A DNA stretch of 41,804 nt. Source: an uncultured Bauldia sp. GTDB lineage: Bacteria; Pseudomonadota; Alphaproteobacteria; Rhizobiales; Kaistiaceae. A program made the position numbers and the translations under genes. Where the stretch lies: positions 1 to 41,804 of the forward strand of contig CAYOET010000132.1 of NCBI GenBank assembly GCA_964402985.1. The letters are read 5' to 3'. The notes below the pieces were generated by a model. That model had not been told where the DNA came from. It made no database searches and saw only the letters and a program-made list of their open reading frames with translations. Below, one piece after another: positions 1-41,804 of the stretch; within the stretch, counting starts at the first letter, position 1, and every line of letters starts with the position of its first letter.

Positions 1-100
1 CCTCCGCCCGATATTCGGTCTGCAGCCACTTGAGGATGATCGAGGTGTCGAGCCCGCCCGAATAGGCAAGCACCACCTTCTTGACCTTTGACGCCGACAT
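1..100 (-). CDS. argG: argininosuccinate synthase, first 33 codons only (gene runs off the left edge)
   Basis: The reverse complement of 1..100 starts at ATG (98-100) and reads [39 protein letters not shown] is the N-terminal ATP-binding motif of ArgG. It is absent from the ORF track because it is truncated. Confidence 0.8.
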
Positions 101-162
101 GAAAGCCCCGAAACAATGACGCCGGGCTTATAGGGGGCCGCCGAAGGGGCGGCAACCGGACA

Positions 163-930
163 CTAGCCCGGCGGCACGGCGCGTCGGTCTGAACCCGAGG
201 TCGCGACCGGCTCCGGCCGCTTCCCGCGAAGCCTTAGCCCGGCCCGTTCGAGCCGGCCTTCCGGCAGCCGCGTCCGCCACCGGTAGATCAGCGCATGGAC
301 CAGCCAGATGACCAGGAACGTCACCACGCCCGCGAAGATCACGTCGCTCGCGAAATGCCCGCCGAACGCCATGCGGAGGATGCCGACCGCCGTCCCGTAG
401 GCGATCGCGGCGCCATAGGCGACCGCGCGCCACTGCGGCGGGGCGAGTGCGGCGGGCGCGATCGTCCAGTACCCACCCGACGCTTCGCCCGAGACGAACG
501 AGCAGTTCTGCGGGCAGCTCCCCGAGAAATCGTACCAGGCCTTGAAGTCCTGCCGCCCGCCGAGCTCCTCGACCTGCGCGGGCCGCGGCCGCCCGCTGTG
601 CTCCTTGAAGATGCCGTTGACGACGACGCCCGGCGCGAGCGCCAGCGTCGCGACCAGGAACAGCGCCGCGTTGCCCGAAATAAGCATCCTTCGCCGCGGA
701 AAGATCAGCTTGCCGACGATCGCGATGACCGCCGGCGCGACGAGGAGCGCGACCACCCACATCGCCTTCTGCCGCAGCTGATTGAGGAGCCAAACGTCAC
801 GCGCGTTGAACGCGCCCTGCGCATCGCGAAACGCGCCCGCGATCGCGAGATCGAGCTGCGGCCAGAACCCGAAGAGGAGCCCCGTCACCAGCGCGACGGC
901 GAGCGCCGCGATCAACCCGTTCCGTGACAT
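163..930 (-). CDS. PAP2-family membrane phosphatase (phosphatidic-acid / lipid phosphatase type 2)
   Basis: ORF 163..972. Several hydrophobic helices and PAP2-like motifs (SFVSGEAS, FGGHFASDV). The internal start MSRNGLIAAL at 930 is preferred over the Ala/Gly-rich extension. Confidence 0.65.
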   Translation of the reverse strand: MSRNGLIAALAVALVTGLLFGFWPQLDLAIAGAFRDAQGAFNARDVWLLNQLRQKAMWVVALLVAPAVIAIVGKLIFPRRRMLISGNAALFLVATLALAPGVVVNGIFKEHSGRPRPAQVEELGGRQDFKAWYDFSGSCPQNCSFVSGEASGGYWTIAPAALAPPQWRAVAYGAAIAYGTAVGILRMAFGGHFASDVIFAGVVTFLVIWLVHALIYRWRTRLPEGRLERAGLRLRGKRPEPVATSGSDRRAVPPG

Positions 931-1021
931 CCCGCTCCCACCCGAGCCGGCGGGCGAACCGGCCGCCGCCAATGGGCGAACCCTCTAGTGGATGGCGCCG
1001 ACCGTGTCGATGTGGCCCGCC

Positions 1022-1648
1022 TCAGACGAAGCGCGCGGCGAGACGGAGGTCGGCGACGAACCTTGTGTACTCCGCCTCATACCCGCCCTCCGCCGCCCGG
1101 AGGCGGATGAGGAAAGACGGATGGACCGTCACCAGCACCTGCGTGCGTTCGTCGAGCGGCCGAACCTCGCCGCGCAGCGAGCCGACCGACGCCGTCTTGC
1201 CGAGGACGCCGCGCACCGCCGTGGCGCCCATCGCCACGATCAGCCGCGGCCGCACCGCCGCCCGCTCGCGGTCGAGCCACCAGCGGCAGGCATCGATCTC
1301 TCCGCTGGTCGGCTTCTTGTGGATGCGCCGCTTGCCGCGCAGCTCGTGCTTGAAGCGCTTGACCGCGTTGGAGACATAGAGCCGCCGGCGGTCGATCCCC
1401 GCCTCCTGCAGCACCACGTCGAGAAGCCGCCCCGCCGGCCCGACGAACGGCCGCCCCTCGACGTCCTCGCGGTCGCCCGGCTGCTCGCCGACCAGCATCA
1501 CCTTCGCGTCGGCCGGCCCCTCGCCGAAAGCCGTGATCGGGGTATTGAGGTAGATCGGGCAGCGCGTGCAGGTCTGAACCTCGCGCCGCGCCTCGGCGAG
1601 AAGCGCCGCCGCACCCTTCTTCGACAACCGTTCCAGAACCGTCGGCAT
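1022..1648 (-). CDS. uracil-DNA glycosylase, family 4 (Fe-S type)
   Basis: 208 aa with CTRCP plus GEGPADAKVMLVGEQPGDREDVEGRPFVGPAGRLLD, the family-4 UDG signature. Confidence 0.8.
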   Translation of the reverse strand: MPTVLERLSKKGAAALLAEARREVQTCTRCPIYLNTPITAFGEGPADAKVMLVGEQPGDREDVEGRPFVGPAGRLLDVVLQEAGIDRRRLYVSNAVKRFKHELRGKRRIHKKPTSGEIDACRWWLDRERAAVRPRLIVAMGATAVRGVLGKTASVGSLRGEVRPLDERTQVLVTVHPSFLIRLRAAEGGYEAEYTRFVADLRLAARFV

Positions 1649-1781
1649 GCGCCAAAAACGCCCATCGGACGTCGAGGTTCAATGGACTGCCTCGCCTCGG
1701 GTCAATTGGCAGGCCCCAACACCGCTTTCCCGAGAGCGGGCCCGTGGCCAGAACATCCCACCCTTTGCGCACAACCCCAAC

Positions 1782-1814
1782 TTGTCATCGCCGGATTTAT
1801 TCCGGCGATCCAGG
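1782..1814. repeat. REP-like palindromic element, copy 1 (TTGTCATCGCCGGATTTATTCCGGCGATCCAGG)
   Basis: Perfect 9-bp stem ATCGCCGGA/TCCGGCGAT. It matches the reverse complement of 1869..1903 over about 30 bp. Confidence 0.7.
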
Positions 1815-1868
1815 GTTCAACTTGCTCGGATGGTGAACTACTCCCCCTGCCCACGACCAAGCGGAGGG

Positions 1869-1903
1869 CTGGATTGCCGGACAAGTCCGGCAATGACAAG
1901 GGT
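1869..1903. repeat. REP-like palindromic element, copy 2, inverted relative to copy 1 (CTGGATTGCCGGACAAGTCCGGCAATGACAAGG)
   Basis: Perfect 10-bp arms ATTGCCGGAC/GTCCGGCAAT. The reverse complement reads CCTTGTCATTGCCGGACTTGTCCGGCAATCCAG, aligning with copy 1. Confidence 0.7.
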
Positions 1904-1945
1904 AACGATGCCAGAGAATCCCTGGCGAGGTCCGGGGATTGCGAC

Positions 1946-3163
1946 CTAAGCCGTCCCGCTCGGGATCATCGCCTCGAGCGCGAGGCGCTCGCGGATGCGG
2001 AGGCGCTCGCTCTCGCTCTTGAGCTGGCCGCAGGCGGCGAGGATGTCGCGGCCGCGCGGGGTGCGGATCGGGGAGGCGTAGCCGGCGCGGTTGATGATCT
2101 CCGCGAAGCGCTCGATCTGCTCCCACTCGGAGCATTCGTAGTCGGTGCCCGGCCACGGGTTGAACGGGATGAGATTGATCTTGGCCGGGATGCCCGCGAG
2201 GAGCCGCACCAGCTCGCGCGCGTCGGCAAGGCTGTCGTTGACGTCGCGCAGCATCACGTACTCGAAGGTGATGCGCCGCGCGTTGGAGAGTCCCGGATAG
2301 GCGCGGCACGCGGCCATCAGCTCGGCGATCGGGTATTTCTTGTTGATCGGAACCAGCACGTCGCGGAGCTCGTCGCGCGCCGCGTGGAGCGAGATCGCGA
2401 GCATCACGCTCATCTCCTCGCCCGCCCGGACGATCTCGGGGACCACGCCCGAAGTCGAGAGCGTGATGCGCCGCCTGGACAGGCCGACGCCCTCCCCGTC
2501 CGAGGCGATCGCCAGCGCGTCGCGCACATTGTCGAAATTGTAGAGCGGCTCGCCCATCCCCATCATCACGATATTGGAGACGAGGCGCCCCTCGCTCGGC
2601 ACCGCCGCGCCCTCGAGCGCCGACGCGGCCGGAAAATCGCCGAGCCGGTCACGGGCGAGCAGCACCTGCCCGATGATCTCCTCGGAGGTGAGGTTGCGGA
2701 CCAGCTTCTGCGTCCCGGTATGGCAAAACGAGCAGCTCAGCGTGCAGCCCACCTGGCTGGAGAGGCAGAGCGTCCCGCGCCCCTCCTCGGGGATGTAGAC
2801 CGTCTCCACCTCGACCGGCCGGCCCGCGCCGCGCGGCGGGAAACGGAGCAGCCACTTTCGCGTGCCGTCCTCCGACACCTGCTCGGTGACGATCTCGGGT
2901 CGCGGCAGCGAGAAATGCTCGGCGAGGTCGGCGCGGAGATCCTTGGAGATGTTGCTCATCGCGCCGAAATCGGTGGCGCCGCGCAGATACATCCAGTTCC
3001 ACAGCTGGTTGGCGCGCATCCGCACCTGCCGCTCGGGAATCCCGGCGCCTGTCAGCGCATCGGCGAGTTGCGGGCGCGTCAGGCCGATCAGCGAGGGTTT
3101 CTCGGCTGTCGACGGAGGACGCGGCGCCGGTCCCGGAGGGACCGAAGAAATGCTCATCGTCAC
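1946..3163 (-). CDS. rlmN: 23S rRNA (adenine2503-C2)/tRNA methyltransferase, radical SAM
   Basis: 405 aa with [11 protein letters not shown] radical-SAM cluster motif and RlmN-like sequence throughout ([18 protein letters not shown]). Confidence 0.9.
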
Positions 3164-3256
3164 GGCAAAAGGGGTTCCAGCGGGCTCAGCGGCCCGTTCG
3201 CGGCCGTAAAGTCGAGACTGGAGCCCCTTTCGTCAAGGGCGGCTTAAAGACCAGGC

Positions 3257-3526
3257 TCAGTCGCTGCCGCTCGGCGTGACGTCGTTGAGCCTGATGTCCT
3301 GGACGACCAGCGCGCCGTTGATCGGCTCGTAGGTCAGGTGGGCGATCTGCCCGTCGGCGATGCCCTCCGTGTCGATCGTGCTCGGCACCACGTAGATCTT
3401 GGCGTCGCCAAGGAGGCGGAGATTGCCGTCGTGGAAGTCGATGACCCAGCCATGGGCCTCCTCTGCCGCATGGGCGGCCGCGGGCAGAAGAACAGCGGCC
3501 AACGCCGCCAGGACGAGTTTCCTCAT
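3257..3526 (-). CDS. small secreted protein of unknown function (possibly DUF1344-like)
   Basis: 89 aa with signal peptide MRKLVLAALAAVLLPAAAHA followed by a beta-rich domain. The family assignment is from memory only. Confidence 0.5.
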   Translation of the reverse strand: MRKLVLAALAAVLLPAAAHAAEEAHGWVIDFHDGNLRLLGDAKIYVVPSTIDTEGIADGQIAHLTYEPINGALVVQDIRLNDVTPSGSD

Positions 3527-3599
3527 CGTCGCTAGTCCTCAAAGTGCGCCCGGGGAGGAAACGCCTGCCGAAATCCGGTTGTTCCGCGCGGCCCCGAAG

Positions 3600-4139
3600 C
3601 TACGCCGGCGGCGTACCGCCCGGCATCGGACACTCGCTCGCCGCGCTCGCGAGCGCGGCGCTGACGCCGAGGAGCGAGTAGGTGTCGGTGGTGTTGGTGC
3701 CGCGCTGCGAGGTGCCGCGGATCACCATCTGCTGCCCGGCGCGCATCGCCGCGACCAGCGTTGCCTCCAGCGTCTCGTTCTCCATCCACGCGTCCTGGCC
3801 GCGCGTGAAGAACACGAAGGTGTCGCTGCCGACGGTGACGTTCACCTTCGACTCCGGAGCGAAGGGATAGCCGATGATGATGCTCGGCTCCTCGCGCTTC
3901 TGCTCGCCGGGCCGGGTCGTGATCATGAAGAACACCGGGTCGCGGTTCACGCCCGTGGGAAGCGTCTGCGTCGGCTGCGTGGCGGCCCAGCACACCTTCC
4001 CGCTCTGCGTTTGGGCCGTGTAGCTGCTCCAGTCGCGGAAGGTGCCCACTAGCGTGGAGGGCGCGGGGGCCTGCGCCGACGCCTGGCCGGCGAAACCGAA
4101 GAACAGCAGGGCGAAAGTGAGGAAGCCGAAAGCCTTCAT
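3600..4139 (-). CDS. invasion-associated locus B (IalB) family periplasmic protein
   Basis: ORF 3600..4325. The start is placed at MKAFGFLTFALLFFGFAGQASA (ATG at 4139), which gives a signal peptide. The mature part has an IalB-like pattern (FRDWSSY...KVCWA). Confidence 0.6.
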   Translation of the reverse strand: MKAFGFLTFALLFFGFAGQASAQAPAPSTLVGTFRDWSSYTAQTQSGKVCWAATQPTQTLPTGVNRDPVFFMITTRPGEQKREEPSIIIGYPFAPESKVNVTVGSDTFVFFTRGQDAWMENETLEATLVAAMRAGQQMVIRGTSQRGTNTTDTYSLLGVSAALASAASECPMPGGTPPA

Positions 4140-4321
4140 ACGTCCCATCCAGAGTTGCCCGACCCGGCAGGTCCTGCCGGCGGCATGATTGCACGCCGAA
4201 GCTGACCGGACATGGTTACTATTCGGTGAACTGACGCGCCAGACTGGGGTTCTCTTCCCGGCCGCCCCTTCGACAAGTTGGGACCGTCCGATTGGGGCGG
4301 GATTGTGGCTTTCCGCTCGAT

Positions 4322-4702
4322 TCAACTTCGCTTGCCGGCGGGCGCCGGCCCATCCTCGGCGAGCGCACGGCGCGCGGCCTCGCGATGCTCGGGCCGGATA
4401 TGGCTGCGGACGGTGGTGAGAGCCCCGAAGAGAACCGCCGCATCATCGCCGAACCCGATGCCCGCCAGGAAATCGGGCACGATGTCGATCGGCACGACGA
4501 AATAGGCGAGCGCGGCGATCAGGATGGCGCGGACGCGTCCCGGTGTCGTCGGGTCGAGAGCGCAATAGTAGCCGGCGACCAGCTCCTCGGAGAACGGCAC
4601 GACCTTCGCCGCCTTGCGCAGCGTGCGCCAGAAGCCGGCGCGGACCTTGGTCTCGCGCTCCTTCTCAGGCCCTAGAATCTCGCCGAACTTGACGTCGTCC
4701 AT
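4322..4702 (-). CDS. DUF1232 (YkvA-like) membrane protein
   Basis: ORF 4322..4756, start taken at MDDVKFGE (4702). The YFVVPIDIVPDFLAGIGFGDD motif is typical of DUF1232. Confidence 0.65.
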   Translation of the reverse strand: MDDVKFGEILGPEKERETKVRAGFWRTLRKAAKVVPFSEELVAGYYCALDPTTPGRVRAILIAALAYFVVPIDIVPDFLAGIGFGDDAAVLFGALTTVRSHIRPEHREAARRALAEDGPAPAGKRS

Positions 4703-4773
4703 CGCTCCCCTCCCTCGCATCCTGATCAAGATCGGTACGAATTGCGCCGCGCGCAAGGCGAGCGAGGCTGACT

Positions 4774-5082
4774 TTAGCTCATCTCCGCCGCGAGTTTCTC
4801 CATCGCGATCGCGAGTTTCAGGTCAAGCTCGGTGATCCCGCCCGCGTCGTGCGTGGTGAGCGTCACCGACACCGACTTGTAGACGTTCGACCATTCTGGG
4901 TGGTGATCCATCTTCTCCGCGAGGAGCGCGACCCGCGTCATCCAGCCGAAAGCCTGGCTGAAATTCCGGAACTCGAAGCGCCGCGCGATGGCGTCTCTTC
5001 CTGCGACTTCGCGCCAGTGCGGGAGGGTGGCCAGCGCCTCGTCGCGCTCCGCGCCCGCGAGCTTCGCCGGCCGGCTCACCAC
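4774..5082 (-). CDS. phhB: 4a-hydroxytetrahydrobiopterin (pterin-4-alpha-carbinolamine) dehydratase
   Basis: 102 aa with [20 protein letters not shown]...V.V.L.THD, the PCD signature. Confidence 0.8.
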
Positions 5083-5624
5083 CCCGATCCCGCGCCGAGC
5101 GGGTAGGCCTCTTCGACCAGATACGGCCCGCCACCGGCATTGTCGCGCGAGGAGAAGAGCACGAACCGGTCCACCTCGAACGGCTCGGTCGTGAACCCGC
5201 CACGCAGCGAAAGGTACTCGGCGAGATCGTGCTGCCGCGCCCCGCGCACCCGCGCCAGCGTGACGTGCGGCGTGTATTTCCGCTGCTCCGCCGGCAGGCC
5301 GATGCGCTGCATCACCCGCTCATGCGCCGCCTGCAGCTCGTAGAGCTGCTGCGAAGGCGCGAGCCGCGCCGCGATGGTGTGCGGCTTGCCGCTTCCCAGC
5401 GACAGCACCCCTTCGATCTTGAGCCGGAAGGCCGGCCGCTGCACCCGCGCCAGCTCGTCGGCGATCTCGGTCGCGGTGCGCCCGTCGATGTCGCCGACGA
5501 AGCGGATGGTGAGGTGATAAAGGTCGGAATCGATCCAGCGCGCCCCGGGAATCCCGCCGCGGAGGAAGGCGAGCTCCTGTCCGATCGTCTCCGGGATCTC
5601 AATTCCGGTGAAGAGACGCGGCAT
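5076..5624 (-). CDS. thpR: RNA 2',3'-cyclic phosphodiesterase (2H phosphoesterase / LigT)
   Basis: 182 aa with two H-x-T/S-x motifs (HLTIRF, HVTLAR). Overlaps phhB by 7 nt. Confidence 0.8.
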
Positions 5625-5715
5625 CGCTCACCTCATCTGTTTCGAATCGGCACAACGGACCCGAGCATCGGGCGGCTTCCATGTCCCTGTAAAGACGTCA
5701 CTATCGCGCAGTTTC

Positions 5716-6354
5716 CTACTGTTGCACCCGTGCCAGCAGTTCCTCGACCTTGGGCAGGATGCCGGCGACGATCACGGCCACTCCCGCGGCGTTGGGATGC
5801 ATTCCGTCGTCGAGGCTGAGCGCGGCGTTCGTCGCCACGCCCTCGAGGAAGAACGGATAGAGGATCGCCCCATGGCTGACGGCGATCGACTCGTAGATCG
5901 CGTCGAAGCTCGACCGGTATTCGGGGCCGAGATTGGGCGCCGCCCGCATCCCCGCGACCAGCGCCGGAATGCCGCGCTCGTCCAGCTTGGTGAGGATCGC
6001 CCCCAGCGCCCCTTCGGTCACGCCGGGCTGGATGCCGCGCAGCATGTCGTTGCCGCCGAACTCGACGATCGCGGCGTCGATCGTGTCGTCGAGCGCCCAG
6101 TCGAGCCGGGCGAGTCCAGCCGACGCGGTGTCGCCCGACACCGCAGCGTCGACCACCTCGACTGCATGCCCGCGCGCGAGCAGCGCCGCCTCGAGCTGGT
6201 CGGCGAACCCCTCGCCCGGCGCGAGCTGGTATCCCGCGCTGAGGCTGTCGCCCAGCACCAACACCCGGATCGGGTCGGCGCCCTGTGCCAGAGCCGGGCT
6301 GGCAACGGCAAGACCGACGCCGCACATGAAAGTGAGGAGGGTCGCCTTTATCAT
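5716..6354 (-). CDS. tesA: secreted SGNH/GDSL arylesterase-thioesterase (TesA-like)
   Basis: C-terminal 212 aa of ORF 5716..7143, starting MIKATLLTFMCGVGLAVASPALA (signal peptide). Contains GDSLSAG, GGND and DGMHPN blocks. Divergent from ybbA/ybbP as in E. coli. Confidence 0.8.
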   Translation of the reverse strand: MIKATLLTFMCGVGLAVASPALAQGADPIRVLVLGDSLSAGYQLAPGEGFADQLEAALLARGHAVEVVDAAVSGDTASAGLARLDWALDDTIDAAIVEFGGNDMLRGIQPGVTEGALGAILTKLDERGIPALVAGMRAAPNLGPEYRSSFDAIYESIAVSHGAILYPFFLEGVATNAALSLDDGMHPNAAGVAVIVAGILPKVEELLARVQQ

Positions 6355-6435
6355 CGCACCGGCCTCTGGCCATATCGCAGGAGAAGCAACGACTTCGCCG
6401 TCGCGCCTGCCACAACGATATAGGTCGAAGCCCGC

Positions 6436-7152
6436 GTGAGCGCATCCCCGGTCATCGAACTCGCCGACATCCATCTCAGCCTCGGCAGCGGCGCGGGCCG
6501 GGTCCACGTCTTGCGCGGCGTCAGCCTCCGGGTCGCGCGCGGCCAGTCGGTGAGCCTCGTCGGCCCTTCGGGGTCCGGCAAGTCGACGCTCCTGATGGCG
6601 CTCGGCGGCCTGGAGCGCCCCGACAGCGGCTCGATCAGGGTGGCCGGCGAAGAGCTGACCGCGCTGTCGGAAGACCAGCTCGCCGCCTTCCGCGGCCGCA
6701 CCATCGGCATCGTCTTCCAGTCCTTTCACCTCATCCCCAACATGACCGCCCTCGAGAACGTCGCCGTCCCGCTCGAGCTGGCGGGCGTCGGCAACGCCTT
6801 CGCCCGGGCGAGCGCGGAACTCGCCGCGGTCGGCCTGACCGATCGCCTCACCCACTACCCGGCCGAACTCTCCGGCGGCGAGCAGCAGCGCGTCGCCATC
6901 GCCCGCGCGCTCGTCGCCCGCCCGGCGATCCTCCTCGCCGACGAGCCCACCGGCAATCTCGACGCGGCGACCGGCGCGCAGATCGTCGAGCTCCTCTTCC
7001 GCTCCGCCGCCGAACGCGGCACCACGCTGGTCCTCGTCACCCACGACGCCACCCTCGCCGCGCGCTGCGACCGCGTGGTGAGCCTCAACGCCGGCACGGT
7101 CCTCGAAGCCCCTGCCTCCGCGCCGCGCCCGCTCGCCGGCCACATTGCATGA
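6436..7152 (+). CDS. ybbA: ABC transporter ATP-binding protein (YbbA/LolD-like)
   Basis: 238 aa, GTG start. Walker A GPSGSGKST, signature LSGGEQQR, Walker B LLADEPTGNLD. Confidence 0.85.
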   Translation: MSASPVIELADIHLSLGSGAGRVHVLRGVSLRVARGQSVSLVGPSGSGKSTLLMALGGLERPDSGSIRVAGEELTALSEDQLAAFRGRTIGIVFQSFHLIPNMTALENVAVPLELAGVGNAFARASAELAAVGLTDRLTHYPAELSGGEQQRVAIARALVARPAILLADEPTGNLDAATGAQIVELLFRSAAERGTTLVLVTHDATLAARCDRVVSLNAGTVLEAPASAPRPLAGHIA

Positions 7153-9701
7153 CCCGCCGCGCGTCGGCCTCGCTCGCCCTTCGCTTCGCGCTCCGCGAGA
7201 TGCGTGGCGGCCTTCGCGGCTTCTACGTCTTCCTCGCCTGCATCGCGCTGGGGGTCGCCGCCATCGCCGGCGTCGCCTCGCTCACCCGCAGCCTCAGCGA
7301 AGCCATCGACCGCGAGGGCCAGGCGATCCTCGGCGGCGACCTCTCCGTCAGCCTGGCGCTCCGCCCGGCCGGGGAGGCCGAACGCGCTTACCTCGCCTCG
7401 CTCGGCGCGGTGTCGGAGGCCGCGACGATGCGCGCGATGGCCCGCCGCACGGACGGGACCGACCAGACGCTGATCGAGCTGAAGGCCGTCGACGCCGCCT
7501 ATCCGCTCTACGGCTCCCTCACCCTGGAGCCGGCCATCGCGCTCGCCGCGGCGCTGGCCACCACCGACGGACGCTTCGGCGCCGCCGCCGACGAGGCGCT
7601 CCTCATCCAGCTCGGCCTCGCCGTTGGGGACGAGGTCCGCCTCGGCGACGCGACCCTCGACCTCCGCGCCGCCATCAGGGCCGAGCCCGACCGCCTCTCC
7701 GAGGGCATCGAATGGGGCCCGCGCCTTCTCATTTCGGAGGCGGCCCTCGCCGCGACCGGCCTCATCCAGCCCGGCAGCCTCGTCGAATATCTCTACCGCG
7801 TCCATCTCTCCGCGCCCGCCGAGGACGCCGCTCTGAAGGCGATCGCCGACCAGGCCGTCGCCGCCTTCCCCACCGCCGGCTGGCGCCTGCGCACCAGCGA
7901 CGACGCCGCGCCCGGCCTCGCCCGCAATCTCGATCGGCTCGGCCAGTTCCTGACCCTTGTCGGCCTCTCCGCCCTCCTCGTGGGCGGCGTCGGCATCGCC
8001 AACGCCGTCGGCGCTTATCTCGCCGGCAAACGAAGCGTCATCGCCACGCTGAGATGCCTCGGCGCGCCGGGCGGCCTCATCGTCGGAATCTACCTCGCCC
8101 AGACCCTCATCCTCGCCGCGATCGGCATCCTTATCGGCCTCGCCCTCGGTCTCGCGCTCCCCTTCGCCGCTGCGTGGGCGCTCCGCGGCGTCCTCCCGAT
8201 CCCGATCGCCCCCACGATCTACCCCGCCGAACTCGTCCTCGCCGCAATCTACGGCCTCGCCACCGCGCTCGCCTTCTCGCTCTGGCCGCTCGGCACCGCG
8301 CGCGATGTGCCGCCCACCTCGCTCTTCCGCGATCGCGTCGCCTTCACGACCCGCGGCCCGCGCTTCCGCTATCGCGCGGCCGCGCTCGCGAGCGGCGCGA
8401 TCCTCGTCGCCCTCGCCGTCGGCCTCGCCCGCGACCGTTCGATCGCCCTCACCTTCGTCGTGGCCTCCCTCGCCGCCCTCGTCGTCCTCCGCGTCGTCGC
8501 TCGGCTCATCATGCGGCTGGCGAAAGCGCTTCCGCCGCTCCCCTCGACCGAGCTCCGCCTCGCCGTAGCGAACATCCACCGGCCCGGCGCACTGACGCCC
8601 ACCGTCGTCCTCTCCCTCGGCCTCGGCCTGACCCTCCTCGCCGCGCTCGCCCTCGTCGACGGCAACATGCGCCGCGACATGGATGGCGCCACCGCCGAGG
8701 GCGCGCCGAACTTCCTCTTCCTCGACGTTCCCAGCGCCGACGCGACCGCCTTCGCCGCGTTCCTGCGCGAAACCGCCCCCGGCTCGACCCTCGAAAGCCT
8801 CCCGATGCTGCGCGGCCGGGTCACCGCCTTGAGGGGCGTGCCCACCGCCCGAATAGCCCCGCCGCCCGACCTCGCCTGGGTCCTCCGCGGCGACCGCGGC
8901 CTCACCTTCGCGGCCGAGAAGGCCGCCGGCGTCACCCTGACCGCGGGCGAGTGGTGGCCGGCCGACTATGCCGGCCCGCCCCTCGTCTCCATCGATGCCG
9001 AGATCGCCGAGGGCTTCGGCCTCGCCCTCGGCGACCCCCTCACGCTCAATGTCCTCGGCCGCGAGATCACCGCCACGATCGCCAATTTCCGCGAGGTCGA
9101 GTGGCGGGCGTTCGGCATCAATTTCTTCTTCGTCCTCTCGCCTGAGCCGCTAAGGGCCGCCCCGCATGTCGAGGTGGTCTCCCTCAACATGCCGGGCGCT
9201 CCCACCACCGCCGACGAGCTCGCTCTCCTCAACCGGGTCGGCGAGGCCTGGCCGGCCGTCACCGGCATGCGCATCAAGGAGGCCGTCGAGCACGTCAACG
9301 ACCTCGTCCGTCAGATCAGCTGGGCGATCCTCGGCGCCTCGAGCGTGACCATCCTCACCGCGATCCTCGTCCTCGCCGGCGCGCTTGCCGCCGGCCACCA
9401 CCGGCGGCTCTATGACGCGGTCATCCTGAAGACCCTCGGCGCCACCCGCCGCCGGCTCCTCGCCGCGTTCGCGGCGGAATATCTGCTGCTCGGTCTCGCC
9501 ACCGGAATCTTCGGCCTCGCCGCCGGCGCGCTGGTCGCCTGGTACGTCGTGGTGAACATCATGGAAACCGAGTTCTCGTTTCTCCCGTTGGTTGCCTTTG
9601 CCGCCACGGCCGGCGCCGTTCTCCTCACTCTCGTCCTCGGCCTCCTCGGAACGTTCCGCGTCCTCGGCCAGAAGGCGGCGCCGGTCCTGCGCTCGAATTA
9701 G
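7149..9701 (+). CDS. ybbP: ABC transporter permease, FtsX-like, double domain (YbbP-like)
   Basis: 850 aa with a 4-nt overlap with ybbA. Two FtsX-type 4-TM modules are separated by large periplasmic loops. Confidence 0.8.
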   Translation: MTRRASASLALRFALREMRGGLRGFYVFLACIALGVAAIAGVASLTRSLSEAIDREGQAILGGDLSVSLALRPAGEAERAYLASLGAVSEAATMRAMARRTDGTDQTLIELKAVDAAYPLYGSLTLEPAIALAAALATTDGRFGAAADEALLIQLGLAVGDEVRLGDATLDLRAAIRAEPDRLSEGIEWGPRLLISEAALAATGLIQPGSLVEYLYRVHLSAPAEDAALKAIADQAVAAFPTAGWRLRTSDDAAPGLARNLDRLGQFLTLVGLSALLVGGVGIANAVGAYLAGKRSVIATLRCLGAPGGLIVGIYLAQTLILAAIGILIGLALGLALPFAAAWALRGVLPIPIAPTIYPAELVLAAIYGLATALAFSLWPLGTARDVPPTSLFRDRVAFTTRGPRFRYRAAALASGAILVALAVGLARDRSIALTFVVASLAALVVLRVVARLIMRLAKALPPLPSTELRLAVANIHRPGALTPTVVLSLGLGLTLLAALALVDGNMRRDMDGATAEGAPNFLFLDVPSADATAFAAFLRETAPGSTLESLPMLRGRVTALRGVPTARIAPPPDLAWVLRGDRGLTFAAEKAAGVTLTAGEWWPADYAGPPLVSIDAEIAEGFGLALGDPLTLNVLGREITATIANFREVEWRAFGINFFFVLSPEPLRAAPHVEVVSLNMPGAPTTADELALLNRVGEAWPAVTGMRIKEAVEHVNDLVRQISWAILGASSVTILTAILVLAGALAAGHHRRLYDAVILKTLGATRRRLLAAFAAEYLLLGLATGIFGLAAGALVAWYVVVNIMETEFSFLPLVAFAATAGAVLLTLVLGLLGTFRVLGQKAAPVLRSN

Positions 9702-9736
9702 CCGCAGAAACCGACACTTTCGTCTGTCCGATTTCG

Positions 9737-9765
9737 CTTGTTGCCGGGGGACCCAAGCCCCATAT
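9737..9765 (+). promoter_or_regulatory. sigma-32 (RpoH)-like promoter upstream of the BI-1/YccA gene
   Basis: CTTGTT-N15-CCCCATAT compared with the heat-shock consensus CTTGAA-N13-15-CCCCATNT. It lies about 65 nt upstream of the ATG at 9830. Confidence 0.4.
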
Positions 9766-9829
9766 TCCCGATAGTTCCGCTAGGCCCCCCATTTTGGGCA
9801 GGGCCGTCCGGTCGTGAGGGAAGAAACTG

Positions 9830-10585
9830 ATGACGAACTACGACAACCAGGCGCGCTACGGTTCCGTTCCGCGCACCGATGTCGGGGTCATTGACGAGGG
9901 CCTGCGGGCCCACATGGTCCGCGTCTACAACTACATGGCTTCCGGCCTGCTGCTGACCGCGGCTCTGGCCTGGGGGACGTTCAAGCTCGCGTTCGTCGAG
10001 ACGGACGGTGTGTTGATGCCCACCCAGATCGGCATGACCCTTTTCGGTTCGCCCCTGGTCTGGGCGATCATCTTTGCGCCGCTGGCTCTGGTGTTCTTCC
10101 TGAGCTTCCGCATCCAGCACATGAGCGTAAGTGCCGCGCAGACCACCTTCTGGGTCTATGCGGGCCTGGTAGGCGTATCGCTGGCGACGATCTTCGCGGT
10201 TTACGAGCTGGGCAGCATCTTCCAGGTGTTCGCGATCACCGCCGCCATGTTCGGCGCGATGAGCCTCTGGGGTTACACGACCAAGCGTGACCTGACCGGC
10301 CTGGGCAGCTTCCTGTTCATGGGCCTGATCGGCATCGTCATCGCATCGATCGTGAACATCTTCCTCGGCTCGGATGCGATCGGCTGGATCGTGTCGGTGC
10401 TCGGCGTGGTGATCTTCACCGGCCTCACCGCCTACGACACCCAGAAGATCAAGGAGCAGTACTATGTCGGTGACGACGGTACCGCCACCGGCCGGAAGGC
10501 GATCATGGGCGCTCTGTCGCTCTACCTCGACTTCCTGAACCTCTTCCTGATGCTCCTCCGCCTCTTCGGCAATCAGCGCGACTAA
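9830..10585 (+). CDS. Bax inhibitor-1 / YccA family membrane protein
   Basis: 251 aa, 7 predicted TM helices. N-terminal LRAHMVRVYNYMASGLLLTA and C-terminal LYLDFLNLFLMLLRLFG are typical of BI-1/YccA. Confidence 0.85.
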   Translation: MTNYDNQARYGSVPRTDVGVIDEGLRAHMVRVYNYMASGLLLTAALAWGTFKLAFVETDGVLMPTQIGMTLFGSPLVWAIIFAPLALVFFLSFRIQHMSVSAAQTTFWVYAGLVGVSLATIFAVYELGSIFQVFAITAAMFGAMSLWGYTTKRDLTGLGSFLFMGLIGIVIASIVNIFLGSDAIGWIVSVLGVVIFTGLTAYDTQKIKEQYYVGDDGTATGRKAIMGALSLYLDFLNLFLMLLRLFGNQRD

Positions 10586-10612
10586 GACGAGGACCATCAT
10601 CGGAAATTCGAA

Positions 10613-10643
10613 GGGCGCGGCTCACCCCGCGCCCTTTTTCTTT
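10613..10643 (+). terminator. Rho-independent terminator after the BI-1 gene
   Basis: GGGCGCGG-CTCACC-CCGCGCCC followed by TTTTTCTTT. Confidence 0.7.
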
Positions 10644-10657
10644 GCTCTCCCGAGCGC

Positions 10658-11044
10658 TCAGGCCGTGACCAGGCTCAGCCCCTTGTCGAGCACCCGCAGC
10701 ACCCGCGCGAGATCCTGCCCGCGCTTCATGATCAGCCCGCCGGCGGCGACCACGCTGAACGCGCCCTGCTTCCGCGCCAGTTCCGGCTGCTTGACCACCC
10801 GGAACATCGGCACCTCGGAGGCGCGCCGGTAGATCGAGAACACCGCCTGGTCGGGGAGGAGGTCGATCGCGTAATCGCGCCACTCGCCGCTCGCGACCTT
10901 GCGGCCGTAGAGTTTCAGAATCGCGTTGAGCTCGGGCCGGGTGAACGTGACCGGCAGGGCGACCGGGCGCTGCTGGCTTCCGGCGGCGCGGCCGATTGAA
11001 ACTGCCCCGCCGCCGAATCGTTCGATATCTTCGCCCTCGCGCAT
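10658..11044 (-). CDS. DUF2794 family protein
   Basis: 128 aa. The FTRPELNAILKLYGRKVASGEWRDYAID...FSIYRR pattern matches the alphaproteobacterial DUF2794 family as I remember it. Confidence 0.65.
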   Translation of the reverse strand: MREGEDIERFGGGAVSIGRAAGSQQRPVALPVTFTRPELNAILKLYGRKVASGEWRDYAIDLLPDQAVFSIYRRASEVPMFRVVKQPELARKQGAFSVVAAGGLIMKRGQDLARVLRVLDKGLSLVTA

Positions 11045-11192
11045 CTCAGCCCTTTCGTCATGACCCCGTCATGATCCGCCCGCCGCCTGACTCTGGCAAC
11101 CCCTCGTTCTGTATCCGTCTGCAAGATTCCTTGATTCCGCCATTATCCGGCCCTGCCTCAGCCACGGACCGAAACCAGTATCCTCGCGTTGC

Positions 11193-11339
11193 CTCAGACG
11201 GTCCGGTTTGGTGGTGGCTTCCGGTAATCTCAGCCCCCCAGCCCCCCGGAACTTCATCGCCGAACCGGACCACCTTCTGAGCAAATGGTTCGACCCCAAA
11301 AGGTTGATCTGAAGGCCGGTTCCCTGCCGGCCTTTTTTT
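11193..11339 (+). ncRNA. candidate structured small RNA: ~89-nt imperfect hairpin plus intrinsic terminator (identity unknown)
   Basis: Stacked helices run from 11193-11224 against 11246-11281: CTCAGA/TCTGAG, GGTCCGGTTTGG/CCGAACCGGACC, TTCCGG/CCGGAA. A terminator GGCCGG-TTCCCTG-CCGGCC + T7 follows at 11314-11339. No coding ORF with a believable product lies here, and no convincing promoter was found. Confidence 0.3.
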
Positions 11340-11383
11340 GTGCCGCCGGGCCGGCGCACCATTGGCCGACCCATCGGAGCTGG

Positions 11384-11412
11384 CTTGAAGAAAAACCGCG
11401 CGGCGGCGATAT
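11384..11412 (+). promoter_or_regulatory. sigma-32-like promoter of htpG
   Basis: CTTGAA-N14-GGCGATAT about 45 nt upstream of the htpG ATG. The -10 match to CCCCATNT is only partial. Confidence 0.35.
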
Positions 11413-11456
11413 GAGCGCCGGATTCTGCCCAACGAGGGCTCGACCGGAACCCGTTC

Positions 11457-13364
11457 ATGATCGACACCGCGCCGCCTGGCAGCGAGACCCGCTCCTTCGA
11501 TGCCGAGGTCTCCCGCCTCCTGCACCTGATGGTGCATTCGGTCTACTCCAACCCCGACGTCTTCCTCCGTGAGCTGATCTCCAACGCCGCCGACGCCTGT
11601 GAGCGGCTGCGCACCCTCGCTTTGGAGAAGCCCGAGCTGGTCGGCGAGGACGCCGCCTTCAAGGTCCGCCTGATCCCCGACCGGAAGGCCGGCCGCCTGA
11701 CCGTCGAGGACAACGGCGTCGGCATGGACCGCCCGGATCTGGTCGACAATCTCGGCACCATCGCCCGCTCCGGCACCAAGGCCTTCCTCGACGGCCTCGG
11801 CAGGGGCAGCGAGGGCAGCTCGCTGATCGGCCAGTTCGGCGTCGGGTTCTACTCTGCTTTCATGGTCGCCGACCGGGTCGACGTCTTCACCGTCCCCGCC
11901 CTCAAGCCCGGCGAGGCCTGGCACTGGTCCTCCGACGGCAAAGGCACCTTCACCGTTGAGCCCGCCGACCCCGCGGCCGCGCCGAAACGCGGCACGCGCA
12001 TCGTCCTCCACCTCTCCGAGACCGGCCGCGACTACGCCGACTCCCACACGCTGGAGCGCGTCGTCGCCGAATACTCGGCTCACGTCACCGTGCCGATCGT
12101 CCTCCAGCTCGAGGACGGCGCGACCGACAAGACCCTTGCCGACGGCACCGCGCTCTGGCGCCTCCCCAAGAGCGCCGTGAAGCCCGGGGACTACGCCGCC
12201 CTCTACCGCCACATCGCGGGCGATGGCCACATCGCGGGCGATTTCGACGAGCCTGCCCTCACCCTTCACTACCGGGCCGAGGGCCGCAGCGAATACTCCG
12301 TCCTCCTCTTCGTCCCCGGCGAGAAGCCGCTCGACCTCTTCGGCCCAGAACGCCGCGGGCGCCTCAAGCTCTATGTCCGCCGCGTCTTCATCACCGACGA
12401 GGCTGACATCCTTCCGCCGTGGCTGCGCTTCGTGCGCGGCGTGATCGACTCCGAGGATCTGCCGCTCAACCTCTCGCGCGAGATGCTGCAGAAGGACCCC
12501 GCCCTCGCCGCCATCGGCAAGGCGGTGACCACGCGCCTCCTCGCCGAGCTGGAGAAGACCGCCAAGGACCAGCCCGAGACCTTCGCCACGATCTGGGAAG
12601 CCTTCGCCGCGGTGATCAAGGAGGGCCTCTACGAGGACCCCGCGCGCCGCGACACGCTCTTCAAGCTCGCCCGCTTCCGCACCACCGCCGGCGACGGCTG
12701 GCGTTCGCTCGGCGACTATCTCGCCGCGCTGAAACCCAACCAGACCGCCATCTATTACGCGCTAGGAGACAGCCAGGCCGCCATCAAATCGAGCCCGCAG
12801 CTCGAGGGCTACCGCCGCCGCGGCGTCGAGGTGCTGCTGCTCAGCGACCCGATCGACGCCTTCTGGGTGCGCACTTCGCTCGGCGTCGAGGGCAAGCCCT
12901 TCAAGTCGGTGACCCAGGGCGCCGCCGACCTCTCGCTTCTCAGCGGGGCCGACGACAAGGCCGACGCCGGCAACCGCGCCGCGATCGCCACCCTCGCCGC
13001 CCGCTTCGCGACCGCGCTCGGCGACCGTGTCTCGGCGGTGACCCTCTCCGAACGCCTGACCGACAGCCCGGTCTGCCTCGTCGCCGCGGAGGCCGGGCTC
13101 GACCGCCAGCTCGAGCGCCTCCTCGCCCGCCAGGGCGACAAGGCCGATCGCGCCAAGCCCGTCCTCGAGATCAATCCCGCCAGCAAGCTGATCGCCGACC
13201 TCGCCGACCGACTTCGCAGCGCCCCGGCGTCCCCGCTCCTCGACGATGCCGCGCTCATGCTCTACGCCGAGGCTTGCATCCTCGACGGCGAGGTCCCTGC
13301 CGATGCCGCCGAATTCAGCCGCGGCCTCGACCGTCTGATCGAGGCAGCCCTCAAGGCGGGTTGA
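11457..13364 (+). CDS. htpG: molecular chaperone HtpG (Hsp90)
   Basis: 635 aa with FLRELISNAADA, GQFGVGFYSAFMVAD and Hsp90 middle and C-terminal domains. Confidence 0.95.
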   Translation: MIDTAPPGSETRSFDAEVSRLLHLMVHSVYSNPDVFLRELISNAADACERLRTLALEKPELVGEDAAFKVRLIPDRKAGRLTVEDNGVGMDRPDLVDNLGTIARSGTKAFLDGLGRGSEGSSLIGQFGVGFYSAFMVADRVDVFTVPALKPGEAWHWSSDGKGTFTVEPADPAAAPKRGTRIVLHLSETGRDYADSHTLERVVAEYSAHVTVPIVLQLEDGATDKTLADGTALWRLPKSAVKPGDYAALYRHIAGDGHIAGDFDEPALTLHYRAEGRSEYSVLLFVPGEKPLDLFGPERRGRLKLYVRRVFITDEADILPPWLRFVRGVIDSEDLPLNLSREMLQKDPALAAIGKAVTTRLLAELEKTAKDQPETFATIWEAFAAVIKEGLYEDPARRDTLFKLARFRTTAGDGWRSLGDYLAALKPNQTAIYYALGDSQAAIKSSPQLEGYRRRGVEVLLLSDPIDAFWVRTSLGVEGKPFKSVTQGAADLSLLSGADDKADAGNRAAIATLAARFATALGDRVSAVTLSERLTDSPVCLVAAEAGLDRQLERLLARQGDKADRAKPVLEINPASKLIADLADRLRSAPASPLLDDAALMLYAEACILDGEVPADAAEFSRGLDRLIEAALKAG

Positions 13365-13371
13365 CTTCGGA

Positions 13372-14151
13372 CTAGCGAGCGGTGATGGCGTAGCCGCCGT
13401 GCGGGGTCAGCGCCGTCGCCCCGATGATGCGCCCGGGGGTGCCGTCGCGCGCTTCCTGCTGCAGGAGGATGGCGCAGCCGTCGGCGCCCGCCTCGCGCAG
13501 CATGCTGAGCGGGATCTCGATCGACATCGCCTGCCCCCGCCACATCGCCACCCGGTGCATCGTGCGCACCACGTTGTGGTAGCTGAGCGTGCGCCCGCGG
13601 TTCTCGCCCGCCCCGATCGCGACCGATTCGTAGCGGTCGAACGCGGCCAGCCACACGCTCGCCGTGCTCGCGTCGTCGCTCGGCGAACTGCCGATCCTGA
13701 CGCGGAGGGCGTCCGCCATGATCGACATGTTGACCTGCACCGGCAACCCGAAACTGCCCGAGGTCGACAGCACCATGAAGTCGATCTCTTCCTTGACGCT
13801 GCCGTCGATCGCGACCTGACCGTTGACCACGATCTGCGGCGTGGCGAGGCCCATCCCTCCGAGACCGTTCGAATAGGCCTGCTGGCGGACGGTGAATTCG
13901 TGCCGGGCCAGCGTGTCGCGCCAGCCGCGGAAATCCCAGTAGTCGATCGGGAAGGTCAGGACGACATAGTCGCCCTCCTCGATGTAGTGCTCGGCCAGGG
14001 CGTCGGCCGCAGGACAGCTGCCGCAGCCCTGGCTGGTGAACAGCTCGAGGACGGCGGTGGTCTGCGCCTGCGAGGGTGTCGGGAGGACCGAGAGGATCAG
14101 CCCGCCAATGCCCGTCGCGACGCTGATTCTTCGTAGCCAGCCGCCGGCCAT
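13372..14151 (-). CDS. DUF1223 thioredoxin-fold secreted protein
   Basis: ORF 13372..14370, start taken at MAGGWLRRISVATGIGGLI (14151). ELFTSQGCGSCPAAD is the DUF1223 hallmark. Confidence 0.7.
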   Translation of the reverse strand: MAGGWLRRISVATGIGGLILSVLPTPSQAQTTAVLELFTSQGCGSCPAADALAEHYIEEGDYVVLTFPIDYWDFRGWRDTLARHEFTVRQQAYSNGLGGMGLATPQIVVNGQVAIDGSVKEEIDFMVLSTSGSFGLPVQVNMSIMADALRVRIGSSPSDDASTASVWLAAFDRYESVAIGAGENRGRTLSYHNVVRTMHRVAMWRGQAMSIEIPLSMLREAGADGCAILLQQEARDGTPGRIIGATALTPHGGYAITAR

Positions 14152-14378
14152 CGGCAGGAATCCAGTAGATATTTCAAGGGGTGGCGCGGGTTCGCTGCGC
14201 CGTCCTGAAAAGCCTAGGATTCCCCCCACCCCGTGGCGAGTCACGTTCGGTTGAGACGGTAACCCTTTTGATACCGTATCGGCGCGCGCCGGGCGGCGGG
14301 AACCCACGCTGGGCATCAAAGTCCCGCGCGCGGCGGCGAGGCGAGACGGGGGCCCTTCCTCACGCGCCATTTATCAAC

Positions 14379-17075
<2,697 letters not shown>

Positions 17076-17336
17076 CCTTTAGCGATCGTCTGTATCCGGA
17101 CCGGCCTGCCGCAAGGTGCAATAGCCGTTTGCTCTCAATCCCTTAGCGTGCCCGATTGACGCCAGAACTGCCACGCTCGGGCTCGTGGCCGCGTTTATGA
17201 GGCCGCCGGCCCGGCCCGGCAACGACAATCGGACAGGCCAGCCGTGCAATTTGTTGCCCCGCGTCCCCCGAATGCGCTACGGGACGCGCCAACCAAAGCC
17301 CCGCCGGGGCGGCTCCTCTCGACCAGGCCCGCGTCC

Positions 17337-17936
17337 ATGCAGCTCGCCGCCACAGACCTTGCAGTCGAGCGCGCCGGGCGGCGCGTCCTCAGCGACATTT
17401 CGTTTCGCGTGAGCAGCGGCGAACTCCTGACCGTGACCGGCCCGAATGGGGCCGGCAAGTCGACCCTCCTCCGCGCCGTCGCGGGCCTGCTCCGTCCGGT
17501 CTCGGGCAAGATCACGATCGACCCCGCCCCGGACGGCCCCCGCGGTCTGGCGATGCATTATTTCGGCCATCTCGACGCGCTGAAGTCCGCCGAGACCGTG
17601 ATCGCCAACCTTGCCTTCTGGCAGCGGCTCTACGGCGCGACCGGGATCGCCCCCAACGATGCCCTCGACCGGGTCGGCATCGAGACCCTCGAGGACCTCC
17701 CTGCCTCGTACCTATCCGCCGGCCAGCGCCGCCGTCTCGCCATCGCCCGTTTGCTTGTCAGCCATCGCCCGGTCTGGCTCCTCGACGAGCCGACCGCCTC
17801 CCTCGACGCGGCCTCCGACAAGATGATGGGGGGACTCATCGCCGAGCACCTCGCGAGCGGCGGCATCGCCCTCGCCGCCAGCCACCTCCCGCTGGCCGTC
17901 GCCGCCAGCGCCACCCTCGCCCTGGGCCGGGCATGA
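17337..17936 (+). CDS. ccmA: cytochrome c maturation heme exporter, ATP-binding subunit
   Basis: ORF 17244..17936, start taken at MQLAATDLAVER. Walker A GPNGAGKST, LSAGQRRR and LLDEPT are present, followed by ccmBCDG. Confidence 0.85.
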   Translation: MQLAATDLAVERAGRRVLSDISFRVSSGELLTVTGPNGAGKSTLLRAVAGLLRPVSGKITIDPAPDGPRGLAMHYFGHLDALKSAETVIANLAFWQRLYGATGIAPNDALDRVGIETLEDLPASYLSAGQRRRLAIARLLVSHRPVWLLDEPTASLDAASDKMMGGLIAEHLASGGIALAASHLPLAVAASATLALGRA

Positions 17937-18016
17937 GAAGCTCGTCCGCCCGTCCACTGCGTTTGATCGCCGCCCATCCGCAAAACGCTCCTCGCCGCGA
18001 GCCGGCCGCCAACCTG

Positions 18017-18150
18017 CCCCTTCTCCCCGGTGGGGAGCAGGTTGGGATGAGGGGCCCCCACGCTTGCCGAAGTATCCGCCGCTACTCGCGCGCTATCCGG
18101 ATGGGGCGGAGCCCCCTCACCCTAACCCTCTCCCCGCCGGGGAGAGGGGA
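18017..18150. repeat. composite palindromic MITE/REP-like element, copy A (~134 bp)
   Basis: Left arm CCCCTTCTCCCCGGTGGGGAGCAGGTTGGGATGAGGGGCCCCC. Central TATCCGGAT. Right arm CCCCCTCACCCTAACCCTCTCCCCGCCGGGGAGAGGGGA, the inverted counterpart of the left arm. Confidence 0.75.
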
Positions 18151-18254
18151 CGCGCTCCTTTCTGGATGGTCACGTCGAGGAGCACAGGGCCGCGCGATGG
18201 CCAGGCTCCTCCCCTCCCCGTCTAAGGCGCTCACCTCTCCCCGGAGGTCGCTCT

Positions 18255-18393
18255 CCTCTCCCCGGGGGGGAGAGGTCCGACCGAAGGGAGGGGTGAGGGG
18301 GCACCACCTCGGGAAGTTCGCTCCATCTAGGCGCCTCCACGGGCCAGCGTGGTACCCCCTCACCCTAACCCTCTCCCCCCCGGGGAGAGGGGA
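18255..18393. repeat. composite palindromic MITE/REP-like element, copy B (~139 bp)
   Basis: Left arm CCTCTCCCCGGGGGGGAGAGGTCCGACCGAAGGGAGGGGTGAGGGGGC. The right arm CCCCCTCACCCTAACCCTCTCCCCCCCGGGGAGAGGGGA differs by 1 nt from the right arm of copy A, and similarity continues to about 18410. Confidence 0.75.
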
Positions 18394-18441
18394 CGCGTTC
18401 ATTTCTGGATCGGGTGATCCGGCGGCGAGCAACGGCCGCGC

Positions 18442-19110
18442 ATGAGCGCCTTCGCCGCGCTCCTCGTTCGCACGATCGGCCTGTCGTTGAAGGTCGGCGG
18501 CGGAGCGTTGACCGGGCTCCTTTTCTTCCTCGCCACCGTCTCGGTCTTCCCCTTCGGCGTTGGCCCCGACCTCAATCTCCTGGCGCGCATCGGCCCGGCC
18601 ATACTCTGGATCACCGCCCTCCTCGCCACTCTTCTTGGTCTAGATCGCCTGTTCCAGGACGACCGCGACGACGGCTCGCTCGACCTCCTCGTCCTCGCCC
18701 CCCTCGCCCTCGAGCTTCAGGTCCTCGCCAAGGCCATCGGCCACTGGGTCGCGACCGGCCTGCCGTTGGTCGTCATCGCGCCGCTCCTCGGCCTTTTCCT
18801 CAACCTCGACGGGCGCGCCCTCGGCTCGGTCACCCTCACCCTCCTCGTCGGCACCCCCGCCCTCACCCTTATCGGCACGATCGGCGCCGCGCTGATGGTC
18901 GCGCTCCGCCGGGGCGGCATGCTGATCTCCGTGCTGATCCTCCCCTTCACCATCCCCGTCCTCATCTTCGGGGTGCTGGCGACGACCTCCGTCCTTTCCG
19001 CGACCGACGAGTTCCTGCCCCCCTTCCTCTTCCTCCTCGCCCTCAACCTCTTCGCCCTCGTCGTCGCCACGATCGCCGGCGCCGCCGCGATACGGACGGC
19101 GCTGGATTAG
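18442..19110 (+). CDS. ccmB: heme exporter permease CcmB
   Basis: 222 aa, 6 TM, CcmB-like (FPFGVGPD, LLVGTPALTLIG). Confidence 0.9.
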   Translation: MSAFAALLVRTIGLSLKVGGGALTGLLFFLATVSVFPFGVGPDLNLLARIGPAILWITALLATLLGLDRLFQDDRDDGSLDLLVLAPLALELQVLAKAIGHWVATGLPLVVIAPLLGLFLNLDGRALGSVTLTLLVGTPALTLIGTIGAALMVALRRGGMLISVLILPFTIPVLIFGVLATTSVLSATDEFLPPFLFLLALNLFALVVATIAGAAAIRTALD

Positions 19111-19154
19111 GGCAATCCTTGCCCCGTGCCGGAGCGGCCGGTAGAACACCGCCC

Positions 19155-19886
19155 ATGCCGTTGATCGACCTCGCCAATCCCACCCGGTTCATGGATTTGA
19201 CCGGGAAAATCGTCCCCTTTCTCTGGGGCGCGACCGGGATCGTGGTGCTGATTGCCCTGTATTTGGGCCTTTTCATCGCCCCGGCGGACGCCGTGCAGGG
19301 CGAGGTCGCGCGCATCCTCTTCATCCATCCGCCCGCCGCATGGCTCGCCATGGCCTGCTACGGCGTGATGTCGGTCGCCGCGCTCGGCACGCTGGTCTGG
19401 CGCCATCCTCTCGCAGACGTGACCCAGAAGGCCGCCGCCCCGATCGGCGCCGCCTTCACGCTGATCGGCCTCGTCACCGGCGCGATCTGGGGCCGCCCGA
19501 CCTGGGGCACCTACTGGGTATGGGACGCGCGGCTGACTTCGTTCCTCATCCTCTTCATCATGTATCTCGGCCTCATCGCCGTCTGGCGTGCGGTCGAGGA
19601 CCCCGGTAGAGCCGCGCGCGCGGTGGCGGTGCTGACCCTCGTGGGTTCGATCAACATCCCGATCATCTATTTCTCGGTCCATTGGTGGAACACGCTCCAC
19701 CAGGGCGCCAGCCTGATCACCCCCGAGGGCACCCGCATCCACCCCGCCCTCCTCCAGGCCCTCCTCGCCATGATGCTCGGCGCGACCCTCCTCTTCGCGG
19801 CCCTGCTCATCACCTCGATGCGCACCGAGATCCTTCGCCGGAGGGTGCGTTCGCTGCGCCTCTCGGCCGCCGGCGCGGTGAGTTGA
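19155..19886 (+). CDS. ccmC: heme exporter / heme lyase component CcmC
   Basis: C-terminal 243 aa of ORF 18414..19886, starting MPLIDLANPTRF. Contains the WGTYWVWDARL tryptophan-rich motif and conserved His residues. Confidence 0.9.
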   Translation: MPLIDLANPTRFMDLTGKIVPFLWGATGIVVLIALYLGLFIAPADAVQGEVARILFIHPPAAWLAMACYGVMSVAALGTLVWRHPLADVTQKAAAPIGAAFTLIGLVTGAIWGRPTWGTYWVWDARLTSFLILFIMYLGLIAVWRAVEDPGRAARAVAVLTLVGSINIPIIYFSVHWWNTLHQGASLITPEGTRIHPALLQALLAMMLGATLLFAALLITSMRTEILRRRVRSLRLSAAGAVS

Positions 19887-19890
19887 TCCG

Positions 19891-20088
19891 ATGATCTGGG
19901 AACTGAAGAACGGCGGCTACATCCTCGCCGCCTACGGCCTCACCCTCCTCATCGTCGCGGCGCTGATCCTCTGGATCGTCCTCGACGGCCGCCGCCAGCG
20001 CCAGCACCTCAAGGAGCTCGAGGCGCGCGGCATCCGCCGCCGTTCCGACCGACGCACCGCCAAGCCAGCGGACCTTCCCAATGGTTGA
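19891..20088 (+). CDS. ccmD: heme exporter protein CcmD
   Basis: 65 aa, a single TM (YILAAYGLTLLIVAALILWIV) followed by a basic tail. Located between ccmC and ccmG. Confidence 0.8.
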   Translation: MIWELKNGGYILAAYGLTLLIVAALILWIVLDGRRQRQHLKELEARGIRRRSDRRTAKPADLPNG

Positions 20089-20704
20089 CGACGCCGACAG
20101 CGCGGGGCGCCCGACCGATCTGCCTGCGCGGCGGATGCGGGCGATCGTCTTCATCCCGCTGGTCCTCTTCGTGGCCCTCGCTGCCGTGTTCTTCTCGCAG
20201 ATCGTGAGCCGGATGCTCCATCCCGGCGATCCCGGGGCGGTGCCGTCCGCCCTCATCGGCTCGCCCGCGCCCGAGTTCGACCTCGCCGCCCTGCCCGACC
20301 TCAGCCGCAACGGCGCGCCAGTCCCCGGCCTGTCCCGTCAGGACCTTCTCGGCCAGGTGACGCTGGTCAATGTCTGGGCCTCATGGTGCCCGCCCTGCCG
20401 TGCCGAGCATCCGACCCTGATGAGCCTCGCCGACGACCCGCGCTTTCGCCTGGTCGGCATCGACCTCAAGGATACCGCCGAGAACGCGCGGCGCTTCCTC
20501 GGCACCCTCGGCAATCCCTTCGCGGCGATCGGCGCCGACGTCTCCGGCCGCACCGCCATCGACTGGGGCGTGGTCGGCCCGCCCGAGACCTTCCTCGTCG
20601 GCCGCGACGGCACGGTTCTGTTCCGCTGGTGGGGCGGGCTGACGCCCGAGATCGTCGAGAACCAGCTGATGCCCGAAATCGAAAAGGCCCTCGCCGGCGC
20701 CTAG
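20081..20704 (+). CDS. ccmG: periplasmic thiol:disulfide oxidoreductase CcmG/DsbE
   Basis: 207 aa, N-terminal anchor, VNVWASWCPPCRAEHP active site, GVVGPPETFLV motif. 8-nt overlap with ccmD. Confidence 0.9.
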   Translation: MVDDADSAGRPTDLPARRMRAIVFIPLVLFVALAAVFFSQIVSRMLHPGDPGAVPSALIGSPAPEFDLAALPDLSRNGAPVPGLSRQDLLGQVTLVNVWASWCPPCRAEHPTLMSLADDPRFRLVGIDLKDTAENARRFLGTLGNPFAAIGADVSGRTAIDWGVVGPPETFLVGRDGTVLFRWWGGLTPEIVENQLMPEIEKALAGA

Positions 20705-20753
20705 TTGAGGCACCAATCGGCGCCTTGACGGGGCGGTTAGGTTCGCAGGCCGC

Positions 20754-21371
20754 CTAGCCTGACGGTTTCCCGAAGAGGCCGCCGTCGGTCGATTCCCGGT
20801 TGATCAGCGGGATCTGACTGAAGGTGAAGATCAGCGTCAGCGGCATCGTCCCGAACACCTTGAAGTTGACCCAAATGTCGGTCGGAAAATTCCGCCACAC
20901 CACCTCGTTGAGGACGGCGAGCACGAGGAAGAACAGCCCCCAGCGGAAGGTCAGCGTGCGCCACCCGTTGTCGGTGAGCCGGAACACCGAGTCGAACACG
21001 TAGCCGAGGAGCGAACGCCCGAAGGCGAGGCCGCCGAGAAGGATCGTGCCGAAAAGCGCGTTCACGATCGTCGGCTTCATCTTGATGAAGGTCTCGTCCT
21101 GCAGCCACAGCGTCAGCGAGCCGAACACCAGCACCACGATGCCGCTGATCAGGGGCATGATCGGCAGCCGGCGGATGAGGACGTAGGAGATCACCAGCGC
21201 CACCGCCACCGCGACCATGAACGTGCCCGTCGCCCAGAAGAGTCCCGCCCGCGCATTGGCGAAGAAGAACACGCCGAGCGGTCCGAGCTCGAGGAGGAGC
21301 TTGAGGAGCGGGTTGAGCTCCTTCTTCTCCATTTCGCGCTCGGGCGTGTTGGGGGCGGCTTCGAAGGTCAT
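20754..21371 (-). CDS. yciB: inner-membrane septation protein A (YciB/IspZ)
   Basis: ORF 20754..21416. The start at 21371 is preferred (GGAG 6 nt upstream, no overlap with ftsY). [17 protein letters not shown] is a typical N-terminus. Confidence 0.8.
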
Positions 21372-21390
21372 TCTGGTCTCCGTCTCGCGA

Positions 21391-22503
21391 TCATAGACCC
21401 GCGATGGCGCGGGCAAAATCCTTGGCGGCGAAAGGCTCGAGGTCGTCGGCCTGCTCGCCGATGCCGATGAAGTGCACCGGAAGTTTGTACTTCGCGGCGA
21501 TGGCGACGAGAATCCCCCCGCGCGCGGTGCCGTCGAGCTTGGTCATGGCGAGGCCGGTGACGCCGGTCTTCTGCCCGAATACCTCGACCTGCTGGAGGGC
21601 GTTCTGACCGGTCGTCGCATCGAGCACCAGCAGCACCGAATGCGGCGCGCTCGGGTCGAGTTTCTTCAAGACACGGATCACCTTTTCGAGCTCGGCCATG
21701 AGCTCCGTCTTGTTCTGCAACCGCCCCGCCGTGTCGATGAGGAGCATGTCTGCCCCCGCCGCCTTGGCCTGCGTGAATGCGTCATGCGCGAGGCCCGCCG
21801 AGTCGGCGCCGGCCTCGCGCGCCACCACCGTAGCGCCCGCGCGCTCGCCCCAGATCTTGAGCTGATCGATCGCCGCCGCGCGGAACGTGTCGCCCGCCGC
21901 GATCACCACCTTGAGCCCCACGCGCCCGCTTTTGGTAGCAAGCTTGCCGATGGTCGTGGTCTTGCCGGTGCCGTTGACGCCGACCACCAGCACCACGTGC
22001 GGCTTGGCCTTGGGGTCGATGAGCATGGGCTGCGCGACCGGCGCCAGCACCTTCTCGACCTCTTCGGCGAGCACCGCCTTCACCTCCTCGTCGCTGATGT
22101 CGCGATTGAAGCGGCCCTGCTTGAGCGCCGCGGCGATGCGCGCGGCGGTATCGACGCCGAGATCGGCGCGGATCAGCACGTCCTCGAATTCCTCGAGCGT
22201 CTCGGCATCGAGCTTGCGCTTGGTGAAGACCGCGCTGATCCCTTCGGTCAGCGCGCTCGACGAACGCGAGAGTCCCTGGCGGAGGCGCTGGAGCCAGCCA
22301 TTGCCGCTCTGCTTCGCCGCGGGAGCTGCCGCACGTGGGGCCGCCACGACCGGCGGCGCTGCCGGGTCGGGCTCCGCCGCATCGCCGGCCGGCGGGACGT
22401 GGGTCGTGCCCTCCGGCTGCGGCTGGAGGTGCTCTTCCGGCGGAGGCGGTTTCGTCCCGCCACCGAACACCCGGCTGAAGATGCCGCGCTTGGTCTCGGC
22501 CAT
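21391..22503 (-). CDS. ftsY: signal recognition particle receptor FtsY
   Basis: 370 aa with a Pro/Ala-rich A region and an NG domain ([27 protein letters not shown]). Confidence 0.95.
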
Positions 22504-23946
22504 TCAGGCTGCCTCGTGGTGACGTTCGGCGGTCAGCACCCGGCCGTGCCGCGCCGCGATCCGCGCGCGGACCACTGCGCCGGGAACGCCATCGATCTTG
22601 GTCGTGATGAAATGCTCGGTGAGCCCAGTGCCGCCGCGTTCGACCAGCACGTTTCGCGTCTTGCCGATTTCCGCGTCGAGCCGCGCCGCAAGCGCCCGCT
22701 CGCCGGCCTCGCGCAGCCGCGCCGCGCGCTCGCGAACGAGGCCATGGTCGAGTTGGGCCATCCGCGCCGCCGGCGTGCCCGGCCGCGGCGAGAATGGGAA
22801 CACGTGGAGATGTGTCAGCCCGCACTCGTCGACGATGCGGAGCGAGTTCTCGAACATCGCCTCGTCCTCGGTGGGGAAGCCGGCGATGAGGTCGGCACCG
22901 AAGGCGACATCCGGCCGGACCGCCCGCACCTTGTTGGTGAAGCGGATCGCGTCGGCGCTTCTGTGCCGGCGCTTCATCCGCTTGAGGATGAGATCGTCGC
23001 CCGATTGCAGCGAGAGATGGAAGTGCGGCATCAGCCGCTCCTCTTCGGCGATCGCCGCGATGAGGTCGGGATCGGCCTCGATGGAATCGATCGACGACAG
23101 GCGGAGCCGTTCCAGCTCCGGCACCTCGCGAAGGATCGTCCGCGCGAGGCGCCCGAGACGCGGCTGGTCCGCGAGGTCGTGCCCGTACGCGGTGAGATCG
23201 ACCCCGGTCAGCACCACCTCGCGGTGGCCGAGTTCGACCAGCGTCCGCACGTCGGCGAGGACATCGGCGAGCGGCACCGAGCGCGAATTCCCGCGCCCGA
23301 ACGGAATGATGCAGAACGTGCAGCGATGATCGCACCCGTTCTGCACCTGCACGAACGCCCGCGTCTGCCGCCTGATCGCCGCCACCGGATGCCGCGCCGC
23401 CGGCCGTGGCGCCATGATGTCGCCAACCACGGCCCGCGCGCCACCCTTTTCGCCTCTCCCCGGGGGGGAGAGGCCGCCATCACCTCGCGCCGCGAAGCGG
23501 AGCGAGGGATGCGGTTGAGGGGGCTCCGCCGTATCCGGATAGCGCGGTCCCCCCTCACCCCGACCCTCTTCCCCCCGGGGAGAGGGAGAAGATGGAGGGT
23601 CGCCGTCCTGATGGGCGACAGCCAATTCCGGATTCCCGCGCGCCAGACCTCTGTAGCTCTCCGCCCGCAGCTTCTCCTCGTTGCCGAGGACCAGCGTCAC
23701 TTCCGGCATCGCTGCGAACGCCGCCGCCTCGGTCTGCGCCGCGCATCCCGTGACCACGATCGGCCGCTCCGGATTCTCCCGCCACGCCCGGCGCACCGCG
23801 TGCCGCGCGTCCCTCAACGCCTCGCCGGTGACCGCGCAGCTGTTGATCACCACGGCCTCCCGGACACCGGCTTCGGCGGCGCGCGCCCGCACCACCTCGG
23901 ACTCGAGATGGTTGAGGCGGCATCCGAAGCTGACGATGTCGATCAT
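22504..23946 (-). CDS. mtaB: tRNA (N6-threonylcarbamoyladenosine-37) methylthiotransferase MtaB (MiaB-like), carrying a repeat-derived insertion
   Basis: 480 aa with N-terminal MTTase Cys pattern (FGCRLN, NSCAVT, TGC) and radical-SAM CDHRCTFC. Residues ~120-165 are encoded by the repeat at 23453..23588. The stop abuts the ftsY start. Confidence 0.85.
   Translation of the reverse strand: MIDIVSFGCRLNHLESEVVRARAAEAGVREAVVINSCAVTGEALRDARHAVRRAWRENPERPIVVTGCAAQTEAAAFAAMPEVTLVLGNEEKLRAESYRGLARGNPELAVAHQDGDPPSSPSPRGEEGRGEGGPRYPDTAEPPQPHPSLRFAARGDGGLSPPGRGEKGGARAVVGDIMAPRPAARHPVAAIRRQTRAFVQVQNGCDHRCTFCIIPFGRGNSRSVPLADVLADVRTLVELGHREVVLTGVDLTAYGHDLADQPRLGRLARTILREVPELERLRLSSIDSIEADPDLIAAIAEEERLMPHFHLSLQSGDDLILKRMKRRHRSADAIRFTNKVRAVRPDVAFGADLIAGFPTEDEAMFENSLRIVDECGLTHLHVFPFSPRPGTPAARMAQLDHGLVRERAARLREAGERALAARLDAEIGKTRNVLVERGGTGLTEHFITTKIDGVPGAVVRARIAARHGRVLTAERHHEAA
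23453..23588. repeat. composite palindromic MITE/REP-like element, copy C (~136 bp), inside mtaB
   Basis: CCTCTCCCCGGGGGGGAGAGG...GGTTGAGGGGGC, then GTATCCGGATAG, then CCCCCCTCACCCCGACCCTCTTCCCCCCGGGGAGAGGGAG. This is the same arm / central palindrome / arm layout as copies A and B. Confidence 0.75.
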
Positions 23947-23991
23947 GTGCTGGGCCTAACGGTGAAGGCGGCTTCCGTCAAAGCCGAGGGC

Positions 23992-24741
23992 TCAGAAGCC
24001 GTAGTAGAACCGCCACATGTCGATGCTGCCGTCGGGGGCCGACGACACCAGCAGCACCTTGCGCGCCTCCAGCACGAATTCTTCGAGGTCGACCGACCCG
24101 CTATGGTCGTAGTCGAACCGGTCGAAGCGGAAATCGACCGTGGCGGTGGCACGCTCCGCCCACTCCGTCTGGCTGAGCGAGCCGTCGCTGTCGCGGTCGT
24201 ACATCAGGAACCGCCGCGCGCTCGCCCGCGCGATGTCGTCCTCCGGCAACGAGGTCTCCGACGCCACATAGCGCGCCTTCTCGGCGACGATCGCTTCGTC
24301 GCGGCTCACCAGCCCGTCGCCGTTGGAGTCCGACGCAGCGAAGTCGGCATCGTTGCTCCACGGGTCGATCGGCGAGCCGGTCGGTAGCGTGCGCGTCGGC
24401 GGCAGGACGCCGGCGAAGACGGGGTTGCCCTCGCACGCGACCCACGTCTCCGCCGTGATGTTGTGGCTCTCGTCCCGGCTGAGATTGGCGTATTCCGACT
24501 GGATGGTCAGCAGCGCGTCCCGGCGGCTGATCGAGCCGTTGCCGTCGCGGTCGATCGAGATCCACGCCGAGGCGCAGCCTTGCGCCTCGTCGGCAACGAT
24601 GAAGCCGAGGCCGCCCGGCCGCCCGCCTCCTGGGGGACTGCCCCCCAGCGGGCCCGGAGTCCCAATGCCCTGCGCCTGGGCGGCCGCACCGCCGAGCATG
24701 AAGAGAACGCCGCCAACGGCGACCCAGCGCAACCAGACCAT
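23992..24741 (-). CDS. secreted EF-hand calcium-binding protein (four EF-hand loops)
   Basis: 249 aa with signal peptide MVWLRWVAVGGVLFMLGGAAAQA. Four DxDxDG-type loops: DRDGNGSISRRD, DSNGDGLVSRDE, DRDSDGSLSQTE, DYDHSGSVDLEE. Confidence 0.75.
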   Translation of the reverse strand: MVWLRWVAVGGVLFMLGGAAAQAQGIGTPGPLGGSPPGGGRPGGLGFIVADEAQGCASAWISIDRDGNGSISRRDALLTIQSEYANLSRDESHNITAETWVACEGNPVFAGVLPPTRTLPTGSPIDPWSNDADFAASDSNGDGLVSRDEAIVAEKARYVASETSLPEDDIARASARRFLMYDRDSDGSLSQTEWAERATATVDFRFDRFDYDHSGSVDLEEFVLEARKVLLVSSAPDGSIDMWRFYYGF

Positions 24742-24744
24742 CGC

Positions 24745-25605
24745 CTAGGCTGCCACGAGGCGGGTCGGATCGAGAATCCCCTCGCGCTCGAAGGCCCACG
24801 GCCCGGTCATCAGCACATGGTCGTCGCTCTCGCGCCACTCGATGAGAAGTGGCCCGCCGGGCAGGCTCACCGTCACCCGCCTCCCCGTCCGCTTGGTGCG
24901 CGCGGCCGCGACAGCGGCAGCGCAGGCAGCCGAGCCGCAGGCGAGCGTCAGCCCCGCGCCGCGCTCCCACACCTTGAGGCGGATCGCCTCCGGCCCCTCG
25001 ACCTTGGCGAGGGAGATATTGGCGCGTTCCGGGAAGATCGGATGGTTCTCGAGGAGCGGCCCGGCGCGCCCAAGGTCGTAGGCGTCCACGTCGTCGACCC
25101 AGAAGATCGCGTGCGGGTTGCCCATGTTGACGACGCTCGGGCTGTGCAGGATCGGATTGTCGATCGGCCCGATCTGCAGCTCGATCGCACGCGTGTCGCG
25201 GAATTCCTCGGCGAGGGGGATCTCGTCCCAGCGAAAGCGCGGCTTGCCCATGTCGACGGTGATGAGCCCCTCGCCCGACCGCCACGCCGGCTCGAGCCCG
25301 GCCGCGGTTTCGAACAGCAGCCGGTCGCGCCCGCTCTCTTCCATCATCACCGCGGCGACGCAGCGCGAGCCGTTGCCGCACACCGCGGAAAGCGAGCCGT
25401 CGCTGTTGTAGATGCGCAGATACGCGTCCGTGCCCGGCGTACGCGGCGGCAGGATCGCCATCAGCTGCTCGAACTTCGTCTCCGGCTCGACCGCGAGCTG
25501 GCGCGCGAGTTCCGGCGTGATCGAGCCGCCCTTGCGGAGGTCGACCACCAGGATCTCGTTACCGAGGCCGTTCATCTTGCGGAAATGGATTTGAGTGTCG
25601 CGCAT
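24745..25605 (-). CDS. dapF: diaminopimelate epimerase
   Basis: 286 aa with [15 protein letters not shown], catalytic Cys motifs CGNGSRC and ACGSAACA. Confidence 0.9.
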
Positions 25606-25756
25606 CGAAAAAGCCCGTTAGCGGGCCAGAACATAGGACCTTCCGTCCGTCGCACAAGCCGCCCTGCGTAATTTGCTGGTGGGGCCTGCATGCCCAACAT
25701 TGCGGCATGGGGATCGCTTGGCTAAGAGTGGCCGGGCAAGCAGGGCGGAGAACAAG

Positions 25757-26155
25757 ATGAACGGATCAGCCCGGCCGACCCAGCGGCCCCTGTCTCCCCA
25801 TCTGCAAATCTATCATTTCTACCTGACCATGGTGATGTCGATCGTGCATCGAATCACCGGCGTTGGCCTCTACTTTGGCACGATACTGGTCGCCATCTGG
25901 CTGAGCGCCGCCGCCTTCAGCCCCTCGACCTTCAGGGCGGTCAACTGGGCCTTCGGCACCTGGCTTGGTCAGCTGATTCTCTTTGGCTATACTTGGGCGT
26001 TCTTGCACCACATGCTGGGCGGCCTCCGCCACTTCGTCTGGGACACCGGAGCCGGCCTGACGCGCGGCCCGCGCAATGCTCTCGCTCTCGCCACCATCGT
26101 CGGCTCGGGGGGGCTCACGCTCCTGCTGTGGGCCGTGATCCTCGTGGCGCGCTGA
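25757..26155 (+). CDS. sdhC: succinate dehydrogenase cytochrome b556 subunit
   Basis: ORF 25673..26155, start taken at [19 protein letters not shown] ([10 protein letters not shown] is the SdhC N-terminal hallmark). Confidence 0.85.
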
Positions 26156-26162
26156 CGATATT

Positions 26163-26546
26163 GTGACCTCCTTCACCACCCCGCTTCGTCGCGTTCTCGG
26201 CCTCGGCTCGACCCGTTCGGGCACCGACCATTTCTGGCGCCAGCGCGTCACCGGCATCCTCAACGTCGGGCTGCTGACGACGCTCCTCATCGCAGTCGTC
26301 GCGCTCGCCGGTCGCCCACAGGAGGAGATCGTCGCCGCGCTCGGCTCCCCGCTCGTCGCGGTGCTCCTCCTCGGCGGCATCCTCTCCGCCCTCTACCACA
26401 TGCATCTCGGCATGCAGGTCATCATCGAGGACTACGTCCACGGCGAGGTCTGGCGCATCGCCCTCCTTCTCGCCAACATCTTCTTCCCGCTCGGAGTCGG
26501 CCTCGTGTCCGTGTTCGCCATCCTGAGGCTCAGCCTTGGTGCTTGA
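26163..26546 (+). CDS. sdhD: succinate dehydrogenase hydrophobic membrane anchor
   Basis: 127 aa, GTG start, 3 [11 protein letters not shown] and [15 protein letters not shown] motifs. Confidence 0.85.
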
Positions 26547-28371
26547 TCGGCCGACCCCGTCGCGCCCGGCCCCCGCGGTTCTCGGCAGCGCCTACAAATT
26601 CATCGACCACACCTTCGACGTCGTCGTGGTGGGCGCCGGCGGCGCGGGCCTCCGTGCCGCCCTCGGCTGCAGCGAGGCCGGTCTCAAGACCGCGTGCCTG
26701 TCGAAGGTCTTTCCGACCCGCAGCCACACCGTCGCCGCCCAGGGCGGCATCGCCGCCGCGCTCGGCAACATGGGCGCCGACGATTGGCGCTGGCACATGT
26801 ACGACACCGTCAAGGGCTCCGACTGGCTCGGCGACCAGGATGCCATCGAGTATCTCTGCCGCGAGGCCCCCGCCGCGGTCTACGAGCTCGAGCATTGGGG
26901 CGTTCCCTTCTCGCGCACCCCCGACGGAAAAATCTACCAGCGCCCGTTCGGCGGCATGACCACCCATTTCGGCAAGGGCGAAGCGCACCGTACCTGCGCC
27001 GCCGCCGACCGCACCGGCCACGCCATCCTCCACACCCTCTACGGCCAGGCTCTCCGCTACGGCGTCGACTTCTTCGTCGAATATTTCGCCATCGATCTCA
27101 TCATGGAGAACGGCGAGTGCCGCGGCGTCACCGCGCTGTGCATGGAAGACGGCACCGTCCACCGCTTCCGCGCCCACCAAGTGATCCTCGCCACCGACGG
27201 CTACGGCCGCATCTATTTCTCCTGCACCGCCGCCCACACCTCGACCGGCGACGGCAACGCCATGGTGCTGCGCGCCGGCCTGCCGCTCCAGGACATGGAG
27301 TTCGTGCAGTTCCACCCCACCGGCATCTATAGCGCCGGCTGCCTCATCTCCGAGGGCGCCCGCGGCGAGGGCGGTTACCTCACCAACTCCAAGGGCGAGC
27401 GCTTCATGGAGCGCTACGCCCCGCACGCCAAGGACCTCGCCTCACGCGACGTCGTTTCGCGCGCCATCACCATCGAGATCAGGGAAGGCCGCGGCGTCGG
27501 CAAGCTCGGCGACCACATCGACCTCCATATCGAGCACCTCGATCCCAAGGTCGTCCACGAGCGCCTGCCCGGCATCACCGAATCGGCCCGCATCTTCGCC
27601 GGCGTGGACGTGCACAAGGCTCCGATCCCGGTGCTGCCCACCGTCCACTACAACATGGGCGGCATCCCCACGAACTACCACGCCGAGGTCCTCACCAAGG
27701 TCGCCGGCAACGCCGATGTCGCGGTCAAGGGCCTCATGGCCGTCGGCGAGGCGGCCTGCGTTTCGGTCCACGGCGCCAACCGCCTCGGCTCCAATTCGCT
27801 GGTCGATCTCGTCGTCTTCGGCCGCGCGGCGGCACTCCGCTGCCGCGAGCTGATCAAGCCCGGCATGCTCCACCGCGGCCTCGCGCCGAAGGCCGGCGAC
27901 GACTCCCTCGCCCGTCTCGACTTCCTCCGTTACGCCAAGGGCGGCACCTCGACCGCCGAACTTCGCCTCCGCATGCAGCGGGTGATGCAGTCGAACTGCG
28001 CGGTTTTCCGCACCGGCGAGGTTCTCGACGAAGGCCACCGGCTCATCCACGAGGTCTGGTCGGCGTCGGACGACATCCGCACCACCGACCGCTCGCTGAT
28101 CTGGAACACCGACCTCATCGAGAGCATGGAATATGACAACCTCGTCCTCCAGGCCGTCACCACAATGGATTCGGCGCGCTACCGCACCGAATCGCGCGGC
28201 GCCCACGCCCGCGAGGATTTCCCGGATCGCGACGACAAGAACTGGATGAAGCACACGCTCTCGTTCGCCGACCAGCACACCCGCGCGGTGCGCCTCGACG
28301 ACCGCCCGGTCCACACCTACACGCTCACCAACGAGATCTCGTACATCAAGCCGGCGCCAAGGGTTTACTGA
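26536..28371 (+). CDS. sdhA: succinate dehydrogenase flavoprotein subunit
   Basis: 611 aa with [14 protein letters not shown], covalent-FAD His region (SHTVAAQGG) and HGANRLG. The start (TTG 26536 or GTG 26539) is uncertain and overlaps the sdhD stop. Confidence 0.93.
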
Positions 28372-28373
28372 CG

Positions 28374-29159
28374 ATGGTCGCTTTCACCCTCCCCCGGAAT
28401 TCGAAGGTCCAGAAGGGCAAGACCTGGGAACGCCCGGTCGTGAAGGACGAGGCCCGCCTCAAGGAGATCCGCGTCTATCGCTGGGATCCCGAGGCCGGCG
28501 GCAACCCGCGCCTCGACACCTATTTCATCGACCTCGAAGCGACCGGGCCGATGGTTCTCGACGCCCTCATCAAGATCAAGAACGAGATCGACCCGACGCT
28601 GACCTTCCGCAGATCGTGCCGCGAGGGCATCTGCGGCTCGTGCTCGATGAACATCGACGGGGTCAACACGCTCGCCTGCACCCGCGCCCTCGACGAGCTC
28701 AAGGGCGCGGTCAAGATCTACCCGCTCCCGCATCTCCCGGTGATCAAGGACCTCGTCCCCGACCTTTCCAATTTCTACGCCCAGCTCGCCTCGATCGAGC
28801 CCTGGCTGCAGACCAAGACCCCGGCCCCCGAGCAGGAATGGCGGCAGAGCCACGATGACCGGGAGAAGCTCGAGGGCTACCAGGAGTGCATCCTCTGCGC
28901 CTGCTGCTCGACCGCCTGCCCGAGCTACTGGTGGAACGGCGAGCGCTATCTCGGCCCGGCGGTGCTCCTCCAGGCTTATCGCTGGCTGATCGACTCGCGC
29001 GACGAGGCGACCGGCGAGCGCCTCGACCAGCTCGAGGACCCCTTCAAGCTCTACCGCTGCCACACCATCCTCAACTGCGCGCAGACTTGCCCCAAGGGCC
29101 TCAACCCCGCCAAGGCGATCGCCGAGATCCGCAAGATGATGGTCGAGCGCCGGGTCTAG
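28374..29159 (+). CDS. sdhB: succinate dehydrogenase iron-sulfur subunit
   Basis: 261 aa with [31 protein letters not shown] and [15 protein letters not shown] cluster motifs. Confidence 0.95.
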
Positions 29160-29257
29160 CTGAAGGCGATGACACGCCGGAGCCAATTGGCGTAAGGTCG
29201 GTCCAACACGACAGGTGCGACGGCATCGCCGCTCCCCTCGTCCAGTTGGGGGGACCG

Positions 29258-29776
29258 ATGAGAATTGCCGTCGCCGCGGCCCTGTGGCTCGCCGTTGCTG
29301 CGCCTAGCCTGGCGCAGACCATCTATCCGGCGCCGAGCCCGGACCTCGAGATCCTGCTGGACGAGTTGCAGGCGGCCGACACCGGCCTCGAATCGCACGG
29401 GATGCTCGCCTTCTATACGATCTCCTACTTCGACTGGCCCGACATTGCGCGCGAGGCCGCCAAACTCCCCACGATCCTTCTCGATCGCGGCGCCTGTCGG
29501 AACCACGATCTCTCCGGACTCGAGCTGTGGGATTCGTTGCTCGGCTTCTTCGAAGAAAGCGGCCTCCCGACCGACGCCCTCGAGCACGTTCGCGATGCCG
29601 ACCAAACCGTCGCGATCGTGGCCCGCGGCTGGGACGGGCTGAGCGGCATGGGGGCGGAGTGCAGCGTCGGCGTGTACAAGATTTTCTTCAACATCGGCAA
29701 ATACATGACTCTGTATTTCGACTATCGCGGCTCGTTTGGCGTCGCGCCGTCGCACCCTTGGTGGGCAACTGACTAG
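29258..29776 (+). CDS. hypothetical secreted protein (no family recognised)
   Basis: C-terminal 172 aa of ORF 28886..29776, starting MRIAVAAALWLAVAAPSLAQ (signal peptide). Visibly lower GC3 than its neighbours. Confidence 0.5.
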   Translation: MRIAVAAALWLAVAAPSLAQTIYPAPSPDLEILLDELQAADTGLESHGMLAFYTISYFDWPDIAREAAKLPTILLDRGACRNHDLSGLELWDSLLGFFEESGLPTDALEHVRDADQTVAIVARGWDGLSGMGAECSVGVYKIFFNIGKYMTLYFDYRGSFGVAPSHPWWATD

Positions 29777-29914
29777 GTGACGGGGGCCACCTTTCACGAA
29801 GCCCAAGCGATTGGGGTGCCCGGTGCTGGCGACTCGATGCCGTTGAGGTGCTGTGCCTCTCGCTGATATTCTGCGGGCAAGACTTCCATCGTTCCCATGT
29901 CTGTCGGGTGGACC

Positions 29915-30220
29915 ATGAAGACGATCCTGGGTTCAGCGCTGTTCGCGTTTCTCACATTGGTGCCGCACAGTTCGTTCGCCGGCCCCGCCGAACTCGATGA
30001 GATCCGCCGCGGCTGCGCGGCGCAGATGGGCGTTCGCTGCGACTGCATCGTGCAGTCCGCCACGAGCCTCAATGACAAGGAACAGGCCTACATCGCCGCG
30101 ATGTTCGCGCAGGACATGGCGCGCCTCCAGGCGCTCGTCATGACCATGAGCCAAGCCGAGATGACCAACGCCACCGGCTTCTTCCAGTCGAGCGCTGTCG
30201 CCTGCTCCGGCCGGCCGTAG
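29915..30220 (+). CDS. hypothetical small secreted Cys-containing protein
   Basis: ORF 29897..30220, start taken at MKTILGSALFAFLTLVPHSSFA (signal peptide). The mature ~80 aa has 4 Cys. An overlapping minus-strand ORF is judged spurious. Confidence 0.45.
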   Translation: MKTILGSALFAFLTLVPHSSFAGPAELDEIRRGCAAQMGVRCDCIVQSATSLNDKEQAYIAAMFAQDMARLQALVMTMSQAEMTNATGFFQSSAVACSGRP

Positions 30221-30229
30221 ACGCCCTAA

Positions 30230-30343
30230 AAGAGGGCCGTCGTCTTCGAACGCTACGGCGGCCCTGAGGTTCTTCGCCTCGTCGATTTGCAGAAGCCCGC
30301 ATCGCCGTTGCGCCCGGCTGACGCCGTCGTGGTAATCCGCCTT
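30230..30343 (+). pseudogene. orphan N-terminal fragment of a zinc-type alcohol dehydrogenase / quinone oxidoreductase (MDR family)
   Basis: The frame reads (stop)KRAVVFERYGGPEVLRLVDLQKPASPLRPADAVVVIRL(stop). xAVVFERYGGPEVLxLVDxxxP is the stereotyped MDR/Qor N-terminus. It has no start codon and stops after 38 codons. Confidence 0.4.
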
Positions 30344-30370
30344 TAACGCTGTTCGCTTAAATCCTCGGCC

Positions 30371-31225
30371 ATGCAGGACGTCTCCTCGCCCGAAGCGGGG
30401 GGTCGGACCCCGACCCTTCCCGCCTCGCACGGCCCGCTCTTGATGTGGGGCCTCGCCGCCCTCGTGGTCGCCCTCAGCGCCGCGATCATTGCCGGCGCCT
30501 GGATCGCCGGCTCTCGCGCACGCGGTCCCGCCGCAATCGCCGACCTCCCGCTGGTCGCCCCCTTCGGCGGGCCGGCCTCCGGCGAGCCAGCGGTCGACAC
30601 CGCCGCCCTCGCCGCGGTCGCCGCCCGCGAAGCCGAGGCCGAGGCGGGCGACGCCATCGCCCAGTACGAGATCGGCATGGTCTACTACGGCGGCACCCTT
30701 GTTCCGGCCGATCTCGACCGCGCCATCGAGTTCCTCCGCCGCTCGGCGGCCCAGGACTACATTCCGGCGATCATGGCTTATGCCGACGCGCTCGGAAGTA
30801 GCGTTGCCGCCGGAACCGCCGATCCTGGCGAGGTCTTCGCGGCACTCGACCGCCTCATCGCGCACCCGCCGGACGACAACATCCTAGGCGCCGCCCACGA
30901 GCTTTACGGCCGGTATCTCCTCTACGCCCTGCAGGGTCCGCAGCGCGACCCGGCCGGCGCTGTCGACCACTTCGTGGCGAGCCTCGCCGCCGGCAATCTC
31001 TTTGCGGCCCGGGCCATCGGCGACGCCTACCGCTCGGGCGAGGGCCGCCCGGTCGATCAGGTCCTTGCCTATGCCTACTACAAGGTCGCGCAGCCGCTTT
31101 TGCCTGACCCGCTCGGCCCGACCATCTACGAGATCGAGACCTCGCTGACCCCGGCCGAACTCGCCCGCGCGGAGACGCTTACGCTACCCGCTTTGCTCGC
31201 GCAGGAGCCCGATCTCAGCCACTGA
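30371..31225 (+). CDS. membrane-anchored Sel1-like repeat (SLR/TPR-like) protein
   Basis: 284 aa with an N-terminal TM segment (LLMWGLAALVVALSAAIIAGAWIA). Sel1-type repeats include GDAIAQYEIGMVYYGGTLVPADLDRAIEFLRRSAAQ and AARAIGDAYRSGEGRPVDQVLAYAYYKVA. Confidence 0.65.
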   Translation: MQDVSSPEAGGRTPTLPASHGPLLMWGLAALVVALSAAIIAGAWIAGSRARGPAAIADLPLVAPFGGPASGEPAVDTAALAAVAAREAEAEAGDAIAQYEIGMVYYGGTLVPADLDRAIEFLRRSAAQDYIPAIMAYADALGSSVAAGTADPGEVFAALDRLIAHPPDDNILGAAHELYGRYLLYALQGPQRDPAGAVDHFVASLAAGNLFAARAIGDAYRSGEGRPVDQVLAYAYYKVAQPLLPDPLGPTIYEIETSLTPAELARAETLTLPALLAQEPDLSH

Positions 31226-31239
31226 AGGCGGGGCGAAGC

Positions 31240-31455
31240 CTAGCGCCTCGGCTGAGGCTTGGCCTTGCCGAGCGGGTTGTTGTCGGCGCTGCCATCGGCC
31301 TGCGGGCCCTTGTTGCGGTGCGGCGTGGAATAGGACGGCGGATCGCTCGCCGGAAAGCTCTCGTCGAGCGCTTCGTCGACCTCGGCCTCGCGGTGCCCGT
31401 CGCTACCGCCGCTGGTCTTGGCCGGAGCACGGTTCTTGCTGGTCGAAGCCGACAT
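31240..31455 (-). CDS. small hydrophilic protein (71 aa) with an E-SFPASDPP motif
   Basis: Part of ORF 31240..31590, start taken at MSASTSKNRAPAK (ATG 31455). Disordered, charged composition. Real translation is unproven. Confidence 0.4.
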   Translation of the reverse strand: MSASTSKNRAPAKTSGGSDGHREAEVDEALDESFPASDPPSYSTPHRNKGPQADGSADNNPLGKAKPQPRR

Positions 31456-31640
31456 GTGCACCCTCGCGTTCGGAATTGGCACAGGAGCAAGGTTTGACGG
31501 TGGTAAAGGTTGCATTGTCAAAGCCGTAGCGGCCGGGCTATGCCCTTTCCTCGCCTCAAATATGAGGCACCTGCCGCTGGGCGGCGCCAAAACGGTTGTC
31601 GTGGGATTGGCGTATGCTGCGTAAACGAGTGGGATCGGTC

Positions 31641-32276
31641 ATGCTGTTCGTGAAGTCCGCGCCTGTTCTCCTCTGTGCCGCGCTGCTCGCCGGCTGCAGC
31701 GGCTTCGGAGCGATCAGCTTCCCCGGCTTCGGCGGCGATCAGGCGACCGCGGCCGGCCAGGTCCCCCCCGGCAACGCCGCACCGGCCGGAATCGTCGAGA
31801 CCACCGAACTGCCCCCGCTCGTCGGCCAGGCCGAGGGCGCCGATCCGTTCCTCTATCCCGACCCGGCCACGGCGGTCGCCAGCGCCGGCGCCTTCCCCTC
31901 GACCGATCCGACCTTGACCGGTGGCCTGCCCGGCACGCCGAGCTCCGACCTCGCCCTTGCTGCCACACCGCCAGCCGGCGGTCCGGTCGCCGACATCACC
32001 CGCCCCGACCTTCTCGGTGCGTGGACGCTCACCAACGGCACCGAATCCTGCCAGCTTTTCATGACCTTGACGACCTGGACCGGCGGTTATCGCGCCTCGA
32101 CCCGCGGCTGCACCTCGACCACGCTGCAGTCGATCTCCGCCTGGGACCTCAACGGCCAGCAGGTCGTGCTCGCCGGCACCGAGGGTCTGGCGGTCGCGCG
32201 GCTGTACTCCTCCGGCTTCAACCGCTTCGACGGCCAGACCGAAACCGAAGCCGCGACGCTCAGCTTCTTCCGCTGA
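31641..32276 (+). CDS. outer-membrane lipoprotein, protease-inhibitor Inh/Omp19 family
   Basis: ORF 31596..32276, start taken at MLFVKSAPVLLCAALLAGC (lipobox LAGC). Pro/Ala-rich linker, then a C-terminal Inh/Omp19-like barrel (GAWTLTNGTESCQLFMT...GCTSTTLQSISAWDL). Confidence 0.65.
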   Translation: MLFVKSAPVLLCAALLAGCSGFGAISFPGFGGDQATAAGQVPPGNAAPAGIVETTELPPLVGQAEGADPFLYPDPATAVASAGAFPSTDPTLTGGLPGTPSSDLALAATPPAGGPVADITRPDLLGAWTLTNGTESCQLFMTLTTWTGGYRASTRGCTSTTLQSISAWDLNGQQVVLAGTEGLAVARLYSSGFNRFDGQTETEAATLSFFR

Positions 32277-32326
32277 ACTTTTTGCATCGGCGCTATGCGC
32301 TTGCGTGGCCGGATCGAACCGGCTAG

Positions 32327-33346
<1,020 letters not shown>

Positions 33347-33347
33347 C

Positions 33348-34541
33348 GTGGACCTCCACGAGTTCCAGGCCAAAGCGATCCTCCGCGAGTACGGCGCCCC
33401 CGTCCCGCGCGGCATGGTAGCCTCCAACGCCGATGAAGCGCGCAAGGCCGCGAGCGACCTCGGCACGCCGGTCGTCGCGGTGAAGGCACAGATTCACGCC
33501 GGCGGCCGCGGTAGGGGCCGCTTCAAGGAGACGGCGGCCGGCGCCGGCGGCGGCGTCCGCATCGCCAAGTCCGCCGATGAAGCCGCCAAGGCCGCGCGCG
33601 AAATGATCGGCAACACGCTGGTCACGCTGCAGACCGGCGCGGCCGGCAAGAAAATCCGCCGCGTCTATGTCGAGGAAGGCACCGACATCGCGTCGGAGCT
33701 TTACGTCTCGCTCCTCGTCGACCGCGCCCGCTCGCGGGTTGCCTTCGTCGTCTCGAAGGCGGGCGGCATGTCGATCGAGGACGTCGCGCATCACACGCCC
33801 GAGAAGATCGTCTCCTTCGCGATCGACCCGGCCTCCGGCTTCATGCCCCATCACGGCCGCCGCTTCGTGGCCGCCCTCGGCCTCACCGGCGAGGCCGCCA
33901 AGGAAGGCGCCAAGGTCGCGGCCGCGCTCTACCGCGCGTTCCTCGACAAGGACATGAGCCTTCTCGAGATCAACCCGTTGGTCGTCACCAAGGCCGGCCG
34001 TCTCGTCTGCCTCGATGCCAAGCTCGGCGTCGACCCCAACGCCCTCTTCCGCCACCCCGATCTCGTCGCGCTCCGCGACGAGAGCGAGGAGGACCCGCGC
34101 GAGATCGAGGCCGCCAAGCAGGACCTCGCCTATATCGCCCTCGGTGGCACGATCGGCTGCATGGTCAACGGCGCCGGCCTCGCCATGGCGACCATGGACA
34201 TCATCAAGCTCTACGGCGCCGAGCCGGCGAACTTCCTCGACGTCGGCGGCGGAGCGTCCAAGGAGAAGGTGACGGCGGCCTTCAAGATCATCACCGCCGA
34301 TCCGAAGGTGAAGGGCATCCTCGTCAACATCTTCGGCGGCATCATGCGTTGCGACACCATCGCCGAAGGCGTCCTCGCCGCGGTGCGCGAGGTCGGCCTG
34401 AAGGTCCCGCTTGTCGTCCGCCTCGAAGGCACCAATGTCGAGCTCGGCAAGGAAATCCTCGCCGCCTCGACCCTCAACATCATCTCCGCCGACGACCTCG
34501 ATGACGCCGCCCAGAAGATCGTCGCCGCGGTGGGAGAATAG
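33348..34541 (+). CDS. sucC: succinyl-CoA synthetase beta subunit
   Basis: 397 aa, GTG start. [16 protein letters not shown] and [15 protein letters not shown] are present. Confidence 0.95.
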
Positions 34542-34547
34542 CGACGC

Positions 34548-34593
34548 TTGATGGGTCGCCATGCTCCACATATTATGTGTGACTGCGGAGCAT
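34548..34593 (+). promoter_or_regulatory. sigma-70-like promoter with overlapping operator palindromes for the toxin-antitoxin pair
   Basis: TTGATG (34548-53), N17, TATTAT (34571-76). The palindrome CACATA-T-TATGTG (34567-79) overlaps the -10. An outer inverted repeat ATGCTCC...GGAGCAT spans 34561-67 and 34587-93. Confidence 0.5.
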
Positions 34594-34603
34594 GGAGATT
34601 GCC

Positions 34604-34834
34604 ATGAAGAACATCACTTTGGCCGTGGACGAGGCCGTCCTCGAACAAGTCCGCAAATACGCTGCCAATCATCAGACGACGGTGAATGCACTCGTTCGCC
34701 GGCACCTCGAGCAGATCGCCCGCAACGAAACCCGCGTTAAGGAGGCGATGCAGGAGTTGCGTGAAATGAGCAACAACTCGACGGCGCGGATGGGAAAGCG
34801 CACTTGGAAGCGAGACGATATCTATGATCGTTGA
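34604..34834 (+). CDS. VapB-like antitoxin (probable ribbon-helix-helix type)
   Basis: ORF 34592..34834. The start at 34604 ([21 protein letters not shown]) is preferred because GGAGA lies 5 nt upstream. 76 aa, with an 11-nt overlap with the PIN gene. Confidence 0.65.
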
Positions 34835-35237
34835 TTGCTTCCTCGACTCCAACGTTCTGGTCTACGCCGCGGCTGGACGTGAGGACGAGGAAGAAAAACG
34901 CGTACGCGCACGCGATTTGGTCGAGGAATCGAACTTCGCGATTTCCGGCCAAGTCCTTCAGGAATTCTTCGTCGTGGTCACGCGAAAGCTCCCCACTCCG
35001 ATGCCGGCGGCAGAGGCTGCCGAGTGGGTCGACCGCCTTGCTCTGCGGCCGCTGCTGCCGGTGGACGCACAGCTCGTGCAATCGGCCATAACGATCTCGA
35101 GGAGGTTCCGGGTCTCGTATTGGGACGCCGCAATCATCGCGGCGGCACAGGCCCTCGACGCCCCTATCCTCTACACCGAAGACCTCAACCACGGTCACAC
35201 GATCGCCGACGTCCGGATCGTGAATCCCTTCATCTAG
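34824..35237 (+). CDS. vapC: PIN-domain ribonuclease toxin (VapC-like)
   Basis: 137 aa. Acidic PIN residues lie in the expected contexts: D8 (FLDSNVL), E47 (QVLQEF), D101 (YWDAAI), E119/D120 (YTEDLN). Confidence 0.75.
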
Positions 35238-35256
35238 CGGTCACCGACGCGAGCCC

Positions 35257-36141
35257 ATGCCCATCCTCATCGACCACACCACCCGCGTCATCTGCCAGGG
35301 CATGACCGGCGCGACTGCGACCTTCCATACCGAGCAGGCGCTCGCCTACGGCACCGAGATGGTCGGCGGCGTCACCCCCGGGAAGGGCGGCAGCACCCAT
35401 CTCGGCCTGCCGATGTTCGATACCGTCGCCGAAGCCAAGGCCGTGACCGGGGCCGACGCGTCGGTGATCTACGTCCCTCCCGCCTTCGCGGGCGACGCGA
35501 TCCTCGAAGCGATCGACGCCGAGATCGCCCTCATCGTCGCGATCACCGAAGGGATTCCCGTCCTCGACATGGTGCGCGTTCGGAGAGCCCTCGACGCCTC
35601 CAAGAGCCGGCTCATCGGCCCCAACTGCCCCGGCCTCGTCACCGCCGGGGCCTCCAAGATCGGCATCATGCCCGGCTCGATCTTCTCGCCCGGCTCGGTC
35701 GGCATCGTCTCCCGCTCCGGCACGCTCACTTACGAAGCGGTGTTCCAGACCACCCGCGCCAAGCTGGGCCAGACCACCGCCGTCGGCATCGGCGGCGACC
35801 CGGTGCGCGGCACCGACTTCATCCCCATCCTCGAGATGTTCCTCGCCGACGACGCGACGCGGTCGATCATCCTCATCGGCGAGATCGGCGGCTCGGGCGA
35901 AGAGGACGCCGCGCAGTTCCTCAAGGACGAGGCCCGTGGCGGCCGCCGCAAGCCGGTCGTCGGCTTCATCGCCGGCCGCACCGCGCCTCCCGGCCGCCGC
36001 ATGGGCCATGCTGGCGCGATCGTTGCTGGGGGCAAGGGCGGTGCGGACGAGAAGATCGCCGCGTTCGAAGGCGCGGGGGTCAAGGTTTCCCCCTCACCTG
36101 CGCGTCTGGGGCAGACCTTGGTTGAGCATTTGCAATCTTGA
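35257..36141 (+). CDS. sucD: succinyl-CoA synthetase alpha subunit
   Basis: 294 aa with [17 protein letters not shown] and phospho-His motif GHAGAI. Confidence 0.95.
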
Positions 36142-36228
36142 GTTCCGCTGCCCATTTCTTTAGTGATTTCGGCCCCACGATGCGGCAGTTCGCCGCGCCG
36201 GCCTGATGCCTGAAAAGCCACGAGAAAA

Positions 36229-39195
<2,967 letters not shown>

Positions 39196-39225
39196 AAGCC
39201 CAACCCTCCGAGAAAGAAGAGAGAG

Positions 39226-40503
39226 ATGGCCAAGGAAATCCGCGTTCCCGTCCTCGGTGAATCGATCACCGAGGCGACCATCGGCCAGGTCTTCAAGAAG
39301 GTCGGCGACACGGTCGCCGCCGACGAGCCGCTCGTCGAGCTGGAGACCGAGAAGGTCACCGTCGAGGTCCCCGCGCCGGCCACCGGCGTGATCGAGGAAC
39401 TCCTCTTCAAGACCGGCGACACCGTCCCGGTCGGCGCTCTTCTCGGCATGATCAACGAGTCGACCGAGGTGCGCGTGAAGCCGACCGCGAAGGCCGAGGC
39501 TCCGAAGGCCGCGGCAAAGGCGTCCGCCCCCGCTGCGGCAGCTCCGGTCGCAGCACCCGCGGCCAAGCCCGCCCCGGCCCGTCAGCCGGCTCCGGCCGCT
39601 GCCGGCGACACGCTCGCCCCCTCCGTCCGCAAGCTCGTCGCCGAGCACAACCTGCAGCCCGAGGCCATCGCCGGCACCGGCAAGGACGGCCGCATCACCA
39701 AGGGCGACGCCCTCGCCGCCGTGGCCGCCAAGGCCGCGCCTGCCGAGCGCCCTGTCCCCAGCCTGGTCCCGGTCTCCGACATCCCGACCGCGCCCGACCA
39801 GTCCCCGCTCGAGCAGCGCGTGCGCATGACGCGCCTCCGCCAGACCATCGCCCGCCGCCTCAAGGAGGCGCAGGACGTCGCCGCCATGCTCACGACCTTC
39901 AACGAGGTCGACATGAGCGGCGTGATCGGCCTCCGCAACCAGTACAAGGACCTGTTCGAGAAGAAGCACGGCGTGAAGCTCGGCTTCATGAGCTTCTTCG
40001 TGAAGGCCGCGATCCAGGCCCTCAAGGAGGTCCCGGCGGTCAACGCCGAGATCGACGGCGAGGACATCGTCTACAAGAATTACTACCACATCGGTGTCGC
40101 GGTCGGGACCGAGCGCGGCCTCGTCGTCCCGGTCATCCGCGACGCCGACAAGATGACCCTCGCCGAGATCGAGACCGCCATCGCCGGCCTCGGCAAGCGC
40201 GCCCGCGACGGCCAGCTCGGCATCCCCGACATGCAGGGCGGCACGTTCACGATCTCGAACGGCGGCGTCTACGGCTCGCTCCTCTCGACGCCGATCCTCA
40301 ACGCCCCGCAGTCGGGCATCCTCGGCATGCACAAGATCGAGCAGCGCCCGGTCGTGGTCGAGGGCCGCATCGAGGCGAGGCCGATGATGTATCTCGCGCT
40401 CACCTACGACCACCGCATCGTCGACGGCCGCGAGGCGGTCACCTTCCTGGTGCGCGTCAAGGAAAGCCTCGAGGACCCGCAGCGCCTCGTTCTTGACCTA
40501 TAG
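39226..40503 (+). CDS. sucB: dihydrolipoyllysine-residue succinyltransferase (E2o)
   Basis: 425 aa with a lipoyl domain ([13 protein letters not shown]), Ala/Pro linker, E3-binding domain and catalytic DHRIVDG. Confidence 0.95.
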
Positions 40504-40536
40504 GCGGAGCGCAAATCCAGCATCTGGAGGACCCCG

Positions 40537-40971
40537 ATGGCCGACGAACCCAATCCCGCTCCAATCCAGGTCTACCTGACAGTGAAGGGAGCGGACGCCG
40601 CGGCGAAATTCTACGCCAAGGCCTTCGGCGCGGTGGAGACGCAGCGCCAGGTCGCCGAAGACGGGAAGCGTCTGATGCACTGCACGATGGCACTGTTCGG
40701 CTCGGGCATCATGTTCTCCGACGAGTTCCCCGAGTTCGGCATGAAGGACGTGGCCTCGCCCAAGACGCGCGGCGGCGCGAGCGTGACCATCCACGTCAAC
40801 CTCGAGACGCCCGAGGAGGTCGACACCGTCATGGCCAACGCCAAGGCCGAGGGCCCCGAGATCACCTTCCCAGCCGACCGTATGTTCTGGGGCGCTTATT
40901 ACGGCAAGCTCCTCGACCCCTTCGGCCATTCCTGGTCCTTCGCCGCCCCCGCCCCGACGCCGACGGCGTAG
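40537..40971 (+). CDS. VOC / glyoxalase-bleomycin-resistance fold protein (PhnB-like)
   Basis: 144 aa. The pattern YLTVKGADAAAKFYAKAFGA...MHCTMALFGSGIMFSD...FWGAYYGKLLDPFGHSW is typical of PhnB-like VOC proteins. Confidence 0.7.
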   Translation: MADEPNPAPIQVYLTVKGADAAAKFYAKAFGAVETQRQVAEDGKRLMHCTMALFGSGIMFSDEFPEFGMKDVASPKTRGGASVTIHVNLETPEEVDTVMANAKAEGPEITFPADRMFWGAYYGKLLDPFGHSWSFAAPAPTPTA

Positions 40972-40974
40972 CCG

Positions 40975-41226
40975 ATGCCGACCGTTGCGATCGTCGATGG
41001 CGTTCGCATCGTCTTCTACGTGAACGAGCATCCGCCGGCGCACTTCCATGCGCTTTTGGCGGAGCACCGGGTAAGCGTTGACATCGAAACGCTTGCTATA
41101 CTCAACGGGTCCTTGCCGAAGGCAAAGGAGCGAATGGTGCTGGAATGGGCGCGAGAACACCAAGACGAGCTGCGGATCGCGTGGAACCGCGTGGCGGACG
41201 ACCTGCCACCGGGACGGATCGAGTGA
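40975..41226 (+). CDS. DUF4160 family protein
   Basis: 83 aa. VRIVFYVNEHPPAHFHA....VDIET..IL.GSLP....R.V.EWA.EH..EL matches the DUF4160 pattern as I remember it. Confidence 0.7.
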   Translation: MPTVAIVDGVRIVFYVNEHPPAHFHALLAEHRVSVDIETLAILNGSLPKAKERMVLEWAREHQDELRIAWNRVADDLPPGRIE

Positions 41227-41513
41227 GCGGCGTCCTCCGGCTGACAGCCGTGGACCCGGTTATTCACGGCGTGCTCCGGCTCGTCTGGGACGACGGCTAT
41301 GAGGGCGTCCTCGACCTCCGGCCGGTCATCGCCCGAGGCAAGCTCCTCGCGCCGCTGCGAGACGTTGCCACGTTCGCCAAGGTGCAGCTCGACCCGCACG
41401 GTCACAGCATCTCCTGGCGCGGCCCTGACGGCGACGAAATAGACTTCGGTGCCGACGCTCTCCGCGCCGACACCGAGAAGCAAGCCAGGCTCCACGAACT
41501 GGTCGGTCACTGA
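41223..41513 (+). CDS. DUF2442 family protein
   Basis: In frame within ORF 41145..41513. GTG start at 41223 gives a GTGA overlap with the DUF4160 stop. The pattern [26 protein letters not shown]...FA.V.LDP.G.SI.W is DUF2442-like. Confidence 0.65.
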
Positions 41514-41533
41514 CCAGAGCCAAAAGGACTCCC

Positions 41534-41804
41534 ATGCCCACTTACGACGTCGCGGTGATCGGCTCCGGGCCGGGCGGTTATGTCTGCGCGATCCGCGCGG
41601 CGCAGCTCGGCTTGACGGTGGCGGTCATCGAGAAATGGCCGACCTTCGGCGGCACCTGCCTCAACATCGGCTGCATCCCCTCGAAGGCCCTCCTCCACGC
41701 CTCGGAGCTCTTCGAGGAGGTGAGCCATCTCGGCGATTTCGGCGTGAAGGTCGGCAAGCCGAAACTCGATCTGCCCGGCAGGATGGGTCACAAGGACAAG
41801 ACGG
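41534..41804 (+). CDS. lpdA: dihydrolipoyl dehydrogenase (E3), N-terminal 90 codons (runs off the right edge)
   Basis: ATG at 41534 gives [34 protein letters not shown]...[16 protein letters not shown], covering the FAD fold and the redox-active CxxxxC. Confidence 0.9.

Follow-up and report, generated by a model that had tools for sequence, protein, structure and literature searches.

A BoxC/TMECO-type palindromic repeat, probably translated as a passenger in the inter-domain linker of MtaB

We consider it probable (roughly 0.85) that the ~139-nt composite palindromic element at positions 23450..23588 of the window, the whole 41.8-kb stretch of DNA that was analysed, is a dispersed structured repeat which inserted in the length-variable linker of mtaB and is translated there as a passenger. 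Judged by its sequence, the element is a member of the BoxC/PIT/TMECO family of intrastrand-triplex repeats. For 30 years work on this family has treated it as an oddity of E. coli confined to intergenic DNA, but it also appears to be translated inside conserved enzymes, with hosts across several phyla: MtaB in this window and, in other genomes, IleRS, a UvrD-like helicase, Lpd and QueG.

The mtaB gene and the anatomy of its insert

The mtaB coding sequence occupies 22504..23946 on the minus strand as a single uninterrupted ORF of 480 codons, as the sequence-only reading had stated. Its product scores 413.6 bits against the MtaB equivalog TIGR01579 (cut-off 357), with the Pfam domains UPF0004 at residues 3-88 and Radical_SAM at residues 200-370. 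The cysteine motifs of the N-terminal MTTase domain (FGCRLN, NSCAVT, TGCAAQ) and the radical-SAM motif CDHRCTFC (CxxxCxxC) are kept. In the orthologue alignment the invariant C9, C37, C68, C205, C209 and C212 are all present, and indeed every family-invariant residue is kept in this insert-bearing protein. The Pro/Gly/Arg-rich stretch that had been described between the MTTase domain and CDHRCTFC is found as quoted, at about residues 120-166. AlphaFold gives a pLDDT below 50 over residues 108-220, with confident domains either side, and the insert is predicted to be a disordered segment. The predicted fold resembles those of MtaB, RimO and MiaB (target-normalised TM-score, TMt, 0.67-0.72). The position of the insert is an inter-domain linker that varies in length, and it is therefore compatible with the fold. 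The enzyme is presumably made and active with its insert, which is likely to be mostly neutral for it.

The element had been placed at 23440-23600. It does lie there, but similarity to other copies in blastn spans just 23450-23588, which corresponds to MtaB residues ~120-166 (palindromic features are given here without a strand). One terminal palindrome, CCTCTCCCC-GGG-GGGGAGAGG, lies at 23453..23473 and is translated as LSPPGRG; the other, CCCTCTTCCCC-CC-GGGGAGAGGG, lies at 23564..23586, is translated as PSPRGEEG and differs by one substitution from the intergenic copies described below. The two are direct and inverted repeats of each other, and the element thereby possesses the terminal inverted repeats that are a trait of MITEs. 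Its extended arm contains a small internal hairpin, CTCGC-GCCGCGAAGCGGA-GCGAG with the core CCGCGAAGCGG (23484..23506), which is typical of a Hyphomicrobiales/Xanthobacteraceae subtype of the element. Further inwards, the arms GGTTGAGGGGG (23513-23523) and CCCCCCTCACCCC (23549-23561) face each other across a central loop that holds TATCCGGATA (23532-23541). The compact TMECO/BoxC unit spans 23552..23586 on the minus strand, its G-rich form being on the mRNA-sense strand. That strand of the element folds at -114.9 kcal/mol (z = -4.96), none of 200 shuffles being as stable.

Related copies and family assignment

The published TMECO pattern is CCCTCNCCC-N3-6-GGGNGAGGG-N3-GGGNGAGGG (PMC4666352), and we counted as members of the BoxC/PIT/TMECO family those units that follow it when no more than one mismatch is allowed in each stem. 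The unit in mtaB (23552-23586) does so with one mismatch, and two units on the minus strand at 18114-18148 and 18357-18391 do so with none. The latter belong to intergenic copy 1 (about 18017..18167) and intergenic copy 2 (about 18255..18410), both with a TTA loop, in the gap between ccmA and ccmB, whose identities were confirmed. Related copies had been proposed at 18017..18150 and 18255..18393, and both alignment and pattern matches beyond chance uphold the proposal. The published pattern has three matches in the window and none in 100 shuffles. Within the window, CCCTCACCCNNACCCTCT has three exact matches and 10 at ≤3 mismatches (0.49 expected), and CTCTCCCCNNNGGGGAGAG has five (0.10 expected). 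Three composite copies in 41.8 kb are well over the chance expectation. All three are inverted pairs of units that fold as long hairpins, with z = -4.5 for intergenic copy 1 and z = -7.0 for copy 2. The three-part architecture with a central palindrome that had been ascribed to these copies holds in part: the central-loop motif is TATCCGGATA in mtaB and TATCCGGAT in copy 1, but is absent from copy 2. When the three units within the window were compared over their right-hand tails, the homology was weak and unconvincing.

Could the MtaB linker instead be native low-complexity sequence, similar to the intergenic repeats only through convergence in composition? In favour of this, GC-rich genomes such as this one commonly encode Pro/Gly/Arg linkers. 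Nonetheless, the 35-nt pattern, loop positions aside, is common to the mtaB copy, the intergenic copies and copies of many phyla, and the full 139-nt architecture aligns with the element of another genome (71% over 143 nt). Together with the lack of shuffle matches to the TMECO pattern, this makes convergence scarcely credible. Low-complexity coincidence, which the sequence-only reading had raised for the resemblance to the ccm copies, does not hold given the excess of pattern matches.

Beyond the window, hundreds of related copies occur in other genomes, a contig scan giving at least 120 stretches from many taxa; locus L179 is the best full-length blastn match to the mtaB element. The strict TMECO motif was found well outside Proteobacteria, and units are likewise paired in inverted orientation in Azospirillum, Xanthobacteraceae and Dyella loci. 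The TMECO repeats of Enterobacteria (Holder et al. 2015, PMC4666352) are the same as HPG1/HPG2, the 'G-quadruplex-hairpin-duplex switch' (Kaplan et al. 2016, PMC5100583), and the unit forms a triplex or a G-quadruplex in vitro (PMC4666352, PMC5100583). In E. coli K-12 all 23 of 23 BoxC/TMECO copies are intergenic, and only intergenic copies are reported (PMC4666352, PMC5100583). The element at 23450-23588, inside the mtaB ORF, does not share this location, a trait that is descriptive of the E. coli copies rather than part of the structural definition. The earlier label "MITE/REP-like" was apt for a palindromic repeat, but the family is a named one, BoxC/PIT/TMECO, and not an unnamed MITE or REP. 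Searching Rfam returned no family at gathering score in the window, only sub-threshold generic hairpin matches, on the element.

In structural terms, the element consists of two inverted BoxC/TMECO-type units around a loop, each unit combining a pyrimidine-purine palindrome with a third, G-rich segment. In several natural unit variants, read by hand, this segment still mirrors the purine stem. A systematic permutation test of mirror symmetry, in which registers were mixed and palindromes without an adjacent third segment were included, gave no effect (3.26 observed vs 3.20 permuted), so that covariation is supported by the hand-read variants alone.

Insertion, reading frame and fate of the in-frame copies

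The point of insertion would be the linker that joins the N-terminal MTTase and radical-SAM domains of mtaB. This linker is 75 aa long here, vs 5-22 aa in insert-free orthologues, among which an equally long one was not found. Typical MtaB homologues are insert-free and 411-422 aa long, and the extra length amounts to 67 aa relative to the closest insert-free relative. The claim that a normally intergenic repeat sits in this linker with the frame intact is therefore well founded: copies exist elsewhere, orthologues have short linkers and the flanking domains are in one frame. Searching with the insert peptide was of little use, since a word-indexed search against proteins gave no match and an exhaustive phmmer search gave one weak match, probably due to composition filtering, which makes it unusable for counting hosts. 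Among MtaB homologues, the insert site is common only to P0002 (478 aa) and P0003 (474 aa), two metagenomic MtaBs, 71-79% identical, with an element-like insert at the identical site. The P0002 peptide PSPRRGEGWGEG...LSPSGRG corresponds to an mtaB-type element in the same frame as in the window protein, and the W in its insert fits a TTG-loop variant. A metagenome scan for MtaB loci returned loci that were all insert-free, at ≤71% identity.

These three inserts may descend from one ancestral event or from independent insertions at a hot spot. The 5' terminal palindrome is read in a different frame in P0003 (SPLAGEV) than in the window protein, P0001, and P0002 (PSPRGEEG and PSPRRGEG), the insert loops differ in length and sequence, and the arms are better kept than would be expected of an old neutral insert. 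Against this, the three MtaBs form one clade with shared synteny (EF-hand gene, mtaB, ftsY, yciB), the nearest insert-free relatives lie outside it, and compensated indels can produce frame differences. One insertion is more parsimonious because of this syntenic clade and the position of its insert-free relatives, and we consider independent insertions unlikely. An opposite orientation of the P0003 element was entertained and dropped: compactness of both arms is possible, as in intergenic copy 1, and orientation is therefore unreadable from the peptide.

One loop variant matters for the reading frame: TCG in the mtaB copy stands in place of the TTA of the two intergenic copies. Translated in the mtaB frame, each intergenic copy contains exactly one stop, the TAG that arises from the TTA loop, and the mtaB copy has there a CGG (Arg) codon, in the second loop of the unit (23560..23562, minus; six-frame translations and sequence). 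In the reading that we prefer, insertion as a passenger, mtaB would have survived because the net added length keeps the frame, because the TCG-loop variant has no stop in the frame used and because the linker can accommodate a disordered loop. The element would then be transcribed and translated as a Pro/Gly/Arg/Glu-rich segment, by analogy with Rickettsia palindromic elements, and translation is assumed to pass through the -115 kcal/mol hairpin.

The whole extra segment is bracketed by an 11-nt perfect direct repeat, CCCGCGCGCCA, on the plus strand at 23433..23443 and 23635..23645, which may be a target-site duplication. The spacing between the copies, 202 nt, is not a multiple of 3, and a simple insertion with duplication would thus have shifted the mtaB frame. 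The repeat may be fortuitous (p of roughly 0.01, for a repeat noticed post hoc); otherwise there must have been a second indel. The roughly 48 nt between the element and the right repeat (23587-23634) have no match to the other copies compared. In the ccm gap, a 13-nt direct repeat, GGCCG[G/C]GCATGAG (12/13 nt), has its left copy on the plus strand at 17925..17937 and its right copy at 18434-18446; it is the ccmA-stop/ccmB-start junction in duplicate, with the 509-nt insert in between.

In sampled genomes, family members lie in frame within ileS (in two Sphingomonas species), a uvrD-like helicase gene, lpd, queG and a phosphoesterase gene, each with Pfam domains on both sides (IleRS, UvrD, Lpd, QueG, metallophosphoesterase). 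Hence elements of the BoxC-type family do create protein linkers, a point that had earlier been raised as a question. These in-frame copies in MtaB, IleRS, the UvrD-like helicase, Lpd and QueG imply that selfish repeats are a recurrent source of disordered linkers outside Rickettsia. They also carry a warning for annotation: peptides like PSPxxGEGxGEG or PHPNPLPxGER, within proteins or at their ends, are repeat-derived.

Repeats are classic sites of misassembly, and the window protein was seen on one contig only, a single one of 41.8 kb. A chimeric or collapsed assembly might have put the repeat in mtaB, or mtaB might be a decaying pseudogene that is still open. Misassembly is unlikely, given that two independent contigs of another metagenomic sample likewise code for a full-length MtaB whose element-like insert occupies this site. 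Moreover, the frame is kept over about 200 extra bases, no invariant residue of the family is lost, and analogous in-frame copies are found in isolate genomes, such as those in Sphingomonas hominis ileS and Dyella lpd. We regard an artefact of either kind as very improbable.

Food for thought is the state of preservation of these copies. In orthologous ileS copies all ~59 of ~59 stem positions are identical and differences fall in the N3 loops, whereas neighbouring 4-fold degenerate sites are only 55-60% identical. Such copies constitute a natural experiment, with stems intact and nearby neutral sites close to saturation, which indicates that DNA or RNA structure is maintained, be it through selection, through gene conversion or by being copied anew. 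This pattern is hard to square with a purely neutral passenger. The insert might instead have been co-opted, either as a hairpin or triplex/G-quadruplex-capable G-rich unit acting on translation pausing or on mRNA stability and expression of mtaB-ftsY-yciB, or as a peptide serving as a functional linker. Besides the ileS stems and the structures formed in vitro, the arms of the element favour co-option, as they are recognisable in all three MtaB lineages despite the modest identity of the proteins, while the loops cannot be aligned. Gene conversion from the numerous genomic copies, or re-insertion, would explain the conserved stems equally well, though, and the published studies detected neither promoter nor terminator activity, nor a role in regulation, nor an in-vivo triplex signal. 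Additionally, the host genes are functionally unrelated and the insert is absent from most MtaB orthologues. Co-option thus strikes us as rather improbable, and insertion as a passenger remains our preferred reading.

A candidate mobiliser and comparison with known systems

The sole recurrent neighbour near 120 motif loci, among the matches listed, is a gene for a DUF559 protein. Our sample comprised 19 DUF559 loci in about 14 independent genomic contexts from Alpha-, Beta- and Gammaproteobacteria, Deinococcota and Cyanobacteria. All loci examined have units that coincide with the gene ends or lie no more than about 60 nt from them, in lineage-specific variants. The DUF559 flanks contain 4.4 perfect pyrimidine-to-purine palindromes per kb, vs 0.017 per kb in a 461-kb control. 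One genome with two DUF559 paralogues has a different unit variant at each, and some gene copies between units are frameshifted (L084) or internally deleted (L189). In E. coli, lineages with ycjD carry 19-30 BoxC copies vs 1-2 in B2 lineages without it, a comparison that phylogeny confounds. Presence and absence at the fabI-sapF locus of E. coli proved uninformative as to the mechanism; strains without ycjD carry the eef operon at that locus, with no BoxC at the junction.

The bracketing of DUF559 genes suggests, as a hypothesis, a RAYT/REPIN-like system. Tentatively, there could be a selfish element that ends in BoxC/TMECO-type units and in its autonomous form has a gene for a DUF559 (Vsr-like PD-(D/E)xK) nuclease, with the abundant gene-less hairpins, the mtaB insert among them, as non-autonomous derivatives. 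Such an element would resemble RAYT/REPIN with another nuclease and triplex-type DNA, and would settle in coding sequences, where its stems are kept; we see this as possible, at odds somewhat below even. We suppose that the family moves in trans, and a DUF559 nuclease whose gene lies at another genomic site is a possible agent. DUF559 bracketing offers a testable candidate for the mobiliser of BoxC-type repeats, and for the role of DUF559/YcjD proteins. A link to a RAYT or to a transposase was looked for and not found: tblastn with E. coli RayT gave no match at E ≤ 0.01 in the window and 0.9 Mb around the 120 motif matches listed, and no parent insertion sequence with a matching transposase was found near the 120 motif loci among the matches listed.

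REP/REPIN sequences and their RAYT (IS200/IS605-like) are comparable in that short palindromes occur singly or as inverted pairs in hundreds of dispersed copies, and in that a single-copy nuclease-type gene is bracketed by units whose sequence varies with the gene copy. Here, however, the bracketed gene encodes a DUF559 nuclease and not a RAYT. MITEs and intragenic ERIC-type elements (PMC10969869) are likewise small and non-coding themselves, have terminal inverted repeats, fuse in frame with host ORFs and may be flanked by direct repeats. In contrast to them, no parent insertion sequence is known for the BoxC-type element, and the direct repeats on its flanks, at 11-13 nt, are long and in the case of mtaB doubtful.

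The closest likeness in sequence is to BoxC/PIT/TMECO of Enterobacteria, which share the pattern, the loop variants (TTA vs CCG/TCG), the inverted pairing into a palindromic composite, often of a TTA-type with a CCG/TCG-type unit, and probably the numerous dispersed copies to which no transposase is linked. The copies described here differ in that one is presumably translated within a conserved enzyme, and in that the composite has an extended arm and an extra small hairpin and resides in a GC-rich alphaproteobacterium.

In behaviour, the mtaB element recalls the Rickettsia palindromic elements, RPE (Ogata et al. 2000). According to a review (PMC10969869), these are palindromic repeats of ~100-150 bp that lie both between genes and in frame in unrelated conserved genes, nearly half of them being intragenic in three of ten RPE families. 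The BoxC-type family, too, is a palindromic repeat that is intergenic elsewhere and in frame in conserved genes with the ORF intact, and in both systems the added peptide is placed where the fold tolerates it. Nonetheless, BoxC-type sequences are very GC-rich and for that reason probably unrelated to RPE, their hosts are free-living and belong to several phyla, their units appear to have mirror symmetry of the triplex/G4 type, and only ~5% of the sampled copies are intragenic, compared with the nearly half given in that review for three RPE families. By analogy only, we regard the mtaB case as a new example of RPE-like 'selfish DNA in coding genes' rather than as a new kind.

The mtaB repeat and its family

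The palindromic repeat that the sequence-only reading had placed in frame inside mtaB is confirmed by an intact ORF, related copies in the window and a linker length not seen in insert-free orthologues. As claimed, mtaB (22504..23946, minus strand) is one uninterrupted frame of 480 codons, with domains on both sides of the repeat. Its product scores 413.6 bits against the MtaB equivalog model TIGR01579 (cut-off 357), and the Pro/Gly/Arg-rich stretch quoted in that reading is indeed present between the Pfam domains UPF0004 (residues 3-88) and Radical_SAM (200-370). The proposed boundaries, 23440-23600, were too wide, since blastn similarity to other copies covers 23450-23588. Within this extent lie a perfect terminal palindrome (CCTCTCCCC-GGG-GGGGAGAGG, 23453-23473), a small hairpin with the core CCGCGAAGCGG (23484-23506), an inner arm (GGTTGAGGGGG, 23513-23523), a loop holding TATCCGGATA (23532-23541), the complementary inner arm (CCCCCCTCACCCC, 23549-23561) and a second terminal palindrome (23564-23586). 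The same architecture does occur twice more, between ccmA (17244-17936) and ccmB (18442-19110), and motif counts far exceed shuffled controls (10 matches vs 0.49 expected; 5 vs 0.10 for a second pattern). The suspected stable mRNA hairpin was also recovered: the mRNA-sense strand folds at -114.9 kcal/mol (z = -4.96), vs z = -4.5 and -7.0 for the intergenic copies.

The family was identified through a full-text literature search with the core sequence of the element; no Rfam family covers it. The G/C-rich "triplex motif" TMECO, identical to the older BoxC and PIT repeats, follows the pattern CCCTCNCCC-N3-6-GGGNGAGGG-N3-GGGNGAGGG and has 3610 copies across 262 proteobacterial genomes (Holder et al., 2015, PMC4666352). 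The 23 copies of E. coli K-12 are "always located intergenically" and include five inverted pairs, each of a TTA-loop and a CCG-loop unit; the family is associated with local genome variability, with no mobile-element link and no known function (PMC4666352). Identical units, intergenic only, have been described as a G-quadruplex/hairpin/duplex switch (Kaplan et al., 2016, PMC5100583). The published pattern has three matches in the window, all on the minus strand (18114-18148 and 18357-18391 in the ccm gap, and 23552-23586 inside mtaB with one mismatch), and none in 100 shuffles. The mtaB element thus combines two BoxC/TMECO-type units in inverted orientation: of the earlier label "MITE/REP-like", the structured repeat stands, while its identity is now, judged by sequence, that of the known family BoxC/PIT/TMECO.

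A strict 35-nt form of the unit, scanned against one genome per species, matched at least 120 stretches. These include Enterobacter, Dyella, Azospirillum, Sphingomonas and Xanthobacteraceae, as well as Acidobacteriota, Myxococcota, Planctomycetota, Omnitrophota, Nitrospirota and others, a range that exceeds the published one. In variants from Dyella and six other loci (L175, L203, L206, L214, L215, L220), the third G-rich segment mirrors the purine stem with A replaced by T (GGGGAGAGGG/GGGTGAGGGG, GGGAGAGGA/AGGTGAGGG, GGGGAAGGG/GGGATGGGG). Such mirroring is what an intrastrand triplex would require, but support for covariation is anecdotal, and an automated permutation test for it was null. 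In Hyphomicrobiales-type elements, a small GCGAAGC-like hairpin (cgcgcgaagcgcg, gagcgaagcgag) lies in the extended arm, as at window 23484-23506 and in L097, L113, L115, L176 and L179. The oligonucleotide d(GCGAAGC) forms an unusually stable DNA mini-hairpin, and this core hints that the element acts as single-stranded DNA.

Insertion, reading frame and protein

We scored 8000 MtaB homologues; the best 120 cluster at 411-422 aa in length. When 26 of these were aligned, 75 residues separated GNEEKL..SY from V.VGDIM in the window protein, vs 5-22 poorly conserved residues in insert-free orthologues, which supports the earlier interpretation of a repeat inserted into an inter-domain linker. Among the homologues listed or aligned, only P0002 (478 aa) and P0003 (474 aa) carry an insert at this site. 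Both derive from the same single JGI metagenome and share 71-79% identity with the window MtaB, and the P0002 contig shares the gene order of the window (EF-hand gene, mtaB, ftsY, yciB, ccm genes). The P0002 peptide (PSPRRGEGWGEG ... APHPHPA ... LSPSGRG) represents the same element in the same frame, and in P0003 (SPLAGEV ... TPHPNPPTQGGRG) the 5' palindrome is translated in a different frame. Since the three proteins form a clade, one ancestral insertion, followed by indels, is favoured over repeated insertion. An unrelated 14-aa insertion at the same linker in the homologue P0087 (VEAVRSLSPAPGGG) indicates that the site tolerates length change. Five further homologues (P0010, P0100, P0102, P0067 and P0109 in alignment A2) have long N-terminal extensions with repeat-type peptides (SHPSPRGEG, LPLEGRSKPASV, LPCGGGPGRGVAG), which look like start codons annotated too far upstream, through repeats 5' of mtaB in those other genomes.

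The bracketing direct repeat is more secure in the ccm gap. There, GGCCG[G/C]GCATGAG (12/13 identical) brackets the insert at 17925-17937 and 18434-18446. It repeats the ATGA shared by the ccmA stop codon and the ccmB start codon and has the appearance of a genuine target duplication. A degenerate form of this junction also lies between the units (~18185-18197), and the three copies suggest either two insertions or tandem duplication of ~240-nt units, each bounded by the target. In addition, a 170-codon ORF with no family match (17933-18445, plus strand) runs through both intergenic elements, from the ATGA overlapping the ccmA stop to that overlapping the ccmB start, and could preserve translational coupling of ccmA and ccmB over the 509-nt insert. 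In mtaB, the direct repeat CCCGCGCGCCA brackets the extra DNA (23433-23443 and 23635-23645). Its meaning is uncertain and it is less secure than the ccm repeat, because it was recognised post hoc and its 202-nt spacing alone would break the frame. Between the element and the right repeat lie ~48 nt of extra linker (23587-23634), unmatched in other copies; they translate as residues ~105-120 (NPELAVAHQDGDPPS) and show only weak similarity to the right-hand tails of the ccm units.

Food for thought is how the frame survived. Six-frame translation shows a single stop in each intergenic copy in the frame used by mtaB, a TAG that arises from the unit's TTA loop (...GEG*GEG...). In the mtaB copy this TTA is replaced by TCG, read as CGG (Arg); P0002 has Trp at this position, as expected of the common TTG variant, and Arg or Leu occupies it in the other genes that carry the element in frame. 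Within the family, loops with TCG or CCG occur naturally (PMC4666352). Given that two to four of six frames are open per copy of this GC-rich element, random insertions into a permissive linker would leave the ORF intact in a considerable minority of cases. Selection against broken genes suffices, and no special mechanism need be invoked.

All family-invariant residues are kept in the window MtaB, including the three N-terminal cysteines and CDHRCTFC. An AlphaFold model (from the 26-sequence alignment; mean pLDDT 71) has confident domains and values below 50 at residues 108-220. With target-normalised TM-scores of 0.67-0.72, it matches 9a6d, an integrative MtaB model, as well as RimO and MiaB crystal structures; a sequence search found no closer solved relative. 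The insert is best read, from this model, as a disordered loop between two domains, and we infer that the insert-bearing enzyme is active.

Units around DUF559 genes

Another question regards mobilisation. No RAYT homologue was found in the window or in 0.9 Mb around motif matches. In four of the 120 loci (at least 120 motif stretches), a gene for DUF559, a Vsr-like PD-(D/E)xK nuclease of ~115 aa, lies exactly between a G-form and a C-form unit: the G-form ends 3-10 nt before the start codon, and the C-form overlaps or abuts the stop codon. Two of these genes are damaged, L084 (7167-7331) by a frameshift and L189 (2564-2846) by an internal deletion; the others lie in L090 (1284-1679) and L175 (3045-3543 and 5636-6075), where a second paralogue is flanked likewise by a different unit variant. 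Loci fetched by DUF559 similarity rather than by motif (L203, L206, L208, L212-L221) have the same bracketing, in three Sphingomonadales contexts and ten plasmid-collection loci (Azospirillum, Shinella, Sinorhizobium, Methylobacterium, Sphingomonas, Neisseria, Photobacterium, Deinococcus, Synechocystis, Picosynechococcus). The association thus spans Alpha-, Beta- and Gammaproteobacteria, Deinococcota and Cyanobacteria, with lineage-specific variants ~0-60 nt from the start and/or stop codon; in S. meliloti and Deinococcus the gene is flanked by 50-75-nt inverted repeats that include the unit. Counted strictly, the flanks of the ten loci have 4.4 perfect pyrimidine-to-purine palindromes per kb (7/10 loci), vs 0.017 per kb in 461 kb of control loci with neither DUF559 gene nor unit.

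In E. coli K-12, a non-exhaustive search found ycjD as the only DUF559 match (NC_000913.3, 1351204-1351760). A degenerate unit sits at the ycjD stop codon, and BoxC copy #9 follows 168 nt downstream. Phylogroups A, B1 and C carry ycjD, and B2 strains have the eef operon there instead (PMC12817139). BoxC copies number 19-30 in A, B1 and C, 1-2 in B2 and 11 in O157:H7 (Holder et al., 2015, Tables S1/S7, PMC4666352); copy number tracks ycjD presence, in a comparison confounded by phylogeny. In the literature searched, papers mentioning DUF559 made no connection with repeats, and the window holds no DUF559 gene. From the absence of RAYT and the bracketing of DUF559, we hypothesise that the gene-less hairpins might be non-autonomous derivatives of a DUF559-carrying element.

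In-frame copies in other genes

Among 133 motif instances in 120 loci, we searched for ORFs that cross the unit and extend 80 codons or more to either side of it, with a Pfam check. Six elements lie in frame within genuine genes with domains flanking both sides: IleRS of Sphingomonas hominis (L108) and, at the same site, of Sphingomonas sp. PP-F2F-G114-C0414 (L174); a UvrD-type helicase of a Xanthobacteraceae MAG, where the DEYQD and VGDDDQ motifs lie on either side of the element; Lpd of Dyella sp. EPa41, where it occupies the linker that joins the lipoyl and E3 domains; QueG of a Pseudomonadota MAG; and a metallophosphoesterase of an Omnitrophota MAG. Of the copies compared by blastn, the one in the helicase resembles the mtaB element most closely over its full length (71% over 143 nt). 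Besides its element, the L174 ileS has an additional segment (LPSRHPGGGRDPLTNGGDRGEVGPGLRRGDGEEGGVA), located ~35 codons upstream of ARHPMH; it has no counterpart in the S. hominis orthologue and may represent a further GC-rich repeat read in frame.

The two orthologous ileS copies allowed us to compare the element with its surroundings. In the flanks, protein identity is 75-81% and 4-fold degenerate sites are 55-60% identical (n = 186 and 42). The element DNA is 83% identical: all ~59 stem positions of the two units, read by eye from the alignment, are the same, as are 19 nt in the central loop, and differences fall in the three-base unit loops. The MtaB insert peptides likewise keep the arms and vary in the loops. 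On these alignments the insert does not appear to behave as neutral DNA, and the view of a harmless passenger would be incomplete. Stem conservation could reflect selection on structure, gene conversion from other genomic copies, or re-copying.

Our literature search found no report of in-frame genic insertion of BoxC/TMECO. Palindromic repeats translated inside genes are, as such, an already known phenomenon, and the mtaB finding gains its interest from the spread across phyla, the stem conservation and the DUF559 lead. Such in-frame insertion was first described for the Rickettsia palindromic elements and has also been noted for some MITEs (PMC10969869); the BoxC/TMECO copies described here do likewise.

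Follow-up and report, generated by a model that had tools for sequence, protein, structure and literature searches.

A probable FitAB/VapBC-like toxin-antitoxin module as an accessory passenger of the sucC-sucD junction in an uncultured Bauldia species

Between sucC and sucD in the 41,804-nucleotide stretch of uncultured Bauldia sp. DNA analysed here (the window) lies a two-gene cassette that is probably an intact type II toxin-antitoxin (TA) module of FitAB/VapBC-like character, carried at this junction as an accessory passenger. Judged from its sequence, the module is probably functional. What is new is the recurrence of one TA lineage in the sucC-sucD slot across alphaproteobacterial lineages: the literature searched contained no mention of DUF6364 or of the phrase 'between sucC and sucD', and that on sucC, sucD and toxin-antitoxin described no such module.

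Gene layout, promoter and operator

The gap between sucC and sucD measures 715 bp (34542-35256) and holds two small open reading frames oriented with the operon. The preliminary description had reported genes of 76 and 137 codons overlapping by 11 nt, and both were recovered exactly where it had placed them. The features of the locus are as follows.

32381-33346, plus strand: mdh
33348-34541, plus strand: sucC, succinyl-CoA synthetase beta subunit (Pfam ATP-grasp_2, 9.5e-71; Ligase_CoA, 1.6e-34), the upstream flank
34548-34553, plus strand: -35-like hexamer TTGATG; in relatives, TTGnnn recurs 16-18 nt upstream of the -10
34561-34570, plus strand: left arm of the outer inverted repeat, ATGCTCCACA, pairing with 34584-34593 at 9/10 positions
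34567-34579, plus strand: putative core operator palindrome, CACATATTATGTG, its core invariant between the window and the related locus L081
34571-34576, plus strand: -10 hexamer TATTAT, 17 nt from the -35 and inside the core palindrome
34582-34587, plus strand: degenerate third half-site ACTGCG (ACTGTG in relatives)
34584-34593, plus strand: right arm of the outer inverted repeat, TGCGGAGCAT, which holds the degenerate third half-site
34594-34598, plus strand: Shine-Dalgarno (SD) sequence GGAGA of the antitoxin gene, 5 nt before the ATG (anti-SD pairing -6.4 kcal/mol)
34604-34834, plus strand: antitoxin gene, 76 aa, DUF6364, probably ribbon-helix-helix (RHH)
34824-35237, plus strand: toxin gene, 137 aa, VapC-type PIN domain, starting 11 nt inside the antitoxin end
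35238-35256, plus strand: 19-nt spacer from the PIN stop to the sucD start, without recognisable SD and without terminator
35257-36141, plus strand: sucD, succinyl-CoA synthetase alpha subunit (Pfam CoA_binding, 3.9e-29; Ligase_CoA, 1.7e-23), the downstream flank
36229-39195, plus strand: sucA
39226-40503, plus strand: sucB

Because the homologues of the antitoxin all begin with MKNIT, its start was placed at 34604, and an alternative ATG at 34592 was rejected. The arrangement is that of a type II TA module, with the antitoxin gene first, the two genes co-oriented, and an 11-nt overlap that is also kept in L081, L089, L173 and L087. Across the cassette the GC content falls from ~0.68 to 0.56-0.61, and GC3 is 0.72 and 0.76 in the two genes as compared with 0.86-0.94 in the other identified genes of the window, a range that leaves out a DUF4160/DUF2442 module downstream of sucB (0.76 and 0.83). 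These measurements bear out the earlier impression of a cassette richer in A/T than its surroundings, also at third codon positions.

The DUF4160/DUF2442 module is a second small two-gene unit in operon orientation; its upstream neighbour is a glyoxalase-like gene (40537-40971) following sucB, and downstream comes lpdA, which starts at 41534. The first gene of the module encodes the DUF4160 protein (40975-41226, E = 5e-18), and the second, for DUF2442 (~41223-41513, E = 4.6e-6), has a probable GTG start at 41223 that overlaps the DUF4160 TGA. With GC3 values of 0.76 and 0.83 against ~0.9, these genes are outliers too, and as a second case they suggest that the junctions of the mdh-sucCDAB-lpdA operon in general tolerate such passengers. 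Directly upstream of mdh is a gene for an Inh-type protease-inhibitor-like secreted protein (31596-32276); this Inh to mdh-sucC neighbourhood is kept in the distant TA-bearing locus L089, where an AFG1 ATPase gene precedes mdh. Rfam and tRNA scans of the window returned no matches.

Only one sigma-70-like site, TTGATG-N17-TATTAT (34548-34576), was found in 3 kb, where 0.3 would be expected by chance; it is the promoter that had been pointed out before. The palindrome described as lying across its -10 is there as well, nested in an outer inverted repeat that proved longer than first reported, with nine of ten positions paired. Two paired changes separate the arms of this repeat in the window from those in L081 and leave the repeat symmetric. 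The core palindrome has further CACAG/CTGTG half-sites on its flanks, and half-sites are kept in L089, where antitoxin identity is 59%. The symmetric outer arms would fit an operator for a dimeric repressor, or a hairpin. A hairpin is predicted for the outer repeat (z ~ -2.1 in the window and in L081, -2.9 in L089), although RNA folding cannot tell it from operator symmetry because a DNA palindrome gives the same fold. The idea that such a hairpin hides the antitoxin SD in read-through mRNA was rejected, since the real SD (34594-34598) lies just outside the repeat.

The arrangement goes with the TA family, in suc and non-suc copies alike. When the 80 nt upstream of the antitoxin start were taken as the leader, CACA-N5-TGTG was present in 23 of 62 family leaders, against ~0.001 expected per leader from a background of three matches in 279 kb of the same loci. 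By best promoter match, 13 of 20 leaders have their -10 set exactly 4 nt into the palindrome, and all but one of these 13 have a TTGnnn hexamer 16-18 nt upstream. Since a promoter-like site and palindrome are conserved wherever the TA family occurs, the cassette appears to bring its own promoter and putative operator, as the preliminary description had proposed; a palindromic operator over the module's own promoter is, at the level of sequence, another type II TA trait found here. In five non-suc loci of a sister clade (L103, L104, L108, L111 and L116), a -10-like hexamer ends ~6 nt before the antitoxin ATG, a spacing that would give a leaderless or near-leaderless mRNA; the suc-embedded copies would have a ~20-nt untranslated leader with an SD.

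No plus-strand terminator was found in 33300-36300, including the interval from sucC to sucA. Terminator-like sites number three in this 3-kb region against 1.6 expected; one of them, a hairpin with a T-run on the minus strand in the 5' part of the PIN gene (34898-34914), is probably a chance occurrence. In Rhodobacter sphaeroides, sucCDAB is one operon, served by a promoter upstream of sucC (PMC4323418). As the cassette has no flanking terminator, transcription from the operon promoter probably continues into it as well, and sucD-sucA-sucB probably receive transcription from the cassette's own promoter.

The junction, its cargo and the recurrence of the cassette

The sucC and sucD genes had been taken to be almost universally adjacent, a view that does not hold for Alphaproteobacteria. 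We surveyed 80 species-representative alphaproteobacterial loci (L001-L080) and obtained the spacing from 71, sucD not lying within the sequence fetched downstream of sucC in the other nine, which are mostly Sphingomonadales-like. The two genes are 10 nt or less apart in 23 of the 71 loci and 11-149 nt apart in nine, whereas in 39 they are separated by 150-2639 nt with unrelated cargo. The cargo includes DUF1579, cupin and methyltransferase genes and many family-less signal-peptide or membrane proteins, and about 15 single-ORF cargo genes start no more than ~4 nt from the sucC stop. For small cargo genes of Alphaproteobacteria, the sucC-sucD junction is a general hot spot. That a textbook-tight junction is a frequent landing or retention site bears on operon annotation and on assumptions of translational coupling.

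An empty site among close relatives had been suggested as the mark of an accessory insert, and such a site exists. The close relative L179 (SucD 86%, SucA 88%) has a gene-free 92-nt spacer with no relic of the cassette, and L178, which is sister to the TA-bearing L081 (197/200), carries another ORF at the junction, ending in TAATG at the sucD start. L177 was dropped as a close relative with different cargo: its ranking came from a mis-called 358-aa ORF, and it is Bradyrhizobium-like, with SucD 77% identical to that of the window. No SucC above 71% identity to that of the window was found in the genome-collection scan, so the window's own lineage is poorly sampled.

Across ~11 distinct loci in at least three host clades, the TA lineage is located between sucC and sucD. 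Besides the window these loci, which were retrieved by PIN similarity alone, are L081 (PIN identity to the window 86%), L089 (65%), L093, L173 and L174 (60-62%), and L100, L118, L136, L142 and L153 (42-51%); in L081, L089, L173 and L174 the partner gene likewise carries a DUF6364 annotation. In L173, L093 and L100 another cargo gene lies between sucC and the antitoxin gene. Family members elsewhere are found in L087 (between yebC and ruvC), L175, L176 and L094, and a metagenome scan gave mostly distant homologues among the matches listed. Order-wide conservation at the junction had been named as a sign of a fixed operon member rather than an insert; the cassette does appear old and recurrent at this slot, but its distribution is patchy and not fixed across the order.

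Neighbour-joining trees of these short proteins, in which the PIN clades are only moderately supported, resolve the suc-embedded PIN copies into two adjacent clades (143/200 and 99/200); L087 and L176 are the only escapes nested among them. On the host side, the SucD tree joins the window to L081, L178 and L179 (200/200), and L089, L093 and L173 form a second clade, all of it TA-bearing (200/200). L174 and L100 are placed among hosts of the Phyllobacterium/Roseibium type (200/200) and L118 among those of the Bradyrhizobium type, in each case with neighbours whose sites are empty. The L174 PIN belongs to clade B, and its host joins the window clade in 0/200 replicates. Because host and cassette trees partly disagree, and because presence and absence are polymorphic among close relatives, at least one transfer of the cassette into the same slot is likely. 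We also considered transfer by homologous recombination through the sucC 3' and sucD 5' flanks, which found no support at this sampling: by sliding-window identity, the flanks of L174, L118 and L100 resemble those of their host relatives and not of the putative donor clades. Even distant hosts share 80-90% identity over the 3' third of sucC.

Two further loci are of note in their own right. On the L087 contig (4187-6078), a Phd/YefM antitoxin and PIN toxin pair lies between ruvC and ruvA, in a conserved operon, alongside the non-suc DUF6364-like/PIN copy. In L154 (1-2902), a distant PIN homologue (41%) is ~590 nt from a divergent sucC-like/sucD-like pair, whose genes are 48-52% identical to those of the window and may represent a paralogous CoA ligase.

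The age and constraint of the cassette can be gauged against L081, a Bauldia sp. MAG (order Hyphomicrobiales, family Kaistiaceae) that has the same cassette in the same slot. The antitoxins are 92% identical in amino-acid sequence (dN 0.055) and the PIN proteins 86% (dN 0.077), as compared with 88%, 89% and 91% for SucC, SucD and SucA (dN 0.062-0.078). The dN/dS ratios of 0.07 for the antitoxin and 0.076 for PIN indicate strong purifying selection on both genes. Divergence at four-fold sites is 0.45-0.49 in the cassette, 0.46 in the glyoxalase gene and 0.23-0.28 in the suc genes, which are codon-biased. Since the cassette has diverged from L081 as far as the flanks and the glyoxalase gene have, it is at least as old as the split between the two lineages, and the recent arrival implied by the preliminary description does not agree with these values. 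Taken with its patchy presence, this portrays the cassette as a long-standing but dispensable passenger in a cargo-collecting junction.

The start of sucD differs with the content of the junction. At empty sites, its SD is embedded in the last codons of sucC, and the sucC stop overlaps or abuts the sucD ATG. In 10/10 TA-bearing junctions (the window, L081, L089, L093, L100, L118, L142, L153, L173 and L174), sucD begins 10-27 nt (once 88 nt) past the PIN stop, has no recognisable SD, and is preceded by C-rich bases. The median anti-SD pairing of sucD is -2.5 kcal/mol at the TA-bearing sites (n = 10), as opposed to -8.0 kcal/mol at empty sites (n = 26) and -5.8 kcal/mol at sites with other cargo (n = 44), differences with Mann-Whitney p = 3e-5 and 1e-3, respectively, among loci that are not phylogenetically independent. 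This loss of the SD raises the prospect that sucD may be translated by termination-reinitiation after the toxin ORF. However, some of these operons also have weak SDs for sucA and sucC, which makes the translational-coupling idea a weak one.

It is conceivable, if doubtful, that the DUF6364-PIN lineage is specialised for the sucC-sucD junction, reaching the same slot in unrelated alphaproteobacteria by some targeting or recombination route and entrenched there by the loss of the sucD SD. Were this so, sucD would need the toxin ORF to be translated, the TA promoter to be active, or both, and an enzyme of central metabolism would be tied to a selfish module. The consistent loss of the sucD SD behind the toxin gene makes entrenchment by coupling a testable hypothesis. 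A TA module alone would be a routine VapBC/FitAB-like one and of little weight by itself; an uncharacterised DUF6364 TA lineage strongly tied to one slot across host clades offers a clean natural system for studying how chromosomal TA modules come to settle and persist where they do.

The pair might, alternatively, have been domesticated, serving the suc operon and no longer acting as a selfish TA module. The RHH protein might regulate an internal sucD-sucAB promoter, the PIN protein might process the polycistronic mRNA, or translation of the PIN ORF might deliver ribosomes to the SD-less sucD. The occupation of one slot in so many loci and host clades, the strong purifying selection, the long residence, the uniform lack of a sucD SD and the lack of a terminator between cassette and sucD are all in keeping with such a role. 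Nevertheless, we consider it unlikely: close kin with the same operator and promoter are found in unrelated places (L087, L175, L176 and L094), the close relative L179 does without the cassette, the PIN of this family was found in 0/80 of the species-representative loci, so that most alphaproteobacteria do without it as well, and weak SDs are not unique to sucD in these operons.

The two proteins and the ends of the cassette

Profile searches agree with the PIN/antitoxin pair that had been proposed from the letters. The 137-aa protein matches Pfam PIN (PF01850) with E = 7.5e-15 and 56 bits, against a cutoff of 23.6. An alignment of 30 homologues shows no variation at four acidic positions canonical for PIN domains (D8, E47, D101 and E119/D120), so that a PIN toxin with its acidic active-site residues, as expected of a VapBC/FitAB-type module, is found here. 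Its AF2 model (pLDDT 95) gives PcrIIC1 as the best Foldseek match (TM 0.82), followed by VapC20, Shigella VapC, FitB and others.

The 76-aa protein matches Pfam DUF6364 (PF19891) with 2.4e-8 and 34.8 bits, above the gathering threshold of 27.3. There is almost no variation at its N-terminus (MKNITL, followed by two predicted helices). Sub-threshold matches to Pfam FitA-like RHH, RHH_1, CopG and CcdA (E = 0.006-0.06), together with marginal matches of the family profile to Arc, AvtR and CopG-family RHH proteins in the PDB (E = 0.002-0.09), point to what is probably a ribbon-helix-helix fold; a single-sequence AF2 model, one long helix with pTM 0.48, was uninformative. PADLOC defence-system models matched neither cassette protein.

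By analogy with VapBC and FitAB, the antitoxin would dimerise through an N-terminal ribbon-helix-helix and, alone or with the toxin, would bind the CACA/TGTG half-sites straddling the -10 and repress its own promoter. Its C-terminal tail would wrap and block the PIN toxin, a presumed Mg2+-dependent ribonuclease, and degradation of the antitoxin would leave free toxin to cut RNA and arrest growth.

A different possibility is that the PIN/RHH pair is non-toxic, with the PIN protein serving as a protein- or nucleic-acid-binding accessory, as with PcrIIC1. PcrIIC1, which is not a classical toxin, is the sole match in a sequence-profile search of the PDB (E = 4e-7) as well as the best fold match. 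Moreover, the curated NCBIfam models score far below their cutoffs for both proteins (TIGR00028, VapC family, 19.4 bits against 73.6; NF050181, mycobacterial VapB, 15.2 bits against 60). We regard this possibility as quite unlikely, given the invariance of the four PIN acidic positions across the homologues and the classic TA layout of an overlapping upstream RHH-like partner with a self-operator; furthermore, the fold matches that follow PcrIIC1 comprise dozens of genuine VapC toxins as well as FitB (TM 0.6-0.75).

The hexamer CGACGC, which had been noted on both sides of the cassette, does occur at both places; its occurrence there is best ascribed to chance and not to target-site duplication. 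Although the flanking copies and the lower GC3 of the cassette could be ascribed to a recent transposition-like insertion duplicating a CGACGC target, such an event is very improbable in view of the number of copies in the window, which does not exceed chance (101 observed, 118 expected, with a third copy inside the PIN gene at 35156), the absence of the hexamer from the junctions of the orthologous L081 cassette, a divergence from L081 equal to that of the flanks, the lack of any transposase or integrase gene near the cassette, and a family with no member in the phage collection and only 12 weak matches on plasmids, at 43% identity or less. Neither a non-random repeat kept at orthologous junctions nor nearby mobility genes, as would mark a transposon-like element, were found.

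Comparison with known systems

In its layout, the cassette resembles FitAB of Neisseria gonorrhoeae, in which the RHH antitoxin FitA and the PIN toxin FitB are bound to their own promoter palindrome (PDB 2bsq). In both cases, a small antitoxin, of RHH type in FitA and probably so in the cassette, is encoded upstream of a ~140-aa PIN toxin, and the promoter of the module contains a palindrome, in the cassette a putative operator; the toxin model aligns to FitB with TM 0.68, and the antitoxin has the weak FitA-like_RHH Pfam match (E = 0.006). However, identity is only ~18%, the cassette antitoxin belongs to the uncharacterised DUF6364 family, its half-sites are CACA/TGTG, and its context is a TCA-operon.

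The comparison with canonical VapBC modules (Shigella MvpAT/VapBC, M. tuberculosis VapBC20, Rickettsia felis VapBC2 and Caulobacter VapBC1) rests on the PIN fold (TM 0.6-0.75), the four acidic residues, the gene overlap and a presumed autoregulation. These modules are not matched by the cassette in the PDB sequence-profile search, and it falls far below the NCBIfam VapC and VapB cutoffs. In most of these modules, VapB has an AbrB/SpoVT or other fold rather than RHH.

The nearest solved relative of the toxin, at E = 4e-7 and TM 0.82, is PcrIIC1 (PDB 8wmm), a pro-CRISPR factor of type II-C Cas9 systems. The two proteins are the same size and share a C-terminal VNPF(L) motif. PcrIIC1 is a PIN-superfamily protein that acts as a Cas9-bound dimer and enhances DNA binding and cleavage (PMC13153721). 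It has no RHH partner gene, and there are no cas genes near the cassette in the window.

Finally, the cassette shares its slot and orientation with the other cargo of the junction, that is, with DUF1579, cupin and methyltransferase genes and those for small secreted proteins. The ~15 single-ORF cargo genes look translationally welded into the operon, unlike the TA cassette, which alone among the cargo types seen here is preceded by a 62-nt leader with what appear to be its own promoter and operator.
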